From a virus: a DNA stretch of 64,000 bases. The translations under genes and the position numbers were made by a program. The notes under the pieces are model-generated. The model was not told the DNA's origin. It saw nothing but the letters and a program-made list of their open reading frames with translations, and searched no databases. Below are positions 1 through 64,000 of this stretch, one piece after another. How positions within the stretch are numbered: the stretch's first letter is position 1; each line of letters starts with the position of its first letter. The stretch lies in IMG/VR virus record IMGVR_UViG_3300045988_005351, positions 1 to 64,000 of that record, one strand, 5' to 3'.

Positions 1-459
1 TAGGTGGGTATAGTAAATATCCCACTTAGCCACTATTTCATACACACAACACAAGGTGTATCACATTGAGACAGAGGATGAAGATTACCCTCATGCCAGA
101 AAAGCTATATCTTCTATCATGGAGGATGTACTTGGCTATAAGCAGGGTACTAATTCTAATGAGTGTTAAGAGTATGAGGTTTCTATTAAGGAGATGATAC
201 TATCAGCCTGACTTATATAGCATATACTTAGTTATCCCTATATAATGTATAAGAATGGTATCTACTAAACTCTCTAATATCTTAAAGTACTGGAGGTCAC
301 TAGCTTTAATAAATACAGTGCTTAAGGTGATTAGTATATATTGATTAATGCAGTAGTTATCCTATGACATGAGTCTCAGCTTGTTATCTGGATTACTATG
401 CAAATAGGCTCAAATCCTATATCACCTACTATTTATTAACACATTAAATCCACAAGAAA

Positions 460-783
460 ATGAAGAAGTACATTGTTTATGACACCACTGGTAATCCAGT
501 AGGTGTTCCTTTCAACACATGGAAGGATGCAGAGACCTATAAGATAGTCTATGGGAGACCTGATTGGACTGTCAAGTTAGCACACATCCATATAGACCAC
601 AAGTCAACTGAGAGACAGAGAAGAGCTGTCTCATTTGTTGAAGAATGGTGTAATATCTCATTTGAAGGTAATATAAATGACTTCTATGAGGTATCAGACT
701 TCCTTGCAGACTATCTGGACACTGCTAAAGAGATTGCAGAAGATGCTGCTGCATCATATTGGTCAATGATAAATGGTTACTAA
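460..783 (+). CDS. hypothetical protein (107 aa)
   Basis: ATG ORF at the head of the co-directional + strand gene train; no motif recognised. Confidence 0.45.
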   Translation: MKKYIVYDTTGNPVGVPFNTWKDAETYKIVYGRPDWTVKLAHIHIDHKSTERQRRAVSFVEEWCNISFEGNINDFYEVSDFLADYLDTAKEIAEDAAASYWSMINGY

Positions 784-1006
784 GATGAACACAGTGAAGA
801 AGATATTGAAGGGCATGTTGCTATGGGTGACAACCTTCACAGTCATACTATTCATATCAGGAGTGAATAGTATAACTGACCAAGGTTACTTAGTGCCTTG
901 GTTGGTAGTTTGTGCCATTCTATGCTACTTATGCTACAAGTTCATATCTGAGGAGGAGTTAGAAATTCTCTCAGGTTATAAGTGGCTAGACAAGAAAATT
1001 ACGTAG
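773..1006 (+). CDS. small membrane protein (77 aa; alternative ATG at 785)
   Basis: Two hydrophobic helices (LLWVTTFTVILFISGV, VPWLVVCAILCYLCY); overlaps the upstream stop. Confidence 0.45.
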   Translation: MVTKMNTVKKILKGMLLWVTTFTVILFISGVNSITDQGYLVPWLVVCAILCYLCYKFISEEELEILSGYKWLDKKIT

Positions 1007-1067
1007 TAATAATCTGTTAAAATGATTTGATTGTACACTCCCAGTCTGTGAAGATAGGGAGTGAAAT

Positions 1068-1250
1068 GCCTCCATAGTTCAAAGGATAGAACAACTCTAA
1101 GTAAATCATTTATACTATTGCATAAAAGCTAAGGCTGATTAGCTCAACTGCACAGAGCAGGGGTTTCCTAAACCTCAGGTTGGGAGTTGGAGTCTCCCAT
1201 CAGCCACATTTTGCTTAGAGTAAATACTGGTTCGAGTCCAATTAGAGGTA
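1068..1250 (+). tRNA. split tRNA-like gene: 5' half 1068-1098, 3' half 1210-1250, separated by about 111 nt that contains tRNA-Arg
   Basis: Hand fold. 5' half: acceptor gcctcca, D arm gttc/gaac, anticodon-stem strand actct. 3' half: loop tttgctt, agagt, T arm actgg-ttcgagt-ccaat, acceptor tagaggt. The anticodon stem actct/agagt is perfect across the insertion. The acceptor has one C-A mismatch and one G-U, and the T stem has one mismatch. Possible anticodon UGC with atypical U37. Confidence 0.3.
1133..1206 (+). tRNA. tRNA-Arg (anticodon CCU)
   Basis: Hand-folded cloverleaf: acceptor ggctgat/atcagcc, D stem gctc/gagc, anticodon stem ggggt/acctc with loop ttCCTaa, T stem gggag/ctccc. Atypical T loop ttggagt, and the D loop lacks GG. 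Confidence 0.7.
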
Positions 1251-1281
1251 CTAGAATGTTAAACAATTAAATTACTAGAAT

Positions 1282-1482
1282 ATGGTTAGGACTATGAAAG
1301 AAGCAGTTATAACCATACCACAAGATGAGTATGAACATCTGAGGAGACTCAAGCAATTTATCAATAATTGGTATAGAACACCTATATGGGCATGTCCTAA
1401 ATGTGGTACATATAACCCTGAGGGATATATCTGTATAAATTGTTCTTATGACAATTCTACTGGTAAGTTTAGAATACAGTAG
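1282..1482 (+). CDS. zinc-ribbon protein (66 aa)
   Basis: Two CxxC pairs (CPKCG ... CINCS). The ATG lies 6 nt after the 13-mer acaattaaattac. Confidence 0.55.
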   Translation: MVRTMKEAVITIPQDEYEHLRRLKQFINNWYRTPIWACPKCGTYNPEGYICINCSYDNSTGKFRIQ

Positions 1483-1547
1483 TAAAGTGCGCAGCCAGTA
1501 TCATCCTATGTATCTAACTGGTCATAGGGTGTACTGGCACTACTCAT

Positions 1548-1932
1548 GGGGCTGTTTGGTTTTGACTGGTGGCTACTGGGTATGAGGACATGCAGAGACT
1601 GATGGAGAGACATCAAAACTTTAGGTGGCAACAGAATTTCTGCACCTGTAGCTCTTGCTGCTTAAGCAATCTACTGAGTTAGTCACTGACTTGGAAACAG
1701 AATAGTGACAAAACAAGTAAGGTCAAGAAGGAAGTATAATAAAGCTATACCTACTTTCAGTGCTTAATGGGTGTGACCTTTCAGATTTCTTGCATAGATG
1801 AATGCAAGTGGTGGATGATGTTGACAATCCAGTCAACCCCAGCAGAGAACCAACTGCATAATAAAGTGGTAAGCATGTGTAATCCTTATATTGAGGGCTA
1901 TTAGGACAGGGGTTCAACTCCCCTCAGCTCCA
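1548..1932 (+). ncRNA. ssrA: tmRNA (SsrA), tag peptide GNRISAPVALAA
   Basis: The 5' end ggggctgtttggttttgac and 3' end ggacaggggttcaactcccctcagctcca match the tRNA-like ends of bacterial SsrA (acceptor ggggctg/cagctcc, T arm gggg-ttcaact-cccc). The internal frame ggc aac aga att tct gca cct gta gct ctt gct gct taa (1627-1665) ends in the canonical ALAA-stop. Confidence 0.9.
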
Positions 1933-1963
1933 CAATTAACATCAACAATTAAATTACATTAGA

Positions 1964-2245
1964 ATGGCAAAGATTGTAAACAATGACAAGGGGTTCAAGG
2001 TAATCAGCTTGTCAATCGAAGATGCTGCATCTCTAGGCTTTGGTCTATATGGTTCAGGTGCTTGTGTCTGTATGCACTGTGACAAGGGTTGCTTAAGTGG
2101 AGACATCTACTATATAGCAGTACTTAATGACACCATGTGCAAGGACTGCTATGAGGAGTGGCTCAAAGATGCTGTGAAGTATGCAGATGATGCTCCATAC
2201 GAGGAGCAGAACTTCAACCGTTATAAGGAGGCATTGGGCTTATGA
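1964..2245 (+). CDS. Cys-rich hypothetical protein (93 aa)
   Basis: Cysteine clusters CVCMHCDKGC and CKDC. The ATG lies 6 nt after the second copy of acaattaaattac. Confidence 0.55.
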   Translation: MAKIVNNDKGFKVISLSIEDAASLGFGLYGSGACVCMHCDKGCLSGDIYYIAVLNDTMCKDCYEEWLKDAVKYADDAPYEEQNFNRYKEALGL

Positions 2246-2373
2246 TTATCCTTATATTAGAGTGTATGCTGCTTGGTATAGTAGCTGCACTGACAGGTAT
2301 CTTCTATAACTATACTCTATGTAATGTAGTATTGGTAAATTGGGCAGAGAATGAGGGTGGCTTCAAAGGTTAG
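2242..2373 (+). CDS. small hydrophobic protein (43 aa)
   Basis: ATGA overlap with the upstream stop. Translation MIILILECMLLGIVAALTGIFYNY... is one transmembrane helix. Below the ORF-track size cutoff. Confidence 0.35.
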   Translation: MIILILECMLLGIVAALTGIFYNYTLCNVVLVNWAENEGGFKG

Positions 2374-2709
2374 ATAGCTAACCCTTTAGGTGCTTGTATA
2401 TATATTGTAGTACTACATGGATAACTATATTCATTATGGCTATTTATTGGCTATCATGGAGTAGTTGCCCAGATGTAGCTACTATAATAATATGTACCTT
2501 AGCTGCTATAGGTGTGCAACATCTTATAATCAGAATATTTGTAGAACTTAACAATTGAGAGTAGATTATGTATTTCAAAGAGGATGAGCCAACAGGAGTA
2601 CTTATAACAATACCTCTTCCTGACCCTACTTATCAGGGTAGTTATTGGTATTAGAGTTAAATTTATGTTAAAGGTAGGTCATTTGTTTGATAGTATCAAA
2701 CTTTTGGCT

Positions 2710-2717
2710 TACCTTTG
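2710..2717 (+). promoter_or_regulatory. Bacteroides-type -7 promoter box TAccTTTG (TAnnTTTG)
   Basis: Exact match to the TAnnTTTG consensus, 29 nt upstream of the ATG at 2747. Confidence 0.3.
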
Positions 2718-2746
2718 CAAAGTCAAACAAGATAAAGAGAAGAGAC

Positions 2747-2917
2747 ATGAGTAAAGAGGTATGGAAAGATGTAGTAGGTTATGAGGGATTATACCAAGTT
2801 TCCTCTATAGGAAGAGTAAAGTCCTTACCTAAGAGTGGCTCAGGAGGGCATCTTGAATCTATTATTCTTAAACAGAATACTGATAAGGGTGGTTATAAAT
2901 GGAAATATAAAGTATAA
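2747..2917 (+). pseudogene. truncated homing-endonuclease remnant (NUMOD4-type N-terminus only)
   Basis: MSKEVWKDVVGYEGLYQVSSIGRVKSL is the typical N-terminal DNA-binding module of phage HNH/NUMOD4 endonucleases. The ORF stops after 56 aa with no nuclease domain. Confidence 0.5.
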
Positions 2918-2932
2918 TTTAATTTTAGTGGT

Positions 2933-4351
2933 ATGTGTTCTAAATTAAATCCAAGATTAAAGCCTGCACCTAAGTTTGAGGACACTCAACTGGCAGGTGG
3001 TTATGGTGCATTAGCTGCTAGACAATCCAATGTAGCATTGCTTAGAAGAGCAGTGCTGGCTAATCTCCTTTGGGAAGATGTAGCATACATGGATGGTGAG
3101 AAAGTAGCCAATGAGATTAAGAGGTTAATACCTCTGTGTCCTGCTGAGGATGTATATAACATAGCTCTTGAAGCTAGGTTAATGCAGAAACTGAGACATA
3201 CTCCATTGTTTATAGCAGTGGAAATGTGCAAGTACCCTGAACATAAGTTATTTGTTAAGGACTTGTTACCAAAGATAATCACAAGAGCTGATATGCTCAC
3301 TGACTTCTTGGCTATATATTGGAAGGGCAAGAAATGCCCTATCTGTAACCAAGCTAAGAAAGGTCTGGCTTTAGCCTTCCACAACTTCAATGAGTATAAG
3401 TTGGCTAAGTATGACAGAGATGCTGCTATCAAGCTCAGAGATGTGATGTTCTTGGTACATGCCAAGCCTAGAAATCAGTATGAGCAGGAGTTGTTCAATA
3501 AGGTAGCTGAGAGAACTCTCACACCACCTGAGACATGGGAAGTCATGTTATCTAGAGGTGAGGATAAGAAAGCTACTTGGACTAAGCTCATTACAGAAGG
3601 TAAGATAGGAGGATTAGCTATGTTGAGGAATATAGCTAATATGCAGAAAGCTAATGTGGATAGAAAGACTATTCAAGATGGTCTTAAGACACTGAGAAGC
3701 TCAATGCTGTTACCTCTTGACTTCTGGAAGGCTGCTAGGATGAACTCAGTATTTGAGAGAGACATTGAGGATGCTATGATTGAGGCATATAAGAACTTAC
3801 CTAAACTTCCTGGTAAGACACTGTTTATAGTGGATGTATCAGGTTCTATGGGTTCTTTAACCTCTGGTAGTTCTCAGTTCAATAGAATGGACCAAGCCTG
3901 TGCTATGGCTATCTTGGCAGCTAATCAGTGTGAGGACTATGAGCTTGTAGCCACAGCAGGTAATGATGGTTCAAGAAGGAATGCCTCAGAGTGGATTGAA
4001 TATCCCAAGAGAGGTTTTGCTCTTGCTCCACAGATAATGGAGACCAGACATAGGATTGGTGGTGGAGGTATATTCACCAGACAGTGCCTAGAATGGTGTA
4101 AGAATAAGTTCAAAGACAAGAAGTTTGATAGAATTATTATATTCTCAGACTCTCAAGACTGTGACTATCCTGAGAAGATAGTACCTAAACCATTTGGTAC
4201 ATATAACTACATTGTAGATGTATCTGCCCATACAAGAGGAGTGAACTACAAGGGTGTATGGACTGCTGAAGTGAGTGGTTGGAGCGAGAGCTTTATAACA
4301 TTTATAGCTGCTTTAGAAGGTTTGGAAAACAAATTTGATGAAGATGCTTAA
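2933..4351 (+). CDS. rsr: Ro60/Rsr-like RNA-binding protein (TROVE domain + vWA domain)
   Basis: KYDRDAAIKLRDVMFLVHAKP and GGLAMLRNIANM align by eye with the Ro60 blocks [21 protein letters not shown] and LTALLRNLGKM. A C-terminal vWA MIDAS motif follows (FIVDVSGSMGS). Confidence 0.75.
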   Translation: MCSKLNPRLKPAPKFEDTQLAGGYGALAARQSNVALLRRAVLANLLWEDVAYMDGEKVANEIKRLIPLCPAEDVYNIALEARLMQKLRHTPLFIAVEMCKYPEHKLFVKDLLPKIITRADMLTDFLAIYWKGKKCPICNQAKKGLALAFHNFNEYKLAKYDRDAAIKLRDVMFLVHAKPRNQYEQELFNKVAERTLTPPETWEVMLSRGEDKKATWTKLITEGKIGGLAMLRNIANMQKANVDRKTIQDGLKTLRSSMLLPLDFWKAARMNSVFERDIEDAMIEAYKNLPKLPGKTLFIVDVSGSMGSLTSGSSQFNRMDQACAMAILAANQCEDYELVATAGNDGSRRNASEWIEYPKRGFALAPQIMETRHRIGGGGIFTRQCLEWCKNKFKDKKFDRIIIFSDSQDCDYPEKIVPKPFGTYNYIVDVSAHTRGVNYKGVWTAEVSGWSESFITFIAALEGLENKFDEDA

Positions 4352-4462
4352 GTTGTGTAAAGTTTGTCAAATCTCAGACTTAGTAATGAGTAGAGAAAAG
4401 ATGAAAGAGCAACTGTGATAATTTCAACACTCTGACGAGTGTTCTATAGGCTTTTAACTATA

Positions 4463-4554
4463 AAAGGTATCATTAGTGAGGATAGGAGTTACTTCAGCTT
4501 GAAAATGTAATTCTAGCCAATCAATACTCCTGTCAGGAGTTCTATGATACCTTT
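4463..4554 (+). ncRNA. 92-nt stem-enclosed structured RNA element carrying motif copy 1
   Basis: An 11-bp perfect closing stem aaaggtatcat (4463-4473) / atgataccttt (4544-4554). Inside are the TAGTGA..AGTTACTTCA hairpin and the hairpin actcct-gtc-aggagt. It abuts tRNA-Lys. Confidence 0.35.
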
Positions 4555-4560
4555 CACATG

Positions 4561-4705
4561 GAGGAGTTAGCTCAGATGGTAGAGCAGTTTTATAGAATCA
4601 TACTCTATACACCTTTCTCTCTATATCAATGAGTAGTGAAGTGTAGAGTTACTTCAATAATGCCTTTTAAGCAACAGGTCATAGGTTCAAGTCCTATACT
4701 CCTCC
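4561..4705 (+). tRNA. tRNA-Lys (UUU) interrupted by a 72-nt insertion (4590-4661) in the anticodon stem
   Basis: Acceptor gaggagt/actcctc, D arm gctc-agatggta-gagc, T arm atagg-ttcaagt-cctat. Joining gtt (to 4589) to gc (from 4662) gives anticodon stem gttgc/gcaac with loop ctTTTaa and a canonical 73-nt tRNA. Confidence 0.65.
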
Positions 4706-4769
4706 CTTACTTTGTTGGATTTGTGTGTTCTACCTCACTGGTATGTGAATATAGGTGAGGTTTCTACAA

Positions 4770-4908
4770 GGCGGAGTAGCTAAATGGTAAAGCAACACCC
4801 TTACAGAATTTCTCTGGTAAAGCAGTAGTGAGTTGTTAGGGTTACTTCAAGGTTATAGCATTAGTTTCATGGTACTAAAGTATGTAAGTTCGAGTCTTAC
4901 CTCCGCCA
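4770..4908 (+). tRNA. tRNA-like gene (CAU-type anticodon, 8-nt loop) with a ~66-nt insertion (4795-4860) after the D arm
   Basis: Acceptor ggcggag/ctccgcc, D arm gcta-aatggta-aagc, anticodon stem ttagt/actaa with loop ttCATggt (8 nt), variable agtat, T arm gtaag-ttcgagt-cttac. Confidence 0.55.
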
Positions 4909-5112
4909 CTTATTACCTACCTCACCTAGCGTAGTTGTACAGAGTGAGACCTAATAGGAAGCATCAAAGGAACTATCCTAGCCACACTGGTATGCTGTTC
5001 AGTGAGTGAGAAAATGAGCAGCCCCGAAGCATAGTGGGGATAATGTCAAGGAGTACCATCCTTAAGCAGCTATGTAAAACTGGTTGACAATCTGGAAAGA
5101 CAGATAATAAAT

Positions 5113-5240
5113 GGGGGAGTAGCTAAATTGGTTACAATACTCTAGCTGTTATTCTCTGGAAGCAGTAGTGTTAGCAAAGAGTTACTTCAAGCATTCATCT
5201 GATAAATGAAAGTATATTGGTTCGAGTCCAATCTCCCCCA
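5113..5240 (+). tRNA. tRNA-Ile (GAU) with a ~54-nt insertion (about 5135-5188) in the D loop
   Basis: Acceptor gggggag/ctccccc. D-stem strands gcta (5122-5125) and aagc (5189-5192) are separated by the insertion. Anticodon arm ttcat-ctGATaa-atgaa, variable agtat, T arm attgg-ttcgagt-ccaat. Confidence 0.6.
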
Positions 5241-5464
5241 CAAGATAGAGATTAGTGAATGTTACAGTTACTTCATATTATGACTAGTATATTTGTTTAA
5301 CATTCAATCAAGAAAGGAGTAGATTTATTTACAACTTTTCAATTCAACCAACTGTGGCAGAGTTGTTCTACCTCTATTAAGAGGGCTGTGGTAGCAATAC
5401 TATAGTCCTCTTTCTTTTTGATAACTGTGTTAGCTACATATATTGTATTACTAAAAGAAAAAGT

Positions 5465-5860
5465 ATGACAAAGACAAAGGAAAGTGTCGAGAGAGTCGAG
5501 GACTTGAAGGCACAAGTGAAAGACCTTCTTGGTGTAGATGCCATGATGGATGAAGATGTGACTAAGGACATGAAGGAAACCCTTATCACTCAAGCTAAGA
5601 ACAATGGTGAGGAACACATCGAAGAGGTGATTGACACCATTGAGAAAGCACTTGAGAAGATTAAGGACCCTGAGTTCAAGGCTATCATCGCTTCTATCAT
5701 CTGGACTAAGTGTCCTATGGGTATGCAGGAGTCCTGCATTGAACTCCACAACAAGATACTATGTGCTGCAATGGCTGCTCATATGCAGAAGCACACTGAG
5801 GGCAATCCCCTTGTAGGTCTTGCACTGCTGGCAGCTACATTGAAAAACAAACTGCAATGA
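5465..5860 (+). CDS. hypothetical acidic protein (131 aa)
   Basis: ATG ORF, plausible composition, coupled to the next gene (ATGA overlap at 5857). Confidence 0.55.
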   Translation: MTKTKESVERVEDLKAQVKDLLGVDAMMDEDVTKDMKETLITQAKNNGEEHIEEVIDTIEKALEKIKDPEFKAIIASIIWTKCPMGMQESCIELHNKILCAAMAAHMQKHTEGNPLVGLALLAATLKNKLQ

Positions 5861-6228
5861 GTGAAATCAAGGTGAGTGTCAGTATTACACTACAAGGTGG
5901 TGTGATGCTGACCCAAGCTGAGGCTGAACAGCTTGAGAAGAACAAAGTAGGCACTGGCTATGACCTGACTAGAATCAAGGTTGAGAACAAGAAAGGTAAT
6001 GCTGATGTCATCAACGTGAGGACTAGGAAGTTCAGAACTGCCACACAGACCATAAGCATGTGCAAAGAGGCTTATGAGTACATGACAAGCAAGGATAGCT
6101 GTCCTCCCAGCATCAAACAGTTTGTATGGGCTAAGATGAAGCCTGTACAGAGACTGGAGGCACATCTGGACTTGGTGTGCAAGCACCTCAAAGGCATCTC
6201 CTATACCTATAAGGTATTTGATGATTGA
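5857..6228 (+). CDS. hypothetical protein (123 aa)
   Basis: ATG ORF overlapping the upstream stop. Confidence 0.55.
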   Translation: MSEIKVSVSITLQGGVMLTQAEAEQLEKNKVGTGYDLTRIKVENKKGNADVINVRTRKFRTATQTISMCKEAYEYMTSKDSCPPSIKQFVWAKMKPVQRLEAHLDLVCKHLKGISYTYKVFDD

Positions 6229-6259
6229 GTAATAACAACATCACTTATACTGTAGAAGT

Positions 6260-6448
6260 ATGGAGTTTCTTGTGGTATTAGTGTCCTTATTGGGAGTTAT
6301 ACTCCTGATAAGGACATTTACTAGGTATGACCCTAATCTTGACTTGGTACAGTCAGGTAGAAAGTACATACTGTTCCTGTGGTACAACAAGTACAACTGG
6401 AGTGGTGAGTATGAGGGCAGAAGGTACATTAAACTGTTTGAGATATGA
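6260..6448 (+). CDS. small membrane protein (62 aa)
   Basis: N-terminal hydrophobic helix MEFLVVLVSLLGVILLI; ATGA coupling to the next ORF. Confidence 0.45.
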   Translation: MEFLVVLVSLLGVILLIRTFTRYDPNLDLVQSGRKYILFLWYNKYNWSGEYEGRRYIKLFEI

Positions 6449-7164
6449 TAGAGTTTGGACTTAAAAGAGCCAGAAATGGTAAGAAATCAAGATTTCTCAA
6501 GAAGTTCCCTCGTAAGAGAATACTCAATAGAGGGGATGAGAAGACTGCCTTTTGGTTCAGAAGCAATTGGATAGATGATAACTACAGGTACTTCAAGGGT
6601 AACTTGGACAAGTTCCTTAAGTCCAATGTAGGTAGACCAGTTGATAAGGTATTCTCAGAGTTCCTTGATAGGTGTAATAAATCTGCCAAGGTATATAATT
6701 TGAGGAAGAGGTTCTATGATATGTTTGAGGAGAAGTCAGAGATTGGCTGGTCAGGTGGTTTCTACATCACCAATGGCATATTGAACTACAAGAAGAGAAC
6801 CAAGAAACTTAAGTCCAAGCCTTACATTAGCATAGGTGACTATAACAGACAGATAATGCCTGATATAGTTACTCTGTGCAAACAATGTGAGTCAAGTCAT
6901 CTCAAGCAACCTGTTGGAGAGTTCAAGCTTACCTATAAGGTCCAGAAGAGAGTTTACTTAGTAGAGAGGGAGATATGGTTAAATGACCTAAAGCTTCAAG
7001 CACACTATAGGTTATGCTCTATTTATGGAGTAGGTAAGGGAGTATCTAAAAGTATATGGGACTCTCAAGACAAGATGTACAAGGCTACCTATGAGCTATG
7101 GGATGATTGGAGCTGGTCTGAACCATCTGAGTTTGTATTTATTACCAAGATTGGGAAGATATGA
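6445..7164 (+). CDS. hypothetical protein (239 aa)
   Basis: Long ATG ORF in the gene train; no motif recognised. Confidence 0.6.
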   Translation: MIEFGLKRARNGKKSRFLKKFPRKRILNRGDEKTAFWFRSNWIDDNYRYFKGNLDKFLKSNVGRPVDKVFSEFLDRCNKSAKVYNLRKRFYDMFEEKSEIGWSGGFYITNGILNYKKRTKKLKSKPYISIGDYNRQIMPDIVTLCKQCESSHLKQPVGEFKLTYKVQKRVYLVEREIWLNDLKLQAHYRLCSIYGVGKGVSKSIWDSQDKMYKATYELWDDWSWSEPSEFVFITKIGKI

Positions 7165-7361
7165 AGAAAGGTCTTACAGTAGTAATATTGTTCATAATGT
7201 GTATGGCTATACTGACAGGTTGCCTCAACCTAATATCAGCACCCAACACTACAGAGAACATATTGGGAGTAGTGATACTGGCTGTCACTATGATAACAAC
7301 AGTAAATCTAATCAAGAGTCAAGTTCAAAAAGATGACAGAAGAGAAGATAAAGCAGGGTGA
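7161..7361 (+). CDS. small membrane protein (66 aa)
   Basis: Two hydrophobic helices (VVILFIMCMAILTGC, VVILAVTMITTV); ATGA overlap. Confidence 0.45.
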   Translation: MKKGLTVVILFIMCMAILTGCLNLISAPNTTENILGVVILAVTMITTVNLIKSQVQKDDRREDKAG

Positions 7362-7566
7362 GGAGTTGCTCAAGAAGTTGAACCATCTCAAAGACCAGAA
7401 GAGGAGATGGGAAAGAGCAGTTGGCTTTTCTAGACCTGAGGTCAAGGACAGTCATGGATATGATGGTAGGGGCAATACCTACAGTATAGATGACTCCTTT
7501 ATCAACTTTGATGAGGTAAAGCTACTCGCCATAGCTAAGATTGACAGAAGAATTGATGAGCTGTAA
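7333..7566 (+). CDS. hypothetical coiled-coil protein (77 aa)
   Basis: ATG ORF with a charged heptad-like N-terminus. Confidence 0.4.
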   Translation: MTEEKIKQGEELLKKLNHLKDQKRRWERAVGFSRPEVKDSHGYDGRGNTYSIDDSFINFDEVKLLAIAKIDRRIDEL

Positions 7567-7598
7567 GTGTTTAACAAACTTAATAATTGAAAGGAGAC

Positions 7599-8384
7599 AT
7601 GAGAAGTAAGATTATGGACTTTATGTTAGCCCTGTTTGCAGTGTTCTCCATGACATCATGTATGGAGAAAGTGGATGCTGGTTGTGAAGGCATCAAGGTG
7701 AACTTGTATGGTAGTGACAAGGGAGTAGATGATGCTTCCTTGGTAACTGGTATTGTATGGTACAATCCTTGGACCACTACAGTATATGAGTACCCTACCT
7801 ATGTACAGACTATTGACTATGAGCCATTTACAATCAATGCTAAGGATGGTTCAGAGTTCACTGTAGACCCTACTATATCATTGAAGATTATTGATGGTAA
7901 ATCACCTGCTGTCTTCAAGAAATACAGGAAAGAGTTGAATGAGGTAATCAAGGGTACTCTGTATAACTATGTGAAGGATGCCTTTAGAATCCAGTTGAAT
8001 AAGTTCACCACTGATGATATTGTAAGTAAGAGGGATAGTATTGAAAATGCCATTGAGAGATACTTGACCCAAGCACTTGCCAAAGAGAGCTTCCAACTAG
8101 AACAACTCACTTCTGGACTTAAATATCCTCAAACCATTGTAGAGTCTGTGAATGCCAAGAACAAGGCTATTCAACAAGCTATGCAAGTAGAGAATGAGGT
8201 AAAAGTAGCAGAAGCTCAAGCAAAGAAACTCATTGTAGCTGCTGAGGCAGAGAAGAAAGCCAATGAATTAAGGCAACAGGCCCTCACTCCAGCTATTCTT
8301 GAGAAGATGTGGATTGAGAAATGGGATGGCAAACTCCCTGTGTATGGTCAAGTACCTACAATCTTTAAGGACATTAGCAAATGA
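7599..8384 (+). CDS. SPFH/band-7 (prohibitin-like) domain lipoprotein
   Basis: ATG at 7599 preceded by aaggag (the ORF-track start 7587 is TTG). Signal peptide ending FSMTSC. SPFH-like core plus an Ala/Glu-rich coiled coil (VKVAEAQAKKLIVAAEAEKKANEL). Confidence 0.6.
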   Translation: MRSKIMDFMLALFAVFSMTSCMEKVDAGCEGIKVNLYGSDKGVDDASLVTGIVWYNPWTTTVYEYPTYVQTIDYEPFTINAKDGSEFTVDPTISLKIIDGKSPAVFKKYRKELNEVIKGTLYNYVKDAFRIQLNKFTTDDIVSKRDSIENAIERYLTQALAKESFQLEQLTSGLKYPQTIVESVNAKNKAIQQAMQVENEVKVAEAQAKKLIVAAEAEKKANELRQQALTPAILEKMWIEKWDGKLPVYGQVPTIFKDISK

Positions 8385-8707
8385 GTTGGGTAATATCAAG
8401 GATAGTGTTCCTCTTAATAACCATCTGGATGTTAAGGGGAACCACCTTTGCCTCCTATACTGGGAGGCATAAGGAGGATGAGTTCAATATGACGTTATGG
8501 GTATTGCTCATCATGTATCTGCTCTTCTTGATACCTTACTGTGGAGTATTGTTCTTCATTGCATGGGTTGTATGGTTCTGTATATGGTCTTTTGCCAAAC
8601 CTCATGGTAGTTACAATAAGTATGTACTTATTACCCTATCAGAGAAGAACAGGCTACATAAGGTGTTTAGAGCTATTTATAACTTCGTAACAAAGCAGAT
8701 AAAATGA
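8381..8707 (+). CDS. multi-pass membrane protein (108 aa), holin-like
   Basis: About three hydrophobic helices; ATGA coupling on both sides, between the SPFH gene and the glycosidase gene. Confidence 0.45.
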   Translation: MSWVISRIVFLLITIWMLRGTTFASYTGRHKEDEFNMTLWVLLIMYLLFLIPYCGVLFFIAWVVWFCIWSFAKPHGSYNKYVLITLSEKNRLHKVFRAIYNFVTKQIK

Positions 8708-9189
8708 GAAATAAGTTATCCATCCTTATAAGTGTAGTCTACTATCTTGGGGTACTGGTATGGTTATCAGTTCTTACCCACAAGGTAAATGACTTGAGCA
8801 AACCACCCAGTATTGAGTTTGAGTTGAAGCTCAATGACTCAGAGTTTATGAAAGACTGGGATGCTAGTGACAGCACTATGCTCAGAGCTTGTGAGTACTA
8901 TGGTGTCAAGCACCCTAGGATAGTCACAGCTCAAGCCATACTTGAGTCTGGTAATTTCAAGTCTGAGTTATTTAGGAAGTATAACAATCCCTTTGGTCTC
9001 TACAATAGTAAGAAGAAGGATTACTTCAAGTTCAAGCATTGGACAGATGCAATAGTAGCCTATATCTCTATGGTAGAGTACAAGTATAAGGGAGGAGACT
9101 ATTACAGGTTTCTTGAAAGGCTTCCTTATGCAGGTGATAAGAGATACATATATAAAGTAAAAGCAATAGAAAGTAATTTACCCCTGTAG
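8704..9189 (+). CDS. GH73-type N-acetylglucosaminidase (endolysin candidate) with N-terminal membrane anchor
   Basis: TAQAILESGNFKSELFRKYNNPFGL matches the glucosaminidase (FlgJ/LytD) catalytic block; N-terminal helix LSILISVVYYLGVLVWLSVL. Confidence 0.65.
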   Translation: MRNKLSILISVVYYLGVLVWLSVLTHKVNDLSKPPSIEFELKLNDSEFMKDWDASDSTMLRACEYYGVKHPRIVTAQAILESGNFKSELFRKYNNPFGLYNSKKKDYFKFKHWTDAIVAYISMVEYKYKGGDYYRFLERLPYAGDKRYIYKVKAIESNLPL

Positions 9190-9191
9190 AT

Positions 9192-10376
9192 ATGAATAGA
9201 GAAGATGCAAGAGAAGAGATATTGAGATTGGCCAATAAGGCAATACTCTTGGAACTCCCAACTGGCTATGGTAAGTCATTGATGGGTATGGACTTATGCT
9301 TGAGAGATAATCCTCACAGCATTCTTATAGTAGTACCTAGAGTTGTTCTTATACAGAACTGGAAGGATGAGTTTAAGAAGTGGGGAAATGATGAGTACCT
9401 AGACAGAGTTACATTCAGTACTTATGCTGGGTTACACAAAGTTCCTGATATTCGAGGACACTTTAACTGTGTCATATTGGATGAAGCTCATCACATAACT
9501 CCTAGAGTTCAGGATTTGCTTACCTATATAACATATGACAAGATAATCATGTTGTCAGCTACAGTCAAGAGAGACCTCAAGTATGACTTGAAGGATATGT
9601 TTCCTAACTTATATTGTTATAAGGTGAACATGAAGGAAGCTATAGAGAATGAAGTCCTTCCTGACCCTATGGTCTATCTGTTACCTCTTACTCTTGATAG
9701 CAGATATAATTCAGAGAAGATAGTGAAGCACAGTAGTGGTAAAACCTCAGTGACTTGCTCCTATAAGGATAGGTGGAACTACCTGAAAAACAAGAACATC
9801 AAGTTGACTATTGAGTGTACTCAGCTCCAGAAGAGTGTTGAATTGGATAATGAGATAAACTTCTGGAAGGATAAGTACATGAGAACTAGGAATGAGATGT
9901 TCAAGAACAAGTGGTTACATCTCGCAGGTCAGAGGTTGAAGTGGTTGTCAAACCTAAAGAACCCTGTTGTGCTTAGTCTGCTGGCTCTATTCAGGAATGA
10001 GAGAGTATTAACTTTCTGTAACTCCATAGACCAGACCATTGAACTGGGTAGGAACTGTATCAACAGTAAGAACAAGGATGCAGTGAAAGTGCTTGAGTCC
10101 TTCAATAAGGGAGAGATAAGGCATATCACAGCTTGTAATATGCTCAATGAGGGTATGAACTTGTCTAACTGTAGGATAGGTATATATGCCAATCTCAATA
10201 GTTCAGAGATAATCATCAAGCAAAGGCTTGGTAGAATACTAAGGCATAAGAACCCAGTGATAGTGATACCTTTCTATAAGGGTACTAGGGAAAAGGAGTT
10301 AGTTGCTAAGATGCTTGAGGATTACAATCCTCAGTTGATTCATACAGTAGAAAACATAACTGACATAAAGATATGA
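9192..10376 (+). CDS. SF2 DEAH-box helicase
   Basis: Walker A PTGYGKS, DEAH box ILDEAHH, SAT-like MLSAT, C-terminal helicase motif QRLGRILR. Confidence 0.75.
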   Translation: MNREDAREEILRLANKAILLELPTGYGKSLMGMDLCLRDNPHSILIVVPRVVLIQNWKDEFKKWGNDEYLDRVTFSTYAGLHKVPDIRGHFNCVILDEAHHITPRVQDLLTYITYDKIIMLSATVKRDLKYDLKDMFPNLYCYKVNMKEAIENEVLPDPMVYLLPLTLDSRYNSEKIVKHSSGKTSVTCSYKDRWNYLKNKNIKLTIECTQLQKSVELDNEINFWKDKYMRTRNEMFKNKWLHLAGQRLKWLSNLKNPVVLSLLALFRNERVLTFCNSIDQTIELGRNCINSKNKDAVKVLESFNKGEIRHITACNMLNEGMNLSNCRIGIYANLNSSEIIIKQRLGRILRHKNPVIVIPFYKGTREKELVAKMLEDYNPQLIHTVENITDIKI

Positions 10377-10774
10377 GAAATAGAGTTTTGATTGAGAAGT
10401 CCACATTCCATGTGGATGAGGCAAACAAGGTAGTGGTATGTGTACTTGAGTGTAATATGCAGCTTTATAAGCATCCTGCTTGGAATGCTATTGACTATGA
10501 TATGCTCAAGAAACTTCCCTATGTAGATTGTCATGGTAGATTTACTACCAAGGCTAAGGCAAGATGCAATGCCACTGACACATTTGATGTTGAGACTGGT
10601 AAGATGATTGCTGAGAGCAGGGCTAAAGCCAAGATGTTCAATATCTCAAGCAGGGCATATAAGCTCTGTGCAGATGCTCTGACAAAGTTGGCAAAGGAAT
10701 GTAGTAACTCATCTGTAGCTTGTGAGCAGGCTATGATGATTGAGAATGACCATGTTCTTGAGCTGACTAGATAA
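10373..10774 (+). CDS. hypothetical protein (133 aa)
   Basis: ATGA-coupled ORF; no motif recognised. Confidence 0.5.
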   Translation: MRNRVLIEKSTFHVDEANKVVVCVLECNMQLYKHPAWNAIDYDMLKKLPYVDCHGRFTTKAKARCNATDTFDVETGKMIAESRAKAKMFNISSRAYKLCADALTKLAKECSNSSVACEQAMMIENDHVLELTR

Positions 10775-10783
10775 GGAGGAACT

Positions 10784-11374
10784 ATGGCAAAGCTAACTGA
10801 TAAGGCATGTAAGAAACATGGTCTGCTACTTAGTGAGGGTATGGCTTTGCTTGCTATCAGTACTACCACTGATGAAACATACAGGTCATTAGTTAGTAAG
10901 GGGTTAATCACTAAGGCTAATGGTACTATGCAATCCTTGAACAGGAAGTATAGTGCTACTGAGAAAGGCATAGCCTTGGCTGATGAACTTCTTGCTGACA
11001 GTGAGGAGAGTATAGTTATTAAGGAGGATGGTATCAAAGAGCTTGCTGATAAGCTCAGAGAGATATATCCTGAGGGTAAGATGGCTGGTACATCCTATTA
11101 CTACAGATGTAATAGAGCTGATATAGTCAGAAAGCTCAAGTCTTTCTTTAGGAGATATGGAGAATATACTCCTGAACAGATTATAGAAGCTACCCAAAGA
11201 TATGTAGCATCCTTCAATGGTAACTATACCTACCTGCGACTCTTGAAGTACTTCATCTGGAAGGATGAGAACAAGGATGGAGAGACATTGCAAGTCTCAC
11301 AATTAGCAGATTGGATTGAGAACAAGGGTAGTGTAAACCCCTCAAACTCTGATTGGACAACTAGCTTGAACTGA
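10784..11374 (+). CDS. hypothetical protein (196 aa)
   Basis: ATG ORF directly upstream of the helicase; no motif recognised. Confidence 0.55.
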   Translation: MAKLTDKACKKHGLLLSEGMALLAISTTTDETYRSLVSKGLITKANGTMQSLNRKYSATEKGIALADELLADSEESIVIKEDGIKELADKLREIYPEGKMAGTSYYYRCNRADIVRKLKSFFRRYGEYTPEQIIEATQRYVASFNGNYTYLRLLKYFIWKDENKDGETLQVSQLADWIENKGSVNPSNSDWTTSLN

Positions 11375-11375
11375 T

Positions 11376-11536
11376 ATGGATGTATTTGACAGGTCAATAG
11401 AGAAGCTTAAGGTTAGGAGACAAAGGATATTGGATGGGCAGATTAACTGTATTCCATTACCTTTCCCTAGATTGAGAACCTGGTTGCCAGGTATTGAGAA
11501 AAGAAGATATACTATAGTTACTGCAAACCAGAAGAT
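11376..11536 (+). CDS. DnaB-family replicative helicase, exon 1
   Basis: MDVFDRSIEKLKV...YTIVTANQKI ends in the first half of a Walker A motif (A-N-Q-K-I). The unspliced frame stops at 11547-11549. Confidence 0.7.
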
Positions 11537-11585
11537 AAAGGCTAAGTAATTCGTTTATTCTCTTGTAAGTTTGGAAATATTGTTT

Positions 11586-11593
11586 TATATTTG
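11586..11593 (+). promoter_or_regulatory. Bacteroides-type -7 box TAtaTTTG ahead of the intron ORF
   Basis: Exact TAnnTTTG match 20 nt upstream of the ATG at 11614. Confidence 0.3.
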
Positions 11594-11613
11594 TAGTAGT
11601 AAATTAAAGCAAT

Positions 11614-12252
11614 ATGGATAAAATTACAAAAGAATTAAAGGTATCAGGTATTTATTGTATTGAAAATATCACTAATCATAAAACCTACATAGGTAGTTCC
11701 AAGAATATCTATCAAAGATTACTTAAACATTTTGCTCTATTAAGGCACAATAAGCATCAGAATGCTCATTTGCAGAGTGCTTGGAATAAGTATGGAGAAA
11801 GTAGTTTTAGGTGGTTTATTCTAGAATTATGCGATAGTGTGGAACTTACAGAGAAGGAGCAATATTGTATAGATTTATTTGGGGCAGAGTATAATATTAC
11901 TAGAATAATAGAGAGAAATATTTTGTCCAGAGAGTCTAGAATAAAGCAAGGAGAGACTAGGAGAAGGTTACATCAAGAGGGAAAACTTGAATGGAACTTC
12001 AATCCAGTTACTCTGTATGTTTATGATTTAGAAGGTAAGCTATTGTTTAGTAACCCTTTAGGACTTAAAGATACTGCTAGGAGATTAGGTATATCTCCTT
12101 CAAGTATTTGTAGAGTTACTAATGGTACTTATCAGCAGTGTAAAGGATATAGGTTTTCTTATAAACTGGAGACCTTACTACCTCTAAATATTAAATCAAT
12201 ACAACAAAATACTAAGTATCAGAATTATATGCAATGTCGTGTAACAGAGTAA
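11614..12252 (+). CDS. GIY-YIG homing endonuclease
   Basis: GIYCIENITNHKTYIGSSKNIYQRL ... N-terminal GIY-YIG module. C-terminal helix-turn-helix-like tail (LGISPSSICRVTNG...GYRFSY). Confidence 0.8.
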   Translation: MDKITKELKVSGIYCIENITNHKTYIGSSKNIYQRLLKHFALLRHNKHQNAHLQSAWNKYGESSFRWFILELCDSVELTEKEQYCIDLFGAEYNITRIIERNILSRESRIKQGETRRRLHQEGKLEWNFNPVTLYVYDLEGKLLFSNPLGLKDTARRLGISPSSICRVTNGTYQQCKGYRFSYKLETLLPLNIKSIQQNTKYQNYMQCRVTE

Positions 12253-12447
12253 TCTGTTATATTATTACTCCTGAATATCCTCGAAGCTTTTATAGGAAAC
12301 TATAATGGTAACTTGAGGAGGCATAGTGGGTAAAGCTACAGCCCCAGAGACTAGATGCAGGAGTGCCCTAATAGTAAGGCTAAGGGTAAAGAAATAGTCC
12401 AGACCACAAACAAGTAATTACTTGGTAGTGAAAACTATAGTGGTATG

Positions 12448-13510
12448 AGGTAAGTCAAAGCTGAGTGACTATCTGTATGTCTATGAGCCTTTCTTCTATA
12501 TGATAGAGCATCCAGACCAGTTAAGGTTCAAGGTGCTTTACTTCACTCTTGAAATGGGTAGGGAAGAGAAGTTCTATGAGTTTCTCTGCCACCTGTTATA
12601 TAGATTGGATAACATAAGGATAAGCCCTACTAATCTTAAGAGTACTAATGCTGACAATCCTTGTCCTGAGCATATACTTGAACTCATTGAGAGTGAGAGG
12701 TATCAGGAGTATATAAGGAGGTTCAAGGAGACTGTCATCTATATAGATGATATAAGGAATCCTACTGGTATCTATAAGAGAATCAGAGGGTTTATGCTTG
12801 AGAGAGGTCAGTTCCACTACAAGAAAGGTACTGTTAAGGATGAGAATGGTCTACCTATGGAGGTAGATGTCATTGATTACTTTGAACATGCTGATGAAGA
12901 TGAGTATATAGAAGTAATCCTTGATAACTATTCCAATCTAATGCAAGAGCAAGGTATGGATAAGAGAGCTGCCATTGAGAAGATGAGTAAGTATGCCATT
13001 GAACTCAGGGATAAGTTTGATATTCATTTCTGTGCTATCCAGCATCAGGCTCAAGCTCAGGAAGGTATTGAGAATCAGAAGCTCAATAAGCTATATCCAT
13101 CATCAGATGGTCTGGCTGACTGTAAGACTACCACTAGGGATGCTAATCTGGTATTAGGTCTGTTCAGTCCATTCAAGTATGGACTTACAGAATATGAGAA
13201 GTATGACATAACCAGATTCAAGAACAACATCAGGTTCTTATTAGTCATTGAAGATAGGGACAATGGTGCAGGTGGTCAAGTATGTCCATTGCTCTTTGAT
13301 GGTGAGGTAAGTAGCTTCTGTGAATTACCTCTTCCTGACAATAAGAGGGAGATTGAGTCAGCACTACAGTATGTAGAGCAAGTCATAAGAAGGAGGGCTA
13401 CTCCAGTATTTATGATGTTCATAAGAGAGTTCTCAAGAGAGAAAAGAAAAGTAGTTAAAGGCTCGCACAGATGGTTCAATAGAAGTATCTTTGCAAACAG
13501 AAACAAGTAA
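12448..13510 (+). CDS. DnaB-family replicative helicase, exon 2
   Basis: The frame is open from 12449 (GKSKLSDYLY...). DnaB/RecA-fold motifs are present: FTLEM, VILDNYSNL and AIQHQAQA. Confidence 0.7.
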
Positions 13511-13516
13511 AGTAAT

Positions 13517-14257
13517 ATGGCAAAAGCATTGATTTTAGCTAAAACTGGGTTTGGTAAATCCAGTTCATTGGTTGGTGTGCCTTCTGCTGGCATATTAGGC
13601 TTGAACCCTAAGGAGACTTATCTCCTTAGTTGTGTTAATAAGCCTCTGCCTATCAAAGGTGCATCTAAGATTTATATGCCTGTACCTATGCAGGGTGTTA
13701 CTCCTGCCAACTTAGGTTCAGTCATAGGTAAGGGCAACAGGATTATCACCAAGGATGCCAAGATTGTAGCTGCTGCTATAGAGTTGTTAATCAACTCACC
13801 TTTCAAGAACATAGTGGTTGATGATATGAACTATCTATCACAGGACTACTATATGAAGAATGCCATGAAAGGTGGTTGGGACACTCCTAAGCAGATAGGT
13901 TACAACATGGGTCTTATCTTTGACCAGATTGACAATGTGCCTGAGGATAAGAACATTATCTGTATGGCTCACTTTGAGACCTACAAGGATAAGAATGGTG
14001 ACTCTATCTCTTACAAGTACAAATCAACTGGTAACATGGTTGATGAGTACATTACCCCAGAAGGTAAGTTTGAGACAGTACTCTTTGGAAAGATGTCTTG
14101 GGATGATACAGCTAAGGTAGCTGTAAGGCAGTTTGTAACCAATAATGATGGTGAATATCCTGCCAAGAGTCCTGTTGGTATGTTTGAATCCCTGTATATT
14201 CCTAATGACTTGGGTATAGTAGCTCAGAAGATGCAGGAGTACTATGAGGGAGAATGA
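13517..14257 (+). CDS. P-loop ATPase (AAA_24/Sak4-like)
   Basis: Walker A LILAKTGFGKSSS and Walker B-like NIVVDDMNY; size and position are typical of phage recombination/replication ATPases. Confidence 0.55.
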   Translation: MAKALILAKTGFGKSSSLVGVPSAGILGLNPKETYLLSCVNKPLPIKGASKIYMPVPMQGVTPANLGSVIGKGNRIITKDAKIVAAAIELLINSPFKNIVVDDMNYLSQDYYMKNAMKGGWDTPKQIGYNMGLIFDQIDNVPEDKNIICMAHFETYKDKNGDSISYKYKSTGNMVDEYITPEGKFETVLFGKMSWDDTAKVAVRQFVTNNDGEYPAKSPVGMFESLYIPNDLGIVAQKMQEYYEGE

Positions 14258-14388
14258 CCAGAGAGGAAGTAATCAGGTTAAGCTACTGGATGGTATGAGA
14301 GAAAATATGCCATAAATAAGCTGTATTCAGCACCTAATCCTATGGATTTAGGTGATGGGAGAAGAATAATCTTAATATATTAAGTAAA

Positions 14389-14859
14389 ATGAAAGAGTTA
14401 AGCAAATTTGAGATTGCAGCCATCAAGAGGACTGCACAGAATGTGAATGCAATGGTCACTAAGAAGACCAAGTTGAAGGAGAAGATTGATGCACTTCAAG
14501 CTGAGTATGACCAGATTGAAGAGGCACAGGAGCAGTTTGAAGCACCTATCAGGAAGATGACTGGTGGTTATGGTACAGAAGACCTTGTTGAAAAGGTGAT
14601 TGAGGACACTGGCAAGCTGGATAAGGATGGAAAGCCTGTTAAGCTGACCAAGTATGTCTTGAAGTACTCTGACACTATCCTTCCTCCTGCTATGGATAAT
14701 GGTGATGGTGCAGTGGATGACACTGAGAAAGCTCCTGAGGTTGAAGTACCTGCTGAGGATGCAGTTGCTATTGACCCTACAGTAGAATCTCCTCTTGCTC
14801 CTGCTATGGAGAACAAAGAGCATGGTACAGACCCTAGTGACCTTCCCTTTATGAACTAA
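14389..14859 (+). CDS. acidic protein with SSB-like C-terminal tail
   Basis: The C-terminus ...GTDPSDLPFMN resembles the acidic D-(I/L)-P-F tail of bacterial SSB; no OB fold recognisable by eye. Confidence 0.4.
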   Translation: MKELSKFEIAAIKRTAQNVNAMVTKKTKLKEKIDALQAEYDQIEEAQEQFEAPIRKMTGGYGTEDLVEKVIEDTGKLDKDGKPVKLTKYVLKYSDTILPPAMDNGDGAVDDTEKAPEVEVPAEDAVAIDPTVESPLAPAMENKEHGTDPSDLPFMN

Positions 14860-14876
14860 TCAAATAAGTGATAAAC

Positions 14877-15815
14877 ATGAAAAGAGAACCTATTTTCGCA
14901 TTTGCACAGGGCAGTGAATCTAAGGAAGTTGTAAGAAAGCTGTACATTGGTATAGCTCCTGTCTTTGTGTTGGCTGTCAATCCTAATAAGGAAGAGACAG
15001 AGAAGCTCTATAACACAGAGCTTGATGAAGCTCCTAACTATCTGAGTGAGACTGAGGTTGGTCCAGAAGGTAATAAGTCTAAAGTACCTCAGGCTAGGAT
15101 TGACTTTGTAGTCAAGTCAGATAAGGAGAAGTGCAATGGAATTGAGATGCTCACCAGAGTAACTTTCTTCCTTAACAAGGCATATAGGTATAACAAGGAC
15201 AACACCAAGGTTGAGGTAATCAACAAGTATGGTGAGACTACTTGGTTGCCTATTGGTGCAGCTAAAGATACTGAACCTATCCCTGACAACATGAAGTGGT
15301 ATGATACTTCTGACATGAGACCTGCTTATATTGGTGAGGCAGAGCTTACTGACTTCATCAAGAAGTATCTGAACATTCCCAGCAAGTCATTCACTAACCC
15401 TAAGACTAAGGAGGTTAAGTTTATTCCTAACTTGGCTGATGCTGAGGCTAGACTTGACAAGATTGAGAACTACTTCAAGGGTGACTTCACTGAGTTGAAG
15501 AACATCATCAAGTTGCAGCCCAACAACAGGGTTAAGGGTATGTTTGGTGTAAGGACTACTGATGATAATAAGCAGTATCAGGCTGTTTATGCTCAGAAGT
15601 TCCTGAAACTCAATGTTACAGACTACAGTAAACTTGATGAGGAAATGCAGAACAGAAAGGCTGCTGGGGCATATCCTACAACTGAGTTCAGCATTGAACC
15701 TCTGCATGAGTACAATGTAGCTGCAACTGATTTCAACTCACCTGAGAATGACCCATTGGGTGCAGGTTCAGCACCTGCTAGTACCCCTTGGGATGCTTGG
15801 GGTGGTAACAAGTAA
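14877..15815 (+). CDS. hypothetical protein (312 aa), possible ssDNA-binding/annealing factor
   Basis: ATG at 14877 (the ORF-track start 14868 is GTG). Function is guessed from position between the ATPase and the primase only. Confidence 0.5.
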   Translation: MKREPIFAFAQGSESKEVVRKLYIGIAPVFVLAVNPNKEETEKLYNTELDEAPNYLSETEVGPEGNKSKVPQARIDFVVKSDKEKCNGIEMLTRVTFFLNKAYRYNKDNTKVEVINKYGETTWLPIGAAKDTEPIPDNMKWYDTSDMRPAYIGEAELTDFIKKYLNIPSKSFTNPKTKEVKFIPNLADAEARLDKIENYFKGDFTELKNIIKLQPNNRVKGMFGVRTTDDNKQYQAVYAQKFLKLNVTDYSKLDEEMQNRKAAGAYPTTEFSIEPLHEYNVAATDFNSPENDPLGAGSAPASTPWDAWGGNK

Positions 15816-15846
15816 GAGTAATTAACTTTACAAACTATTAAACTGT

Positions 15847-16848
15847 ATGGCATTTGGTACTGGAGAACATAGCATTACCCTAGAAGATGTCCTAGCAAGA
15901 ACTACGGAATTTGACATACTATACTATTATTTCAATGTAAGTGAACTGCCTACTATAATACATTCACCTTTGAGGCAGGACAACAGACCTTCATTTGGTC
16001 TATATACATTAGATGGTAAGAGGGTACATTACACTGACTTAGCTACTAAGGATAGAGGTGGACTGTTTGATTTGCTTATGAAGTATTGGGGGGAGAGTTA
16101 CAAAGATATGCTTAATCATCTTTGGGAGGACTTACCCAATTTCTCCAATGCCAATGTCCAGTTTAATAGTGTGAAGAGTGAGAGGTCTTACCAGTATCAG
16201 TCTCTCAAGTCAAGGAACATAGACCTTCAATGTAAGGTCAGAGAGTGGAGGGATTATGATTTAGAATACTGGGCTTCTTATGGTATATCACTAGAGTGGC
16301 TCAAGTATGCTGACATATATCCCATATCGCATAAGATTGTAATTAGGGATGGTCAGAGATATGTATTTGGAGCTGACAAGTATGCCTATGCCTATGTAGA
16401 GAGGAAAGAGGGTAAAGTAACCCTCAAGATATACCAACCTTATAATAAAGGTGGGTACAAGTGGAGCAACAGGCATGACAGGAGTGTCATATCACTTTGG
16501 ACTAAAGTACCTGAGTATGGAGATAGAATCTGCATATGTTCATCCATGAAGGATGCCTTGTGCTTATGGGCTAACACAGGAATACCAGCACTAGCTATTC
16601 AAGGGGAAGGCTATGGTATGAGTGATACTGCTGTTGGTGAACTCAAAAGGAGGTATAGTAGGATATACATTCTTCTGGACAATGATGAAGCTGGACTGCA
16701 AGATGCGGTGAAACTGTCAGAGTCCACTGGGTTCACCAATGTAGTATTACCCAGAGTGAATGATGCTAAGGACATCAGTGACTTATACAAATCTCTTCAA
16801 GACCCTAATAGGTTTAGGGGTATTGTCATGCCCTTATTTAAGGACTAA
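15847..16848 (+). CDS. DnaG-type primase (TOPRIM domain)
   Basis: TOPRIM signature CSSMKDALC ... IYILLDNDEAGLQDAVKL (E ... DxD). Confidence 0.7.
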   Translation: MAFGTGEHSITLEDVLARTTEFDILYYYFNVSELPTIIHSPLRQDNRPSFGLYTLDGKRVHYTDLATKDRGGLFDLLMKYWGESYKDMLNHLWEDLPNFSNANVQFNSVKSERSYQYQSLKSRNIDLQCKVREWRDYDLEYWASYGISLEWLKYADIYPISHKIVIRDGQRYVFGADKYAYAYVERKEGKVTLKIYQPYNKGGYKWSNRHDRSVISLWTKVPEYGDRICICSSMKDALCLWANTGIPALAIQGEGYGMSDTAVGELKRRYSRIYILLDNDEAGLQDAVKLSESTGFTNVVLPRVNDAKDISDLYKSLQDPNRFRGIVMPLFKD

Positions 16849-16900
16849 GATTGTTTTAGGATAACATTAACAAAAGTTTTAACATTTAACATCTCAAATT

Positions 16901-17587
16901 ATGGAAACTCGTAAAGTAACTATCATCAATTCCAAGACCCAGAGCCAGAAGGTAATTCAGGACTCTAAGGCTACAACTCTCGGTGAACTCAAACAGGAAA
17001 TGAGGGAGAGAGATATTGACTACACAGGCATGACTTTCTTTGAAGGTCACATGAGAGCTGAACTCAAGGATGATGCAGCCCCTCTGCCTACCAACATCCC
17101 CTATAAGGGTCAGGTAGTCAATGACTTGATATTCATGTTGACTGCACCTGAGAAGAAGGTTAAGTCTGGTGCTATGTCAAGAGCAGAAGCCTATGCAGAA
17201 ATCAAGAAGAGAGGCTTGCAGGGTGCTTATGTGGATAAGTTCGGTAAGAACTTCACACAGTGTTCCACTGCTGACCTCATCTCTCTGATTGAGGAGAACT
17301 CTACCAAGGCAGCTCCTGCACCTAAAGCTGAGAAGCCTGTAGAAGTAGCAGCTCCTACTGCTCCTGCAAAGGCAGAGGAAGCTCCTGTAGCACCTGAAAC
17401 TCCTGCCACTGAATGTAACTGTTCAAAGGCTCTTGCTATCCTCACAGAGGCTCTCTATGGGAATGACACCATTGAGGAGGAGACCTATGATGCAGTCATG
17501 GCTACTCTCAAAGGTGGTTCTTACAATGCACCTGAGAAGATGAGCAAGAGGGAGATTGATGAGATGTTTGGCTTTGTTGAAAGATAA
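16901..17587 (+). CDS. protein with ubiquitin-like (beta-grasp) N-terminus, HeH/SAP-like motif and Pro/Ala linker
   Basis: Residues 5-88 follow the ubiquitin secondary-structure pattern (VTIINS / SQKVIQD / TLGELKQEMRERDID / MTFFEG / RAELKDD / DLIFMLTAPEKKVKSG). CSTADLISLIEEN is HeH-like. A PAPKAEKPVEVAAPTAPAKAEEAPVAPE linker follows. Confidence 0.55.
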   Translation: METRKVTIINSKTQSQKVIQDSKATTLGELKQEMRERDIDYTGMTFFEGHMRAELKDDAAPLPTNIPYKGQVVNDLIFMLTAPEKKVKSGAMSRAEAYAEIKKRGLQGAYVDKFGKNFTQCSTADLISLIEENSTKAAPAPKAEKPVEVAAPTAPAKAEEAPVAPETPATECNCSKALAILTEALYGNDTIEEETYDAVMATLKGGSYNAPEKMSKREIDEMFGFVER

Positions 17588-17606
17588 GGTCAGATTGAAC
17601 AACACA

Positions 17607-17649
17607 GGTGGAGGGTGAGTAGTATGCTTGCCCTTCACCTTTTTTTTTA
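17607..17649 (+). terminator. rho-independent terminator
   Basis: 9-bp stem ggtggaggg/cccttcacc (one G-U), 15-nt loop, followed by a run of about 9 T. Confidence 0.7.
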
Positions 17650-17657
17650 TACACAGT

Positions 17658-18974
17658 ATGAGTGAAGAAGTAACTAATAAGGTAAGGGAGTTATATGACG
17701 ACATCATGTACTTCCCTAATAAGGTTCTTAGCATATTCAATGACTTCTTTGGAGAACAGAGAGTGGATATGCAGGGATTCTGGGGCTTTGATGAGTTCCT
17801 ACGTTCAATGTCTGAGAACAGGCTTAGTTCTTTCTTCTCCAGTAAGAGTGCTGTACTTGGTAGTCCAGAGTTCAGAAGTGCCAGTAAAGAGAATAAGGCT
17901 GTCATAGAAGATATGCTTGATAATGGTGCTTTGGATAGTGCTGTAACCAGTGATGAAGCACTTGCTACATACTTCTTACCTATAATGTTTACTGCTGTAA
18001 TGCAGATTATGCCACAAGGTTTCATTCTTGTACATTTCCCTCGTGTAAGGGTTACTAATGAGAATGACAGGTTTGTGGATATAAACCATCTATGGGTTAA
18101 AGTAGGTATAAAGGCAAGTGGTGCAGGCATAGGTTACTTTACTGTAAATAGGAGTGAGTATGAACTCTCTCATATGAAGGCAGACTATATGCACAGTCAT
18201 GTACCAGGAATACCATTTGATAGGTTTACAGAGTTCAAGTCTCCCTGTCTTGGCAGTGGACCTATCAGAAGTACAGTAGCTACTCTTGCAGTGAGGTATG
18301 ATGAGGCTATATGGCAGTTGTTCTGTCTTGAGTTGGATAAGTATGTCAGGGTTGAAAGTATCTCTGGAGTACCTTACAGGTATCTGGAGAGGATAGGTAC
18401 AGGTGGTGGTACAACCAATGGAGAAACTGACTTCTCTATGCAGTCTACCACATTCAATGACTACAATACTATATTCTCTAAAGAGGATATGAAGGACTTT
18501 GTAAGGCATCTGATAAGAGACAAGAAACTCAAGTTCAACTTCATCAGAGGAAGCTATGGCTTTGCAATGTCCTATCTTGACTATAGAATACTCATTAGTA
18601 ATGAGTTCATCAAGTGGTACAATCTGAGATATAACTTAGGAACTTCTGCTGCAAGTTATAATGACTTGATGGGTAGAGGAATACTGAAAGAATGTATCAT
18701 CAACAATGGTAAGATACAGTATCTCAACAGCAATGCGAGAAGGAATGGTAGGGACTATTATAGCTATGAAGGAGCTAATGTATGTACATTCAAGGGTAAT
18801 CCTATCAATATACATATAGTAGACAGTGCTACTGATACCCTTAACAAGACAGTGTTAGTCAATGCAGGTATTGCTGAGGAAATAGCAAAGGCAGTACTTA
18901 CAATAGTAAATTACAAGTATGGGAGAGAACAAAGAGAAGAAGCTGGAATTAGTACACCAGCAATCTATCTATAA
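17658..18974 (+). CDS. putative E2-like (UBC-fold) protein, 438 aa
   Basis: ATG at 17658 (the ORF-track TTG start 17628 lies inside the terminator). A beta-rich core is followed by YMHSHV-x13-SPCLGSG, resembling the HPN...Cys layout of E2/prokaryotic E2-like families. Weakest call of the cassette. Confidence 0.4.
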   Translation: MSEEVTNKVRELYDDIMYFPNKVLSIFNDFFGEQRVDMQGFWGFDEFLRSMSENRLSSFFSSKSAVLGSPEFRSASKENKAVIEDMLDNGALDSAVTSDEALATYFLPIMFTAVMQIMPQGFILVHFPRVRVTNENDRFVDINHLWVKVGIKASGAGIGYFTVNRSEYELSHMKADYMHSHVPGIPFDRFTEFKSPCLGSGPIRSTVATLAVRYDEAIWQLFCLELDKYVRVESISGVPYRYLERIGTGGGTTNGETDFSMQSTTFNDYNTIFSKEDMKDFVRHLIRDKKLKFNFIRGSYGFAMSYLDYRILISNEFIKWYNLRYNLGTSAASYNDLMGRGILKECIINNGKIQYLNSNARRNGRDYYSYEGANVCTFKGNPINIHIVDSATDTLNKTVLVNAGIAEEIAKAVLTIVNYKYGREQREEAGISTPAIYL

Positions 18975-18975
18975 G

Positions 18976-20130
18976 ATGGTAATCCCTCAGGAAGTTGAGA
19001 AGAAGATAAGACTTCTGTGTAGGGAGATACACAATGTGGAATGGTCTGGAGTACTGTTCTACAAGGTAAGTGGTTCATTTGAGGATAAATCTTTGACAAT
19101 CACTTGTGTAGACTTGTTCCAGATGGATGAAGGTACTGGAGGATATACTGAATATGATATGTCTCCAGATGTCATGGGTTATATGGTAGACCATTCTGAG
19201 CTGCTTGATACAGGTGTATATCAGGGACTTATCCATAGTCATAACAACATGGCTACATTCTTTAGTGGTACTGATACAGCCACCTTGCAGTCAGAAGGCA
19301 GTGATATGAACCACTTTGTATCACTGATTGTAAACAATGCTGGTAAATACACAGCAGGAGTAACTAGGAAGGCTAAGCTCAAACAGACAGTCAATGAGGA
19401 GTTCACATATCCCACATGGGGTGATGAGAGGGTATCTGGCAATAGAACCTTTACAGTAGAGAAGGAGTATATCCAATGGTTTAACCTTGACATTGAAATT
19501 GAAGGAGTTAGTAATGACTTTGAAACGGAAATGCTTGAAAGGATTAAGGCTATTAGAGCTAGCAAAGCTAATGCTAATAAGGGGAATATTGAGAATGTCA
19601 GAAGTCCTTACTATAGTGGAGGTTATAAGAAAGAGGACTATGGCAAATACCCAATAGGTTCTTATGGTAGTCCTAAAGGGTATACAGTACCTGCTGGTCC
19701 AGCCAATACTACTCCTATCAAGAGAGAGGTCAAGCAACCTACACTCTTTGATGATGCCAATGAGGAGTTTATGATTGACTATGAGAAGTTAAAGCTCAGT
19801 GATGAGATAGTGGACTGGGTGGTTAAGCAGACCATCACTTGTAGTGTAATCATTCCTAACTCCAGTAACATTGATGTAGAGAAATGGGCTAGGTCTATGG
19901 ACTCTCTGTATAAGAAGAGATTCGCAGACAAGAAGGAGTTTGAAGCCTTTGCATCAAACTTTGTGGACTTTGTGGTTAACTATACAGAAGACCCAGAGGC
20001 TGCTGCTTTCTTGGATGCTACGGAGATGGCTGCTGTATTGGCTTATCAGGTAAGAGAGAAACTAAGTACCCTGCCTAAGAATGAATGGCTGGATGCTTGG
20101 ATAGAATTGTATGATGATTATATACTGTAA
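18976..20130 (+). CDS. JAB/MPN (JAMM) metalloisopeptidase domain protein
   Basis: NVEWSG glutamate plus HSHNNMATFFSGTD (HxHx7Sx2D) at nt 19234-19275. The ATG at 18976 lies 1 nt after the upstream stop. Confidence 0.75.
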   Translation: MVIPQEVEKKIRLLCREIHNVEWSGVLFYKVSGSFEDKSLTITCVDLFQMDEGTGGYTEYDMSPDVMGYMVDHSELLDTGVYQGLIHSHNNMATFFSGTDTATLQSEGSDMNHFVSLIVNNAGKYTAGVTRKAKLKQTVNEEFTYPTWGDERVSGNRTFTVEKEYIQWFNLDIEIEGVSNDFETEMLERIKAIRASKANANKGNIENVRSPYYSGGYKKEDYGKYPIGSYGSPKGYTVPAGPANTTPIKREVKQPTLFDDANEEFMIDYEKLKLSDEIVDWVVKQTITCSVIIPNSSNIDVEKWARSMDSLYKKRFADKKEFEAFASNFVDFVVNYTEDPEAAAFLDATEMAAVLAYQVREKLSTLPKNEWLDAWIELYDDYIL

Positions 20131-20132
20131 GT

Positions 20133-21041
20133 ATGGAAGATATAGTAAGTGAAATAACTGCTCAGGCTCTTAACCAGTTAGCTGAACGTAGGGCAGGGCA
20201 GTCTAGTCAAGAGTTTGAAAGAGCTATAGAGGCGGTTCAGTTGAGTCCAGAAGAGGAAGCAATGTTAGGAGCAGTATTGGAGAGTGAGCATCAAGAGATA
20301 CCAGTAAACTCACAGACTATCACTGTAGATGAGACTACAAGTAGGTTCAGTGGGGCTATATGGTATGAGGAAATACAGAAGCAGACTGTCACTTTGGCAG
20401 GTGTTGGAGGTATTGGCAGTTATGTAGGTTTCTTGTTAGGTAGATTGAAGCCTCAGAGACTTATCATATATGACCCTGACAGGGTTGAGACTGTCAATAT
20501 GTCAGGTCAGTTGTATGGTCAGACAGATGTTGGTAATTATAAGAGTGTAGCCCTTGCCAATATGGTCAGGAACTATGCTAACTATAACAATATAGTGGCA
20601 TTGAATAACAGGTTTGAGGCTAACTCTGAGGCTACTGACATTATGATATGTGGCTTTGACAATATGACAGCCAGAAGGACATTCTATGAGAAGTGGAAGC
20701 AGAAGGTACTGTCCTATCCTGCTGGTAGTGATAACAGGAAGAAGTGTTTGTTCATAGATGGAAGATTGGCAGCAGAAGAGTTCCAAGTACTGTCCATTCA
20801 AGGAGATGATGAAAGAGCTATGGTGGAGTATGAGGATAAGTGGCTGTTCAGTGATGCAGAAGCTGAGGAGACTATATGCTCCTATAAGCAGACTACTTTC
20901 ATGGCTAACATGATTGCATCAGTGATGGTCAATGTCTTTGTGAACTTCGTAGCTAACCAGTGTGGTCCTATCATAGACAGGGATGTTCCTTTCTTCATAT
21001 CCTATGATGCAAGTACAATGTTTACTAAAGTTGAAATGTAA
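20133..21041 (+). CDS. ThiF/MoeB/E1-like adenylyltransferase
   Basis: LAGVGGIGSYVGFLLG Rossmann loop followed by IIYDPDRVETVNMSGQLY, as in E1-like enzymes. Confidence 0.75.
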   Translation: MEDIVSEITAQALNQLAERRAGQSSQEFERAIEAVQLSPEEEAMLGAVLESEHQEIPVNSQTITVDETTSRFSGAIWYEEIQKQTVTLAGVGGIGSYVGFLLGRLKPQRLIIYDPDRVETVNMSGQLYGQTDVGNYKSVALANMVRNYANYNNIVALNNRFEANSEATDIMICGFDNMTARRTFYEKWKQKVLSYPAGSDNRKKCLFIDGRLAAEEFQVLSIQGDDERAMVEYEDKWLFSDAEAEETICSYKQTTFMANMIASVMVNVFVNFVANQCGPIIDRDVPFFISYDASTMFTKVEM

Positions 21042-21841
21042 TGCAAAGAGTGAGTAGTAGAATGAGTTATACTATTGAGCATATGTATAACTCAAGGGGA
21101 GATATAACTTCCTGTAGCAGTACAGATGCTAGACTAGTCAATTACTCTATGCACACTGTGTTCCCATCATTCTTTAGGATTTCCCTACAGGAAAACAAGA
21201 TTGAGCTTCCTATATTTGCCAAGGAGTATGTGCAAGGCAAGCTCCTTGAAAGATTGGAAGATAGGTCAAACCCTATGAGAAGAAGTGACATTATTATACA
21301 CTTCCACACTGTAGAGAGTAACTATGCTCCCTATAGGACAGCAGATACTTTAATCAGGAATCTGGTGGAGTTCAACTCCAGTAGAAGAGGTATGTATCTA
21401 ACTGCCAGTACCAATAAAGGAGAGACATATCATGGATGTAATGGTACTATATTCAATAAGGATATGGTTCCACTTATTTTCAATGTCATAGAATGTGAGA
21501 TTGTGGATAATGCTCTTGTATATAAGAGAGTCAAGAGTTATATACATCCATCGGTATTCTATTCTGATGGTACTGTGGAGAAGTGCATAGCCAATAAGAT
21601 TATTCCATTTGTCATGCAGAATGGTATAGAGATAAAACCCTATGACTCAAGGGTAGTTGATAACATCAGCTATGTAGGTACAGGAAGAATCAGGAAGACT
21701 ATACCAGAGTTGTCAGTTGCCAATATAGCTGACAGGTTCTTCTGTAAACCTGTTCTTCCTAGTGTGGCATATAGTGATGATGACATCAATGATATGCTGA
21801 ACAGGAACATTGATGATGTATTCAATATCATTGGGTTATGA
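21041..21841 (+). CDS. hypothetical protein (266 aa), fourth gene of the E2/JAB/E1 cassette
   Basis: Start overlaps the E1-like stop (taATG); ATGA overlap with the UDG gene; no motif recognised. Confidence 0.55.
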   Translation: MQRVSSRMSYTIEHMYNSRGDITSCSSTDARLVNYSMHTVFPSFFRISLQENKIELPIFAKEYVQGKLLERLEDRSNPMRRSDIIIHFHTVESNYAPYRTADTLIRNLVEFNSSRRGMYLTASTNKGETYHGCNGTIFNKDMVPLIFNVIECEIVDNALVYKRVKSYIHPSVFYSDGTVEKCIANKIIPFVMQNGIEIKPYDSRVVDNISYVGTGRIRKTIPELSVANIADRFFCKPVLPSVAYSDDDINDMLNRNIDDVFNIIGL

Positions 21842-22548
21842 CACTTGAGGAATACTTTGGTGATTGGCTTAGAGTGATTGACAGAGCAGAGTTAGATAAG
21901 GTATTGACACTCCTTAACAGGATGTATAGGGTAAAACCTATATGTCCTGCACAGGAGAATGTATTCAAGGCATTCAACTTGTGTAAGTACCGTGACTGTA
22001 AGGTGGTATTCATAGGTCAAGACCCATACCCTCAGAAGGGTGTGGCTACTGGCATATTGTTTGGTAATGATGCAAGTACTAGAGAGGATGACTGGTCTCC
22101 TTCATTAAAAATTGTTAGAGATTCAGTTATAGACTTGCGCAGACCACATAATTTGATTACCTTTGTCCCCACCTTAGAGTCATGGGCTAAGCAAGGCATC
22201 CTTATGATTAACTCTGCTTTGACCGTGGAGATGAATAAGGTAGGCTCACACACTATGTTGTGGAGACCTTTCATCTCAAAGCTGCTAAAGAAGATGTCTG
22301 AGTATGATACTGGTATGATATATGTGCTGTTTGGTGGTACCGCCCGTACCTTCAAACCATATATAGGAAAGTATAATGATGTGATAGAGATAGAGCATCC
22401 TGCATACTTTGCAAGAATCAACCAAGACATGCCCTCAGATGTATTCTATGAGATTAACAAACTATTAAAAGCAAGGTATAACACCACTATTAAATGGTAT
22501 GATGAGGAACAGTGCAATGGAGATATGGAAGAGTATAACAGGCTATGA
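21838..22548 (+). CDS. ung: uracil-DNA glycosylase (family 1)
   Basis: VVFIGQDPYPQKGVATGILFG catalytic motif and an EHPAY block corresponding to the HPSP loop. Confidence 0.8.
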   Translation: MTLEEYFGDWLRVIDRAELDKVLTLLNRMYRVKPICPAQENVFKAFNLCKYRDCKVVFIGQDPYPQKGVATGILFGNDASTREDDWSPSLKIVRDSVIDLRRPHNLITFVPTLESWAKQGILMINSALTVEMNKVGSHTMLWRPFISKLLKKMSEYDTGMIYVLFGGTARTFKPYIGKYNDVIEIEHPAYFARINQDMPSDVFYEINKLLKARYNTTIKWYDEEQCNGDMEEYNRL

Positions 22549-22714
22549 TAACTTATATATATATATAGTTAGAGATATTAGTGGGGAGATTATAGCGGAG
22601 TATTCTTCAATATCCCAAGCATCTATTGCTCTTAATATGGACAAGAGCAATATATCAAAATGCTGTAGAGGTGTTATGTGTTCCTATAAAAGTTTAACAT
22701 TTTCCTATAAATAG
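22517..22714 (+). pseudogene. decayed homing-endonuclease remnant (NUMOD4 start fused to C-terminal HTH, no nuclease core)
   Basis: MEIWKSITGYDN... then (TA)7 at 22554-22567, then ...SISQASIALNMDKSNISKCCRG....YKSLTFSY. This keeps only the two DNA-binding ends of an HNH/GIY-type endonuclease. Confidence 0.45.
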
Positions 22715-22724
22715 AAGAAAAAAT

Positions 22725-23258
22725 ATGAACAAGTTGAAACTGAAAGAGACTGGTAAAGAAGTCAAGATGGGTGAGAAGCTCATCAAAGTTGTGGAATTGT
22801 TTGGCGTTCCTGTACCTGTAGCACATGTTGAGGTCAATGAAACTACTCTTCCTGACCTTATCAAGCATGGTATAGTAGTAGCGGAGGGTTCTGATAGTGA
22901 CATTGATGTTACTATTGAGAGTGCAGTACAGCATCTGGCTAATAGGATTGGCTGGAACAAAGAGAACCTTGAGAAGTACTTCAATAACCTCTATAAGATT
23001 AGCCCTGCTGCTGCCTTTGAGATTGTGTTGAAGGAAGTGGCTATCCTGCTTGATGAGAAGTACCCTGACCACATCAGCAACAGTAAGGAGATTTGGGTAA
23101 TCAATAAGGTCAATGGAGAGATTCAGAAACTCAAAGACCTGAGTAAAATCAAGAGCTTCCAGCACTTTGCTGCTTTCAGAAGCCTTGAGGATGCTCTTGT
23201 AGCCAAGAGAGTAATGGCTCCTGCATTGAAGGACTTGTATGGAAAACAGAAGAATTAA
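22725..23258 (+). CDS. hypothetical protein (177 aa)
   Basis: ATG ORF with protein-like composition; the longer antisense ORF 22674-23303 is Leu/Ser-rich and judged spurious. Confidence 0.55.
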   Translation: MNKLKLKETGKEVKMGEKLIKVVELFGVPVPVAHVEVNETTLPDLIKHGIVVAEGSDSDIDVTIESAVQHLANRIGWNKENLEKYFNNLYKISPAAAFEIVLKEVAILLDEKYPDHISNSKEIWVINKVNGEIQKLKDLSKIKSFQHFAAFRSLEDALVAKRVMAPALKDLYGKQKN

Positions 23259-23691
23259 AGGTGCTACACCTTTAGTTGTTGATGACATCAAGTTTAAGTC
23301 CAAGATTGAGGCAAGTGTATATAAGCACTTGCTTCAAGCTGGATTTGACCCAGTGTATGAGGGTATGAAGTTCACTATATGGAGTGGCTTCAAGCCTACA
23401 GTCCCATTCTATACAAGGATAGGGCGAAGCAATGGGCTTAATATGAAGAAAACTATAGACATCACCTATACCCCAGACTTCACATTCATGTATAATGGTA
23501 AGCTAATTATCATAGAGGTCAAAGGGTTACAGAATGATGTCTTTCCATATAAGTTCAAGATGTTCAGAGGTATGCTTGAGAGAGAACCTTATGTAGGTAA
23601 TACCCTACTGTTTGAGATATTCAGCATCAAGCAACTAAAGGAGTGTATAGAAATCATAAAATCTTATGACTCCAATACAGAGACTAAATAG
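23239..23691 (+). CDS. endonuclease I-like PD-(D/E)xK nuclease (Holliday-junction resolvase candidate)
   Basis: ITYTPDFTFMYNGKLIIIEVKG matches the YxPDF ... E-x-K core of T7 endonuclease I-like nucleases. Confidence 0.6.
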   Translation: MENRRIKGATPLVVDDIKFKSKIEASVYKHLLQAGFDPVYEGMKFTIWSGFKPTVPFYTRIGRSNGLNMKKTIDITYTPDFTFMYNGKLIIIEVKGLQNDVFPYKFKMFRGMLEREPYVGNTLLFEIFSIKQLKECIEIIKSYDSNTETK

Positions 23692-23950
23692 TTTGGTAAA
23701 GTCATTCCCAGAGAAGGATAGGGAATTGATGCAGAAGATGTTAGATGAAAGGAAGTTTGAAGACTTGTGGGAACTTGTGAAGTCCTCCATCTATATGGTG
23801 AGAAAGTACAAGGACAAGTATGAGGCTGACCTTACTGACATGACTGTGTTCAAGTCTGAACTATCCTCCTATATGGACCAATTAGGTCTAGGGGATGATG
23901 AGGAGTTTGAGGGTGAGAAAGAAATGATTGACACTTATGAAGAGTATTAG
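23666..23950 (+). CDS. hypothetical acidic protein (94 aa)
   Basis: ATG ORF in the gene train. Confidence 0.45.
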   Translation: MTPIQRLNSLVKSFPEKDRELMQKMLDERKFEDLWELVKSSIYMVRKYKDKYEADLTDMTVFKSELSSYMDQLGLGDDEEFEGEKEMIDTYEEY

Positions 23951-24974
23951 AGAACTGGCATGGAATGTGGATGAACCAACCTATAGGGCTGATAGTGCTA
24001 TAAGCTATTCAACTCTTAGTAGGTTTGAGAGGGAAGGATGGAGAAAGCTTGACTCACTCTTTGATAAGATTGAGACACCTTCACTCACATTTGGAAGTGC
24101 TGTTGATACTAAGCTGACTGATGGGGATGAGGCATTCAATGAGAGGTTCATTGTATGTGACTTCCCACCATTGTCAGATACATTGATAAGCATTACAAAG
24201 TTCCTCCACAAGAACTTCCATGAGAACCATAGGAAACTCAGCATGATAGATGATGCTGAGATAAGCAGGGCTGCACTGATGTTCAACTATTATGCTAATC
24301 CCAAGTATGAGAACTTTAGGGTAAAGAGCATTAAGGAGAGCTGTAGTGAATACTATTCACTTCTTACATTAGCAGGAGACAAGACTGTACTATCACAGAA
24401 TGACTATGCTGATGTAATGGCTTGTGTGGATGAGTTAAAGACCAATCCAGCAACCAAGTACTTCTTTAGCTCAAATCCTTTTGAGACTCATATTGAGAAG
24501 GTGTTCCAGTTGAAGTTAAGGGCAGAGTTCCAAGGCATACCTGTCAGATGTATGTTTGATGAGATTATTGTAGACCATGAGAAGAAGATGATATACCCTA
24601 TAGACTTAAAGACCACAGGTCATCCTGAGGAAGAGTTTGAAGGGTCTTTCTCTCAATGGAGATATGATATTCAAGCCAAGCTATATACCTATATATTACA
24701 GGAGAGTATCAAGAATGATGAGTACTTCAAGGATTTCAAGATACAGCCCTATCAGTTTGTGGTTATAAACAGAAGGACTGTAGCTCCTATTGTATGGGTG
24801 TATGAAGGAAACTTTGGACAGGTAGACCTTAGAGATGAGAAAGGTAATATATTGAGGGATTGGAGGAAGATACTCGATGAACTCCATTATTACCTGAGAT
24901 ATGCTGGTAAGTACAGTATAAGGGCAATGACAAATAATTGTGTATTAAAGATAAGTAATTTGACACCATGTTGA
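23937..24974 (+). CDS. RecB/Cas4-like PD-(D/E)xK exonuclease
   Basis: MFDEIIVDH ... IYPIDLKTTG (D...D-x-K) and WRYDIQAKLYTY (QxxxY). ATG at 23937 (the ORF-track start 23928 is TTG). Confidence 0.6.
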   Translation: MKSIRELAWNVDEPTYRADSAISYSTLSRFEREGWRKLDSLFDKIETPSLTFGSAVDTKLTDGDEAFNERFIVCDFPPLSDTLISITKFLHKNFHENHRKLSMIDDAEISRAALMFNYYANPKYENFRVKSIKESCSEYYSLLTLAGDKTVLSQNDYADVMACVDELKTNPATKYFFSSNPFETHIEKVFQLKLRAEFQGIPVRCMFDEIIVDHEKKMIYPIDLKTTGHPEEEFEGSFSQWRYDIQAKLYTYILQESIKNDEYFKDFKIQPYQFVVINRRTVAPIVWVYEGNFGQVDLRDEKGNILRDWRKILDELHYYLRYAGKYSIRAMTNNCVLKISNLTPC

Positions 24975-27169
24975 AAGTAGTTAAGAGAGACAGAAGTATT
25001 GAGGACTTTAATGTCCAGAAGGTAGTCAATGCAGTCCAGAAGGCATTTGCATCAGTAGGGTGTGAGCTACCTGAGTATCTGAACACAATGATACCTACCT
25101 TATTTGAAGAGGGAGATGTCATTGGTGTAGAGGATATACAGGATAGAGTAGAGCAACTACTGATGAATGACAAGCACTTCAAGGCTGCTAAGTCATATAT
25201 CCTGTATAGAGAGAAGCACAAGCAGGCTAGGTTTATCAAGGAGAGGATTGACTATATGGATAAGTACAGTCAGTCCAATGAGAATGCAGCCACTTCATCA
25301 GAGACAGATGCCAATGCAAATGTCACTATGAAGAATGTAGCTAACCTTGAGGGAGAGGTCTATAAGACCACTAATAGAGTAGTGCAGAGACAAAGGATGA
25401 AGGATGAGCTGAATAAGTTATATCCAGAGGTAGCCAAGCAGTATGAGGAGGATTTGAACCATCATATCATATACACACATGATGAGGCTACTACTCCTGT
25501 GTTGAAGCAGTATTGTATGGCAGTCTCACTATATCCTCTTATGACAGAGGGTGTAGGTAATATAGATGGAATAACTCCTTCTGCTCCTAATGACCTACAG
25601 TCATTCAGTGGGCAAATCACCAACCTTATATTCTTACTCTCATCACAGTGTAAGGGTGCAGTTGCAGTAGGTGAATACTTTATTGCATTGAACTATTATA
25701 TTGTGCAGGAGTTTGGTACTAACTGGTATGAGAAGCTGGATGTAGTGACTACCACAGAGCATTGCAGTAAGCAGAGAACTGTAAGGGATGCTATTTATAA
25801 GGCATTTAAGCAGTTCATCTATGGTGTAAACCAACCTGCTGGTAATAGGTCTTATCAGAGTCCATTCACCAATGTGTCATACTATGACCATACCTACTTC
25901 AACTCTTTGTTCAGTGATTTCTGCTATCCTGATGGTACTAAACCTCAGTGGGAAGCTATAGACTGTCTGCAAAGACTGTTTATGAAATTCTTCAATAAGC
26001 TGAGAACCAAGCAGATACTTACCTTCCCTGTAGAAACTATGGCTATGGTGTATGACCCTAAGACCAATGATATTATAGATAAGGACTATAAGGACTTTAC
26101 TGCTGAGATGTATGCAGAGGGTCATAGCTTCTTTACCTATATATCAGATAGTGCTGATAGTCTTGCATCATGTTGTAGATTGAGGAATGAGCTTGCAGAG
26201 AATACTTTCAATCCTACATCAGGTCTTACTGGTGTTATGACTGGTAGCTGTAATGTTATCACTCTCAACATCAATAGGATTGTACAGGACTGGTTCAAGT
26301 CTATAGGAGGTGTTTATCCTATGGATAGATTATCTACTGACTTTAAGTCCTACCTTACATCCATACTTGAAAGAGTCTATAAGTACCACATTGCCTTCAA
26401 GACAATGCTGTATGACCTTGAGAATAGAGGTATGTTTGCTGCTTCAAATGGTGGATATATCAGAGTGTCAAAGCTATACAGTACCGTAGGTATCAATGGC
26501 TTGAATGAGGCTGCAAGGTTCTTGGGTCTTGAAGTGTCTAATAATAAGGAGTATATTGAGTTCCTGCAACTTGTCCTTGGTACTATTAAGGAACAGAACA
26601 AGTTGCACAGCTGTACTAAGCAGATACATTATACAGACCATTATGGTAAGAAGAATATTACCCTTACCAGGCCATTCTTGTTTAATAGTGAAGTCGTGCC
26701 TGCCGAAGGTCTTGGTGGTAAGAACTATAATTGGGATAAGGAGCAAAATTACTGGGTTCCTAATGATGAGAACTTGTATAACTCTTACTTCTATAATGCC
26801 CATGATAATACATCTGTACTTGATAAGTTCATACTTCATGGAAGACAGACTTACCAATATACTGATGGAGGTAGTGCAGCTCATATCAATCTTGAAGACC
26901 ATTTGAGTAAGGAACAGTATCTCAAGCTGATAGACTTTGCCATAGTCAATGGAACTAATTACTTCACATTTAATATTCCTAATAGTAAGTGTGATGAATG
27001 TGGTTACATTACTAAGCATCCTATCACTGAGTGTCCTAAGTGCCATAGTAAGAACATTACCCAATATACAAGGGTTATAGGATATTTAAGACCAGTGAAG
27101 AGCTTCGGGAAAGATAGACAAATAGAAGCTAACAAAAGAGTTTACAGTAAGGATGTTGAAGTATGCTGA
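24968..27169 (+). CDS. nrdD: anaerobic ribonucleoside-triphosphate reductase
   Basis: N-terminal ATP-cone (VVKRDRSIEDFNVQKV), C-terminal zinc ribbon CDECGY...CPKCHS and glycyl-radical loop TRVIGYLRPV. Confidence 0.85.
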   Translation: MLKVVKRDRSIEDFNVQKVVNAVQKAFASVGCELPEYLNTMIPTLFEEGDVIGVEDIQDRVEQLLMNDKHFKAAKSYILYREKHKQARFIKERIDYMDKYSQSNENAATSSETDANANVTMKNVANLEGEVYKTTNRVVQRQRMKDELNKLYPEVAKQYEEDLNHHIIYTHDEATTPVLKQYCMAVSLYPLMTEGVGNIDGITPSAPNDLQSFSGQITNLIFLLSSQCKGAVAVGEYFIALNYYIVQEFGTNWYEKLDVVTTTEHCSKQRTVRDAIYKAFKQFIYGVNQPAGNRSYQSPFTNVSYYDHTYFNSLFSDFCYPDGTKPQWEAIDCLQRLFMKFFNKLRTKQILTFPVETMAMVYDPKTNDIIDKDYKDFTAEMYAEGHSFFTYISDSADSLASCCRLRNELAENTFNPTSGLTGVMTGSCNVITLNINRIVQDWFKSIGGVYPMDRLSTDFKSYLTSILERVYKYHIAFKTMLYDLENRGMFAASNGGYIRVSKLYSTVGINGLNEAARFLGLEVSNNKEYIEFLQLVLGTIKEQNKLHSCTKQIHYTDHYGKKNITLTRPFLFNSEVVPAEGLGGKNYNWDKEQNYWVPNDENLYNSYFYNAHDNTSVLDKFILHGRQTYQYTDGGSAAHINLEDHLSKEQYLKLIDFAIVNGTNYFTFNIPNSKCDECGYITKHPITECPKCHSKNITQYTRVIGYLRPVKSFGKDRQIEANKRVYSKDVEVC

Positions 27170-27614
27170 TACTAAGGTAGTCTTTGCAGAGATACCTGAT
27201 GAAATAACTCTTGCTATCAATATAAGTGGCTGCCCTTGTAACTGCAAGGGTTGCCACTCTTCTTATTTAGCAGAAGACATTGGCAACCCATTGAATAAGA
27301 CATCCCTAAGTGAACTCTTGGAAGATAACAAGGGAATATCTTGTGTGTCTTTCATGGGTGGTGATAGGGACACTATACATATAGTAGCTTTGGCAAGTTG
27401 GGTGAAAACTCATACTAACTTAAAGGTTGCATGGTATAGTGGTAGACAGGAGCTTAATGATTCGGTGAAAAGACAACTAAGGTGGTTTGATTATATAAAA
27501 CTCGGTCCATATATAGAGGAACTGGGTCCATTGAGTAGCAGGACTACCAACCAAAGACTCTATAGAGTAGAGAAAGAAGTGTTAATAGATATAACAAATA
27601 AGTTTTGGAAATGA
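27153..27614 (+). CDS. nrdG: anaerobic RNR activating enzyme (radical SAM)
   Basis: The radical-SAM triad CPCNCKGC fits the CxxxCxxC cluster; immediately downstream of nrdD with overlap. Confidence 0.75.
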   Translation: MLKYADTKVVFAEIPDEITLAINISGCPCNCKGCHSSYLAEDIGNPLNKTSLSELLEDNKGISCVSFMGGDRDTIHIVALASWVKTHTNLKVAWYSGRQELNDSVKRQLRWFDYIKLGPYIEELGPLSSRTTNQRLYRVEKEVLIDITNKFWK

Positions 27615-28078
27615 AGATAAAAGTAAAAGAAATAACTGAGGGGTGCTTCCCTGTAAGGTCTAATGGTTCAGCATCAGACTGTTATGACCTGTTCCTTGCA
27701 GAGGATGTAACACTCAAGAAAGGTGAAATATATGTAGCCAAGCTGGGAGTAGCTATGGAGATGCCTAAAGGTATCATAGCTAGAGTATATAGCAGAAGCA
27801 GCTCTCCCAGTAAGTTAGGTATAGGAGTAGCCAATGGGTTAGGATTCATTGATACTGTCTATTGTGGAGACAATGATGAGTGGAAGTGTCCTATCATAGC
27901 ATATAAGGATGTCACTATACCTAAGGGTACAAGGATATGCCAGTTTGAGGTAGCCCCCTCCCAGTTTGCCAAATGGTATCATAAGCTGAGATGGCTATTA
28001 ACTACTCCTCTTCTGGAGCAGGTTGACCACCTTGGTAATGTTGATAGAGGAGGTATTGGGACTACTGGTACTAATTAA
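27611..28078 (+). CDS. dut: dUTPase
   Basis: ATGA overlap with nrdG. Motifs RSSSPSKLGI, GFIDTVYCGD and the C-terminal DRGGIGTTG. Confidence 0.75.
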   Translation: MKIKVKEITEGCFPVRSNGSASDCYDLFLAEDVTLKKGEIYVAKLGVAMEMPKGIIARVYSRSSSPSKLGIGVANGLGFIDTVYCGDNDEWKCPIIAYKDVTIPKGTRICQFEVAPSQFAKWYHKLRWLLTTPLLEQVDHLGNVDRGGIGTTGTN

Positions 28079-28092
28079 AACAAGTATAGAAT

Positions 28093-28593
28093 ATGGAATT
28101 TGTATTGAAAATAGTGTTTGTATTGCTACTAGTAGTCATTGCTGCCATAGTAGCACATTTCGTTGATTTGGCTAGGAAGAAAACTTCCTATGATAGTATG
28201 TCTTTTAGAGAGATTATGGACTTGACAGGTTTACCTATAGTAACTTTCAAGCAAGGAGAGAATAAGTTTAACTTTGTCTTAGATACTGGTGCATTCAGTT
28301 CTATCATAGACTCAAGAGTACTTAACAAGCTGCAATATACAGAGCTTGAGGGTAAGTCTGTGGGTTATGGTGTTGATGGTGTAGAGCATCATATGGATAG
28401 GGTAGGTATAGTGCTTACCTATAAGAACAAAGACTACTCTGATGCTTTTAGAGTGCTTGATATGTCAGCATCATTTGATGCACTCAAGAGAGATTATGGA
28501 GTTACTGTGCATGGCTTGTTGTCCAGTGCTTTCTTTGAAAGGTATAAGTATGTATTGAACTACAATGAACTGGTAGCTTATTCTATGGTATGA
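28093..28593 (+). CDS. membrane-anchored retropepsin-like aspartic protease
   Basis: N-terminal helix IVFVLLLVVIAAIVAHFV, catalytic FVLDTGAFSSIID (DTGA) and a downstream HGLLSSAFF block (GxLGxDFL-like). Confidence 0.5.
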   Translation: MEFVLKIVFVLLLVVIAAIVAHFVDLARKKTSYDSMSFREIMDLTGLPIVTFKQGENKFNFVLDTGAFSSIIDSRVLNKLQYTELEGKSVGYGVDGVEHHMDRVGIVLTYKNKDYSDAFRVLDMSASFDALKRDYGVTVHGLLSSAFFERYKYVLNYNELVAYSMV

Positions 28594-28859
28594 AAGACTT
28601 GATTAAACTTAAGCCAAGAAGCTATGAGGAGAACTACTTGAAGAAGCTAAAGAAACCTGATGGTTCAGAGTCAAAGACTTATGTACTCAAGGTACCTACT
28701 CCCTATCTTAGATGTGGGGAAGTGGAAGGAGGCAGAAAGTTCATTGACCTATCAGGGGGTCCTATGATTGTAGTAGGTGCTTATCTTGAGGAAGCTGAGG
28801 CAGTAGTCAAATCAATAGACTTCACTGTAGGTTATGGCTACACTATAACATTTGAGTAA
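28590..28859 (+). CDS. hypothetical protein (89 aa)
   Basis: ATGA-coupled ORF. Confidence 0.45.
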   Translation: MKDLIKLKPRSYEENYLKKLKKPDGSESKTYVLKVPTPYLRCGEVEGGRKFIDLSGGPMIVVGAYLEEAEAVVKSIDFTVGYGYTITFE

Positions 28860-30980
28860 TGGATGAGTGGTTTGAAGAAGGAAAGCATGAAGCTATCAAG
28901 TACTATGGTGAGCAGATATACTATGTGTCTGGAGTTGCAAACTTATTTAGTGATGCAGAGATAGGATGTCCTTATAAGAATATATCAGTAAGGGAATCAC
29001 TGGAGCTTCTCAGTACACTAAAGGTTGTAGGATTGGATAGTGAGACTAGAGGTACAGAGATATGGCAAGGTCAGCTGCTGTTACTTCAATTAGGTAACAA
29101 GCACTTTCAAGTAGTCATTGACTGTACCACTGTAGATGTCAAGCTATACAAGGAGTTCCTTGAGAGTGATAGGCTTTTCATAATTCATAATGCCAAGTTT
29201 GACCTAAGATGGTTATATAAGGAGGGTATTGTAATCAGAAATGTATTTGATACTTTCCTTGCAGAGAAGATACTGTTCCTGGGATTTCCACCAGGAATAG
29301 TGTCACTCAGCTTGCAGGCTTGTTGTGACAGGTATCTTAATGTCTACCTTGACAAGACAGTCAGAGGTAAGATTAACTATGGTGTCACTGATGAGGTAAT
29401 AATCTATTCAGCCAATGATGTTGTGTTCCTTGAAGATGTCATGGAAGCACAGTTAAAGCAGATAGAGGCTAGAGGTCAGAGAGTTGCCTTAGAGATAGAG
29501 AACAGGTTTGTGAGAGTATTGGCTTATATTGAGTTCTGTGGTATAAGGCTTGACATTGAAAGGTGGAAAGCCAAGATGGTTAAGGATGCTGAAAGACTGA
29601 GAGAAGCAGAGCAGAAACTCAATGATTGGGTTGTAGAGTATGTGATGTCCAAAGGAGACACAGATGCTATAGCCTATGATGTTCAGACTAAGGGAGGAAA
29701 GGTAAAGAGAGCTAAGGGTACTGTAGGTAAGTATGTTGCCATAGACCCGCAGCAGAACCTCTTTGAGGAGAACAAGCCAAGATGTATCATTAACTGGAAC
29801 AGTAACAAGCAGGTTATACCATTGTTTGAGGAGTTAGGGTTCAATGTATGGGCTAAAGACAAGAAGACTGGAAAGATGAAGAAGTCAGTAGACTCAAAGC
29901 TGCTTAAACAGCAGTTGGATAAGAGTCCTCTGGCTAAGTTATATCTTGATTACTCTGGTGAGTTCAAGGTAGTTACTTCATTTGGTCAGAACTTCTTGGA
30001 TGCAGTCAATCCTGTTACAGGGAGAATACACCCTACATTCAATCAGATGATGGACACTGGCAGGTTGAGTTGTGGTAAAGGAGGAAAGAAAGGTGGAGGT
30101 AAGACTAAGGATGATGACTTTGCTGAGGAAGAGCAGACTGAGCAGGATGCTGATGTTATCATAGCAGTAGATAAGAGTGTGAATGTTCAGCAGTTGCCAT
30201 CTGATGCAGAGACTAGAGCTTGCTTCATACCTGATAGAGACCATATGTTAGTTGATTGTGATTATGGAGACCAAGAAGGTCATGTCTTTACTGAGCTAAG
30301 TCAGGATAAGGCATGGATTGATTTCTATAATGACCCCAATGAGAGAGATGGTCACTCCTTTGTAGCCAAGATGATATTCTCTGATGAGCTAAAGGATATA
30401 CCAGAGAAGGAAGTAAAGAAGAAGAGGAAAGACTTGAGGGATGCTGCTAAGCCAGCTAGGTTCACATTTAATTATAATGGAACAGCCAATGCTCTAGCAG
30501 CTAACACAGGTAAGTCTCTTGAGTTCTGTGAGTTATGCTTTAAGAAGTATTTCTCAGCATTCAAAGGTATAGCCAGCTACTTTAGGGTAAGTAAGGCTAA
30601 TATGTGGAAAAGAGGTTATATCCTAATCTCAAAGTACACTGGATTGAGAGCTTACATCTATGACTATCCTATACTGAAAGGCATAGAGAGAAGAATCAAG
30701 GGAATGGGTCAGGAGTTCTGGGATTCCTATAGGAAAGCCAGAGACTCTGGTCAAGTCATTGATGATGTCCCTGTTGTGGTTCTTCAACAGATGGCAAGGA
30801 AGTTTGCCAATGGAGAGCCTATGGAGGCTATTGCTATAAGGTATGAGTATAAGGTCAAGAAGGGTAAGAAGATTGAGACAAAGTATATAGACATTAACAG
30901 GGAGACTGTATTGATTAAACTCTGGAAGCATCTGGCAAAGAGGAGGTCATCATCTGAGAATCAGTCCTGTAACTATCCCT
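28859..30980 (+). CDS. family A DNA polymerase, exon 1 (3'-5' exonuclease + palm/fingers to motif B)
   Basis: Exo I VGLDSET, Exo II HNAKFDLRWL, Exo III YSANDVVFL, motif A LVDCDYGDQEGHVF, motif B RDAAKPARFTFNYNGT. Homology ends at ...ENQSCNYP; the unspliced frame adds unrelated LIVGAYSGDII-stop. Confidence 0.75.
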
Positions 30981-31204
30981 TAATTGTGGGGGCATATAGT
31001 GGTGACATTATATGAAAACTCAGTGAATTGCTGGAAGGCTAAGGAGAAATCTATGCTAATCAGCAGCCAAGACTTGTAGAAATGCAAGTAAGGTTCAGAG
31101 ACTAATCAAAGTAAGCTAAGGAGAAATCTATGCTGAAATGGGCAAGAGTGCTGAGTATCTCTTAATTATTTATTTACCCTATTGGACAATTAAGAAATAA
31201 TTTG

Positions 31205-31212
31205 TATCTTTG
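31205..31212 (+). promoter_or_regulatory. Bacteroides-type -7 box TAtcTTTG ahead of the HNH ORF
   Basis: Exact TAnnTTTG match 25 nt upstream of the ATG at 31238. Confidence 0.3.
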
Positions 31213-31237
31213 TACTATAAATTAAAGATAACAAATT

Positions 31238-31813
31238 ATGAAGAGATGTTCAAGTTGTGGTAAGTTAAAGGATGAATCAGAGTTTTATCATTATAAGTCA
31301 TCAAAGGATGGCTTGACTCACCAGTGTAAGCAATGTATGTCTGAATATAGGGCTTCTAAAAGAGAGCATTATAAAGAGTATATGGCTTATAGGAGAGAGG
31401 TGGATAATGAAACTATAAAAGCTAATAGGAGAAAGCATTATAGGAATCATCCTGAGAGTAGAATGTTAATGGCAGCCAAGCAAAGAGCTAAGAATCAAGG
31501 ATTAGAATTTAACTTGACTATAGATGATATAGTCATCCCTGATAAATGCCCTTTGTTAGAAGTTCCTTTTGTTGCTGGAGAAAAAGGTAATTATGAATAT
31601 ACACCCTCCCTTGATAGAATAGACCCTACTAAGGGATATATTAAAGGGAATGTATGGGTAATTACTAAAAGAGCAAATACAATGAAGAATAATGCAACAA
31701 GGGAGGAATTATTAAAGTTTGCTGATAACATCTATAAATATTTTGGAGATAATGATATAGTCCAACCTATTGAGAAATCAATAGAACTACAGGATAAAGA
31801 GCCTGTAGGGTAA
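31238..31813 (+). CDS. HNH-family homing endonuclease
   Basis: N-terminal Cys4 cluster (CSSCG...CKQC). C-terminal SLDRIDPTKGYIKGNVWVITKRANTMKNN is a typical phage HNH core. Confidence 0.7.
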   Translation: MKRCSSCGKLKDESEFYHYKSSKDGLTHQCKQCMSEYRASKREHYKEYMAYRREVDNETIKANRRKHYRNHPESRMLMAAKQRAKNQGLEFNLTIDDIVIPDKCPLLEVPFVAGEKGNYEYTPSLDRIDPTKGYIKGNVWVITKRANTMKNNATREELLKFADNIYKYFGDNDIVQPIEKSIELQDKEPVG

Positions 31814-31822
31814 TAAATATTG

Positions 31823-32076
31823 CACAAGGTACAGCAGCAGCTATGACTAAGATTGCTGGTATAATGTACTTTGATTACTTGGTAGAGTCGGGATTGATAT
31901 TCAAGGTATTGATACCTAATGATGTCCATGATGAGTATCTGATAGAGCCACCTGCTGATATAGCTGAACAGGAAGCTAGGAAACTTAGTGAATGTATGGA
32001 AGCATCAGCAGCTATGTTCTGTCAGTCAGTTAAGATTAAGGCAGTTCCTGAAATTGCAACTCATTGGGTACATTAA
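31823..32076 (+). CDS. family A DNA polymerase, exon 2 (motif C)
   Basis: The frame is open upstream of the ORF-track ATG. ...QGTAAAMTKIAGIMYFDYLVESGLIFKVLIPNDVHDEYLIE contains the motif C HDE. Confidence 0.7.
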
Positions 32077-32079
32077 GAT

Positions 32080-32382
32080 ATGGAAGCATGGAAGATAGCT
32101 ATTCCTATAGTAGTGCTTATACTGTGTTCTATAGGTGCATGGTATGCAATAAAGCTAAGGTGGAAAGAGCTGAGAGACAGAATGTATGTATATCCTAAGA
32201 ATGGTCATCAATATATGCCACTATTCAGGTGCAGGATGAAATGTCCTGCATCTGGTGAGTGGTTTGATGCACTAATCTATCAGGATTATAATACTAAGCA
32301 CTTGTATGTCAGAGATAAGAAGGATTTCTTTGACAAGTTTGTCAAACTAAAAGATTATGAGAATGGAAACAACAGTAAATAA
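32080..32382 (+). CDS. membrane-anchored hypothetical protein (100 aa)
   Basis: N-terminal helix IAIPIVVLILCSIGAWYAI. Confidence 0.45.
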   Translation: MEAWKIAIPIVVLILCSIGAWYAIKLRWKELRDRMYVYPKNGHQYMPLFRCRMKCPASGEWFDALIYQDYNTKHLYVRDKKDFFDKFVKLKDYENGNNSK

Positions 32383-32794
32383 AGAATATCAGAAGCTTAT
32401 TGACATAATTAGGTCAGTAAGGGATATGGCTAGTCTTAGTCCTGAGATGAGTACTAGATTAAAGACAGCAGAACAAGGTCTTGCAAGTCTAGGTTCCAGA
32501 CCTATACTTGAAGAGAATGTGCAGAGATTCATGGATATAACTACTAATATGGCTAAGACCTATGCAGCTAAGAACCATGATTATGGCAATTCATTTGAGC
32601 AATCCTGTAATAAGTTTGGTATCATAGCAGCAATAGTCAGAATGGGTGACAAGATGAACAGGCTTGAATCTTTAGTTGTTAAAAGGGCAGAAGTAAAGGA
32701 TGAGTCTATCAAAGATACCCTTCTGGACCTTGCTAACTATGCTATAATGACTGTAATGTGGTTAGATGGAGAGAAAGATTTACAAGCAACTTGA
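32357..32794 (+). CDS. DUF1599/MazG-like all-alpha nucleotide pyrophosphohydrolase-type protein
   Basis: AAKNHDYGNSFEQS...VRMGDKMNRL resembles the K-x-x-DYG ... DK-x-x-R blocks of DUF1599; recalled, not searched. Confidence 0.45.
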   Translation: MRMETTVNKEYQKLIDIIRSVRDMASLSPEMSTRLKTAEQGLASLGSRPILEENVQRFMDITTNMAKTYAAKNHDYGNSFEQSCNKFGIIAAIVRMGDKMNRLESLVVKRAEVKDESIKDTLLDLANYAIMTVMWLDGEKDLQAT

Positions 32795-32981
32795 TATAGA
32801 TACCTTCAATAAGGTAGCTCTTGAGTTCAGATTGAAGCAAGCTGTAAAGGCTAAGCTTATTGGTCAAGGATTCACTCTTAGTGAAATCTATGGAGATTCA
32901 GAATATATAAGAGCTTATGATAACTTCTTGAGGTACTTAGAGAATAATAACATGATTCAAATAATTGAGATAGAATGGTAA
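32766..32981 (+). CDS. hypothetical protein (71 aa)
   Basis: ATG ORF in the gene train. Confidence 0.4.
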   Translation: MERKIYKQLDIDTFNKVALEFRLKQAVKAKLIGQGFTLSEIYGDSEYIRAYDNFLRYLENNNMIQIIEIEW

Positions 32982-33397
32982 TAGCAGTAGATTTCGATGG
33001 GACTTGTGTGACACATGAGTTCCCTAAAGTAGGTAAAGATATAGGTGCTGTACCTGTATTAAAGAAGCTTGTAGAAAAAGGTCATCAGATTATCCTTCAT
33101 ACTATGAGAAGTCATCCCGACAAGGATAATCAGGGTAAAACTCTTAGTGGGGAAACCATTTCTAATGACACTCTTCAAGATGCTATTGACTGGTTCAAGG
33201 AGAATAATATCCCCTTGTTAGGAGTGAATGAGAATCCTACTCAAAAGAGATGGGCTTCCTCACCCAAAATATTTGCTCATCTGTATATAGATGATGCAGC
33301 TCTTGGAGTACCACTTAAGATAGACTCACTAAGTCCTAGAGCTTATGTGGATTGGGAGAAAGTGTTGAACTGGCTAGTATTAAATGGAATAGTATGA
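32975..33397 (+). CDS. HAD-superfamily phosphatase
   Basis: N-terminal VIAVDFDGTCV (DxDxT nucleophile motif), later HTMRS and YIDDAA blocks. Confidence 0.55.
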   Translation: MVIAVDFDGTCVTHEFPKVGKDIGAVPVLKKLVEKGHQIILHTMRSHPDKDNQGKTLSGETISNDTLQDAIDWFKENNIPLLGVNENPTQKRWASSPKIFAHLYIDDAALGVPLKIDSLSPRAYVDWEKVLNWLVLNGIV

Positions 33398-33705
33398 CAC
33401 AGGGAGGAATTTATGCAGCACCTTGTCAGACTGCCCCTAACAGAGATAGGGTAGATACAAGTGTGGTTGCTTGTAAAGAGATGAGACTCTGGATTGTAGA
33501 GTTCAGTATTAAGGATATAGGTAATGGATGTGCAGTTGTAAAGGCTGATAATCCTAAGCAAGCTGAGGTACTATTGAAGACTCAAGGTACATTCAATGGC
33601 TTGCCCCACCTGTATAGTATCACTCGTATAGAGGAGATTATACCTTCACCTGACTCTATGTTAATCTGTGAGCAGTTAGCAACCAATGTAAAAGATTTGA
33701 ATTGA
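33394..33705 (+). CDS. hypothetical protein (103 aa)
   Basis: ATGA overlap with the upstream stop (the ORF-track start 33352 is TTG). Confidence 0.4.
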   Translation: MTQGGIYAAPCQTAPNRDRVDTSVVACKEMRLWIVEFSIKDIGNGCAVVKADNPKQAEVLLKTQGTFNGLPHLYSITRIEEIIPSPDSMLICEQLATNVKDLN

Positions 33706-33706
33706 C

Positions 33707-34246
33707 ATGGACAAGAAGTTAAGATTACTCTTAACTACTAGGTGTCCTAATAAATGTCCCATGTGTTGTAATAACTCATGGGACTTTTCACGACTGCCAG
33801 TAGTTGAGAGATGGGACTATGAGCAGATAATGTTCACTGGAGGTGAGCCTCTGCTCTATCTTGATAAACTATGTGGATTAGCAGACTCAATAAGAGCTAT
33901 CACTTCTGCTATGGGTACAGAACCAAAGCTCTATGTATATACAGCTTTGTGTGACTGGATGAAACTCAACAGGGTGATTGACCATGTAGATGGTATAGTA
34001 CTCACTCCTCATAGTAAAGAGAGTGCAGAAGCATTCAAGAAGTTCAATGAACTGGTCAATGCCAGTACTGTCCTAGTTAATAATCCACTTGAGGGTAAGT
34101 CGCTCAGACTTAACTTGTTTCCTGATATTAAGGAGTATCTTAAAGATGAAGACCTTTCAGGATGGCAAGTGAAGGATATGCAGTGGATTAAAGACTGCCC
34201 AGTACCTGAGGGTGAGGACTTTAGAAGGGTTGCATTACTTTGGTAG
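33707..34246 (+). CDS. small radical SAM protein (179 aa)
   Basis: CPNKCPMC is a CxxxCxxC cluster followed by FTGGEPLLY; a second rSAM gene distinct from nrdG. Confidence 0.6.
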   Translation: MDKKLRLLLTTRCPNKCPMCCNNSWDFSRLPVVERWDYEQIMFTGGEPLLYLDKLCGLADSIRAITSAMGTEPKLYVYTALCDWMKLNRVIDHVDGIVLTPHSKESAEAFKKFNELVNASTVLVNNPLEGKSLRLNLFPDIKEYLKDEDLSGWQVKDMQWIKDCPVPEGEDFRRVALLW

Positions 34247-34248
34247 GT

Positions 34249-34806
34249 ATGAGGCAATATACACAGAGGGAGTTTATCAAGATATGTATAGCAAATGGTT
34301 TCTATTATAGTAGACATAATGGAGACCATGCTATATATGTCAATGATAGAGGAAGACATATAAGCATTCCATCAAACCTTGAGTGTGCTATTGCTAGAAG
34401 GCTTATTAAAGAGAATAACCTTGAAGCTGATATTAAGAAACTGAAAAGGAAAAAGAAGATGGACAATTACAATTATCCAATGGGAGCTGATACTCCTGAT
34501 GCACCTTGGAATCAAGTAGACAATCCTGAGCGAGAGATAGAGGTACTAGTCAGTGTAACCCTTAGTAAGACCTTTAAGGTCAAGGTATCTGACTATACCA
34601 TAACTGACTCTGGTAAAGATGAGGATGGTGACTACTTTGAGGACATAGACTATTCAGAGTGCGACCTAAAGAGTGCAGTAGAGGAGCAAGTTGTACTACC
34701 CCATAAGGCTTGGGATTACATACCTCCAAAGTCTAAGAGAGAAGTTAATGCTATCTTTGACTTGAAAGGCTGGGATGTTGATGACTTTGAAGTTCTTCCT
34801 GAATAA
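34249..34806 (+). CDS. HicA-like domain protein with acidic C-terminal extension
   Basis: REFIKICIANGFYYSRHNGDHAIYVNDRGRHISIPSN...IARRLIKENNL follows the HicA pattern (GSH..., ..P.H, ...Il). ATG at 34249 (the track start 34240 is TTG). Confidence 0.45.
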   Translation: MRQYTQREFIKICIANGFYYSRHNGDHAIYVNDRGRHISIPSNLECAIARRLIKENNLEADIKKLKRKKKMDNYNYPMGADTPDAPWNQVDNPEREIEVLVSVTLSKTFKVKVSDYTITDSGKDEDGDYFEDIDYSECDLKSAVEEQVVLPHKAWDYIPPKSKREVNAIFDLKGWDVDDFEVLPE

Positions 34807-34834
34807 AGTAAAGGAAAGTATAATTAAATTAATT

Positions 34835-35281
34835 ATGAAAGAAATAACAAAAGAAAAGAAGAGTACCTACACTGTATACCAGGCTATAGATGGTACTGAG
34901 TTCAATAGTAAGGAAGAGTGTCAGAAGTATGAAGATACTGCCAAGTGTGCATTGCTTACTAAGTACAAGCCTCTGGTAAAGAGGACAGCCAGTGAGTGTG
35001 ATATATTCAATGCTGGCAGTGATGAGTACATGATAGACATTCTTCAATACTTGTCAAGTGAGTCTGATATTGATATTCTCATTCAACTGCATAGGTTATA
35101 TTGTAGTGGTAGGAAGCTCAATGATGAACACTATGTGGATATGAGGAACAAGTTGGAGAAGTGCCTCAAGAATAGGGATATTGTCCTCATAGGTAGAGGC
35201 ACTGAGTATGATGGTTATGACAACTTCTTCATACTTACAACTCTACAAGAGGTTACTGATAACATAACTAAAGCAGAATAA
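34835..35281 (+). CDS. hypothetical protein (148 aa)
   Basis: ATG at 34835, downstream of the upstream stop at 34806 (the ORF-track start 34775 overlaps it). Confidence 0.45.
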   Translation: MKEITKEKKSTYTVYQAIDGTEFNSKEECQKYEDTAKCALLTKYKPLVKRTASECDIFNAGSDEYMIDILQYLSSESDIDILIQLHRLYCSGRKLNDEHYVDMRNKLEKCLKNRDIVLIGRGTEYDGYDNFFILTTLQEVTDNITKAE

Positions 35282-35284
35282 GGT

Positions 35285-36124
35285 ATGAAGTTGTGTAAAT
35301 CTTCGTTTGAAATATGGCAGCAGCCCTCTGGTCTTGAAGGTGTTTATAAGCAGATAGAGCATGTAGGTAGAGTCTGCTATAAATCTGAGGACAAGATAAC
35401 AGAAGATAGTGCTAAGCCATTTGTGGATAGGATGATTAAGTCTGGTCATGGTGCTATGTTGGAACATGGTACAGTGTATCTGGCTATGCCTATGGAGACT
35501 ATACTACCTATAGAAGCTAATGGTTGGGGTAAATATACTAAGAACCCTTATTCAAAAGGTTTCAAGGTATGTGAGGTTGATGGTCATAGGAGAGTAGCTG
35601 TTACTACTAACCTTAGAGTATTGGTAGAGAATGACTGGCTTGATGACTTACAGTATATCTGTGAGCCTACAGAGTACCATGAGAGGAGAGTCACTGCATA
35701 CTTTATAGCTGATGCTGGAGTAATGAGAGAGTTCTTTAGACATAGAGTATTCTCAATGGCTCAAGAAAGCACTCGTTACTGTAACTACCTTAGAGATAAG
35801 TTTGGTAATTCAATTACTGTGATTTATCCATGTTGGCTTAAGGAAGAAGAGGAGTTAGAGTTTGAAGAGGATATGAGAGTTATAGAAGAACTCTACTTCA
35901 AATGGTTGAAGAAAGGGTGGACTGCTCAACAAGCAAGAGTATTTCTTCCATTAAGTGTAAAGGCAGAAGCAGTAATGACTGGTTTTGTCAGTGACTGGAA
36001 GCACTTCTTTTCATTAAGGAGCAGAATTGCCCAAACAGGTAAACCACATCCTCAAGCCCAAGAGTTAGCTGACCCCCTCATGGATGAATTTGTCAAGAAG
36101 GGCATAATGGAAACACTTCTTTAA
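35285..36124 (+). CDS. thyX: FAD-dependent thymidylate synthase ThyX
   Basis: ThyX signature RHRVFSMAQESTRY (RHRxxSxxxxSxRY). Confidence 0.85.
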   Translation: MKLCKSSFEIWQQPSGLEGVYKQIEHVGRVCYKSEDKITEDSAKPFVDRMIKSGHGAMLEHGTVYLAMPMETILPIEANGWGKYTKNPYSKGFKVCEVDGHRRVAVTTNLRVLVENDWLDDLQYICEPTEYHERRVTAYFIADAGVMREFFRHRVFSMAQESTRYCNYLRDKFGNSITVIYPCWLKEEEELEFEEDMRVIEELYFKWLKKGWTAQQARVFLPLSVKAEAVMTGFVSDWKHFFSLRSRIAQTGKPHPQAQELADPLMDEFVKKGIMETLL

Positions 36125-36194
36125 GTGTAAGTATTCTATTAAAGTGTGTCCATAATTCAATCATTTTTAGTGTATTTGCTAAAAATATTGGGTT

Positions 36195-36812
36195 ATGGGC
36201 AATTTTATAGTGTATAAACATACCTCTCCAAGTGGTAAATGTTATATAGGAATAACTTGTCAAGCCCCAGAGTATAGATGGGGTAACAATGGTTACAAGT
36301 ATTTGGAAGTTCTCAAAAGTGGTAAACTTAAGCATCCTTATTTTGCTCAAGCTATATTAAAGTATGGTTGGAGTAACATAAAGCATGAATTACTACATGA
36401 AGGACTATCTAAAGAAGAGGCTTGTAGATTAGAGCAAGAATATATAGCAGGGTATAAATCTCAAAGTCTATCTTATAATATTACTGATGGAGGAGAAGGG
36501 GTGTGGGGATTTCAATTCTCTGAGGAACAAAAAGAAAAACTCAGAGAGAGTCATAGAGGTAAGAAGCAAAGTCCTGAGACTGTGGCTAAAAGGGTGGCAA
36601 AGAATACTGGGAAAAGAAGAACAGATGAACAAAAAGCTAAAACTAGTAAACCTGTTTATCAATTTGACTTAGATGGTAATCTCGTAGCTGCCTATTTTGG
36701 GGTTAGAGAAGCATCAAGATGCACAGGGATAAGTGCATCTCATATAACTCAGTGTTGCAATCACTTACCTAGTAGAAAGACTGCTGGGGGTTTTAAGTGG
36801 GAGTGGCAATGA
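36195..36812 (+). CDS. free-standing GIY-YIG homing endonuclease (I-TevI/Seg-like)
   Basis: FIVYKHTSPSGKCYIGIT...YRW GIY-YIG module, NUMOD3-like repeats (SEEQKEKLRESHRGKKQSPETVAKR), C-terminal HTH (TGISASHITQCCNH...GGFKWEW). No group I core elements flank it. Confidence 0.8.
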   Translation: MGNFIVYKHTSPSGKCYIGITCQAPEYRWGNNGYKYLEVLKSGKLKHPYFAQAILKYGWSNIKHELLHEGLSKEEACRLEQEYIAGYKSQSLSYNITDGGEGVWGFQFSEEQKEKLRESHRGKKQSPETVAKRVAKNTGKRRTDEQKAKTSKPVYQFDLDGNLVAAYFGVREASRCTGISASHITQCCNHLPSRKTAGGFKWEWQ

Positions 36813-36902
36813 GCTATGGGTACTACAGGTCAGCCCCATCCACAAGCTAAGGAGCTTGCTTTACCTTTATTAAATGAGTTTGTAACTAACAAATACTTTT
36901 GA
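36813..36902 (+). pseudogene. orphan duplicate of the thyX 3' end
   Basis: Starts immediately after the endonuclease stop. Translates AMGTTGQPHPQAKELALPLLNEFVTNKYF-stop. 15 of 20 aa match the thyX tail TGKPHPQAQELADPLMDEFV (36035-36094 vs 36825-36884, about two thirds nt identity by hand). Confidence 0.6.
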
Positions 36903-37129
36903 CATTATAGGAATATTTAGTAAAACAGAAGTACCTACAGGTACTGCCTCCTTTGCGGAGAAGATGTCTAACATCAAGAAAGCCTTCAAAGAGGCACATG
37001 AGAATGCAAATACATTGCATGGTGAGATGGAGCAGCAGATTTAGCTTAAGCTCTCTAAGATTGATGAAATCAATGTAACTAAGAAGGAAGCTGAGGAGTT
37101 TATGGCAAACATTTCTAAACTTATCTAGT

Positions 37130-37750
37130 ATGAGAACAGGTATCAAAGTAGGAGATGTGCTTAGTGAGACCAGTCATTATATAGTGGCTGGTCTTAATTT
37201 TGATGGTAGCATCAGATGCAAGCACTTTGAGAGTGGTGAAGAAGTCAATATAGGCAAGTCCTATGTAGACAACTACATCAAGTCTGGGGATAACTATGAC
37301 CAAGAGGTTAGGGTAACTAAGGAGGATAAGAAGGATGGTACTTTGGGTATAAGAACTATCTTTGAGAATATCCACTCTGGTCAGGTATTTACTGTGTGCT
37401 TTAAGAAGCAGGATAAACCTAGAAGCAAGAAGGCTATCAATGCTGATATTGAGAAGAAGGTAGAACTCTTCACAGCAGCTATTGAAAGGGCTAAAGCTCA
37501 GAAGAAGAGTATATCTGAGGTAGCTAAGAAACACTTCTCAGACCTTATGCTTAATCCTATATTGGGTTATGAAGAAGGAGAGGAGAGAGTACTTAGAGGC
37601 TATAAGATACAGTTTGCATCTAGGGATGGCAGGTATGATTGTGTTGATATGGATATTGTCAAGACTGATAAAGAGTCAGGTATTAGACCAGTCAATATCA
37701 ACACAATCAGATGGTTAGTTTATAATGGTGTTAAATACATAGTGGAATGA
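37130..37750 (+). CDS. hypothetical protein (206 aa)
   Basis: ATG ORF in the gene train. Confidence 0.55.
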   Translation: MRTGIKVGDVLSETSHYIVAGLNFDGSIRCKHFESGEEVNIGKSYVDNYIKSGDNYDQEVRVTKEDKKDGTLGIRTIFENIHSGQVFTVCFKKQDKPRSKKAINADIEKKVELFTAAIERAKAQKKSISEVAKKHFSDLMLNPILGYEEGEERVLRGYKIQFASRDGRYDCVDMDIVKTDKESGIRPVNINTIRWLVYNGVKYIVE

Positions 37751-38343
37751 ATGTGTCAGTAACTAAAGAAGATTTGATTGGTCAGATTGCCAACTTCCCG
37801 TTGAAGATAGTGGAAGCTATGGTGGCAAATCAAGTGAGACAAGGTAATCCAGCCAATGTAAAAGTATTCCAAGAAAAGGTAGATGCCTCCTTTGTTGAAG
37901 GTGGTTTCAGTTGGAATAAGTCAGCAGAAGGTCAGTTCTTCTGGAGTAAGGTAATCAATGGTAAGCAATTTCCTAAAGAGATTGTTCCTCCTGATAAGTC
38001 CATTGAACCTGTCAAACCAGAAGAGCCTGTCAATGAGAGTCCAGAAGAGGTTGTTGAAGAAGCTAAGGAAGCATCTGCTTATAAGGTAGGTGATGTCATT
38101 AGAGTTAAGGCAGGAAGTAATACAAGGTCAAGGGTAATTATAGGATATTTTCCTGAGATGCCTAATCCTTATCTTACAATAATTGAGGAATCATTCAAAG
38201 ACTTTATGAAGGGTAAGACAAGCTGTCATATCAATGTGACTGCTATTGAAGAGCCTAAGAAGTATGTATATCTGACTCTCAAAGATATATCTGAGGGTAA
38301 GGGTGTGGGTATAGACCCAGACCTTATCAAGATAGTACAGTAA
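37747..38343 (+). CDS. hypothetical protein (198 aa)
   Basis: ATGA-coupled ORF. Confidence 0.55.
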   Translation: MNVSVTKEDLIGQIANFPLKIVEAMVANQVRQGNPANVKVFQEKVDASFVEGGFSWNKSAEGQFFWSKVINGKQFPKEIVPPDKSIEPVKPEEPVNESPEEVVEEAKEASAYKVGDVIRVKAGSNTRSRVIIGYFPEMPNPYLTIIEESFKDFMKGKTSCHINVTAIEEPKKYVYLTLKDISEGKGVGIDPDLIKIVQ

Positions 38344-38350
38344 GACATAG

Positions 38351-38376
38351 GGTAGGGTGTAGTAATACATCCTACC
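38351..38376 (+). terminator. stem-loop after 37747-38343 (weak terminator candidate)
   Basis: 9-bp stem ggtagggtg/catcctacc with an 8-nt loop; only a short T-rich tail. Confidence 0.3.
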
Positions 38377-38453
38377 TTACTGTTATATTATTAAAGGTGT
38401 TAGGGGTGGAGTAAAAACAGCCTTAATACCTTGCGCAACTACAATTAAATTAC

Positions 38454-38461
38454 TACTTTTG
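38454..38461 (+). promoter_or_regulatory. Bacteroides-type -7 box TActTTTG ahead of the RNA polymerase gene
   Basis: Exact TAnnTTTG match 25 nt upstream of the ATG at 38487, just after the third copy of acaattaaattac. Confidence 0.35.
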
Positions 38462-38486
38462 CACAAACTAATTAAAGGAAATCAGT

Positions 38487-41400
38487 ATGATAAATGCTAA
38501 TTGTTTAGTTATGACTCCTGAGTTGAAGGAGCTTAACGGTCAGTTTCCTAAGATGCCTGCTCAAATATTTAGAGTTCTAGTATCTAAATGGCAATATGAG
38601 TATGGTAAGGCAGATAGCTTACCTACTAGAGATGATATTATAAGTATTGCTACTAAGACACAGGATAACTGGTCTGACTATATCAATCCTGATGAAGTAA
38701 AGGTTACTAATATATATGCTGGTGCTAATCAGAATACTATACTTAGTAACTTTGCGGAGAGACCTTTCATCTTCACTTCTACTATAAGTGGTGATGATTA
38801 TGTGGTGAACTCTGTAGAACAAGCTTTCCAATTAGAGAAATTACTTAGTTCTAGTATATGGGATGATGATAGTAGATGGCAAGAGATGGATTCTTATAGG
38901 GATAAAATGCTTGATGCTAGAAGTGCAAATAAAGCAAGAGCTTTAGGCAGGAAAGTCCCTTTAACAGAAGAAGATTTGATGAACTGGGATAAGAACAAGA
39001 GGGCTATTATGAAAGCACTCATAAGAACCAGCTTGAAACAGAATCTCAAAGCTCTTCAAGCACTGCTAGCTACTGGCAACAGTTCCCTTACTCATATTCA
39101 GGATAGAAGTATGTGGAGAACCCAGTTCCCTATTATATTAGAGGAACTTAGAGAAGAGTTCAGAGGAACACAAGTAGGTGATAACTTTAACCCAATCAGT
39201 AATGCTGAGGTCATTCCTATGCTAGGAGATAATAGTGTAAAGGTATATGACAAGAGTAATACTGCTGAGGGAGTAGAGATTACCAAGAGTGGTGATACCT
39301 ATAATATCAGTGTTCCTAGTGAGTTTGACCTTGACAAGAGTAGAGCTACTAACTTTGCTCAAGCTCTCTATGACCTTATCCCTTCTGGAGTGGAAGTAAC
39401 AAGCAGTGATGACTCCAAGTCCAAGACTATCCTGAACTTGGTAAAGAAGCAGGGTCTTGAGGAAAAGGATGGCAAACTTGTGAAGAGTGCTATAGACACA
39501 TCCAGTCAGTCTGGCTATATCATCAATGAGCATGAGAGCAGGTGGACTAGAGATGAGGTTGAGAATGACCCTAGAACACTATATATCTTCACTGACAACA
39601 CTGACAGAACATCTGGGGGTGAGGAAATAGGTGATGGATGGTATGCTGAAAAGTATGGTAAAGGTGGATTTGGTACAGTCAATAATCCTACCTCTGCTGT
39701 TATTAGAGGCTTACCTAATGCTGCTCCTATAAGTACTATGAAGTGGTTCTACAGAGAGCATGGAGTATCTGTAGAGCAAGCAAGGTGGACAGACTCTGAC
39801 CTTGAGGAGTTCAAGGAAGTCATTGATGATGAGATTGAACAAATCAAGCAGCTATGGGACAGTGGCAACTTTGATAGTATAGAGCTTCCTCAGAATGGTA
39901 TATTTGGTAAGAGCATAAAGAGTGATAAGGATAGAGGTATATCTAGACTTACAGCTACTAGAACTCCTAAGTTATACCAGTACCTCAATAAGAAGTTACA
40001 GGAGCTATCAGAGTATGTGCAAGATACCAAGAAGGCTAAGGAATATGAGAGTGAATCATCCAGTATAGATGAGAGCAACTGGCATAAGGTTGATGCTGAG
40101 TTCACTTCTATAGTAAAGAGACAAAGGGTTAACTTAATCAATGACCTGTTCACACAGGAAGTTGAGAAAGCTCAAGAAGCTACAGTTGCAAGACTGAATG
40201 ATGAAATGGCTAAGGCATCTACCATTGGTAAGAAGTTGGAAATAGCTAAAGCTATCAAGAACCTTAGACCTTATGTGGTGATAAAACAGGAAAAACCGTT
40301 TAAGCTTTTTGAAAAAGTGAGAGCTAGGTTTGAGCAGCTTGTTAATTATATCACAGATAGTAGGGAGGACTATGTTAATAGTCTTATAGGTAGCTGGGCT
40401 GGGAAAGCAAACTCAAGACTTCCTATGGCAGCTCAAAAGGCTTTGGCTGAGAGAATGGCAGATGTTCATTTACTCAAGTACAAGCAAATACTTGATAACT
40501 GGAGTGACTTGGTTATGGATGCTGCTAATACCTACAGCTATGACTATGGGGTAATCATGGATGTTACTGTCAATGACATTGAGGAGGATATTGATAATAC
40601 TCCTACTGATGATGAGGGTAACAACCAGAATGAGCAGATAGCTGATGAGAAGGAAGAGACTCCCTACAAGGAAGGTTGGCAAGTAAAGGTGAGGGAACTC
40701 TCAGCATTTGAGAGTATGACCAATCAGGTAAGGCAAGCTATTGGCAGGATATATAGGAGAGACAGGAATGGTGACATAGTTGTGGATGACTTAGGTTTTC
40801 CACAGAAGTTACAGCAATCCTATGTATTTGCTGAGTTAATCTCTGCTCTTAGAGATATGACTAATGCCAAGCAGATGGTGCCTATGCTTGAGGCACTGCA
40901 AGCCAGAAAGTCTTGGGCTGTTCAGATAGTTGATGCCATTAAGAATGATGAGAGGCTCTTCACATCATTCTATAGAGTATTCAGAAAGGATTACTTGAAT
41001 ATGTGGATTCAGATTGAAAGCACTGCCCCTGATGGTAGTGTTACTATCAAGACCCACAATATCAATAAGCCTGCTGGTACTGCCCACTATTTTGATGAGT
41101 GGAGGGATAACTTTGAGTATGGTATCACCCTTGATGAGGACAGTATCTATGACCAGAATGGTGAGATAAGACTGGATAAGGCTGAGCTTGGTCTTAAGCT
41201 GGTAGATGCAGCTATGGATAAGTTCAGGGGACTAAAGTCCAAGGAAGAGAAGCAGCAAGTGATACTTGAGAATGTGGATAGCATCCATAAGTTGTTAGAT
41301 ATGCTTGGTATCTTTGTTACTCCTGACACACTGAATGATATACTTACATTCAATGTGAACTTGAATAACAAGGCTGAACTTCCTGGTAGTATAGTACTCT

Positions 41401-44400
41401 CAAACCTTAGAACCATCTTCAAGGATATGCCTACTAATGATGGTATCAAGAATGGTGAGCCTGCTGACCTAATCAACATATATGGTAGAGCTTTCAACAA
41501 TATAGCTACTGCTATTAACAATGTTGAGGAGGATGAAGTGGAATCATCAGTAAGACAAGGTAAGAAGACTCTCTATGCACATACAAGACCTTCTTATGCT
41601 ACTACTCTGGTGAAGAAGCTGAGAGGTCCAGAGTTCAAAGAGTTCATTGAAAGTGAATATAAGCCTGTTGACTTCCTGTATGATAAGGAACAAGGCAGAT
41701 GGCTCAACTCACTTATTGATGACTTGGAGAATGATGCTGATGCTAGGGATAAGTTCAATCATATAGTAGTGATAGAACACAACAGAAAGGAATACCCGCA
41801 GTGGACTCCACTTGACACATTCCTTACTCTGTTCAATCAATATAATGCAGAACCCATCAAGGGTGGTGAAGGATATGCTTGGTATCAGATGCCTCTGTTA
41901 TCAGATGCAACCAGTGCTGAGTTCCTTAGAGCCAAGAGAGTCAGGAAGAACTATGAAGAAGTACTTCTTGACAAGTTTGCAGATGTTGTAAGACAAGAGT
42001 ACAATAGGATTGTAACAGTCAAGCAGAGAAACAATACTCCCAATATCAAAAAGATTGCCTACTATGACATGACTGATGATAGTGAGGGAGGTGCTAGATT
42101 CCACTTCTTCCCTAAGCTGAACACAGAAGCCTTCAATAAGGATGGAAAGACATTCTTTGAGCAGTTGGCTGAGGTAGCTGATGATACAGATGCTTTCAAC
42201 CAAAGAGCTAAGGAAGCTGTCCAGACTATTATGAATGAGGACTTTATAGCTGCACTTGACAACTGGGCATCTATTGGAGTGTTTGATAGAGTGGATGAGA
42301 ACAATGAGAACTCATCATTCAGATACTTCAAGCAGAGAACCAGAGAGAATGTAGAGGCAGCTCTTAGAGAGTATTACTGGAACACTACTTATATGCAGTC
42401 TCAAATCATACAGCTAATGACTACTGACCTTGCATACTATGGCAACTATACTAACTTTACCAAGAGAGCATTGGAGTTTCACTCTCCTACAGAGAAGTTG
42501 AATACCCTTGCAAAGTGGAATGGTGAGTATGTGCTGGCAAGTGAGGATGAGAATGGCAATGTGACTGTAAGACCTGAAAGAGTTATCTATCTGACTGATG
42601 AGGTCAAGCCTTCCAACTGGATGAAGGATGTTGAGGAAATCATTGACCAGAAGATAGCTAAAGGAGAACTTACAGAGTATGATAAGACTGTCATACTTAA
42701 GAAGTGGGGTGATACCAATGTTACTGATGCTCAGGCATTCAGAACATTGAAGTCCTTTAGGGCAACCCAGATAGCTGCTGATATGTGGAGTGATGATGCT
42801 GAAACAGCCTATAATAACATAAGGAATAACACATGGACTGCACAGGACTTTGTAATCCTGTGGAATACCAGAAAGCCTTATCTTTATACTCAGACCAACC
42901 AATCAGACAGAGTTGGTGGTACTATGAGACTGGCTGCACAGCATAAGAACTCTGAAATGATAATGCTCACACAAGCTATATTTGGTTCTATACTTCACCA
43001 ATCTGGTAAACTTAAAGGTTTATCAGAGTTCATGGAGGATAAGAACATAGATGTAGCTATGTTTGGTACAGCAGTTAAAGTAGGAGGTCAAGGCTTCATA
43101 GACCTTAATGGTATCGAGAATGCAGAAGATGTCAAGAGTAAGCTCCAGAAGGAAGTTTATATAGGAGGAACTGATGCTATAAATCCTGAGGTTGTGCATG
43201 AGTATAACTGGGATGATTATGGTATTCAGGTTGCTACCCCTGAGCATGGTATCAATGCCATTCAGCTTGTAGGTACTCAGATTAGGAGACTTATAGGTAC
43301 TGATATGGGAGCTGATGCTGTGTTTAAGGTAGGTAACAAGAGCCTTACTAGAGACCAATGGAGAGACTACTTCAATGCAGTCAATACAGCTAATATAAGA
43401 GAAGCCTTTGAGAAGCTGGATAAGGAGTTCAGAGACCCTAAGAAGATTTCTGACTTGCTTATTAGTGAAATCAAGAGCAACTCTAGGTACAGCAATGACC
43501 TTATAGAAGCTGTTACACTTGATAAGAATGGACAGTTCAATATACCTATCTTTGACCCTTCACAGAGTCAGAAGATACAGGAGCTACTTAACAGTATAGT
43601 TAAGTCTAGGATAGTGAAGCAAAAGATAAATGGAGGTTCACTTATCCAAGCTACTGCATGGGCATTGAATGAGAAGGACAGACCTCAGATTGAGTGGGGT
43701 ATAGATAAGAATGGTCAGAAGTATATCAAGTATATGGAAGCCTATATTGCTTGCCCTGATGACAGACTGTATGAACTCCTGCTTGAAGATGATGGAAGTA
43801 TCAACATAAATAAGAAGGACAGTAAAGGAAACTATATTGTACCTGCTAAGTACAGAGAGGCTATTGGCTATAGAATCCCAACTGAGGATAAGTACTCAAT
43901 GATACCTATAAGGGTCAAAGGGTTCTTGCCTAGACAAGTGGGTTCTGTAATCATACTTCCAGAGGAAATCACTACCACTACTGGTTCTGACTTTGACGTG
44001 GATAAAATCTACATGATGTATCATAGCTTGAACTTCAAGAACATCTATGACATCAAAGCTGCTTGGGATGCTTTCTATAAGAGCCACCCAGACATAGTAG
44101 AGTCCATTGAAGAGGCAAAGAGAGTAAACTTCAAGAGAGCTATGGATGAGGCTATTGAGAAGAATCCAGAAGCTGACTTGAGCCAGTATGATACAGATGA
44201 GTTATTTGAGGACTTCACCAGACCATACAAGAACTATGAGTGGGTTAAGGGTGTGAAGGAAGCATTCTCTGCTTGGTTCAATCCTATCAAGGATAGATAC
44301 CTGAGCCAGAAGTCTGTAGAAGTAGTTACCTATAATGATGCAGATATAGACCTCAGTGATTCTAATGAGAACAGAAAGGTTGATATATACAGACAAGCCA

Positions 44401-46805
44401 AGAAGAATACTAAAGCTCAAAGAGACAGTATGATGATTGACTTGATGTGGTCAGTATTGACTAACTCTGATACTGCTGGAAAAATGATTAACCCTGGTAA
44501 CTTCGATGAACAAAAGAGAAATGCCAGAATAGTCAATCTTCTGGACAGTCTTTCATTGGATGAGATTGATAGGCTTGGTGGTATTGACAAGATACTTAAC
44601 CTAAGTCTCAAAGAGGCTAACAAGATGTTGGAGAAGTATGGCAGGATTGTAAATCCTCTTACTCCTGACACTTGGATTACTTATCAACAGAGGAATATGT
44701 CTGGTGCAGGTCTTGTACCTATGGCAGCTACTCAGAATGCCTCTCATGCCTTGACACAGTTGACTAAGAACTTTGGTTTGAAGAAGCCTTACAGGTTCAT
44801 ATTCAATGGTAAGAGGTTAGGCTCTCTCAACTCTGTAAAGAGTGCAAATGACAAGTTCATCTCTAGGAATGTATGTAGTTATCTGGCTGCTTTTGTTGAT
44901 AATGCCAAAGACCCTGTAGCAGGTGATTTGAACATTAACAATAATACAGCTAACCTAGCATTCTTATTGCTTAGAATTGGTAACTCTCCTATCACTACCA
45001 GTCTTATATTAAGACAACCTGCAATGATGAAGGTTATGAAGTATGTGAATAGTGGCAGATACTCAATGAGTCAAGCTATTGAGGAAGCTATGGAGGACTA
45101 CAGAAAGCAGGGAGGTAATTCCTCTTATGGTGGTAAGACTATTGACTTTAATTTCACTGATGAGTGGTTAGCTGCTAATATAGCTGCCGAGAAGAATGGT
45201 GGTGATATTCACTCAAGCCATATAGAAGAGATGGAGTTTGCAGTCAACCAGATAAAGGTTCTAGTCATGCTAAAGCAGATGAACACTGCTGCTGATGCTC
45301 TAGGAGATGTGGTAAGAAGAATAAGAAGTGACTCTCAAAGTGGTGGTGCTGGTGGCTCTATTGCTGCTGGTAATGATAAGATAGATGGTCTTGAGAGGAT
45401 ACTTGAGGATGCAGCTACTAAAGTTTCTTATCCTTTACAAGGTTTGGGCTTTGTAAATGAGATGATGATGAGCAGGACAGAGGAGGATATAATAAACAGT
45501 ACTCTTCCTATTCAAACTGCTACATTCCAATGGGGCCTGATGGCTACACATGACTGGTATGCTAGGTTATTCCCCCAAGTATCTGAACAATTCAGAAGAG
45601 TAGCAGATTTAGCTAAGGATTTCACAACCTATGGTAATCTTGATGATACTACTATCAACAGGATTTACAGCCAATATCTGATATACCTTATGACTGGTAT
45701 CTCCAATGACTTTAGAGGTGATGCAAATACCAGAAACTACTATATCAATGAGTTCCCTGTTGAGTTCAATGAGTTCAAGTCAAAGAACTCATATATTATT
45801 GAGAGTGTGCCTCTTCTTAGAAGATTGAAAGTACTGTTCTCAAACAATTATAATGGCTCTCCTACTATTGTGTTCAATAATGTTGGTAAGGTAACTGATA
45901 TTCAATCTGAGGATTACAGAAGTGATTTCAGAAACCTACTGGCTAACGAGAGTACAAGAGATATGGCAGCCAAGTTACTAATATATTCTTTTTATAGAGG
46001 TCTTGGATTTAGTCCTAGTGGTTTCTCAAACCTGATTCCTACACAGTTGAAGATGAGTGATGTTACTGATTATGTTGATACATTAAGAGGTGTTCTGAAT
46101 ATGAAGACCAATGATAAAGACAATCTCCAATTCATGTATCAATATATAAGGAACAACATGGAGGACAGAAGGTTTGTACCTGAGGTATCAATGACTGGTA
46201 TCTTTAAGGGAGAACCTGAGGACAGCTTCACTGTTACAGTAACCGAGAGGTCTTCACAGGATATGAAGAGATTCATATATCCTATAAAGGATGACGGTAG
46301 GATTGTGTACAGAAAGTTTGTATGCTATACATATAAGGGAGGTAAATACTACTATTATTATGATGGTACAAGTAACACCTATAAAAGAATAAAGCCTCTT
46401 GGAAGTTCTCAATATCAAGAGTATGACTACAATGCTGTGGGACTTGTAATGAAGGCCCAGATTAAGGAAGCCAAGCAGAAGAGCTTTAACTTTAGGGATG
46501 ACTATAGAGCTGCTAACTCAGCAGAGTCCTCAATGATTCAGTTTGAACTGTCAGAAGAAGCATATAGGAATATGCCTAGCTTTGATGGTATGCCTGCTCC
46601 TACACTGGATGACTTATATAGTACCAGTAGAGAAGCCAGAGCTGCTCAAATGGCTGCTCAATGGCAAGAGCTGGATAGGCAGTTTGAGCCTAGAACCCCT
46701 ACAGCAGAAGACCTTAGCAGGCTTGGTGCAATGGAAAAGTTTGGGAACTTCGATAGACTTGATGCAATGTCTCAAGACTTAGAAGGTAACAATAAATGTC
46801 AATAA
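38487..46805 (+). CDS. virion-type multidomain RNA polymerase (crAss-like gp66 type) with N-terminal NADAR domain
   Basis: 2772-aa ORF with a DFDVD metal-binding motif at 43989-44003 (TTGSDFDVDKIYMMY). Residues ~70-225 match NADAR/YbiA blocks. Confidence 0.75.
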   Translation: MINANCLVMTPELKELNGQFPKMPAQIFRVLVSKWQYEYGKADSLPTRDDIISIATKTQDNWSDYINPDEVKVTNIYAGANQNTILSNFAERPFIFTSTISGDDYVVNSVEQAFQLEKLLSSSIWDDDSRWQEMDSYRDKMLDARSANKARALGRKVPLTEEDLMNWDKNKRAIMKALIRTSLKQNLKALQALLATGNSSLTHIQDRSMWRTQFPIILEELREEFRGTQVGDNFNPISNAEVIPMLGDNSVKVYDKSNTAEGVEITKSGDTYNISVPSEFDLDKSRATNFAQALYDLIPSGVEVTSSDDSKSKTILNLVKKQGLEEKDGKLVKSAIDTSSQSGYIINEHESRWTRDEVENDPRTLYIFTDNTDRTSGGEEIGDGWYAEKYGKGGFGTVNNPTSAVIRGLPNAAPISTMKWFYREHGVSVEQARWTDSDLEEFKEVIDDEIEQIKQLWDSGNFDSIELPQNGIFGKSIKSDKDRGISRLTATRTPKLYQYLNKKLQELSEYVQDTKKAKEYESESSSIDESNWHKVDAEFTSIVKRQRVNLINDLFTQEVEKAQEATVARLNDEMAKASTIGKKLEIAKAIKNLRPYVVIKQEKPFKLFEKVRARFEQLVNYITDSREDYVNSLIGSWAGKANSRLPMAAQKALAERMADVHLLKYKQILDNWSDLVMDAANTYSYDYGVIMDVTVNDIEEDIDNTPTDDEGNNQNEQIADEKEETPYKEGWQVKVRELSAFESMTNQVRQAIGRIYRRDRNGDIVVDDLGFPQKLQQSYVFAELISALRDMTNAKQMVPMLEALQARKSWAVQIVDAIKNDERLFTSFYRVFRKDYLNMWIQIESTAPDGSVTIKTHNINKPAGTAHYFDEWRDNFEYGITLDEDSIYDQNGEIRLDKAELGLKLVDAAMDKFRGLKSKEEKQQVILENVDSIHKLLDMLGIFVTPDTLNDILTFNVNLNNKAELPGSIVLSNLRTIFKDMPTNDGIKNGEPADLINIYGRAFNNIATAINNVEEDEVESSVRQGKKTLYAHTRPSYATTLVKKLRGPEFKEFIESEYKPVDFLYDKEQGRWLNSLIDDLENDADARDKFNHIVVIEHNRKEYPQWTPLDTFLTLFNQYNAEPIKGGEGYAWYQMPLLSDATSAEFLRAKRVRKNYEEVLLDKFADVVRQEYNRIVTVKQRNNTPNIKKIAYYDMTDDSEGGARFHFFPKLNTEAFNKDGKTFFEQLAEVADDTDAFNQRAKEAVQTIMNEDFIAALDNWASIGVFDRVDENNENSSFRYFKQRTRENVEAALREYYWNTTYMQSQIIQLMTTDLAYYGNYTNFTKRALEFHSPTEKLNTLAKWNGEYVLASEDENGNVTVRPERVIYLTDEVKPSNWMKDVEEIIDQKIAKGELTEYDKTVILKKWGDTNVTDAQAFRTLKSFRATQIAADMWSDDAETAYNNIRNNTWTAQDFVILWNTRKPYLYTQTNQSDRVGGTMRLAAQHKNSEMIMLTQAIFGSILHQSGKLKGLSEFMEDKNIDVAMFGTAVKVGGQGFIDLNGIENAEDVKSKLQKEVYIGGTDAINPEVVHEYNWDDYGIQVATPEHGINAIQLVGTQIRRLIGTDMGADAVFKVGNKSLTRDQWRDYFNAVNTANIREAFEKLDKEFRDPKKISDLLISEIKSNSRYSNDLIEAVTLDKNGQFNIPIFDPSQSQKIQELLNSIVKSRIVKQKINGGSLIQATAWALNEKDRPQIEWGIDKNGQKYIKYMEAYIACPDDRLYELLLEDDGSININKKDSKGNYIVPAKYREAIGYRIPTEDKYSMIPIRVKGFLPRQVGSVIILPEEITTTTGSDFDVDKIYMMYHSLNFKNIYDIKAAWDAFYKSHPDIVESIEEAKRVNFKRAMDEAIEKNPEADLSQYDTDELFEDFTRPYKNYEWVKGVKEAFSAWFNPIKDRYLSQKSVEVVTYNDADIDLSDSNENRKVDIYRQAKKNTKAQRDSMMIDLMWSVLTNSDTAGKMINPGNFDEQKRNARIVNLLDSLSLDEIDRLGGIDKILNLSLKEANKMLEKYGRIVNPLTPDTWITYQQRNMSGAGLVPMAATQNASHALTQLTKNFGLKKPYRFIFNGKRLGSLNSVKSANDKFISRNVCSYLAAFVDNAKDPVAGDLNINNNTANLAFLLLRIGNSPITTSLILRQPAMMKVMKYVNSGRYSMSQAIEEAMEDYRKQGGNSSYGGKTIDFNFTDEWLAANIAAEKNGGDIHSSHIEEMEFAVNQIKVLVMLKQMNTAADALGDVVRRIRSDSQSGGAGGSIAAGNDKIDGLERILEDAATKVSYPLQGLGFVNEMMMSRTEEDIINSTLPIQTATFQWGLMATHDWYARLFPQVSEQFRRVADLAKDFTTYGNLDDTTINRIYSQYLIYLMTGISNDFRGDANTRNYYINEFPVEFNEFKSKNSYIIESVPLLRRLKVLFSNNYNGSPTIVFNNVGKVTDIQSEDYRSDFRNLLANESTRDMAAKLLIYSFYRGLGFSPSGFSNLIPTQLKMSDVTDYVDTLRGVLNMKTNDKDNLQFMYQYIRNNMEDRRFVPEVSMTGIFKGEPEDSFTVTVTERSSQDMKRFIYPIKDDGRIVYRKFVCYTYKGGKYYYYYDGTSNTYKRIKPLGSSQYQEYDYNAVGLVMKAQIKEAKQKSFNFRDDYRAANSAESSMIQFELSEEAYRNMPSFDGMPAPTLDDLYSTSREARAAQMAAQWQELDRQFEPRTPTAEDLSRLGAMEKFGNFDRLDAMSQDLEGNNKCQ

Positions 46806-49800
46806 AGATGAGTACAAGTTGTGTATTACATCCTAGATTGAGCAATGGGGAGAAATCCCCATTGTTCTCTAGGTTAAAAAATTTCCTAGGTGACAGGAAG
46901 CTAGCAGAGAATGTATATTATAAGGCTATCAATCCAGCCTTTAGAGAGACATTCCCTAATGTAAGGTTTGACCATAATGGAGAACCACTGCTCGAAGACC
47001 TTATAACCCAGTGTGGTATTGGCTATAATAAGGATAGTGAGTCAATGCTTGATTTCCTTAATAGTGAGTATGGTACTAAATCTGTACCAAAGACTATACA
47101 ATCAGTTATAGAACTACAGAATAGAGCAGCTTCTTTCAATATCAACAATCCTCTTAATAAGAGATACTCTGCTGAAATAACCTCTTCTGGACATGATGTG
47201 TCTATGGAGATAGTTACAGCTACAGGTAATGAGAGAGACTTAGGTAGACAGCAGAAGTTCAATGCTGAGCTTAATAATCAGTTAGTCAAGCTATTGAATA
47301 GCTGGGGTGCTGATGTTGCAGCTCTAACTGAGCTTGAAGAGGCTAGCAATGTCAATGGAGTCATGGACTTAAGTGCTGGTATCAATGCTGCTACTGGACT
47401 TAAGGAAGTTATCAGAATAGCTAAAGGTGAGAGAGGTCAAGTTGCACTAGCTGAGGAGTGGGGTCACTTTGTAGTTGATGCTGTAAAGGACAGCCCATTA
47501 AGAGACAGGATGCTTAACTCATTAAAGAATGAGGAAGTATTACAAAGAGTGCTTGGTAGTGAGTATAACAGGTACAATGAGGTTTATAATGGTGATATAG
47601 ACCTTATGGCTAAGGAAGCACTAGGCAAGATGATGGCTCAGGTGCTTAACAACTATGATGCTACAGCTCCTAATGACAGGCTCTTTGAGAGATACAAGAA
47701 GAATGTCTTGGATTTCTTTGGAAAGAGAGATACTGATGAGATTGATGAGATAATCAACAAGGTCAGAGAACAGGTATATGAGTTCACTACCAATGTCTTT
47801 AATGGCAAGTATCAACTTGATATTAGCAGTAGAGACTATAACAGGAGATTATTCAACCTTGGTAATGATGTATCAAGGGACTATAACATCTTGAAGAGGA
47901 TTATTCAACAAGAGAAGAAGAGGCTAGCTATCTATGGTAAGGGAGCTAAGGCTACTGCTAGGGAAAGGGAAGAGAAGAAAGGCTCATTTGATGAGAAGCA
48001 GAAACTCTTCATAGATAAACTAAGCAATGACCTTGAGAATCATAGGGAACTGGAAGGTATATATACATACCTGACAGAGGCTGTCAGAATGTTGAGACAG
48101 CTTAGTGATAGACTTGATGCTGTGCATAACTCACAGACTAGTTGGAAGGATAAGTTCTCAGCACTCAGGAGTATCAGGGATTATATGTCATCCTATGGCA
48201 GTATCATGGAGGAGCTAAGACAAGAGATGTATAAGGCAAAGCAAGAGGGTGATATGAGATTCAAGGAGAAGCTACAAGAGTCTCTTGATGAGTTCTCAGG
48301 TCTACTTGCCAGACTAGGCTCTGACTGGGCAGAAGTGTCTAAGGATGAGTTTGCCAGATTCCTTGCTCCCTTTGAGGGAGAGGGTATCTCAATGTCTATT
48401 AGAGGTGAGAGAAAGCAGTACAATATAAGAGAGCTTCTTGACTATATAGAGAAGGATATTTCTATAGTAGAGAGATGGACTGATGCTATGGCAGACAGTA
48501 CTGACCCTATACTTAGAATATATGACTCTTTAGTTAAAGACCAGAAGAATAAGGCTAGGTATAACACTATCAATAATGAGAAGGAGATACTGATGCACTC
48601 CAAGAAGCTGGAAGATGCTGGTATAAAGAACACTGACTTCATGTATGAAAAGACCAGTGATGGTAAGATTACAGGTAACTTTGTAACCAGATACAACTGG
48701 GGAGACTACTTTGCAGCACTTAGCAAGTATGCCAAGAGCCTACCTCAGGATATGGGCAGAGAGGAGAAGTCTATCTTAATCAGCAGATGGAAGAGAGCCA
48801 ATACAGATAAGAAGGGTAATCCTATAGAGAAGTACTATAATCCTCAGTATGATGCTATCCAAAGGAATGCAGCTATGAAGGAGTACTATGACTTTATGAT
48901 TAACCTAAAGAGGAATCTAGATTATAGATTACCAGCAAGGTATGTAAGGTTCAATAAAGCTCCTCAGATAAGGAGAGACTTCTTGGAAAGAGTAATGGGT
49001 AAGGGTAATAAGTTCCAATACCTATGGGAGAGCTTCAAGGATAACTTGGTAAGAAGGGAAGATGATACTGAGTTTACTTATGCAAGGCAAGACTTTGAAG
49101 GCAATCAGATATACAATCTTCCTATCTACTATACAAGACCCCTTAAGGATAAGAATGACCTATCAACTGACTGTACATCAACTATGATAGCTTATGCTGC
49201 TATGGCTAATGACTATGCAGCTATGAATGATGTCATAGATGCTCTTGAGACAGGAAGAACAATACTCTCTGAGAGAAGGGTGGCACAAACCAGAGGTGGT
49301 AAGATTATGAGAGAGGTACTTAATAAAATACCCAGCAATCTGACCAAGAAAGGTGATGTGGCTAACTTTATGGGCAGGCTTAATGACTTCATGCTTATGC
49401 AGGTATATGGTGAGCAGATGAAGGATGAGGGTACTGTACTTGGAGTTGATGTTGGTAAGGCTGTCAATATGCTGAATAAGCTGCAAAGCTATGGTACTAC
49501 TGCCCTGTCAGTACTTACTGGTACTGCTAACTTGGCACAGAATATTGTGATAAGCAACATAGAGTCTATCTCTGGTCAGTTCTTCAATAAGTCTGAGCTT
49601 GCTAAGGCTGATTGGGAGTACACAAAGCTGTTACCTCAGTACCTAAGTGAGATAGGCAATAGAATACAGACTAGTAAGATGGCTCTCTTTGCAGAGAAGT
49701 TCAATGTTCTTCAAGACTACAAGCAGCATGTGAGGGGAGTAGATTGGGATAGAAAGACTTGGTTCTCAAGGTTCTTCAAGGAAGATACTCTATGGTTCAC

Positions 49801-50725
49801 TACTAGTGCAGGAGACCACTACACTCAAATGAGGACTGGTCTAGCTTTGGCTATGAGGTTGAAGCTACAGGACAAAGATGGTAAACCTATAAGTCTTTAT
49901 GATGCTCTTGAAGTGAAGTATCTTGATGAGGCTCATCCTGAGTATGGAGCTAACCTAGTAATTAAGGAAGGAGTTACTGACCAAGATGGTAAAGCTGTGG
50001 ATAACAAGTACTTCACTGGTGTCACTAAGAAGATAAGGGGTATCAACAACAAGCTGTATGGTATCTATAACCAAGAGGATAAGAATGCTATGCAGTCCAG
50101 AGCAGTAGGTAGATTGCTTATGATGTATAGGAACTGGATGAGACCCCTATGGTTGAAGAGATATGGAGTTGAAAGGTATAACTACGACACTGGTACTTTC
50201 GAGGAGGGCTACTACAGAACCTTATGGAACTTTATGAATACTCTTAGAAAGGACTTGAAGAAAGGTGAACTTGATATAGTGAAGCAATGGCACAATCTTG
50301 ATGATGCTCAAAAGAGCAACATATATAGAGGTCTTGCTGAGATAGCTACATTCTTATCTCTTATGGGTATTATTGCAACACTCAAGGGTACACCAGATGA
50401 TGATGAGAAGGATGACTGGTTGACTGAGTATATTACTTATTCAATCATCAGGTTGAAAGCTGACTTAGGTTCTCTAATGCCTGGTCCTACTATGCTTGAT
50501 GAAGGTCTAAGGTTGTTTGACAATCCATTTGCAGCAGTAAGGGTTCTAAAGAACTCAAGACAGTTGCTTAACTTGTTTGACCCTGATACTTGGACTACTG
50601 AGATAGACCAAGGTATCTATAAGGGATATACTCAAGCAGAGAAGATAATGTTACAACCTGTACCATTTATCAGACAATTCCAGAACTTGTTTGACCCAGA
50701 GGAGCCAACAAGGTGGTATAAATAA
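46796..50725 (+). CDS. large virion-associated protein (1309 aa), function unknown
   Basis: Overlaps the RNAP stop (alternative ATG 46808); coiled-coil-rich; hydrophobic segment IATFLSLMGIIATL near the C-terminus. Confidence 0.65.
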   Translation: MSIKMSTSCVLHPRLSNGEKSPLFSRLKNFLGDRKLAENVYYKAINPAFRETFPNVRFDHNGEPLLEDLITQCGIGYNKDSESMLDFLNSEYGTKSVPKTIQSVIELQNRAASFNINNPLNKRYSAEITSSGHDVSMEIVTATGNERDLGRQQKFNAELNNQLVKLLNSWGADVAALTELEEASNVNGVMDLSAGINAATGLKEVIRIAKGERGQVALAEEWGHFVVDAVKDSPLRDRMLNSLKNEEVLQRVLGSEYNRYNEVYNGDIDLMAKEALGKMMAQVLNNYDATAPNDRLFERYKKNVLDFFGKRDTDEIDEIINKVREQVYEFTTNVFNGKYQLDISSRDYNRRLFNLGNDVSRDYNILKRIIQQEKKRLAIYGKGAKATAREREEKKGSFDEKQKLFIDKLSNDLENHRELEGIYTYLTEAVRMLRQLSDRLDAVHNSQTSWKDKFSALRSIRDYMSSYGSIMEELRQEMYKAKQEGDMRFKEKLQESLDEFSGLLARLGSDWAEVSKDEFARFLAPFEGEGISMSIRGERKQYNIRELLDYIEKDISIVERWTDAMADSTDPILRIYDSLVKDQKNKARYNTINNEKEILMHSKKLEDAGIKNTDFMYEKTSDGKITGNFVTRYNWGDYFAALSKYAKSLPQDMGREEKSILISRWKRANTDKKGNPIEKYYNPQYDAIQRNAAMKEYYDFMINLKRNLDYRLPARYVRFNKAPQIRRDFLERVMGKGNKFQYLWESFKDNLVRREDDTEFTYARQDFEGNQIYNLPIYYTRPLKDKNDLSTDCTSTMIAYAAMANDYAAMNDVIDALETGRTILSERRVAQTRGGKIMREVLNKIPSNLTKKGDVANFMGRLNDFMLMQVYGEQMKDEGTVLGVDVGKAVNMLNKLQSYGTTALSVLTGTANLAQNIVISNIESISGQFFNKSELAKADWEYTKLLPQYLSEIGNRIQTSKMALFAEKFNVLQDYKQHVRGVDWDRKTWFSRFFKEDTLWFTTSAGDHYTQMRTGLALAMRLKLQDKDGKPISLYDALEVKYLDEAHPEYGANLVIKEGVTDQDGKAVDNKYFTGVTKKIRGINNKLYGIYNQEDKNAMQSRAVGRLLMMYRNWMRPLWLKRYGVERYNYDTGTFEEGYYRTLWNFMNTLRKDLKKGELDIVKQWHNLDDAQKSNIYRGLAEIATFLSLMGIIATLKGTPDDDEKDDWLTEYITYSIIRLKADLGSLMPGPTMLDEGLRLFDNPFAAVRVLKNSRQLLNLFDPDTWTTEIDQGIYKGYTQAEKIMLQPVPFIRQFQNLFDPEEPTRWYK

Positions 50726-50729
50726 CAAA

Positions 50730-50766
50730 ATAGGGAGAGTATTTCTACTCTCCCTATTTTTTTTTT
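50730..50766. terminator. bidirectional rho-independent terminator at the convergence point
   Basis: 12-bp perfect stem atagggagagta/tactctccctat with loop tttc, a run of 9 T downstream on + and an A-rich run upstream (T-rich on -). Confidence 0.8.
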
Positions 50767-50778
50767 ACTATCACGAGA

Positions 50779-53700
50779 TTACTTGCAAGCTGGTATGAAT
50801 GATTCCCTTGTCAAGGGGTCAGCACCATCCCAGAACTTCTGCATATCTTCTTCACTTAGTCCATCAAGAGCCACATAACTTTTCTCATCTGCTGTAAGTT
50901 CGTTCCACTTCTTATGTGAAAAGAGACTCCTCTCCATAGAGGTGCTTGGCTTATCTGATGTAACTTTCTTATCTTTCTCTCTCCTGTCTATTGATGCTTG
51001 TCTTGGGTCTGGTACACCATCAGGGTTTCTTAAGTTGTTGAAGATTTCAAAAGTCTTCCTCATTTCAGGAGTCACTTTCTTATCTTTTTTCTTTTCTGGC
51101 TCTTCTTTAAGCTCTATTGAAGTACCATAAGGGCTATTCTCCAATGGTGTAGAACTCATAGCATCCTGTATAACAGCAGCTACATTATCAGCTTGTATGA
51201 AGTCCATGATGTTGTTTCTAGTCCTTCCTGCCTCATCAGATACTAATGATGGGTCTATTGTCAATGACCTGCCATTAGGTAGTACCAACTTATAACCATC
51301 ACCTACCTTAGCTAAGTAGAATGTCTGACCATTCTTAGTGGTGAACAGTACCTGCATATCTGTCTGATGGTACTCTGGCTTTCCCTTACCCATAGTAACA
51401 TACTGACCCTTTACAGTTCTAAGTGATGTTGGTGACTGACTTGCTGGTACTTCATCAGTTCTCTCAAATACACCACTCTGATATGTCAAAGGTACATAGT
51501 TCTCTGGGGATATCCTAGCTATTCCTCCATCCTTCTCTCTACTATATCTGAGTTGGAATGGTACTATAACTAGATTAGATACTGGAACACCAAAGCTATC
51601 CTCAAACAACTTAGCATAGGCACTCAACTGTAGAGTATATTGGTCTTTGTTACTTCTAGTAAAGTATCTAGGATTCTCAACTCTTGAGAAACCAGAGTCC
51701 TTAGTGGAGTACTTACTAGTCTTGAAGTCAAAGATACTTATCTCACCTGTGCTAGGATTATAAGCAAACACATCAAGCTCTCCTGCTATTCTTCTACCAT
51801 CAGAGTACTTATGGAATACCACAGTTCTATCAGTAACCAACTTGAGACCTCTTCTATTTGCATCATCCCTGAACTTGCCTAATCCTCTCTTCAAAGCACC
51901 AAAGGCTTCATCAGACATACCCTCAGGCTTAGTTACATTAGTAGGGTCAATCAAGAATTGTCTTGCTACTTCATCTACTAGAGAGCCTCTACTTGTAGCA
52001 GCATCTCCTCTGCTTGGTCCTATATAGTTAGAACCTATTACAGAGTGTACTCTTTGATACTCATGGTATTGACCATCTTCCTCCTTAATCATGTAAGAAC
52101 CATTGGAGGTGTCTGGATTACCATTGTCATCTCTAAGCACAAGCTTCTGAGAGTCTTGAAGGGATTTTACAGCAGTGGCTGATTGAGATGCCTTACTCTT
52201 TCTACCATCAAGAGTAGCTTCTAACTCCTCAACCTCTTTAGGAGACAGGTACTTGTTAGTAGCTCTATTATAGCCTCTCTTACCATTCCTATCTACGATG
52301 AGTACTTTACCATCATGTTGATTAACACCAAAGTAGTTAGTACCATAAGCAGAATTTATATAAGCAAGGTCTTTGATTTGTTGGGCATCCTCCCCTATGT
52401 CTACTATAGAACCAGACTGGTCAAATATATAACCATTCCTTACAAAGTATTCCTTACCACCATACTGTACTCTAGTACCTCCTTTGGCTTGCTGTGATGC
52501 CTTAGCTCTCTCAAATGCACTATTAGTATGAGTGGTGTTAGGTTTCTCATTCAATAAGAACCAGGTTCCCTGCATTCTCTTACCAGTAAGATAAGTAGCA
52601 AGTACATTACTATCCCTTAATCTATTAGCATACTCTTGACCTTTCTTGCCAGTGAGCTTCTTAGCATCAACATTAAAGGCAAGGTTAGCTTCATAGAAGG
52701 CATCAAGCACTTGGTTATATACCTCCTCTACAGGTGCTGTATAAGGTTCAGATGCTTGTGTAGTACCAGCTCCTATATTAAGAAGTGACTTCTTTGCAAA
52801 CCTCTTTAACAGTATATTCCTGTTCTGTCTCTTACCATCCCTATTAGCAAAAGCTATCTGTAATGATACATCATTAGCTCTGCTTATTATATTGATGTGG
52901 AAACTATCTGGTATATATAGTAACTCTATCAAGTCCATATATACATTGTCAAGAGCCTCATCAAATCCCTTCTCAAGGTTAGCTATACCAGCTAAGTCAT
53001 TAAAGGCTTTCTTCAAGTCATTAGCTATAGGATTATCCTGTGTAGATAGGTCAAACTCAGTCTTATTCAGGTGTCTTATATAGACCTTCTTAGGACTAAG
53101 AGTACCTTTACTGTTAGGTAGAAGTATATATACCTTACCGTCAGAGTTAGCCTCATCGAACACTGGCTCTACAAAGGTATCTGTATTAGCTTCCATAGAC
53201 CTGTTCTTCATAACACCTATAGTAGCATTATCAGTACCTAGCAGGTCTCCTACTGATTGAGTCTTACTCATATCATAGCCATACTGACCATTCATTATCT
53301 TAGATACTCTTACAGTAGGTTGTTCACCCTTCTTAGCCTTATTCTTTATTTCCTTTACTCCCTCAATAGCCTCATCAGTGTTCATATAGTTCACTAATGT
53401 GCCTTTATGGTAGAGTGCCAGTAACTCAGGATGTTCATCTGTAGCAGGCTCATATCTTACCTCAAGCTCATCACCTTCCTTTATATTACCCTCATTAACA
53501 TAGTCAAAGGCATTCTTACCAGTCTTAGGGTCTACTTCCTTTAACTTGTTATATACATAAGAGTAGCCTTGATTCCTGTCATCACCAACAAAGTCAATCA
53601 ATACTCCATCCCTCTTTGCATCCAAGTCAAACTGTGGTATGACTGCCTTAAGAACTCCTGTTACTGCTGTAGGTTTATACTTACTTACCTCAGCCTCAGC

Positions 53701-56700
53701 TTCTCTTAATACCTCTTCTGGACTTGAAGGATTAAAGGTATCAGGTTTAGACAACTCTCTTACTCTGTCAATTATATCTGCTATTGCATCATTACCAACC
53801 ATAGCAGAGAGAGCATTGACACTTCTCTGTGTTTGTCTTATGAGCTTAGGGTCTTTAGACTTACTGAGCTTTTCAATATCCTTAGCTATCTGACTAACTA
53901 ATGCTTTAGCTTCTGTCTTAGCCTCTGGTGCTATATTGAGCTTATCAGTCTTGCTAATAGTCTCATCAGCACTGAAAGGCTTATCAACAGGTGGCTGGGC
54001 TACATCATCCTTACCTACATTATCAGGTCTCTTTGTTCCAGTCTTCTTAGCTTCAACATCCTGCTTCTGGCTATTGCCACTATTAACCTTATCCCTTGCT
54101 GACTTTAGTATCTCATTGAACTCACTCTCAAAAGACTCCTGAGCTTTCTCATCCCAAGTTGTTGCTTCAAGTGGAAGCTCTGTTACCAATGCCTCATCAC
54201 TTAAATCATCATAGGTAGCATTCTCATTGAATCTTCTGTTAAGCATATCAAGAAGTTCAGACTTATGCTCACTATCAGAGCTATTGATTAACTCAGTAGC
54301 TTTCTTCTTGAACAGTGATGCTTTCTTATAGCTCCTAGCTGCATCTGAGTTACTGCCATCCAAGTCATCCAGTGTAGCTTCACCATTGTTTATAAGTGCT
54401 TCTACTTCTTGGAAGTTAGCAGTCTTATTCAATGCCTCAACTTGCTTAGCTCTTGTTATTTCTGCATCCTTGTCAATGTTCTGCTTGTCAGCCTCTGCAT
54501 GGTCTTCCTCTTGCTTCTTAGGATTGAAGAGATACTCAGCAAACTTATCCTGATATATCTTTGAGGCATTACCCAGTCTTAACAGGTCATCAAGCTTCTT
54601 CAATACACTCTCCTTGTCATTGGCACTAAGTACATCATTGTCAAGTTTATTAACCTGTTCCTTTAGTCCCTCAAGTATATTAGGATTCTGAGCAAGAGTA
54701 GCAGCCATAGTCTCATTATCAAGACTTCTGACTAGGTTAAGATTATTGATAGCCTCTGTTATGGATTGTATAACCCTATCTGCTCTCCTATAGTTCTCAC
54801 TAAGGTCTGCATGAGCCATACCTTCATGTGTCCTGATAGCCTCAGCAGCTCTCATCTGAGAGTCAAGTCTACCTATCACATTACCTATAACATCCTTAAC
54901 TTGACCAGACATCTCACCAGCTCTCTTAGCCCAGTTGCCAAGCTGAGTCTGCATCCAAGTAAGTTCATCAAGCTGCTCATCAGTAAACCTCTGACCAGTC
55001 TCACTATCAAGCTTGTTTCTAGTCTTTACATACTCATCTATAGTACCTAGTATCTCATCCCTTTGCTTTGTAAGCTCAGCAATCATATCCTCTTTACCCA
55101 TAGGATTACCATTCTTATCTATGAATGGTCCTACCTTGACTTCCTTACCATCCTTATTGATAGTAGTGGTAGTGTTGTCTATGATTGATTGAAGGTTCTC
55201 ATCAGAAGTATCATAAGCAGAGTTTATAAGGGTCATAAGGTCACCAAGCTTACCTGCATTTGAGAACATTGATATATCTGATATAAGCTGTGCATGTTCT
55301 GCATTCTTATAGTCAAACTCATCATCTCTAAGAGCAGCATCATTCATATCATTCTGATACTTATTATGCCTTATAAGACCCTGATAGTAGTTCTTGAACT
55401 CAGGAGAGTTTACTCTCTCATTCATGTGAGTGGCAATAGCTTGGTTTCTATCAGCCTCTTGCTTTAACTCCTTCCACTTTGAGAACATATTCTCTTCTAG
55501 TACTACAGGGCTTTGTAGCTTTCCATCCTCATTCCTTATACCTCTGAATTTAGGCATACCCATAAGACCAGTAAGACCACCAATGAAGAATTGCTCCCAA
55601 GTAGAGCCTTCTCCCAGTGTTCTACCTAAAGTCTCACCAAATGATTTAGTCCAGCTTAATGTCTCCTGTGCAGCATCAGGGTCTTGAAGAGACCTGTAGT
55701 AGTTATTGACATCAGTAGCATAGTAATGCTGTGATACATCAGTAGCTATCTGTTGTTCAACCTCTTCTTTACCTTCCATAAGACCACCACCAAGTATTCT
55801 ACCTGCTCTAGCTGTTTTACTTAGACCTCTAGCCTCATACTTACCCACATCTCCTACTATATCAGCGGTTCTTCTAGCAGTATTGAAACCTCTTGAGTAT
55901 AGTTTACCAAACTGATAGAAGTTTGATGCAGTCAGTATAGGTATGTTCATAAGCAGGGTAGCATTACCTACCTTAGCCTTATCCTCTTCCAGTTTAGCCA
56001 GTGCCTGATTATAGTTGTTTCTCTCCCTCTCAATAGCTTCCTTATACTTTACATAAGCTGGGTCATAGAAGCTTTGGCTATCACCATCCATTCTTACAAG
56101 TTCCTTCCCAGCATTGGCATTATACTCTGCTTGGATGGCTTCTAATCTTTGTCTAAACTCACCATCAAGGGCTGTCTTATACTTCTCCTCAAACTCATTA
56201 GCAGCATTAAGGGCTTCTATACTTCCTTCATTGGCAGCAGATATAACTGAACCTACACCAGAAGTTACCATAGAAGTAGCCTTGCTTCCTACCTTTACAG
56301 CTTGCATTATAGCACCTAGTCCCTTTGAGTATATACCACCAGAATAGAATGCACCTACAGTAAAGCCTATATTCTTGATGAACTTATCACCCCAGAAGTT
56401 AGCTGTGAATATATTAGTGTACCAAGGTTGGTTAAGTTCATCTTGTGTATAGTAGTTTGGAAGTACTTCCTCTGCACCTTTATTGATAGAGTCCATAGCT
56501 CTTGAGAAATCATTATCCCATAAGCCAGACCATCTACCCTCAGTAACAGCAGTACCTGCACCAGCAACTAGACCTACAGTACCATTAAGGAATGTAGTAC
56601 CTGCAAGTACCACTCCCTTAGCTAGACCTGCACCTATCTTAGCATACCAAGGTTGTCTCTCTCCTCTGTAGTCACCATAGTTCTCAAATTCATATTGGTT

Positions 56701-56961
56701 TGCTACTCCAGAGTCAAACATACTGTTACCCCAATCACTAGGAGTTTCAGTATAATTAACCTTACCAGCTCTGCTAAGAGTAGAAGTTACTCCTATATCA
56801 TCTGGTAATAGAGAGTTTGCCTCAGACTCCTGAGGCAGACCCCCATTAAGCATTTGCAACTCTCTATATGAAACAGGACCTGTCTTTGTAAGGTCTATAT
56901 AGCCAGTGTTTATTTTATCTTCTATAGTTGGTTGCTTCTTATTTGCCATATCATTGTACAA
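50779..56961 (-). CDS. giant virion/ejection protein (2060 aa) with C-terminal PD-(D/E)xK nuclease-like domain
   Basis: Gly/hydrophobic N-terminal segments and long coiled coils. AGELDVFAY (51763-51786), ISIFDFKTSK (51721-51740) and LQLSAYAK (51611-51634) form a D...DxK...QxxxY set. Confidence 0.7.
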   Translation of the reverse strand: MYNDMANKKQPTIEDKINTGYIDLTKTGPVSYRELQMLNGGLPQESEANSLLPDDIGVTSTLSRAGKVNYTETPSDWGNSMFDSGVANQYEFENYGDYRGERQPWYAKIGAGLAKGVVLAGTTFLNGTVGLVAGAGTAVTEGRWSGLWDNDFSRAMDSINKGAEEVLPNYYTQDELNQPWYTNIFTANFWGDKFIKNIGFTVGAFYSGGIYSKGLGAIMQAVKVGSKATSMVTSGVGSVISAANEGSIEALNAANEFEEKYKTALDGEFRQRLEAIQAEYNANAGKELVRMDGDSQSFYDPAYVKYKEAIERERNNYNQALAKLEEDKAKVGNATLLMNIPILTASNFYQFGKLYSRGFNTARRTADIVGDVGKYEARGLSKTARAGRILGGGLMEGKEEVEQQIATDVSQHYYATDVNNYYRSLQDPDAAQETLSWTKSFGETLGRTLGEGSTWEQFFIGGLTGLMGMPKFRGIRNEDGKLQSPVVLEENMFSKWKELKQEADRNQAIATHMNERVNSPEFKNYYQGLIRHNKYQNDMNDAALRDDEFDYKNAEHAQLISDISMFSNAGKLGDLMTLINSAYDTSDENLQSIIDNTTTTINKDGKEVKVGPFIDKNGNPMGKEDMIAELTKQRDEILGTIDEYVKTRNKLDSETGQRFTDEQLDELTWMQTQLGNWAKRAGEMSGQVKDVIGNVIGRLDSQMRAAEAIRTHEGMAHADLSENYRRADRVIQSITEAINNLNLVRSLDNETMAATLAQNPNILEGLKEQVNKLDNDVLSANDKESVLKKLDDLLRLGNASKIYQDKFAEYLFNPKKQEEDHAEADKQNIDKDAEITRAKQVEALNKTANFQEVEALINNGEATLDDLDGSNSDAARSYKKASLFKKKATELINSSDSEHKSELLDMLNRRFNENATYDDLSDEALVTELPLEATTWDEKAQESFESEFNEILKSARDKVNSGNSQKQDVEAKKTGTKRPDNVGKDDVAQPPVDKPFSADETISKTDKLNIAPEAKTEAKALVSQIAKDIEKLSKSKDPKLIRQTQRSVNALSAMVGNDAIADIIDRVRELSKPDTFNPSSPEEVLREAEAEVSKYKPTAVTGVLKAVIPQFDLDAKRDGVLIDFVGDDRNQGYSYVYNKLKEVDPKTGKNAFDYVNEGNIKEGDELEVRYEPATDEHPELLALYHKGTLVNYMNTDEAIEGVKEIKNKAKKGEQPTVRVSKIMNGQYGYDMSKTQSVGDLLGTDNATIGVMKNRSMEANTDTFVEPVFDEANSDGKVYILLPNSKGTLSPKKVYIRHLNKTEFDLSTQDNPIANDLKKAFNDLAGIANLEKGFDEALDNVYMDLIELLYIPDSFHINIISRANDVSLQIAFANRDGKRQNRNILLKRFAKKSLLNIGAGTTQASEPYTAPVEEVYNQVLDAFYEANLAFNVDAKKLTGKKGQEYANRLRDSNVLATYLTGKRMQGTWFLLNEKPNTTHTNSAFERAKASQQAKGGTRVQYGGKEYFVRNGYIFDQSGSIVDIGEDAQQIKDLAYINSAYGTNYFGVNQHDGKVLIVDRNGKRGYNRATNKYLSPKEVEELEATLDGRKSKASQSATAVKSLQDSQKLVLRDDNGNPDTSNGSYMIKEEDGQYHEYQRVHSVIGSNYIGPSRGDAATSRGSLVDEVARQFLIDPTNVTKPEGMSDEAFGALKRGLGKFRDDANRRGLKLVTDRTVVFHKYSDGRRIAGELDVFAYNPSTGEISIFDFKTSKYSTKDSGFSRVENPRYFTRSNKDQYTLQLSAYAKLFEDSFGVPVSNLVIVPFQLRYSREKDGGIARISPENYVPLTYQSGVFERTDEVPASQSPTSLRTVKGQYVTMGKGKPEYHQTDMQVLFTTKNGQTFYLAKVGDGYKLVLPNGRSLTIDPSLVSDEAGRTRNNIMDFIQADNVAAVIQDAMSSTPLENSPYGTSIELKEEPEKKKDKKVTPEMRKTFEIFNNLRNPDGVPDPRQASIDRREKDKKVTSDKPSTSMERSLFSHKKWNELTADEKSYVALDGLSEEDMQKFWDGADPLTRESFIPACK

Positions 56962-58675
56962 TTATTGTTCCATCATTTGTAGAAATACCAGTACCCTCAT
57001 TATAGTTGAGAATAGCTCCCAAGTAAGAGTTGGCATTATTAAGGTTGACAGCAGCTTCCTGTGGTGATGCTGATTGCATAATCTTGATATTTGCTCCTGT
57101 CAAGTTCTCTTGACTGAGCCTATCAAGCATACCTACAGGCATTATAAATCTACTTCCATCAGTCAACTCAATAATCTGGTTATTAGTAACAGGGCTATTA
57201 GCTACATACAGTATAGGAGAGTCTTTCACAAGTTTCTTGAAACCTTCCTGTGACATTCCTTTACCCTTACCCATAGTAACCTTACCATTAGATACTGTCA
57301 GGTCTCCTACTCTATATATCTTACCATCAGCTCCTATAGTGCTTGTTACCTTATCAGCTAGGAAGTCCCTAGTGGTCTTATCCCTTACTGCTTGTCTATA
57401 GATGTCTATGTTTGGAGTACCTGTTACAAGTTCCCCACTATTTATCCTAGACAATGTAGTTCTATAGTAGTTGTTTATAGAGGCATTACCAACATTACCA
57501 GCATCTATATTAGCTTGAGTTAGCCCATGCTTCAATGCCCAGTTCTTGAACTCCCAGTCACCAGTCCTAATTGGTACTTTATAGTAATCACTACCTGGTC
57601 CTCCCTCCCATGTGGTTCCCACAGTAGCACTCTGTAATGCTTTCATTCCTGCATTAGTTAATGCACCTCTAGAATTAAAGTAACCCCTGCTCTTGAACTT
57701 CTCCAGTAACTCTTTAGTTGCTTTATTCTGTGCTGCTACTTCTTCTTTACCATACAGGGATGATGGGTTTATATTATACATCTTCAACCTGCTTTGCTCT
57801 GCTTGTTGTCTCCCATAGTCCTTCAACCCCCTCTGCATAGCTTCTTGAGCAGCAAGTCTAGCACCATAGTCCTCATAGGTAGATATATTAGTCTGACCTA
57901 TAGCACTCCACAATCCTTGTCTAGCATAGTTATATGCCTTATCCATAGTAGGTTGGTCTGCCCAACTAGTCATACCTGATGAACCCATCACCTGCTCTAC
58001 TATAGCATTAAGCACTGGTTGTGACTGTGCCCTATTAGGATTACTGATAGCATCAAGAACTTGGTCTCTTGTAAATCCATGTTGCTGTAGGAATGTCTTA
58101 GTATAAGCATCAAGTCTCTTACCATTACCATAGTTAGAGAGTTCCTTAGCTAGATTACCAGCAGCTTGTGATACTTGTTGTGTAAGTAAAGCACCTGAGT
58201 ATCTCTCTCCATAGTCATAGTCTGGGTTCTCCAAGAACCTATCCAATGAACTTTCATGGCTCATAGAGTTCATGTCTCTCTGGAACATCAGAGTAGGATT
58301 CTGTAGTAGAGCCTTTCTCTGTTCATCCGCCAGTTCTCTTCTTCTAGTGATGGCATTCTGTATAGGAGTTATGTCCTTTGCATATCTACCTTTAAGGTCC
58401 AGAAGGGATTGTCTAGAACCAGGGGTCAAGCCATTCTTAGCTAAAGCATCTGCTTGAGTTCTCAATGTTGACTCATAAGCTTTATATCTCTGATAGGTTA
58501 CTGGGTCATTAGCTTCATTAGCCAGTGAGCCTATAGCATTAGCTTGAGAGTCTAACTCACTATATGCTTCCTCTACTGCTTGATGAGCCTGAGTAGCCAT
58601 CAATACAGGAGCTAGCATCTCCTGATATGAGAATGGTCTAAAGTTAGTTTGATTAGTATATGCAAAGTTAGGCAT
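56951..58675 (-). CDS. virion protein (574 aa), function unknown
   Basis: Long ORF coupled on both sides within the - strand structural block. Confidence 0.65.
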   Translation of the reverse strand: MPNFAYTNQTNFRPFSYQEMLAPVLMATQAHQAVEEAYSELDSQANAIGSLANEANDPVTYQRYKAYESTLRTQADALAKNGLTPGSRQSLLDLKGRYAKDITPIQNAITRRRELADEQRKALLQNPTLMFQRDMNSMSHESSLDRFLENPDYDYGERYSGALLTQQVSQAAGNLAKELSNYGNGKRLDAYTKTFLQQHGFTRDQVLDAISNPNRAQSQPVLNAIVEQVMGSSGMTSWADQPTMDKAYNYARQGLWSAIGQTNISTYEDYGARLAAQEAMQRGLKDYGRQQAEQSRLKMYNINPSSLYGKEEVAAQNKATKELLEKFKSRGYFNSRGALTNAGMKALQSATVGTTWEGGPGSDYYKVPIRTGDWEFKNWALKHGLTQANIDAGNVGNASINNYYRTTLSRINSGELVTGTPNIDIYRQAVRDKTTRDFLADKVTSTIGADGKIYRVGDLTVSNGKVTMGKGKGMSQEGFKKLVKDSPILYVANSPVTNNQIIELTDGSRFIMPVGMLDRLSQENLTGANIKIMQSASPQEAAVNLNNANSYLGAILNYNEGTGISTNDGTIIVQ

Positions 58676-60971
58676 AAGTAGTCCTCCTCTTCTTCTTTAA
58701 TTTACCACCATTCTTCTTACCATTACCTTTATAACCTACTCTACCTATTCCAGATAGATTGTAGTATAGGGCAGGATTACTGTTAATCCATTCTCTCTGA
58801 TAATCTTCCCATCCTATATTACCAAGGTTAGTAATGAAGCTGTTGAGGTTGTTAGACCTTCTAGCATCATAAGCATTCCTAGCAGCTTGTCTTAACTTGG
58901 CTACCTCTTCTGCTTGAGCCAGTCTCATCTTAGTAGCATCATTCCTAGATTGTGCATTAACTGACTGTGCTTGCATACTCTGTTGAGAGTTGAACATATC
59001 AGTCTGTCTGTTGAACCCAGCTACTCTTTCTCTTTGAGCTTGATTATACTCCTCTGCTTGTCTAGCTAGCTGACCTAAGTTCTCACCATAGTTATAGTCT
59101 GCTGCCAATATACCAGCTAGAGCTGCTGCTCTATTACCACCAGAAGTATTCTGTATAGCTCTTCTACCAGCAGCAGTGTTCTTATTCAATTGATTGATAT
59201 AGAACATTCTATCCAGTGGTCTATATGATAAGTACTGACCAATAGGGTCTGCACTTACAAGAGCTGGTTGAATATCTATTGATGCTATTCTATCAGCAGC
59301 ACTATAGTCAGGTTTGCTAAATAAATCTGTGAATGCAGATGTACCTGACATAAGAGCAGGTGCAAACCTTAGATATGACAGATTAGACTTATCACCTGTG
59401 GTAGCACCCTTCTCAGCAGCAGCTCTAGTGATAGCATCATCTATCTCTTCACTAGTACCTGTAAGAGGTATTGCACTACCATCTATACCTAAGTCCATCA
59501 TCCTCTCTAGCTGCTCATAAGATATAGGAGAAGCTAATGTACTAAAGTCCATATAGTTGTCATCTGGTCCATAACCCTCATATCTCTTACCTAGCTTTCC
59601 ACCTTTAGCATATCTATTCATTCTCCTATCCTCATTCTTAATTCTTACCTCTTCCTGACTCTCAGCCAAAGCACTCATAAATGCCTCAAGTCCTCTCTGA
59701 CTGATTGGGTCATTAGGTCTTTCCTCACTTTCTCTACTTAGTTCCTTAGCTGCATCAGCAAAGGTCTCACCTTTAATACTATACTTCTCCTTGAGCTTCT
59801 TAGGTAACTTCATTCTATCACTGAATACATAGTCATTGAAGATTACCTCTCCTTCCTCTACTAAGTTAGGTACTCCTTGTGGGTCAATACCCATCTGCAC
59901 TCCCTCAAATGGATTAGCTTCATGTGAGCCACCATTATCAATGAATGTAACTCCATTAGTAAAGTCTCCGCCTTGTGAGTTCAACCATCCACCGAATGAG
60001 TGCCACTTTCTAGCATTTCTAGCAAAGTTAGCTCTCTTCCTTGTAGTAGGGTTACTAGAGTGAAGTCCCCTCTGAATACATTCTGATGTTACCTTGCCAC
60101 CGCAGTAATCAGTGAACTTACCTCTATTCTTTTTCTTGATATGAATACCACCACCCTTACTGAATGTGTTGATTGTACTGACATCAGGCATAGCATTGAA
60201 TGAATTAGGTAGACTGGTCAGTCTCATATCACCCAGTGCTTTCATCTGCTTGTTATTAAGGTCTCTTGAAGCCAAGTCATATCCAATAGCACCAGTGCTG
60301 AATATTGGTCCACCATAAGCAGAGAAGTTAGCCATTGCCAAGAAGTCATTGTTAGTATCTACATTACTTGCAGTATTACTTAATGAGTGCCAAGTTCTTA
60401 GGTTAGCCTCATCAATAGCCCTATTGAGTGCCTTTGTTTTATTCTTGGCTTTATTGCTGAACCATCCATCAGAACCTACTTGACTCTTCTTAACATGAGC
60501 CATATCAGTATATGAAGCCCAATCACTTAGCAGTGAGGCATTATCCTTAGCTGATGATGTATAACCAGCTTGTTGCTTGGTCTTATCCTCTGTCTGAGCA
60601 ATGAACTCCTCATTAAGGTTACTACCAAAGGCTGCATTGACGAGACCACCAACAAGGTTGGCTCCAGCACCAATAACTCCACCAATACCAGGGATGTTTG
60701 AAGCTATAGAACCAATACCTTGTAGAGCATTACCAACACCTGTGCTATTACCACTAGGGTTGATAAGACCACTTACAGTAGAAGCAGCAGCATTGGCTAT
60801 ACCTCCAAGACCAGAGCCTGATACTCCTAATTTACCCAAGGCTCCTCCAACACCAGAACCCATGAACTTATTGGTAGCTGCCTCATTCCAGTTGGCAAAC
60901 TTACCTATAAGCCCACCATCATCATAGGTGTTGAAGTATCTATCATTTCTCTTAATTCTTTTCTTAGCCAT
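58668..60971 (-). CDS. virion protein (767 aa) with Gly-rich N-terminal region
   Basis: N-terminal GSGVGGALGKLGVSGSGLGGIANAAAS... low-complexity Gly-rich segment as in phage internal/ejection proteins. Confidence 0.65.
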   Translation of the reverse strand: MAKKRIKRNDRYFNTYDDGGLIGKFANWNEAATNKFMGSGVGGALGKLGVSGSGLGGIANAAASTVSGLINPSGNSTGVGNALQGIGSIASNIPGIGGVIGAGANLVGGLVNAAFGSNLNEEFIAQTEDKTKQQAGYTSSAKDNASLLSDWASYTDMAHVKKSQVGSDGWFSNKAKNKTKALNRAIDEANLRTWHSLSNTASNVDTNNDFLAMANFSAYGGPIFSTGAIGYDLASRDLNNKQMKALGDMRLTSLPNSFNAMPDVSTINTFSKGGGIHIKKKNRGKFTDYCGGKVTSECIQRGLHSSNPTTRKRANFARNARKWHSFGGWLNSQGGDFTNGVTFIDNGGSHEANPFEGVQMGIDPQGVPNLVEEGEVIFNDYVFSDRMKLPKKLKEKYSIKGETFADAAKELSRESEERPNDPISQRGLEAFMSALAESQEEVRIKNEDRRMNRYAKGGKLGKRYEGYGPDDNYMDFSTLASPISYEQLERMMDLGIDGSAIPLTGTSEEIDDAITRAAAEKGATTGDKSNLSYLRFAPALMSGTSAFTDLFSKPDYSAADRIASIDIQPALVSADPIGQYLSYRPLDRMFYINQLNKNTAAGRRAIQNTSGGNRAAALAGILAADYNYGENLGQLARQAEEYNQAQRERVAGFNRQTDMFNSQQSMQAQSVNAQSRNDATKMRLAQAEEVAKLRQAARNAYDARRSNNLNSFITNLGNIGWEDYQREWINSNPALYYNLSGIGRVGYKGNGKKNGGKLKKKRRTTYA

Positions 60972-60993
60972 AGTATAAATTCTATATTTGTTG

Positions 60994-61001
60994 CAAAGGT
61001 A
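60994..61001 (-). promoter_or_regulatory. Bacteroides-type -7 box TAccTTTG (- strand)
   Basis: The reverse complement of caaaggta is an exact TAnnTTTG match 22 nt upstream of the ATG at 60971. Confidence 0.35.
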
Positions 61002-61032
61002 GCTAATCTACTTAATATAGACAAGCTTATAA

Positions 61033-61075
61033 TTAAAAAAGAAAGGCCAGCCTAATTGAATTAGTTAGGCTGACC
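61033..61075 (-). terminator. rho-independent terminator (- strand)
   Basis: 11-bp stem (one mismatch) ggtcagcctaa/ttaggctggcc followed on the - strand by tttctttttt. Confidence 0.6.
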
Positions 61076-61082
61076 TTATATG

Positions 61083-64000
61083 TTAGACAAAGTAGTGTAC
61101 TATCATATCATGGAACTCCATTCTATCAGTATTCTCCTTGTTCATGGATAGCTTGACATAAGCCCAAGTGTTCCTTATTCTATCCATCTTGTTGGCTTTA
61201 ACACCATTCCAATCTGTATTAGCTCTAGGAACATTAGCTCTCCATACCCTGAACTTCTTCTTTAATGGTGATGGTCTAGCTGCAAGATTAGTTAAGCTAG
61301 ATACACCCTTCTGATATTCATTCCATACTTCAAGAGTATCAAAGGTATGACCACTTGCAAGTACTTCATTACCTGAGTTATCCTTAGTCCAACAGTCAGC
61401 TCTGAACTCTACAGTGTTGAATATCTTATCATAAGGTTCATCTGCATTAGACACAAAGGTTACACTATATGGATAGTAGTGACCAAAGAACATATTGTAG
61501 TCTCCTGCAAACTGTTCCCACATCTTACCATATTGTATAGCATAGAAGTCACTATTGATATTGAACATTGCTGGTACTTGACCATAACTCATAAATGATG
61601 TAAATTGACCTAGCAACTCTGAGTAGACTAATGCTGTCTCATTGTTTACAAAGTACACATCACCATTGTTCTTGTCATAGTAAGTCACAAAGTTCTTGAA
61701 CCCTACTGGGTCCCATTTCTCAAGACTATTATTCTCACTAGTCCATTGTCTAAAGCCTAGCTTATCCGACAGAGAACCTATCTGACCATTGAACAGATAG
61801 ATGCTATTAGTGATGTTGTCTATGAAGTATAGTCCAGAAGGAGATTCTATTATTGACCACTTGTTATTGCATCCTATAGTGTTGCTGATATATCTCTTTC
61901 CATCTACCTTGAGACCATTGGAAATCTCAATAGGCATACCATCAGAGGTAGGTATCTGAACCCTAGAGTTAAACAGGATATTACTAAAGCCTTGTTTCTG
62001 GAAACAGAATACTTCATTGTTAAAGGTATTCAGTGATACTACTTCTCCCTTATCACCATCTAAGTCAAGTGTAGATGCCATAGTGATATTAGTCCAAGTA
62101 TCTACTATAGCCCCTGCTTGCTTCTCCTTAGTCCATGCGATAGTATTAGGGAAGTAATCAAGACCGTACTTATTATAGTTCAATGCTCTAGAGCTAAAGA
62201 AGTTATTCCTCTGACTATATACAGGATTGATAAGATTGAAGTTAGTAGGAGTCATAATAAGGTTACTTGTCTGACCTCTGTTCCTATCATATCTTCCATC
62301 TATATTAACCCTAGTCTCACAGTAGAATGACATTATCTCAACTACACTGTTCTGGTCTTCCATAGTATAGGGATAAGTCTTAAGGCAGTCATATCTCTGG
62401 AAGTATGTATCACCCTCTGTATATGTTACACTTAAGTAGTTCTTTGGTATAGGACTACCATCAGTGTCATAACCATCTATAAGTGATATAGGCTCACCTG
62501 CTGGAAGCCATATATTATTCTCCAGAGCTTCTGGTGTATTACCACCAAACCTATTCTCTACATTATCATTGTAAAGCTCAGCTAGCCATAGGAAACCAAA
62601 TCCATTTAAGTCACTGCCAGAGGTAAACCTGATTACATCCTGATATACACCAATACAACTATCATCCCAAGGCATCTTGGCATTATCAAGCACCTTATCT
62701 ACCTTGTTTACAATAGTACCTGTATCGCCCCAAGTTGTTGCAGGTAGTATAACCTGCTTTCTATCAGAAGTATAGTTGAATGCTATGACTGCATGAGTGG
62801 TTGACTTATACTTCATACTAACAGGGTCTACACCATAATTAGTACTTGAAGCTGTCTTTCCTCCACTATCTCTTGCAAGTTGCAGAGGGTGAGGACCACC
62901 TATAGACATGACATGGGCATTCTCACTATCATTTCCCCACTCTCCTATAATAATAGGATAACCATTCTTTCTATTTAACTCCTCTTCTTGTACCCAGTAC
63001 TTATCATCTACTCTTGAAGGTGCTATTACTTTATCTATATTACCATAGTAGTTTATATCTCCAAGACCTGAATGACTAGGTGCAGGAAGTCTTACAAGAC
63101 TCTGCTCCTCAGAGTTGAATATAGCTACTCCTGATATTCCAGTATGGTTATTGTCTCCCTCTACATAGGCATTCCAAGGGTTAGAGAAGTATTCAGTATA
63201 TGCAGCAAACTTTAAGTTTGACATCTTCTTCTGACTAAGCATAGCTGTCCTTGTGGTCTCATTGTCAACAAGAGTACTCTGGTTGTTAAGAGAACCATTT
63301 CTATGCCAAGGGTATATGTAGAATGGGAATGTCCAATCATCTCCATCTGCATCCTTAACTTGATAGTTATAAGGCTTGTCGAAGTAGAAGCCCCCTGATA
63401 TTAGACTTCTAGAGCCAAAGGCACTTACATTCTCAACACCCACAAACTCCTTATAGAATCCTCTCTTATATGTCTTGTTCTGGGGTGTACTAGTTTGTAT
63501 ATCTATATCAGAAGCATTTGCAGTGAATGGTACTCTACCTACTATTCTCAGCTTCAATGAAGAGGTATCAAGGTTAGCCACAGCATCATCAAACTCAAAC
63601 TCTGGTGAGTGCATTGTAACTATGGATTGGTCTATAAAGAAGAACTCACTTCTGTCTGCTATCCAAGAGTTCATATTCTCAACTCCAGTGGCATAAGGCT
63701 CTGATGGAGCATTAGCAATACATTGTATCTCAGCATTTCTATGCCAGTTACTAGGTATAGGATAGTTATGTCTGAACTCTGCCCATACTCCTTTACTTAC
63801 AAGGGTCTGACCTTGGTAGATAACATAAGTAGTTCCTCTATCCTCTCCTTCATCATTCTCTATCAATACCTTACCAGGGACATAATCCCTATCTGAATAC
63901 ATACTATCAGCATTGGCAATATCCACACCTAAGTAGGGTCTTGAGAACCATGATGCCTGTGCATAAGGAGAATTGGTAAACCTATCACTTAGGTTATATA
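61083..64000 (-). CDS. large tail/virion protein, 5'-truncated by the window edge
   Basis: The frame stays open upstream of the ORF-track GTG at 63926 to position 64000 (...YNLSDRFTNSPYAQASWFSRPYLGV-DIANADS...). Aromatic/Asn-rich composition typical of beta-rich tail proteins. Confidence 0.65.
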   Translation of the reverse strand, partial: YNLSDRFTNSPYAQASWFSRPYLGVDIANADSMYSDRDYVPGKVLIENDEGEDRGTTYVIYQGQTLVSKGVWAEFRHNYPIPSNWHRNAEIQCIANAPSEPYATGVENMNSWIADRSEFFFIDQSIVTMHSPEFEFDDAVANLDTSSLKLRIVGRVPFTANASDIDIQTSTPQNKTYKRGFYKEFVGVENVSAFGSRSLISGGFYFDKPYNYQVKDADGDDWTFPFYIYPWHRNGSLNNQSTLVDNETTRTAMLSQKKMSNLKFAAYTEYFSNPWNAYVEGDNNHTGISGVAIFNSEEQSLVRLPAPSHSGLGDINYYGNIDKVIAPSRVDDKYWVQEEELNRKNGYPIIIGEWGNDSENAHVMSIGGPHPLQLARDSGGKTASSTNYGVDPVSMKYKSTTHAVIAFNYTSDRKQVILPATTWGDTGTIVNKVDKVLDNAKMPWDDSCIGVYQDVIRFTSGSDLNGFGFLWLAELYNDNVENRFGGNTPEALENNIWLPAGEPISLIDGYDTDGSPIPKNYLSVTYTEGDTYFQRYDCLKTYPYTMEDQNSVVEIMSFYCETRVNIDGRYDRNRGQTSNLIMTPTNFNLINPVYSQRNNFFSSRALNYNKYGLDYFPNTIAWTKEKQAGAIVDTWTNITMASTLDLDGDKGEVVSLNTFNNEVFCFQKQGFSNILFNSRVQIPTSDGMPIEISNGLKVDGKRYISNTIGCNNKWSIIESPSGLYFIDNITNSIYLFNGQIGSLSDKLGFRQWTSENNSLEKWDPVGFKNFVTYYDKNNGDVYFVNNETALVYSELLGQFTSFMSYGQVPAMFNINSDFYAIQYGKMWEQFAGDYNMFFGHYYPYSVTFVSNADEPYDKIFNTVEFRADCWTKDNSGNEVLASGHTFDTLEVWNEYQKGVSSLTNLAARPSPLKKKFRVWRANVPRANTDWNGVKANKMDRIRNTWAYVKLSMNKENTDRMEFHDMIVHYFV

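Follow-up and report, generated by a model that had tools for sequence, protein, structure and literature searches.

In its early region, the crAss-like gut phage DNA analysed here (one stretch of 64,000 nucleotides, referred to below as the window) probably contains an operon in which the gene of a Ro60-type ring protein precedes a series of Y-RNA-like RNAs that would be the protein's own partners; binding of these RNAs by Ro60, their processing and a host target are what we infer for it. The initial annotation had proposed a phage Ro60–Y RNA module, and this is still the best reading, given the Ro60 homology of the protein, a covarying RNA module beside TROVE genes and a conserved box that grades into the YrlA motif. 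Ro60–Y RNA particles are conserved from bacteria to humans, and the role of the tRNA-like domain in bacterial Y RNAs is unsolved. The crAss001-like phages, which are relatives of the human gut's most abundant viruses, would carry a Ro60 of their own plus a set of five or six partner RNAs.

The kind of system (Ro60 with Y RNA) is already known; what appears to be new is the module RNAs, their divergent docking stem and the rearranged, tRNA-embedded layout. The module had been thought undescribed in crAss-like phages, which holds for the RNAs only, as the TROVE gene has a counterpart in crAss001 that is already annotated (Gp96) and is transcribed early (PMC8375218). No description of these module RNAs was found in the literature, and they are unannotated in GenBank records; their class also sits outside the current Rfam model.

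The Ro60 homologue

The predicted product of the gene is a Ro60 homologue by profile, by its match to a solved phage Ro60 and by its predicted fold. The Pfam TROVE profile (PF05731) matches the open reading frame with E=1.7e-10 and 41.1 bits, above the gathering score of 23, and the peptides that had been aligned by eye with Ro60 TROVE blocks, KYDRDAAIKLRDVMFLVHAKP and GGLAMLRNIANM, are present. Of the two domains named in the initial annotation, TROVE is therefore confirmed by profile, while vWA_Ro60 and VWA_2 match at E~1e-3, under their gathering scores. The vWA MIDAS motif that had been read from the protein (FIVDVSGSM) does occur, with DVSGSM at residues 301-306, and among 46 homologues D301, S303, S305 and D406 are invariant and T341 nearly so. 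In a phmmer comparison, residues 25-463 match the Ro60 of phage phiLo (PDB 9KOP/9L5Y) with E=1.3e-13. The AF2 model (pLDDT 85.5, pTM 0.80) has a Rossmann-like beta/alpha C-terminal half, and its best 13 PDB matches in Foldseek are all Ro60/Rsr proteins, from phiLo, Xenopus, human and Deinococcus (E 3e-16 to 1e-9, TM up to 0.74), the closest being phage phiLo Ro60.

The RNA array downstream of the Ro60 gene

The region 4352-5464 had been described as lacking + strand open reading frames of 60 aa or more, and its longest is indeed 40 aa. The RNAs of this gap comprise five intact copies of a module and a decayed one (~4358-4455), lying 7-1030 nt downstream of the Ro60 gene on the same (+) strand (Table 1). 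Two intact copies are plain stem-loops, and three sit in tRNA-like genes. The motif TAGTG-N8-11-GTTACTTCA occurs in five copies, against 0.16 expected by chance, all on the + strand within 4474-5275. That a repeated motif is common to all gap RNAs had been missed in the earlier description.

Table 1. Predicted features of the Ro60 gene, the RNA array and its surroundings (window coordinates)
Feature	Position	Strand	Basis and parts
tmRNA gene	1548..1935	+	Rfam RF00023, 91 bits, E=4.5e-34; context, outside the module
Ro60 homologue gene	2933..4351	+	472 aa; TROVE/HEAT-repeat ring and vWA domain with MIDAS DVSGSM
E0, decayed stand-alone module	4358..4455	+	By-eye comparison with intact orthologues (L006 5423-5502, L055 5418-5503); GUUCU strand 4441-4445
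E1, stand-alone Y-RNA-like stem-loop (YrlB-like)	4463..4554	+	Motif, folding, relatives; P1 4463-4473/4544-4554; UAGUG 4474-4478; UUACUUCA 4489-4496; GUUCU 4539-4543
T1, tRNA-like gene	4560..4706	+	Rfam tRNA 21.6 bits over 4643-4705 (gathering 29); module 4602-4656
Hairpin with invariant loop CUGGUAUGUGAAUAUAGG	4733..4760	+	9 nt upstream of T2
T2, full cloverleaf tRNA-like gene	4770..4908	+	Rfam tRNA 48.7 bits with 67-nt insertion; module 4797-4849
Spacer	4909..5112	+	Hairpins; kept only in the four nearest relatives
T3, full cloverleaf tRNA-like gene	5113..5240	+	Rfam tRNA 28.6 bits, partial match (gathering 29); module 5139-5189
E5, stand-alone module with long apical region	5245..5377	+	Orthologues L004, L005, L049; P1 5245-5252/5370-5377; UAGUG 5253-5257; GUUCU 5365-5369; conserved box 5310-5326
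Intrinsic-terminator-like hairpin and T-run	5379..5420	+	Closes the array; hairpin 5379-5412

An equivalent of the hairpin and T-run that close the array is also found in crAss001, cr112_1 and cr106_1. From the Ro60 stop codon to 5379, the sequence has no terminator-like site, so the array elements are probably co-transcribed with the gene. A scan for sigma-70-type promoters, which does not cover Bacteroides/crAss promoters, was uninformative (13 sites, 9 expected).

In the spacer between T2 and T3, one hairpin covaries (CCCC/GGGG versus CCUC/GGAG), and Rfam gives no meaningful match. The spacer might hold a seventh, divergent module (UAGUG at 5034, UACCAUC at 5056), for which the evidence is insufficient.

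The tmRNA that had been placed at 1548-1932 was recovered by Rfam with nearly the same limits. ARAGORN reported only a tRNA-Arg at 1133 in the window and missed the tmRNA and the three tRNA-like genes. Because TROVE genes in other phages also sit in tRNA/tmRNA clusters, it is plausible that the array and the tmRNA form a single RNA-surveillance island.

Structure of the shared module

The module has the order P1, a bulged U, AGUG opposite GUUCU (a helix that includes a U-U mismatch), P3 and a single-stranded UUACUUCA box; the 5' boxes of the window are AGUGAAG, AGUGAGG, AGUGAGU, AGUGUUA and AGUGAAU. In an alignment of 111 distinct modules, in which T1 is counted, 91.7% of cells are paired (59.7% when shuffled), a percentage inflated by the choice of P3 and P1 strands as best complements. 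The inflation is mitigated by shuffled X strands, by a pair unused in selection (A:U in 74 modules, G:C in 37, unpaired in none) and by an independent RNAalifold run. Double changes occupy 651 cells versus 211 shuffled, and covariation scores 0.82, compared with 0.21 after shuffling and 0.08-0.16 when the partners are slid. A local hairpin of UAGUG with UUACU was also considered and rejected, since the U-to-A variant UUACAUCA is uncompensated, whereas UAGUG–GUUCU covaries perfectly.

Stand-alone and tRNA-embedded copies

E1 and E5 have the terminal stem and no tRNA-like domain, as in YrlB. E1 is the 92-nt stem-enclosed element of the initial annotation (MFE -28.7 kcal/mol, z=-3.9), closed by an 11-bp stem whose strands show compensatory changes among relatives, for example AAAGGTATCAT/ATGATACCTTT versus AAAGACATCAT/ATGATGTCTTT. 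The long apical region of E5 contains the conserved, purine-rich box AAGAAAGGAGUAGAUUU, and the P3 of E5 can be read off the sequence as UGUUACAG/CUGUGGCA. E0 retains both helices (P1, P3) as well as its GUUCU strand but has lost its 5' boxes (UAGUG to CAAAU, UUACUUCA to UUAGUAAU) and folds weakly (z=-1.7).

Three tRNA-shaped genes had been noticed in the gap. They do exist, but they are not ordinary tRNAs, as each carries a module insertion of 50-55 nt, which brings the genes to 128-147 nt compared with ~72-90 nt for a standard tRNA. T1 has an acceptor stem of 7-8 bp, a canonical D-arm (UAGCUCAGAUGGUAGAGCA) and a T-arm; its module follows the D-arm, with P1 capped as CUC-loop-GAG, and the position of the anticodon arm is taken by a mere 3-bp mini-hairpin with the loop CUUUUAA. 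In T2 and T3, the module lies in the D-loop, with P1 as CUG-GUAAAG-CAG and CUG-GAAG-CAG, respectively. The anticodon loop of T2 is 8 nt long (UUCAUGGU; UUUGGGU in close relatives), and that of T3 is CUGAUAA (GAU). The CUGGUAUGUGAAUAUAGG loop of the hairpin before T2 is also found, with covarying stems, upstream of tRNA and tmRNA genes in relatives.

Single-sequence folding of T1–T3 and E5 is modest (z from -1.7 to -2.4). In 24 homologues, RNAalifold independently finds the acceptor stem, P3, the motif helix with its bulged U, P1, and the anticodon and T arms; over six helices, the long-range D-stem included, pairing extends to 98.6% of cells, with compensatory change at 20 of the 32 pairs. The cloverleaf is thus backed by covariation for T2 and T3, while T1 is without a proper anticodon arm. 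The anticodon varies on orthologous scaffolds, being GAU, GGU or CAU in one family and UGG, AGG, GUA, UGU, GGU or CGU in a second. With an open acceptor stem, a capped Ro60 stem and a tRNA-like domain, the predicted layout of T1–T3 is a circular permutation of YrlA.

Distribution and linkage to TROVE genes

The module occurs essentially only beside TROVE genes of the same strand. About 57 related crAss001-like loci contain 204 copies of the motif, directly 3' of the TROVE gene and on its strand, with three exceptions (L046-L048, 2.4-3.5 kb downstream). Among 76 distant phage loci, in which protein identity to the query is 23-49%, the module adjoins TROVE in ~35 and is almost never on the opposite strand. 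In the reciprocal test, 120 loci were retrieved solely through the RNA pattern, and the full module was present in 15; 11 of the 15 adjoin a TROVE gene and two further ones are truncated crAss loci, compared with a TROVE gene in only one of the 105 fetched loci without the module. The underlying IMG/VR scan (TAGTG-N6-14-AGTTACTTCA) gave mostly single chance matches among the matches listed, and became informative once filtered for the full module.

The module is kept across phages of very different G+C content, with up to 5-8 copies per genome and diverse apical domains, and the position of the elements relative to the TROVE gene switches between upstream and downstream from phage to phage. 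Ro60 and partner RNAs are also found in phages of Caulobacter, Brevundimonas, Xanthomonas and Rhizobium, among many unrelated phages.

Correspondence to the Ro60-binding stem of bacterial Y RNAs

The initial annotation had suggested Rfam Y RNA/YrlA models as a check. These gave zero matches in 4200-5600 even at E<=10, so the relationship had to rest on comparison with other phages. In the same interval, Rfam matches to ZFAT-AS1_1 and bxd_5 (lncRNA) are noise. None of 20 distant loci reaches the gathering score of YrlA (69); the best sub-threshold match is the T-AS-D core of one distant locus (38.6 bits, E=5e-7).

The published Ro60-binding motif of bacterial YrlA is GNCGAAN0-1G (PMC4201824). 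Its strict GNCGAA form is absent from the window RNAs. In distant phages, the 5' box is mostly GGCG(A/U)AG and lies inside RNAs of canonical YrlA topology, and by sequence this box is the GNCGAAN0-1G motif. Since these distant relatives belong to the same RNA class, the crAss 5' box is a derived C-to-U variant of it. We also considered an equation of the GUUCC strand with the 'GuucC' of the Rfam YrlA consensus, which was judged coincidental. The better mapping, which we prefer, takes the box as GNCGAA, P3 as helix 2 of YrlA and UUAC as YUAY, so that the module would correspond to the Ro60-binding stem of YrlA/YrlB (GNCGAAN0-1G box, helix, YUAY box).

Proposed mechanism and alternative explanations

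If the gene and the RNAs form one operon, the array would be transcribed with or just after the Ro60 mRNA as far as the terminator at 5379-5420, and RNase P and RNase Z would free the individual RNAs by cutting at T1, T2 and T3. Ro60 would bind the module of each RNA: in E1 and E5 this would be the terminal stem of a stand-alone RNA, and in T1–T3 a capped side arm on a tRNA-shaped body with normal acceptor-stem ends, tethering Ro60 to a tRNA mimic. By analogy with two precedents, the Rsr–Y RNA–PNPase machine of D. radiodurans and the Ro60–Yrl–PNPase system of Thermus phage phiLo, the particles probably dock on enzymes with which the host handles RNA (PNPase, for example, or enzymes that bind tRNA), and docking would probably divert or dampen the host's RNA decay and quality control in the early phase of infection.

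It is possible, though doubtful, that the D-loop-inserted T2, T3 and their relatives are genuine tRNAs (processed, CCA-tailed and perhaps chargeable) with a Ro60 docking arm, whose anticodon and T-arm cassettes are swapped rapidly between strains. If so, the phage would physically couple a ring-shaped RNA-quality-control protein to tRNAs, which might act as a guard against, or a decoy for, the host's anticodon nucleases and other defences that target tRNA or, alternatively, deliver Ro60 to tRNA-handling machinery. The connectivity of the module interchanges among terminal stem, acceptor extension, anticodon-arm replacement and D-loop insertion. This would mean selection on 'Ro60 tethered to a tRNA shape', and such tethering would bear directly on the unsolved role of the Y RNA tRNA-like domain.

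The insertions can also be viewed from the side of the tRNA. T1–T3 could be ordinary decoding tRNA genes interrupted by an insertion of a mobile or intron-like kind, which would be taken out before the tRNA is used, the stand-alone copies being excised or solo insertions and the Ro60 gene coincidental or a processing factor only. The complete cloverleaves of T2 and T3, with 5-bp anticodon stems and 7-nt loops (8 nt in T2 of the window), would suit such genes, as would a 10-nt direct repeat (TGGTAAAGCA) in T2 at 4785 and 4815 and the homing-endonuclease genes and remnants that are frequent nearby. We regard this as distinctly unlikely, because the module has its own conserved, covarying structure and a box that grades into the YrlA Ro60-binding motif, tracks TROVE genes rather than tRNA genes, and in distant phages forms the terminal stem of RNAs with the canonical YrlA shape, in which there is no interrupted tRNA. 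Moreover, anticodons differ between orthologous scaffolds, T1 is without a real anticodon arm, and to our knowledge no bacterial splicing system excises a ~55-nt hairpin from a D-loop.

The probable co-transcription of gene and array, with no terminator-like site between them, and the presence of elements in the 5' leader of the TROVE gene in many distant phages would also agree with stems that act in cis within the Ro60 transcript and not in trans as Y RNAs, perhaps by stabilising its 3' UTR or blocking exonucleases, by binding a protein for autoregulation or by punctuating its processing. This is unlikely, as up to 5-8 copies per genome with diverse apical domains and tRNA-like bodies with processing-competent acceptor stems fit a UTR poorly, the elements change sides of the TROVE gene between phages, and the homologous YrlA and Yrl are discrete Ro60-bound RNAs in the systems studied (PMC4201824, PMC12135203). 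Cis-acting and trans-acting roles can coexist. Finally, the modest folding z of T1–T3 and E5 would be expected of chance features or REP-like intergenic repeats without specific function, but this view is effectively refuted by the five motif copies against 0.16 expected, by conservation of the motif despite varied G+C and a protein identity of just 23-49%, and by extensive compensatory change.

Significance

Under the preferred Ro60–Y RNA reading, the permuted tRNA-embedded RNAs would be single continuous molecules with true acceptor ends, and their processing, CCA addition, charging and effector recruitment become testable in the culturable crAss001/Bacteroides intestinalis pair. It is important to note for annotation that such regions resemble 'gaps' or odd or pseudo tRNAs, yet are structured RNA genes.

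Comparison with known Ro60–RNA systems

In the Rsr–Yrn1–PNPase particle of D. radiodurans (RYPER), the stem of the Y RNA binds the Ro60 ring and its other end binds the effector. RYPER is the mechanistic template for the proposed window system, which likewise combines a Ro60 ring with Y-RNA-like RNAs, although the apical domains in the window are formed by tRNA bodies or, in the case of E5, by the conserved purine-rich box.

The YrlA and YrlB used for comparison are the RNAs next to rsr in Salmonella, Mycobacterium and mycobacteriophages (Chen et al. 2014, PMC4201824; RF02553). Like them, the window RNAs share the strand of the Ro60 gene, lie no more than a few hundred bases from it and have a stem with a conserved 5'-strand box, then a helix, then a box of the YUAY type. 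Each genome has one or more RNAs whose tRNA-like domain includes canonical T and D arms, as in YrlA, and a second type without this domain, as in YrlB. They differ in that the phage box is (A/G)GUG(A/U)N instead of GNCGAAN0-1G and pairs with a conserved GUUC(U/C) strand, leaving one U bulged and a U-U mismatch. They also fall below the Rfam model (no match in the window, 38.6 bits versus 69 in a relative), and there are five intact copies and one decayed copy rather than two. Three of the phage copies are circularly permuted relative to YrlA, two of them with a full anticodon arm.

Thermus phage phiLo also encodes its own Ro60, which binds the adjacent Yrl RNAs (Yrl1/Yrl2) and host PNPase, and a role in host PNPase capture has been proposed (Hu et al. 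2025, PMC12135203); by analogy, the same may hold for the window system. The phiLo Ro60 is the closest solved protein, yet only 22-25% identical. Unlike the window RNAs, those of phiLo were identified through a CGAA motif, and tRNA-embedded forms, of which the window has three, are unreported there (PMC12135203). The UAGUG...UACUUCA...GUUCU module was not found upstream of the phiLo Ro60 gene, so the motif is not universal for the Ro60 protein family.

In M. smegmatis, YrlA is cut by RNase P and CCA is added (PMC4201824), which shows that cells can handle the tRNA-like portion of a Y RNA like a tRNA and give it tRNA-like ends. In that RNA, the ends arise when a closed acceptor hairpin is cut, leaving a two-piece RNA, whereas the T1–T3 genes appear to encode both the acceptor ends and a closed Ro60 stem in one continuous RNA.

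Ro60 homologue and its genomic neighbourhood

The product of the + strand ORF 2933-4351 is a Ro60 homologue. The Ro60 peptides that the initial annotation had read by eye are present in the 472-aa protein, which passes the Pfam gathering score for TROVE (E=1.7e-10). In the vWA domain proposed at its end, the MIDAS residues are invariant or near-invariant across the protein family; Pfam vWA models give weak matches. When all PDB sequences were searched with phmmer, the sole match was the Ro60 of Thermus phage phiLo (9KOP/9L5Y; E=1.3e-13, residues 25-463). An AlphaFold2 model with 46 homologues as input (pLDDT 85.5, pTM 0.80) was compared with the PDB by Foldseek; the top 13 matches are all Ro60 (phiLo; Xenopus, TM 0.68-0.74; human; D. 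radiodurans Rsr), followed by generic vWA domains only. The subfamily is large (~700 clusters at 50% identity with E<=1e-30) and occurs in cultured phages of Caulobacter, Brevundimonas, Xanthomonas/Xylella, Ralstonia, Rhizobium, Microcystis, Halogranum, and Thermus.

Over this locus, crAss001 (Kehishuvirus; a Bacteroides phage) shares ~74% nucleotide and ~78% protein identity with the window. GenBank/RefSeq entries for crAss001, cr112_1, and cr106_1 label the homologue 'TROVE domain-containing / RNA-binding protein' and leave a gap of 0.5-0.9 kb 3' of it unannotated. The corresponding 1.1 kb of the window had been described as devoid of + strand ORFs of 60 aa or more, and indeed the longest is 40 aa. 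It is closed by a terminator-like hairpin with a T-run, and no other terminator-like site was found between this hairpin and the Ro60 stop codon. The features of the locus are summarized in the table.

Immediately 5' of the Ro60 gene lies a 76-aa ORF (2687-2917) with NUMOD4 only (E=3e-13), probably a homing-endonuclease remnant. Relatives carry intact HNH endonuclease genes at varying positions, one of which separates the TROVE gene from the RNA array in cr112_1. Rfam also places a group I intron at 30971-31204 (RF00028, 66 bits, E=1.6e-14). Odd, long tRNA-like genes (86-92 nt) without the module described below lie 5' of the TROVE region in crAss001-like loci (L001 715-805, L002 2050-2139, L003 1341-1426); L001 715-805 and its homologues are labelled 'tRNA-OTHER (Leu|Ile)(taat)' or tRNA-Ile, and their anticodon region is extended and variable. 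Permuted tmRNAs lie 3-4 kb from the Ro60 gene, within dense tRNA clusters, in the distant TROVE loci L194 and L197; the Ro60/tRNA/tmRNA neighbourhood thus recurs.

Features of the Ro60 locus and of one distant phage locus
Feature	Position	Description
tmRNA gene	1548-1935	Rfam 91 bits; absent from ARAGORN output
E0	~4358-4455	sixth module copy; helices and GUUCU strand kept, both X boxes lost
E1	4463-4554	stand-alone element, X...Y order
T1	4560-4706	tRNA-like; canonical local D-arm, then module
T2	4770-4908	complete cloverleaf, ~55-nt module in D-loop
T3	5113-5240	complete cloverleaf, ~55-nt module in D-loop
E5	5245-5377	stand-alone element, X...Y order
Terminator-like hairpin + T-run	5379-5412	closes the 1.1-kb stretch
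tRNA-Gln (RefSeq), CcrColossus (L259)	1619-1686	overlaps YrlA-shaped element with UGGCGUAG...UUACUUCG...GUUCC module

A shared RNA module

Five copies of the motif TAGTG-N8-11-GTTACTTCA lie in the window (4474, 4634, 4826, 5166, and 5253), always on the + strand, compared with 0.16 expected from dinucleotide shuffles. Reading these copies beside those of 57 related loci revealed a common two-strand architecture. Strand X runs P1x - U - (A/G)GUG - 2-4 nt - P3x - UUACUUC(A/G), and strand Y runs P3y - 3-5 nt - (G/U/A)UUC(U/C) - P1y. Stand-alone elements begin with X and finish with Y, their two ends being paired through P1. The tRNA-like genes have the reverse order, with Y leading through a 3-bp capped P1 into X, and there the module forms a closed side arm. 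The apical region of E5 (5310-5326) contains a purine-rich box, AAGAAAGGAGUAGAUUU, that is common to the window and crAss001 lineages despite differing flanks and is a candidate effector-binding site.

The window, the crAss001-like loci, and 80 loci of distant phages supplied 111 distinct modules for a composite ungapped alignment. In it, standard pairs fill 91.7% of cells (59.7% shuffled), both sides change in 651 cells (211 shuffled), and the covariation score is 0.82 (0.21 shuffled, 0.08-0.16 with partners slid), values that are inflated because P1 and P3 partners were chosen as best complements. A shuffled-X control mostly yields 5-6 of 8 pairs, whereas the real data yield 7-8 of 8 in 277 of 305 cases. 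The cleanest structural test comes from the purine of U(A/G)GUG and the final pyrimidine of UUC(U/C), a pair that had no role in selection: 74 modules have U-A here, the other 37 have C-G, and none leaves it unpaired. This makes the core a short sequence-specific helix, consisting of A-U or G-C, then G-C, U-U, and G-U, with the bulged U adjoining P1.

tRNA-like genes

For 24 genes of the T2/T3 class, unguided RNAalifold recovered three helices of the module (P3, P1, and the motif helix, bulged U included) and three of the tRNA body (acceptor stem, 5-bp anticodon stem, and T arm), with 18 of 29 pairs compensatory. Once a long-range 3-bp D-stem enclosing the module (GCU/AGC vs GUG/CAC) is added, 98.6% of cells are paired, both partners vary in 20 of 32 pairs, and the covariation score is 0.51 (0.19 shuffled, 0.04-0.10 slid). 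Together, these results identify T2 and T3 as cloverleaves with the module inserted in the D-loop. At the anticodon-arm position of T1, there is only a 3-bp hairpin with the loop CUUUUAA.

Among orthologous scaffolds (L001-L057; window 4859-4880 and 5195-5211), the acceptor, D, and module portions are near-identical, whereas the anticodon and T arms differ. The anticodon is GAU, GGU, or CAU in one scaffold family and UGG, AGG, GUA, UGU, GGU, or CGU in another. A 5-bp anticodon stem and 7-nt loop are kept throughout the swapped scaffolds; the window T2 loop has 8 nt (UUCAUGGU, vs UUUGGGU in close relatives). From the sequences, these differences look like cassette exchange or diversifying selection.

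Two further elements lie among these genes. A + strand hairpin at 4733-4760 has an invariant 18-nt loop, CUGGUAUGUGAAUAUAGG, also found at L007 2322-2347, L014 2551-2576, L008 2426-2451, and elsewhere, on covarying stems of 4-5 bp (CCUCA/UGAGG, GCUG/CAGC, GGAGG/UCUCC, GCUA/UAGC). In ~11 of the 14 contexts shown from crAss001-like phages it stands 3-10 nt 5' of tRNA, tRNA-like, or tmRNA genes, and it may serve RNA genes as a promoter or as a processing signal. Conservation of the 205-nt T2-T3 spacer (4909-5112) is confined to the four closest relatives (82-98% identity). The spacer contains predicted hairpins, including one covarying stem (5024-5043; CCCC/GGGG vs CCUC/GGAG), and UAGUG at 5034-5038; it has no Rfam match and might be a very divergent module.

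Linkage to TROVE genes

The link between the module and TROVE genes is close to exclusive. In 57 crAss001-like loci there are 204 motif copies, all directly 3' of the TROVE gene on the same strand except three (L046-L048), which lie 2.4-3.5 kb downstream. A profile of distant homologues (23-49% identity to the query) fetched 80 loci, four of them crAss001-like; the motif stands beside the TROVE gene in ~35 of the other 76, mostly just 5' of it and almost never on the opposite strand. Reciprocally, 120 loci were fetched by the bare DNA pattern and then subjected to the full-module test, which 15 passed: TROVE neighbours the module in 11 of these, and two others are truncated crAss loci; only one of the 105 that failed contains TROVE. 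Caulobacter phage CcrColossus carries five copies 5' of its TROVE gene, one of which overlaps an annotated tRNA-Gln, probably a Y RNA under the wrong label. Copies number two or three in Xanthomonas phage Olaya and ~eight in a Rhizobium phage.

Proposed working

Early transcription of the operon would be expected, since TROVE in crAss001 belongs to the early genes (PMC8375218). The subsequent processing, binding, and host-target steps are likewise inferred. The tRNA-like units would recruit RNase P and RNase Z, releasing the RNAs; Ro60 would bind the bulged helix; and the apical domain, which is a tRNA body or, in E5, the conserved purine-rich box, would contact host factors. The Rsr-Y RNA-PNPase machine of D. 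radiodurans is a precedent. Another is phiLo Ro60-Yrl, which binds host PNPase and attenuates it (PMC12135203).

Comparison with YrlA and YrlB

Elements in distant phages are built like canonical YrlA: 5' stem strand, V region, T arm, closed acceptor-like hairpin, D arm, and 3' stem strand. The Rfam YrlA model matches the T-AS-D core of one of them at 38.6 bits (E=5e-7 in a 551-nt search; gathering score 69), and no locus reaches the gathering score. Their 5' box, mostly (U)GGCG(A/U)AG, is the YrlA motif GNCGAAN0-1G, proposed by Chen et al. as the Ro60 contact and followed by a helix and a YUAY box (PMC4201824). The box grades from GGCG(A/U)A through GGUG(A/U)A to AGUG(A/U)N, and the Y strand compensates the G-to-A step; this series shows the crAss box to be derived from the YrlA motif. 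On these grounds, the window RNAs are divergent Y RNAs.

Phage Ro60 genes with adjacent Y RNAs were already known from mycobacteriophages (2014, PMC4201824) and phiLo (2025, PMC12135203), and the crAss001 TROVE gene had been annotated and remarked on as 'a possible ribonucleoprotein component'. No literature linking crAss-like phages with Ro60 or Y RNAs was found in a search that covered few subscription journals. What is new is the RNA partners themselves and their multiplicity, a predicted variant docking box in an RNA family missed by the Rfam model, permuted and tRNA-embedded architectures, and apparent rapid exchange of the anticodon and T-arm cassettes among scaffolds that are identical in other respects.

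Permuted forms also occur beyond the crAss001 group, in L198 and L183. The latter, a phage contig of roughly 97 kb, has a Pistol ribozyme match (4986-5046; 57.9 bits vs gathering score 34.5) ~250 nt 3' of its Y-RNA/tRNA array. L034 and L005 show a third topology, a D-anticodon-T body whose acceptor stem is replaced by the module as a 5'/3' extension. Within the window, E1 and E5 are similar to YrlB. T1 is a circularly permuted YrlA, in which the Ro60 stem replaces the anticodon arm and is capped while the acceptor stem is open; T2 and T3 are a further variant that retains the anticodon arm.

Follow-up and report, generated by a model that had tools for sequence, protein, structure and literature searches.

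What does a 23-24-nt sequence repeated five times beside a phage gene for a TROVE/Ro60-like protein do? The repeats lie in a 64,000-nt stretch of viral DNA (hereafter, the window; positions 1 to 64,000 of IMG/VR record IMGVR_UViG_3300045988_005351). A preliminary description of this stretch offered three candidate roles: a binding site for the adjacent Ro60-like protein, an RNA processing signal, or the conserved end of a miniature mobile element. Ro60 and its Y RNAs are conserved from bacteria to humans, and the role of the second module of these RNAs is poorly understood.

Motif copies in the window

Using a pattern search of the window, we recovered five copies of the motif at the same coordinates as in the preliminary description (Table 1). 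The pattern TAGTGA-N7-8-AGTTACTTCA is exact in copies 1, 2 and 5, with no matches in 100 shuffles, and the looser pattern TAGTG-N9-RGTTACTTCA adds copy 3 (with GGTTAC) and copy 4 (with TAGTGT), with 0.04 matches expected. GTTACTTCA alone was found seven times per 64 kb, compared to 0.81 expected, and five of these seven occurrences are within the RNA cluster. All five motif copies fall inside 0.9 kb, immediately 3' of the TROVE/Ro60-like gene, and the cluster extends from 110 to 1030 nt downstream of this reading frame, on the plus strand.

We used two covariance models, R1 for the stand-alone form of the RNA (built on 20 units) and R2 for the permuted form that is embedded in tRNAs. The occurrences of GTTACTTCA outside the cluster (29080 and 29972) and one match to the loose pattern (29956) are matched by neither R1 nor R2 and are treated as chance. 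Both models match only the TROVE-adjacent cluster within the 64-kb window, which extends to the whole window the earlier impression that the motif is confined to the RNA cluster; the same is true of 100 kb of crAss001. This distribution is difficult to reconcile with an origin of the repeats as ends or relics of a miniature mobile element, or with a protein-binding site at the DNA level. Such an origin would agree with the variable copy number among relatives (two to six) and with the existence of recombinants between module copies (L014, L024), but the copies are in one locus and on one strand, both in the window and in 100 kb of crAss001, and the tRNA insertion positions are orthologous across relatives, not scattered. 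For a DNA site, moreover, the compensatory changes that keep RNA helices, including G-U pairs, would be meaningless. We consider this explanation highly improbable.

Architecture and covariation of the RNA module

The motif makes up the 5' half of a conserved RNA module and has no hairpin of its own. From the base upward, the module consists of a helix P1, a bulged U, an A-U and a G-C pair, an asymmetric internal loop (UG.. opposite ..NNU-K-UU), a second helix P2 and an invariant UUACUUC. The AG of UAGUG pairs with the CU of a distant second conserved block, GUUCU, and the "N7-8 spacer" is the 5' strand of P2, the partner of which is a distant segment identified by covariation. The UUACUUC(A) that follows P2 is single-stranded and faces an A-rich strand. 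A by-eye search for a universal partner of UUACUUCA (e.g., GUAA or UGAAGU in the apical domain) found none that is general, and no K-turn or loop-E consensus could be fitted by eye to the UG/GUU internal loop. The candidate partners of UUACUUCA are lineage-specific; in the first unit of L033-L038, for example, ACUUCAU/AUGAGAU could form an acceptor-like stem.

The preliminary description held that the motif is conserved with no covariation. On the contrary, covariation with distant partners is seen for the spacer and for one base of TAGTG. For R1, across 98 distinct sequences (55 close loci), 96.1% of cells are paired, double changes are present in 19 of the 19 pairs, and the covariation score is 0.815, compared to 0.197 for shuffled and 0.05-0.16 for slid controls; since the sequences share descent, the shuffle controls overstate significance, and the slid controls and the distant set are better guides. 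In this distant set (30 sequences of the stand-alone form from distant phages), 89.7% of cells pair and the score is 0.775 versus 0.214, and for the permuted form in tRNAs the corresponding values are 92.6% and 0.506 versus 0.201. For example, the A/G of UAGUG and the U/C of GUUCU form 90 A-U and 8 G-C pairs in the 98 close sequences and are never unpaired; in the permuted-form set, where the columns are reversed, the same pair is represented by 23 U-A and 8 C-G.

In the earlier model, the functional unit was a hairpin standing by itself, with a 5-bp stem (AGUGA/UUACU) and a loop of 9-11 nt. Of its five pairs, four are always possible because the bases are invariant; however, no compensatory change was found, 16 of 31 sequences cannot form the fifth pair, and the TTACATCA variant has A.A in place of the outer A-U pair. 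The bases assigned to the loop are paired elsewhere, in P2, and the A and G of UAGUG pair, with covariation, with the CU of GUUCU. For unit A (Table 1), the minimum-free-energy fold gives the same P1 and P2 helices as the module instead of the local hairpin (z = -3.9). The local hairpin is therefore unsupported as a structure and very unlikely to be the functional unit.

Organization of the array

The window contains five modules and one decayed copy, in one array with the TROVE/Ro60-like gene. The encoded protein matches the Pfam TROVE family (E = 1.7e-10), with weak matches to Ro60-vWA and VWA_2, and its best relative of solved structure, by sequence, is Ro60 of Thermus phage phiLo (9l5y/9kop; E = 1.3e-13, residues 25-463).

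Table 1. Features of the TROVE gene and the adjacent RNA array, with positions in the window.
Feature	Position	Strand	Evidence	Elements
TROVE/Ro60-like protein gene, 472 aa, presumed protein partner	2933..4351	+	ORF, Pfam	
First Y-like unit, remnant	4410..4452	+	Alignment with intact units of the close relatives L004, L049, L055, L006	P2 3' strand CUCUGAC 4430-4436; GUUCU 4441-4445; P1 3' strand AUAGGCU 4446-4452
Unit A, stand-alone Y RNA-like, 92 nt	4463..4554	+	R1, 67.9 bits, E = 1.8e-14	P1 4463-4473/4544-4554; bulged U4474; pairs A4475-U4543, G4476-C4542; internal loop 4477-4480/4535-4541; P2 4481-4489/4526-4534; UUACUUCA 4489-4496; variable apical part 4497-4525
Motif copy 1, in unit A (UAGUG, P2 5' strand, UUACUUCA)	4474..4496	+		
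tRNA-Lys(UUU)-like gene, permuted module between anticodon-stem positions 28 and 29 (placed by eye from relatives)	4561..4705	+	R2, 54.4 bits	R2 match 4598-4658; P2 3' strand 4603-4612; UUUCU 4614-4618; capped P1 hairpin 4619-4633; motif copy 2 4634-4656
tRNA-like gene, permuted module in D-loop	4770..4908	+	R2, 61.4 bits	R2 match 4793-4851; P2 3' strand 4798-4806; UUUCU within 4807-4813; cap CUG-GUAAAG-CAG 4814-4825; motif copy 3 4826-4849
tRNA-Ile(GAU)-like gene, permuted module between D-loop and D-stem 3' strand	5113..5240	+	R2, 63.8 bits	R2 match 5135-5191; P2 3' strand 5140-5148; UUCU within 5149-5155; cap CUG-GAAG-CAG 5156-5165; motif copy 4 5166-5189
Unit E, stand-alone Y RNA-like, 138 nt, long apical domain	5242..5379	+	R1, 41.9 bits, E = 8e-8	P1 5244-5252/5370-5378; motif copy 5 5253-5275; P2 3' strand 5352-5360; GUUCU 5365-5369
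Terminator-like hairpin and T-run, closing the TROVE gene and RNA array	5379..5420	+	Terminator scan	15-pair stem, then TCTTTTTGAT

Two of the five copies, units A and E, have the stand-alone form, closed by P1. The 92-nt element with an 11-bp closing stem that one motif copy was said to open is unit A, and the copy found 3' of tRNA-Ile belongs to unit E, for which relatives have orthologous terminal units. The other three copies form, as described earlier, the 3' part of insertions in tRNA genes. These modules have a circularly permuted order, with a loop capping P1 and the open end joined to a tRNA, at anticodon-stem position 28/29 in one gene and in the D-loop in two. The similarity upstream of the insertions ("ttctctgg(t)aaagcaGTAGTG") that had been reported is real and represents the second conserved block (UUCU) with the short capping hairpin (CUG-loop-CAG). 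In the window, R2 identified exactly the three embedded copies; its match at 4425-4498 is an artefact in which the 3' half of the decayed unit is joined to the 5' half of unit A. The decayed unit has an intact 3' half, and its 5' half (P1, UAGUG and UUACUUCA) is lost or degenerate (TCTCAGACTTAGTAATGA at 4372-4389); R1 has no match at the remnant.

A scan of the plus strand from 2700 to 5700 detected no terminator-like site besides the one in Table 1. Because this hairpin closes the array, the TROVE gene and the RNAs are likely to constitute a single transcription unit. Together with the fact that the units abut each other and the tRNAs, this apparent arrangement is what would be expected if the motif were an RNase recognition element that lets one long early transcript be diced into the tRNAs and small RNAs, without any protein partner dedicated to it. 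Such a processing signal, however, leaves unexplained the ~20 covarying pairs around invariant loops, the permuted copies buried in tRNA bodies, and the strict co-occurrence with TROVE, where the other neighboring genes differ, and we regard it as improbable.

The tRNA chimeras

With the insert in place, ARAGORN called none of the three chimeric genes. When the insert is deleted, it calls Lys(ttt) and Ile(gat) for the first and third genes and gives a 4-base anticodon (catg) for the middle one (4770-4908). The Lys-like gene has all seven acceptor pairs (7/7) and a partial match to the Rfam tRNA model. This model scores the middle gene at 48.7 bits, only with a 67-nt D-loop insertion skipped, and the other two at 28.6 bits (the Ile-like gene) and 21.6 bits, values that are below or at threshold. 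The chimeras keep the native tRNA order (acceptor 5', D, anticodon, T, acceptor 3'), and their inserts are short (~55-75 nt). The anticodon loops of the Lys-like (CUUUUAA) and Ile-like (CUGAUAA) genes have seven nucleotides with U33 and a purine at 37, and the 8-nt loop of the middle gene, UUCAUGGU, is non-canonical; there are relatives with UUUGGGU (Pro UGG). Across relatives, canonical and aberrant types of anticodon loops occur, and the anticodon is often changed.

Because the three inserts interrupt tRNAs, intron and ribozyme explanations were considered. A search with Rfam at E<=10 over 4300-5450 revealed no intron and no ribozyme, and the only group I intron of the window is at 30971-31204. 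Group I, hammerhead/twister/pistol-type and archaeal bulge-helix-bulge elements (the last inspected by eye) had no model support, and the stand-alone and YrlA-type contexts are contrary to them. The phage carries a tmRNA, and its host is therefore bacterial.

If the inserts were introns or intervening sequences of genuine phage tRNAs, the module would be a signal for excision by a host or phage nuclease and a ligase, and the stand-alone copies would be related by-products. This would account for the recovery of callable tRNAs (Lys UUU, Ile GAU) from uncalled genes upon deletion of the insert and for the 7-nt anticodon loops with U33 and purine 37 that most relatives keep; in addition, a large arm at 28/29 or in the D-loop would, judging by tRNA-ribosome structures, be hard to fit into the ribosome. 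Conversely, the module is also found as an independent RNA with its own covarying P1 and as the stem of YrlA-type RNAs without a surrounding tRNA exon. The conserved nucleotides are inside the module and not at the exon junctions, where the linkers vary among relatives in length and sequence, and models of group I introns and ribozymes give no match in the cluster. Anticodon loops of 8-9 nt or with A33 occur in several relatives, and crAss001 has, outside this locus, more than 23 canonical tRNAs, among them Lys, Ile, Thr and Pro. We therefore consider excised introns unlikely.

Linkage of the module to TROVE genes

In 57 related crAss-like phages, the module occurs two to six times beside a TROVE gene, on the same strand, and 126 of the 126 R1 matches in close loci are on the TROVE strand. 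The module also adjoins the TROVE gene, on the same strand, in unrelated phages with TROVE proteins that are only 28-44% identical. A motif-only scan of IMG/VR produced at least 120 loci, mostly single chance matches, which were then filtered by R1 and tblastn. Among the matches listed, 18 loci had an R1 match with E<0.01; 12 of these have a TROVE gene in the fetched stretch, and two more are other stretches of contigs already known to bear TROVE. One locus (L159) has three R1 matches and no TROVE gene within the 11.4 kb fetched, and three further listed loci end too near their R1 matches for the presence of TROVE to be judged. In the remaining 102 listed loci, TROVE was found once, in a locus that scores with R1 at a looser threshold. 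Identity to the window protein in the listed R1 loci is 28-64% for divergent and ~80% for close crAss-like phages. In these divergent phages, the RNAs are mostly upstream of TROVE, compared to downstream in the window. A scan of GTDB genomes with the TROVE protein identified three short MAG contigs only, which are probably phage DNA.

Comparison with known Y RNAs

Adjacency on the same strand is the criterion that defines bacterial YrlA RNAs (PMC4201824). For the broad Y RNA class, a distance of up to ~4 kb from the Ro60/TROVE gene was taken as close, and the cluster of the window lies inside this limit. Like the RNAs of the window, YrlA/YrlB RNAs (RF02553; Chen et al. 2014, PMC4201824) lie a few kb at most from Ro60/TROVE, on the same strand and often several per locus; their 5' and 3' ends form a basal stem, and an unpaired conserved motif follows directly after its 5' strand; and they are modular, combining a Ro-binding stem with a variable or tRNA-like domain. 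Rfam was applied at the gathering score to the whole window and at E<=10 to the cluster, which yielded tRNA fragments only; the YrlA and Y_RNA models found nothing at 4300-5450 even at E<=10. In four other phages or loci (the Xanthomonas phage Olaya, the Caulobacter phage CcrColossus, L129 and L164), the module frame, P1/UGGUG-or-UGGCG/P2/UUACUUC.../GUUCC/P1', encloses the intervals matched by the Rfam YrlA model (25-50 bits, E down to 4e-10, below the gathering score of 69 bits). The motif reported for Y RNAs of bacteria and phages, GNCGAAN0-1G (near the 5' end in YrlA) or CGAA (PMC4201824, PMC12135203), is absent, and (A/G)G-UUACUUC(A) stands in its position; in the cmscan alignment, CGaAUGCuu of the model is matched by CGGUUACU. 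Compared to the Rfam YrlA model, the window RNAs add a layer below P2 (the bulged U, the A-U/G-C pairs, the UG/GUU loop and P1). Units A and E are YrlB-like, with no T- or D-arm. The YrlA order (T-arm, closed acceptor-like hairpin, D-arm) is absent from the window and present in distant module-bearing relatives; in YrlA the acceptor hairpin is closed and an anticodon arm is lacking, whereas the window chimeras have open acceptor ends and an anticodon arm.

Experimental precedent for phage Ro60 proteins that bind adjacent Y RNA-like RNAs is available (PMC12135203). Thermus phage phiLo, like the phage of the window, has a Ro60 homologue and adjacent small stem-bulge-stem RNAs (PMC12135203). The phiLo Yrl1/Yrl2 RNAs are bound in vitro by phiLo Ro60, whereas binding in the window is presumed; they were picked by the CGAA motif and are upstream of the gene, in contrast to the window, with its UAGUG/UUACUUC/GUUCU blocks and its array of 5-6 RNAs that includes tRNA chimeras.

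Metazoan Y RNAs resemble the window RNAs in length (~80-140 nt), in the terminal stem formed by both ends, in the bulged conserved helix near the base below a variable upper loop, and in the presence of several paralogues. They differ in sequence (GGUCCGA with a bulged C, compared to a bulged U, AG/CU and UUACUUC) and in being polymerase III genes, whereas the window RNAs appear to belong to an early operon of a phage; the TROVE gene of crAss001 is one of its early genes (PMC8375218). The broad Y RNA form (roughly 80-130 nt, a long stem of paired ends, a conserved bulge or internal loop, a variable top) is seen in units A (92 nt) and E (138 nt). The three tRNA-embedded copies do not fit this form, with their capped stem and their ends in an acceptor stem.

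A structured module grafted into a tRNA body, as in engineered "tRNA scaffold" RNAs, would give the chimera tRNA-type ends and stability. The chimeras share with such scaffolds, and with circularly permuted tRNA genes, the structured RNA module in a tRNA body; they differ in being natural, in that the graft is a permuted Y RNA stem, and in its location at position 28/29 or in the D-loop with the anticodon arm kept. We found no report of a module built into tRNA genes in this layout in the literature searched.

Proposed function and implications

We propose that the array represents the Y RNAs of the phage and that the module is the part that docks the Ro60-like ring protein, with a probability of about 0.75. 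The binding role is favored because the module accompanies TROVE genes whose proteins share only 28-44% identity, on the strand of the gene and on either side of it, and because it is the basal stem of RNAs that the Rfam YrlA model recognizes in some phages. Thus, among the three candidate roles, binding of the Ro60-like protein is preferred, and a processing signal and a miniature mobile element find little support.

The module would dock the ring protein, presumably through its conserved nucleotides, in the manner of the basal stem of known Y RNAs, which is likewise conserved and bulged, and the variable part above P2 would specify the target to which the RNP is tethered, possibly PNPase or another downstream partner. 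This part is a hairpin domain in units A and E. In the three permuted copies, P1 is capped and the open end continues into a complete tRNA body, the acceptor ends of which are free, a layout similar to a YrlA-type Y RNA (a tRNA-like domain and a Ro-binding stem) with the termini moved to the acceptor stem. It should be noted that the capped copies have no free ends at P1, and binding in the same mode could be impossible if Ro60 needs termini near the stem.

A more speculative possibility, to which we assign a low probability, is that the three interrupted tRNAs are mature, module-keeping, circularly permuted YrlA-type Y RNAs that tether the Ro60 ring to tRNA-recognizing machinery. If so, the chimeras, whose acceptor ends are free and whose genuine anticodon arms diverge quickly between relatives, might be directed at synthetases, EF-Tu or the ribosome, modification enzymes, or host anticodon nucleases. 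On this view, crAss-like phages would make use, early in infection, of a tRNA decoy or tRNA quality-control system guided by Ro60, and an arms race would explain why close relatives differ in the anticodon (GAU/GGU/AUU/CAU on one scaffold).

These results assign a likely function class to ~0.9-1 kb of unannotated "intergenic" DNA beside the TROVE gene in these phages. They define a Ro60-associated RNA consensus (bulged U, AG/CU pairs, UUACUUC, GUUCU) that is missed by the current Rfam YrlA model and is common to phages of Bacteroides, Xanthomonas, Caulobacter and Microcystis. In the human gut, crAss-like phages rank with the most abundant viruses, and we found no paper that links them with Ro60 or Y RNAs in the literature searched; one relative, crAss001, is culturable. 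The module is wired in two topologies, one of them inside full tRNA bodies, and these findings provide a direct handle for testing whether the tRNA machinery is a target of Ro60 RNPs or a route by which they act.

A conserved RNA module in two topologies

The five copies of the TAGTG-spacer-TTACTTC repeat at 4474-5275 belong to a conserved, covarying RNA module that occurs in two topologies, is confined to the TROVE locus, accompanies TROVE genes over deep divergence, and is continuous with YrlA-type RNAs. Pattern searches of the window recovered all five copies at the positions reported in the preliminary description: a strict pattern matched at 4474, 4634 and 5253, with no match in 100 shuffles, and a looser pattern permitting TAGTGT and GGTTAC added 4826 and 5166. 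The sequence GTTACTTCA occurs seven times in the window, against 0.8 expected, and five of the seven lie within the 0.9-kb cluster. The cluster starts ~110 nt past the stop codon of an ORF whose product matches Pfam TROVE (E=1.7e-10) and, weakly, Ro60-type vWA domains; among proteins of solved structure, the Thermus phage phiLo Ro60 homologue is closest to it in sequence (E=1.3e-13). The window comes from a crAss-like phage, with Kehishuvirus and Mahstovirus phages (e.g., crAss001, cr112_1 and cr106_1) as relatives by blastn and tblastn. In the records of these relatives, the matching 0.5-0.9 kb 3' of TROVE carries no annotation except an HNH endonuclease CDS in cr112_1.

The motif copies with their flanks are found either in stand-alone units or inside tRNA genes. 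In stand-alone units, the 5' side consists of the basal helix P1, UAGUG, 8-11 nt that form the 5' strand of the upper helix P2 (the spacer of the repeat), UUACUUCA and a variable region; the 3' side consists of the complement of the 8-11 nt, NN(G/U)UUCU and the second P1 strand. Helix sequences differ between units while complementarity is kept, both in P1 (aatgttgta/tacaacatt, atgccat/atggcat, aaggtatcat/atgatacctt) and in P2 (GGAUAGGAG/CUCCUGUC, AAUAGAC/GUCUGUU, ACAGAU/AUCUGU). We built a covariance model (R1) from 20 stand-alone units, with 9 P1, 2 junction and 8 P2 pairs. In 98 distinct sequences taken from 55 close loci, standard pairs make up 96.1% of the cells, two-sided changes are present in 19 of 19 pairs, and the covariation score is 0.815, compared to 0.197 for shuffled data and 0.05-0.16 for partners slid by 1-3 columns. 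It should be noted that A2 and A3 are alignments fitted to the structure of the model, and that, given the phylogenetic relatedness of the sequences, most weight rests with the slid controls and an independent distant set. At the junction, GUUCU supplies its last U as the partner of the A in UAGUG, whereas UGGUG goes with GUUCC (90 A-U, 8 G-C and no unpaired cases among the 98 sequences), and a single U is bulged out just before this A. Folded on its own, unit A has a minimum-free-energy structure of exactly P1, the bulge, two pairs, the loop and P2 (z=-3.9). UUACUUC, the seven bases that follow P2, is essentially invariant; the strand opposite is A-rich, usually with a terminal A able to pair with the first U.

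The local AGUGN/NUUACU hairpin that had been proposed for the motif is not supported: it shows no compensatory changes, its fifth pair is lost in 16 of 31 sequences, its outer pair is broken in the TTACATCA variant, and it requires bases already engaged in covarying pairs. In related loci L033-L038 and L005, the first unit after TROVE (e.g., L037 5413-5551) is stand-alone and carries an apical native-order tRNA-like cloverleaf with the anticodon loop CUUCUAA or CUUUUAA; by eye, the motif's ACUUCAU would form the 5' side of the acceptor stem of this cloverleaf, paired with AUGAGAU (6 of 7 pairs).

The array in the window

The TROVE gene and the RNA array are likely to form one transcription unit, since the sole + strand terminator-like site at 2700-5700 closes the array. 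The strand that carries the TROVE gene also has, upstream of it, a tRNA-Arg(CCU) (1133-1207, +) and a tmRNA (1548-1935, +; Rfam 91 bits) that is not called by ARAGORN; a group I catalytic intron is located at 30971-31204 (+; Rfam 66 bits, threshold 50).

Elements of the TROVE-associated array
Feature	Position	Strand	Remark
TROVE gene	2933-4351	+	472-aa ORF; first element of the array
Decayed first Y-like unit	4352-4452		3' half intact (4410-4452); 5' half (P1, UAGUG, UUACUUCA) lost
Unit A	4463-4554		stand-alone
Lys chimera	4561-4705		
Chimera with 8-nt anticodon loop	4770-4908		
Conserved spacer	4909-5112		204 nt
Ile chimera	5113-5240		
Unit E	5242-5379		stand-alone
Terminator-like hairpin and T-run	5379-5420	+	

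The first unit looks like a case of recent decay or deletion, because its 3' half is nearly identical to that of units still intact in relatives whose TROVE proteins show 88-96% identity. The 204-nt spacer (and 4706-4769) is conserved among close relatives, with predicted hairpins and one double change, CCCC/GGGG to CCUC/GGAG; it has no Rfam match and may represent another small RNA. The apical domain of unit E contains a Shine-Dalgarno-like AAGAAAGGAGUAGAUUU (5310-5326), conserved in the window and crAss001 lineages; no ORF consistently following it was found.

The permuted module inside tRNA genes

In three tRNA genes (chimeras), the strand that pairs with the spacer in P2 precedes the motif. 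From 5' to 3', these genes run tRNA, linker, P2 3' strand, N2-3 UUCU, a 3-5-bp hairpin with its loop, UAGUG, P2 5' strand, UUACUUCA, linker, tRNA; therefore, P1 is capped and the module opens at the apical end, i.e., the embedded copies are the same module, circularly permuted. The capping hairpins are CUG-GAAG-CAG and CUC-...-GAG, with CCC-GAAG-GGG, AUG-GAAG-CAU and ACA-...-UGU in relatives. Among 31 distinct embedded modules, 92.6% of the cells pair, the covariation score is 0.506 compared to 0.201 shuffled and at most 0.12 slid, and the junction pair switches cleanly (23 U-A, 8 C-G, none unpaired). A model built from embedded modules (R2) has its true matches in the window exactly at 4598-4658, 4793-4851 and 5135-5191; E-values of both R1 and R2 are rough. 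One further R2 match was an artefact, combining the 3' half of the decayed unit with the 5' half of unit A.

Apart from the inserts, the tRNA bodies are complete (7 of 7 acceptor pairs, T arms). ARAGORN called none of the three intact genes; with inserts deleted, it called Lys(UUU), Ile(GAU) and, for the remaining gene, a four-base anticodon. This gene has the 8-nt anticodon loop UUCAUGGU at ~4866-4873, read as CAUG; the same scaffold in close relatives has the 7-nt loop UUUGGGU (Pro UGG). By eye, the Lys-type insert lies between anticodon-stem positions 28 and 29 when set against relatives (GU|...|UGC in the window; GU|AGC, GC|AGC and CG|AGC in relatives), and the other two inserts lie in the D-loop, just 5' of the D-stem 3' strand.

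Close relatives share chimera scaffolds with different anticodons (L004, L007, L055 and L033-L038 compared to the Ile chimera): the stem TTCAT/ATGAA carries GAU, GGU, AUU or CAU, and other scaffolds carry UGU/GGU and GUG/UUU. Since pairing in the anticodon stems persists and U33 and R37 are retained in most loops despite these changes, the pattern argues for some tRNA-like selection. That the chimeras are simple decoding tRNAs is, however, disfavored by the separate set of >23 canonical tRNAs in crAss001 (including Lys, Ile, Thr and Pro), by aberrant anticodon loops (8-9 nt or A33) in several relatives, and by conservation that resides in the module itself and not in the junctions.

Linkage to TROVE and conservation

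A whole-window R1 search gave no match outside the TROVE-adjacent cluster in the 64 kb. In 100 kb of the 102.7-kb crAss001 genome, R1 matches were found only 3' of Gp96, the TROVE protein. A motif-only scan of IMG/VR returned at least 120 loci, mostly single chance matches, which were then filtered with R1. Among the matches listed, 18 loci had R1 matches at E<0.01: in 12 the fetched stretch includes a TROVE gene, two come from elsewhere on crAss contigs for which TROVE was already known, in three the stretch ends near the R1 matches, and one (L159) has no TROVE within the 11.4 kb fetched. Among the listed loci without such a match, TROVE was present in 1 of 102, and there R1 scores at a looser threshold. 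TROVE identity to that of the window, among the matches listed, is 28-64% in divergent loci and ~80% in close crAss-like ones; in the divergent loci listed, the RNAs are on the TROVE strand, mostly upstream of TROVE, and the remaining neighbor genes differ. The 30 distant RNAs have the same helices (89.7% paired; score 0.775 versus 0.214). L159, a 31-kb viral contig, has three R1 matches (3759-6071, -), with a PARP-catalytic and WGR domain protein upstream. In L104, a phage with a TROVE protein 64% identical to that of the window, a pistol ribozyme (12349-12409, +; Rfam 57.9 bits, threshold 34.5) lies just 3' of the Y RNA/tRNA array.

The relaxed pattern T[AG]GTG-N-TTAC[N]TC was found in all 57 related loci fetched (TROVE identity 68-96%), at 2-6 copies each, and unit number among relatives ranges from 2 to 6; thus, the motif is not missing from homologous loci. 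The copies are on the TROVE strand throughout, with few stray matches elsewhere; in most loci, ~100 nt or less separates the TROVE stop from the first copy, which in L046-L048 lies 2.4-3.7 kb downstream. Two loci have apparent recombinants between motif copies: in L014 (5066-5216), the 5' half of one chimeric tRNA is fused to a 3' half from a different one, the acceptor strands being mismatched, and in L024 (~4817-4895), a stand-alone 5' half is fused to a tRNA 3' half.

Relationship to YrlA and proposed function

By tblastn, TROVE homologues (30-37% identity) are present in Caulobacter, Xanthomonas, Ralstonia, Brevundimonas, Rhizobium and Microcystis phages. Upstream of TROVE in Xanthomonas phage Olaya, Rfam YrlA aligns at three intervals (50, 39.6 and 25.8 bits; threshold 69), each enclosed by the module as read from the sequence, GCUGG-UGGUG-AAGCACACGG-UUACUUC-[T arm, acceptor-like hairpin, D arm]-CCGUGUGC-GCCCCAUUCC-CCAGC, and R1 matches a fourth RNA. 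Caulobacter phage CcrColossus, named in PMC12135203 among phages that have Y RNA-like RNAs, has at least five units with UGGCG ... (A/U)UACUUCG ... GUUCC, Microcystis phage Mvi-JY20 has two units, and in IMG/VR loci L129 and L164 a motif or R1 match overlaps a YrlA match. The module encloses YrlA matches in Olaya, CcrColossus, L129 and L164 and thus forms the basal stem in one lineage of YrlA-type Y RNAs. The cmscan alignment places UUACU(U) where YrlA has its consensus AAUGCUU, part of GNCGAAN0-1G, the Ro60 contact proposed by Chen et al. (PMC4201824). Units A and E, like YrlB, have no tRNA-like domain. In the Lys-type chimera, UUACUUCA is followed by an anticodon hairpin, a variable loop and a T arm, a local order also seen in the third units of Olaya and CcrColossus, but the chimera ends in the acceptor stem with P1 closed; by eye, it resembles a circularly permuted YrlA-type RNA. 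An excised intron, a processing signal, a local hairpin, and a mobile or DNA-level element were also considered; none of the four explains the TROVE linkage along with both the stand-alone and the YrlA-type contexts.

Y RNAs adjoining phage Ro60 genes are already known. Apart from tRNA fragments, the window RNAs matched no Rfam family at threshold, and none of the papers searched links crAss-like phages with Ro60 or Y RNAs. To our knowledge, permuted Y RNA stems within full tRNA bodies have not been described. The CcrColossus RNAs, and hence the YrlA form of the module, may have been tabulated by Chen et al., with the motif not singled out.

By the precedent of Ro60 and Y RNAs (PMC4201824, PMC12135203), the TROVE protein would bind the module, most likely through the invariant loops, UUACUUC and/or the bulged-U/UG-GUU region, and the variable domain or tRNA body would recruit or mimic another partner. 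Since crAss001 expresses its TROVE gene in the first 10 minutes after infection (PMC8375218), such a TROVE-RNA RNP would act early in infection.

What the first reader, a model, noticed from the sequence alone, without database searches (positions are those of the whole stretch)
4561..5240. Three tRNA genes each interrupted by a short (54-72 nt) insertion at a different non-canonical position
All three genes have perfect 7-bp acceptor stems and canonical T arms. They fold as cloverleaves only if an internal block is skipped.
- Lys(UUU): 72 nt (4590-4661) between positions 29 and 30 of the anticodon stem.
- The CAU-type gene: about 66 nt (4795-4860) between the D arm and the anticodon arm. The junction is ambiguous within a repeated agca.
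- Ile(GAU): about 54 nt (about 5135-5188) inside the D loop.
The blocks are far too short for group I introns; the two bona fide group I introns here are 840-910 nt. They sit at three different sites and share a conserved 3' module.
The bacterial and phage tRNA introns known to me are group I introns in the anticodon loop. Short introns at varied positions are an archaeal trait that needs a splicing endonuclease and an RtcB-type ligase.
There are three options: a new processing pathway, unspliced tRNA-shaped scaffolds with an extra arm (a Ro60-docking arm?), or tRNAs inactivated by a miniature insertion element.
Basis: partly seen in the sequence, partly recalled or inferred. Interest (0 to 1): 0.8.

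Follow-up and report, generated by a model that had tools for sequence, protein, structure and literature searches.

The report
tRNA-shaped Y RNAs with Ro60-docking arm
The three "interrupted tRNA genes" in this crAss-like gut phage are most likely not intron-containing tRNAs but tRNA-shaped partner RNAs (Y-like RNAs) of the Ro60/TROVE protein encoded next door, each carrying a conserved ~50-nt docking hairpin, which is a new layout of a known kind of RNA-protein system.

Summary
At 4561-4705, 4770-4908 and 5113-5240 there are three tRNA-like genes. Each has a perfect acceptor stem and T arm and an internal block of 54-72 nt.

The blocks are one conserved structured RNA module, with these parts:
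- helix H;
- an internal loop, TTCY opposite TRGTG, with a bulged U;
- helix C;
- a single-stranded tail, UACUUCA.

Covariation across 43 distinct copies supports the fold strongly. The same module also occurs twice free-standing in the same array (4463-4554 and 5245-5377). There it is circularly permuted, so that helix C becomes the stem closing the RNA.

The whole array lies directly 3' of a TROVE (Ro60-like) gene, on the same strand, and ends at a terminator-like hairpin. The motif also sits next to TROVE genes that are only about 20-47% identical, in many other phages. In those phages it encloses circularly permuted tRNAs, which is the published YrlA architecture.

The closest solved relative of the protein is Thermus phage phiRo60. 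It binds Y-like RNAs encoded beside its gene and recruits host PNPase.

I found no uninterrupted orthologues, no bulge-helix-bulge (BHB) motif, and no ligase or splicing endonuclease.

Verdict: these are YrlA-like RNAs in native tRNA order, a new variant of a known kind. Splicing is not excluded.

The parts
2933..4351 (+). TROVE (Ro60-like) gene with a C-terminal vWA/MIDAS domain; the presumed protein partner of the RNA modules
   Evidence: Pfam TROVE, E = 1.7e-10. Full-length match (residues 25-463, E = 1.3e-13) to PDB 9L5Y/9KOP, including the DxSxS motif. Those entries are phiRo60 of Thermus phage phiLo (PMC12135203).
4429..4451 (+). Remnant 3' half (H3' strand, TTCT, closing strand ATAGGC) of a first Y-like RNA. 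Close relatives have it intact; here the 5' half has degenerated.
   Evidence: Alignment with L004, L049 and L050. The covariance model gives a chimeric hit at 4429-4497.
4463..4554 (+). Free-standing Y-like RNA 'Y-a'. Order of parts: closing stem AAAGGTATCAT/ATGATACCTTT, TAGTG (4474), helix H ATAGGAGT/ACTCCTGT, tail TACTTCAG, TTCT (4540-4543).
   Evidence: The MFE fold equals the centroid, z = -3.65. Coordinates. This class is conserved and covaries in relatives.
4561..4705 (+). t1: tRNA-like RNA with a Lys UUU anticodon loop. The docking arm is inserted in the anticodon stem between positions 29 and 30. The block is 4590-4661 and the module core is 4602-4657.
   Evidence: Covariance model: 53.4 bits, E = 6.5e-10.
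4770..4908 (+). t2: tRNA-like RNA with an 8-nt anticodon loop UUCAUGGU. The docking arm is in the D region. The block is 4795-4860, or it lies within the D loop. The module core is 4797-4850.
   Evidence: Rfam tRNA, 48.7 bits, with a 67-nt insertion. Covariance model: 65.1 bits, E = 1.7e-12. Coordinates.
5113..5240 (+). t3: tRNA-like RNA with an Ile GAU anticodon loop. The docking arm is inserted after A21 of the D loop. The block is about 5135-5189 and the module core is 5139-5190.
   Evidence: Covariance model: 57.8 bits, E = 7e-11.
5245..5377 (+). Free-standing Y-like RNA 'Y-e'. Order of parts: closing stem ATAGAGAT/ACCTCTAT, TAGTG (5253), helix H GTTACAGT/ACTGTGGC, tail TACTTCAT, a variable domain of about 75 nt, TTCT (5366-5369).
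   Evidence: Orthologues in L004, L005 and L049 have a perfect closing stem (GAGGT/ACCTC).
5379..5412 (+). Terminator-like hairpin followed by a T run. It ends the TROVE + RNA array.
   Evidence: 15-bp stem followed by TCTTTTTGAT. Conserved in relatives.

Best explanation
The three genes encode tRNA-shaped Y-like RNAs that partner the phage Ro60/TROVE protein encoded immediately upstream.

Shown:
- Each 'insertion' is a folded ~50-nt module. It has helix H, an internal loop built from TTCY and TRGTG that forms two extra pairs around a bulged U, helix C, and a 3' single-stranded UACUUCA tail.
- The same module exists in the same array as free-standing RNAs in which helix C is the stem that closes the RNA.
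- In other TROVE-encoding phages it encloses circularly permuted tRNAs, which is the YrlA layout.

Inferred:
- The array is transcribed with the early TROVE gene up to the hairpin at 5379-5412.
- The tRNA-like ends are processed as tRNA ends are.
- The arm is kept rather than spliced out.
- The TROVE ring docks on the bulged helix.
- The tRNA-like body then recruits or decoys a host factor. PNPase is the precedent. tRNA-binding enzymes or anticodon nucleases are alternatives, given the fast-changing anticodon loops.

On this reading, t1-t3 are YrlA-type RNAs in native tRNA order. The acceptor end is open and the docking stem is capped by a loop.
For: Structure of the module:
- In 43 distinct inserted copies, 93.5% of cells are paired, against 28-47% when the partners are slid. 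The covariation score is 0.559 against at most 0.135, and 9 of 13 pairs show compensatory changes.
- TTCY and TRGTG covary with each other: U-A 30, C-G 12.
- RNAalifold finds the same two helices independently.

Circular permutation:
- In 56 free-standing copies the closing stem is 99% paired, with a covariation score of 0.906.
- 120 of 130 non-inserted modules have the downstream partner, against 42 of 6500 shuffles.

Association with TROVE:
- In the window, all five exact motif copies lie within 930 nt 3' of the TROVE gene.
- The same layout occurs in crAss001, cr112_1 and cr106_1 and in most of 54 IMG/VR loci.
- In 64 further loci with distant TROVE genes, 49 motif copies lie within 800 nt upstream or 400 nt downstream on the gene's strand. 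Only 4 lie elsewhere on that strand and 4 on the other strand.

Link to YrlA:
- In distant phages, including the cultured Xanthomonas phage Olaya, the module encloses a permuted tRNA in the order anticodon arm, V, T arm, closed acceptor, D arm.
- This matches the published YrlA layout.

Protein:
- The closest solved relative, phiRo60, binds Y-like RNAs encoded next to its gene and forms complexes with host PNPase.

Against decoding or splicing:
- No relative has an uninterrupted orthologue. All are 124-145 nt.
- Some anticodon loops have 8-9 nt: t2 in the window and the first tRNA-like gene of crAss001.
- In L069 the three module-bearing tRNA-likes duplicate anticodons that are already present three times each as normal tRNAs.
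Against: - There is no binding or expression evidence for this phage. The TROVE link rests on genomic association only.
- Most anticodon loops are canonical, with 7 nt, U33 and a purine at 37.
- In the t3 group the only changes in the tRNA body among close relatives are at anticodon positions 34-35: GAU, CAU and GGU. From my own knowledge, unchecked here, the anticodon is a main aminoacylation identity element for Ile, Met and Thr. This pattern would also fit selection for aminoacylation or decoding, and hence removal of the arm.
- In L069, three module-bearing tRNA-likes lie in a tRNA array with no TROVE gene within 5-9 kb.
- The window has no exact GNCGAA.
- The protein is only about 25% identical to phiRo60.
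Confidence: 0.66

Rival explanations
1. The blocks are true intervening sequences. An endonuclease cuts at both junctions and a ligase (for example host RtcB) rejoins the halves to give functional Lys, Ile and other tRNAs. The module, perhaps bound by TROVE, would serve as the recognition handle.
For: - Removing one contiguous block restores a canonical cloverleaf for t1 and t3.
- Most relatives keep 7-nt loops with U33 and R37.
- Anticodon switching occurs within an otherwise invariant body.
- In bacteria, Ro60 and Y RNAs are genetically linked to RtcB (abstract of PMC7790460; PMC7824862).
Against: - The junctions lie in single-stranded linkers of variable length, not in a bulge-helix-bulge motif.
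- The same module occurs in free-standing RNAs that have no exons.
- It also occurs in permuted tRNAs, where excision would cut the RNA in two.
- Some 'mature' products would have 8-9-nt anticodon loops.
- No RtcB, RNA ligase, PNK or splicing endonuclease was found among 46 ORFs of the window.
- There is no presence/absence polymorphism in more than 50 genomes.
Confidence: 0.15
2. The module is a new small self-cleaving ribozyme or a nuclease processing signal. It would cut next to the UACUUCA tail and release tRNA parts or tRNA halves.
For: - It occurs in circularly permuted forms.
- About 18 nucleotides around two short helices are highly conserved and unpaired. From general knowledge, both features are typical of small ribozyme classes.
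- It always lies directly 5' of a tRNA segment. In L047 it flanks a whole tRNA-His.
Against: - No known ribozyme family matches, even at E <= 10.
- The strict association with TROVE genes is what is expected of a protein-binding Y RNA.
- The experimentally studied relative binds such RNAs intact (PMC12135203).
Confidence: 0.07
3. The repeated TAGTG...TTACTTCA element acts at the DNA level, for example as an early promoter for the virion RNA polymerase. On this reading it interrupts decaying tRNA genes by chance or as a mobile miniature element.
For: - It has a two-box motif with a variable spacer of fixed length (10-11 nt in the window) and is repeated in direct orientation.
- It lies in the early region (PMC8375218).
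- It occurs at several different sites in tRNAs.
Against: - Compensatory base changes in both helices, including within the 'boxes' themselves (TTCY/TRGTG), point to selection on RNA structure.
- The partner strand may lie upstream or as much as ~130 nt downstream, which has no meaning for a promoter.
- The tRNA bodies are under strong conservation.
- No common motif was found upstream of early transcripts in phage phi14:2.
Confidence: 0.04

Closest known systems
YrlA-type bacterial and phage Y RNAs (Chen et al. 2014, PMC4201824; Wang et al. 2018, bioRxiv 10.1101/312249)
   Same: - Encoded beside a Ro60/TROVE gene on the same strand.
- Modular: a protein-docking bulged stem joined to a domain with tRNA D and T arms and the tRNA tertiary nucleotides.
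- The docking module joins the tRNA-like domain at or near the anticodon stem and the 26/27 junction.
- Several copies per locus.
- In other phages with a related TROVE gene, the same motif encloses exactly this permuted layout.
   Different: - t1-t3 are in native tRNA gene order. The acceptor stem is open, with a discriminator base. In YrlA the acceptor is closed by a loop and the ends lie in the Ro60 stem.
- They keep a complete anticodon arm, whereas S. Typhimurium YrlA has no anticodon loop.
- The arm branches from three different sites: anticodon stem 29/30, the D loop, and after A21.
- The window has no exact GNCGAAN0-1G. TRGTG(A) stands in its place. Rhizobium phage RHph_Y65 (GTTGCGAA) looks like an intermediate.
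phiRo60 with Yrl1 and Yrl2 of Thermus phage phiLo (NAR 2025, PMC12135203)
   Same: - A phage-encoded doughnut-shaped Ro60 with a vWA domain. It is the best match among solved structures to the window protein.
- The Y-like RNAs are encoded next to the gene.
- It gives the experimental precedent for RNA binding and for RYPER-like complexes with host PNPase.
   Different: - Only about 25% identity.
- Yrl1 and Yrl2 lie upstream of the gene and are described as stem-bulge-stem RNAs with a CGAA motif, not as tRNAs carrying an arm.
- I could not map their exact ends. A TTTACTTCGG...GGCGAAG element lies about 170 nt upstream of the gene.
Archaeal tRNA introns at non-canonical positions (bulge-helix-bulge introns)
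   Same: Short blocks at several non-canonical positions in tRNA genes. Removing a block restores a cloverleaf.
   Different: - No BHB or hBH motif at the junctions.
- The blocks share one conserved, covarying structure that also exists outside tRNAs.
- No splicing endonuclease or ligase gene was found.
Engineered tRNA scaffolds
   Same: A foreign structured RNA grafted onto an intact tRNA body. This comparison is recalled from memory and was not tested.
   Different: A natural, conserved system. The grafts sit in the D loop as well as the anticodon stem, and the anticodon loop is kept.

Membership tests
YrlA / bacterial Y RNA | Encoded close to a Ro60/TROVE gene and on the same strand | tested here: met
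   The array at 4463-5377 starts 112 nt after the TROVE stop codon, on the same strand. The same is seen in about 57 relatives and in 30 of 64 distant loci.
YrlA / bacterial Y RNA | A tRNA-like domain with D and T arms and the conserved tertiary nucleotides | tested here: met
   U8, A14, G18G19, the TTCRANT T loop and 7-bp acceptor stems are present. The Rfam tRNA model gives 48.7 bits for t2.
YrlA / bacterial Y RNA | Circularly permuted tRNA: acceptor stem closed by a loop, RNA ends in the Ro60-binding stem, no anticodon loop | tested here: not met
   t1-t3 have open acceptor stems, native order and full anticodon arms. The feature is met by the related RNAs of distant phages.
YrlA / bacterial Y RNA | GNCGAAN0-1G motif in the 5' strand of the Ro60-binding stem | tested here: not met
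   No exact match in 4352-5464. At the equivalent place the window has TAGTGAAG, TAGTGAAT, TAGTGAGG, TAGTGAGT and TAGTGTTA. GTTGCGAA in Rhizobium phage RHph_Y65 may be an intermediate form.
YrlA / bacterial Y RNA | Bound by the Ro60 protein | not testable with these tools
   Needs EMSA or co-purification. The precedent is phiRo60 with Yrl1/Yrl2 (PMC12135203).
Archaeal-type (BHB) tRNA intron | Bulge-helix-bulge motif with the splice sites in 3-nt bulges separated by a 4-bp helix | tested here: not met
   In the covariation-supported fold the junctions lie in single-stranded linkers. The 5' linker has 0-14 nt and the 3' linker is UACUUCA plus 0-10 nt.
Archaeal-type (BHB) tRNA intron | Splicing endonuclease and RtcB-type ligase available | tested here: inconclusive
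   None found among 46 ORFs of the 64-kb window. The rest of the genome and the host were not examined.
Group I intron in tRNA | Catalytic core P3-P9, size above about 200 nt, located in the anticodon loop | tested here: not met
   The blocks are 54-72 nt and lie outside the anticodon loop. No Intron_gpI match in 4000-6000 even at E <= 10.
Known self-cleaving ribozyme classes | Match to an Rfam ribozyme model | tested here: not met
   No such match at E <= 10.
Miniature insertion element (MITE-like) | Presence/absence polymorphism, target-site duplication, decay of the interrupted gene | tested here: not met
   No empty sites in 57 loci. The tRNA bodies are nearly invariant. Only t2 shows a flanking duplication (GGTAAAGCA / GGTTATAGCA).

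The most novel reading that the evidence does not exclude
The docking arm is a cis-acting handle for a TROVE-dependent tRNA processing pathway. Ro60 would bind the arm, the arm would be excised, and the halves would be rejoined (for example by host RtcB). This would give working tRNAs whose anticodons the phage switches rapidly. It would be a protein-guided, non-BHB form of tRNA splicing in a bacterial virus. A related unexcluded reading is that the full-length RNAs are aminoacylated or act as decoys for host anticodon nucleases.
Probability: 0.12. Interest if true: 0.9.

Novelty: new variant of a known kind. Interest (0 to 1): 0.62.

Why it matters
Ro60 and its Y RNAs are conserved from bacteria to humans, yet the role of the tRNA-like domain of bacterial Y RNAs is still unknown.

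Here crAss-like phages carry whole arrays of such RNAs. crAss-like phages are among the most abundant viruses of the human gut. Some of the RNAs in these arrays are complete tRNAs in native order, with:
- an open acceptor end;
- a canonical anticodon loop that evolves fast;
- a Ro60-docking arm grafted into the D loop or the anticodon stem.

This matters in three ways.
- It suggests that YrlA-type RNAs derive from real tRNAs by acquiring a docking hairpin and then undergoing circular permutation.
- It points to the anticodon end and the CCA end as functionally relevant.
- It offers a cultivable system, crAss001 with Bacteroides intestinalis, in which the TROVE gene is expressed early. The function could be tested there.

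It also explains why standard tRNA finders and genome annotations leave these ~0.5-1-kb 'non-coding gaps' empty.

Tried and rejected
- A collection scan with the 14-base pattern GTAGTG-N9-12-TTACTTCA returned mostly chance hits, and loci L058-L177 are largely noise. It was still useful as a control. Of 120 loci, only 6 hold a genuinely structured module.
- A brute-force deletion scan with ARAGORN at lowered thresholds was too permissive to fix the junctions. I placed them by hand from the cloverleaf rules.
- MAFFT put the 5' strand of helix H out of register in the permuted free-standing set (A2). Only helix C was counted there.
- The search for homologous proteins returned only close relatives, at least 75% identical. 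The representative search was needed to reach distant TROVE genes.
- The promoter reading was considered and rejected because of covariation.
- The MITE/decay reading was rejected because no empty sites exist and the tRNA bodies are conserved.
- I did not run a structure prediction of the TROVE protein. A solved relative with a doughnut-shaped fold already matches over the full length.
- The supplement of PMC12135203 is not held, so the Yrl1 and Yrl2 sequences could not be compared directly.
- The review PMC10870794 is not held.

Full report
**1. Observation**

The region 4561-5240 holds three tRNA-like genes on the + strand.

- t1 (4561-4705) has the acceptor stem GAGGAGT/ACTCCTC, U8, A14, G18G19, a TTCAAGT T loop and the anticodon loop CUUUUAA. 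The cloverleaf forms only if 4590-4661 (72 nt) is skipped, between positions 29 and 30 of the anticodon stem.
- t2 (4770-4908) is the only one the Rfam tRNA model reaches at its gathering score (48.7 bits), with a 67-nt insertion in the D region. Its junction is ambiguous because GGTAAAGCA before the block is repeated as GGTTATAGCA after it. Its anticodon loop has 8 nt (UUCAUGGU).
- t3 (5113-5240) has a complete D loop (AAUUGGUUA), then a block of about 55 nt, then AGC-A and a GAU anticodon arm.

ARAGORN in default mode sees none of them. In intron mode it finds Lys with a 72-nt intron and miscalls the other two.

**2. What the blocks are**

All three blocks contain TAGTG-N10-11-TTACTTCA. This exact motif occurs five times in the 64-kb window, all between 4474 and 5275. 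A relaxed form adds two unstructured hits inside ORFs.

Bacteroides phage crAss001, cr112_1 and cr106_1 have the same arrangement downstream of their TROVE genes.

I fetched 54 IMG/VR loci with the window's TROVE protein, at 68-96% identity. Nearly all of them carry tRNA-like genes of 124-145 nt with the block, just 3' of the gene. None carries a 72-76-nt version with the same acceptor stems.

Forty-three distinct blocks align well (A1). They fold into:
- helix H, 8-9 bp;
- an internal loop;
- a 2-bp extension (C-G and Y-R) next to a bulged U;
- helix C, 3-7 bp, with a variable loop;
- a single-stranded UACUUCA tail.

On this structure 93.5% of cells are paired, against 28-47% when the partners are slid. 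The covariation score is 0.559 against at most 0.135. Nine of 13 pairs show changes on both sides.

The two 'boxes' covary with each other: TTCT goes with TAGTG (U-A, 30) and TTCC with TGGTG (C-G, 12). RNAalifold predicts the same helices on its own.

This is selection on an RNA fold. It is not a promoter or a decaying insertion.

**3. The same module in a second topology**

Two further copies in the window are not inside tRNAs.

- Y-a, 4463-4554. Order: closing stem, TAGTG, H 5' strand, UACUUCAG, loop, H 3' strand...TTCT, closing stem. The MFE fold equals the centroid, z = -3.65.
- Y-e, 5245-5377. It has the same order with a loop of about 75 nt.

This is the inserted form, circularly permuted. 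Helix C is the closing stem, and the tRNA is replaced by a loop.

Of 130 distinct non-inserted modules in the relatives, 120 have the downstream partner, against 42 of 6500 shuffles.

I re-joined 56 distinct free-standing copies by computer through an artificial GAAA loop (A2). In these the closing stem is 99% paired with a covariation score of 0.906, and the Y-R pair covaries again. The paired percentage is partly by construction, because I selected on pairing. The variety of pair types is not.

A remnant of a further copy lies at 4429-4451. The array ends at a 15-bp hairpin followed by a T run at 5379-5412.

**4. Link to the TROVE gene**

ORF 2933-4351 is a TROVE protein (Pfam, E = 1.7e-10). 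Its best match among solved structures runs over the full length and includes a vWA MIDAS motif. The match is to 9L5Y/9KOP (E = 1.3e-13).

Those entries are phiRo60 of Thermus phage phiLo. According to PMC12135203:
- phiRo60 is a doughnut-shaped Ro60;
- it binds two Y-like RNAs encoded beside its gene;
- it forms RYPER-like complexes with host PNPase and attenuates that enzyme.

The protein family is large: 2981 representatives at E <= 0.001. With an alignment of distant members I fetched 80 further phage loci. In the 64 loci that are not crAss001-like, the motif T[AG]GTG-N8-13-TTAC[TA]T[CT] occurs as follows:
- 49 times within 800 nt upstream or 400 nt downstream of the TROVE gene, on its strand, in 30 loci;
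- 4 times elsewhere on that strand;
- 4 times on the other strand.

Cultured phages show it too. Xanthomonas phage Olaya has five copies upstream of its TROVE gene. Caulobacter phage CcrColossus has TGGCG...TTCTTCG variants. Rhizobium phage RHph_Y65 has eight copies that begin with GTTGCGA(A). This bridges TRGTG(A) to the published Ro60-strand motif GNCGAAN0-1G. That homology is an inference.

**5. Link to YrlA**

In the distant loci the closing-stem form encloses a circularly permuted tRNA. The order is anticodon-like arm (its 5' strand is the CUUCG of the tail), variable region, T arm, an acceptor stem closed by a 3-8-nt loop, then the D arm. After un-permuting by computer, ARAGORN calls tRNAs.

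This is the architecture published for YrlA:
- the Ro60 module extends from the anticodon stem;
- there is no free CCA end.

In L047 the closing-stem module encloses a whole un-permuted tRNA-His.

The window's t1-t3 are therefore the opposite permutation of the same two-module design. The ends are at the acceptor stem and the docking stem is capped. From the published account, M. smegmatis YrlA is opened by RNase P and receives CCA. The crAss layout gives the same open end genetically.

Rfam 15 has no family that matches these RNAs, either in the window or in 11 distant loci. In the searchable library I found no paper linking crAss TROVE genes to Y RNAs.

**6. Spliced or not?**

Against splicing:
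- The junctions lie in single-stranded linkers of variable length, not in a BHB motif.
- The module occurs where there is nothing to join.
- Some products would have 8- or 9-nt anticodon loops (t2 here; the first tRNA-like gene of crAss001).
- No RtcB, RNA ligase, PNK or splicing endonuclease turned up among 46 ORFs.
- In L069, three module-bearing tRNA-likes (Asn GUU, Asp GUC, Lys UUU) sit in a 27-tRNA array that already has three normal copies of each.

For splicing, or at least for a role of the anticodon:
- Most loops are canonical.
- Variation among close relatives is concentrated in the anticodon. The t3 group differs in its tRNA body only at positions 34-35 (GAU, CAU, GGU). The t2 group shows UGG, UUG and the 8-nt loop. 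The t1 group shows UUU, UUC, GUG and GCU.
- From my own knowledge, unchecked here, the anticodon is a main aminoacylation identity element for Ile, Met and Thr.

I therefore keep splicing at about 0.15. I note that aminoacylation or recognition by anticodon-directed host enzymes may matter even for the unspliced RNA.

**7. Caveats**

- The TROVE link is associative.
- L069 has no TROVE gene within 5-9 kb, and the rest of that contig was not seen.
- I did not test expression.
- The early timing of the TROVE gene comes from crAss001.

**8. Verdict**

The best-supported explanation is that these are tRNA-shaped Y-like RNAs with a Ro60/TROVE-docking arm, a native-order permutation of the YrlA design (confidence about 0.66). 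It is a new variant of a known kind. Interest is moderate to high, because the system is abundant in the human gut, cultivable, and bears on what the tRNA-like half of Y RNAs is for.

Noticed in passing
window 1133-1207 and 1548-1935: A tRNA-Arg(CCU) gene and a full-length tmRNA gene (Rfam, 91 bits) lie just upstream of the TROVE gene. An HNH/NUMOD4 ORF (2687-2917) lies between them and it. The order tRNA, tmRNA, TROVE, Y-RNA array recurs in relatives (L184, L187-L189, L194, L198).
   Followed up: partly
window 4909-5112: A conserved non-coding stretch of about 200 nt lies between t2 and t3. The hairpin at 5022-5039 (CCCC-GAAGCATAGT-GGGG) shows compensatory changes in relatives (CCTC/GGAG, CCCA/TGGG). 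No Rfam family matches. Its function is unknown.
   Followed up: partly
window 5310-5326 (inside Y-e): A Shine-Dalgarno-like sequence, AAGAAAGGAGTAGATTT, sits in the variable domain of the last Y-like RNA. It is conserved in crAss001, cr112_1 and L052. It could pair with the 3' end of 16S rRNA. This was not tested.
   Followed up: no
window 4731-4761: A conserved hairpin, TACCTCAC...GTGAGGT, lies between t1 and t2. It may be a processing or pausing signal.
   Followed up: no
L047 6270-6400: A closing-stem module encloses a complete, un-permuted tRNA-His(GUG). The module is formed by the 5' leader and 3' trailer of the tRNA, and TTCAG of the conserved tail forms part of the acceptor stem. This is a third topology of the same two-module design.
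   Followed up: partly
L069 4300-5310 (minus strand): Three module-bearing tRNA-likes (Lys UUU, Asp GUC, Asn GUU) lie inside an array of 27 ordinary tRNAs. No TROVE gene is found within 5-9 kb. Each of the three anticodons is already present three times as a normal tRNA in the array.
   Followed up: partly
L143 about 6930-7060 (minus strand): A close relative of t3 has the anticodon loop CGUUUAA, with G at position 33. This is a further anticodon-loop variant on an otherwise identical body.
   Followed up: no
window 30971-31204: A group I intron (Rfam, 66 bits) interrupts the family A DNA polymerase gene (28859-31015 and the ORF that follows). GIY-YIG homing-endonuclease ORFs lie at 11614-12252 and 36195-36812.
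   Followed up: no
window 18919-21041: Two adjacent ORFs have a prokaryotic JAB domain and a ThiF (E1-like) domain. They may form a ubiquitin-like conjugation/deconjugation pair in the phage.
   Followed up: no
window 34249-34806: An ORF has an N-terminal HicA-toxin-like domain (residues 7-42, Pfam E = 2.9e-6). Pfam describes HicA as a bacterial toxin-antitoxin toxin; from memory, such toxins are mRNA interferases.
   Followed up: no
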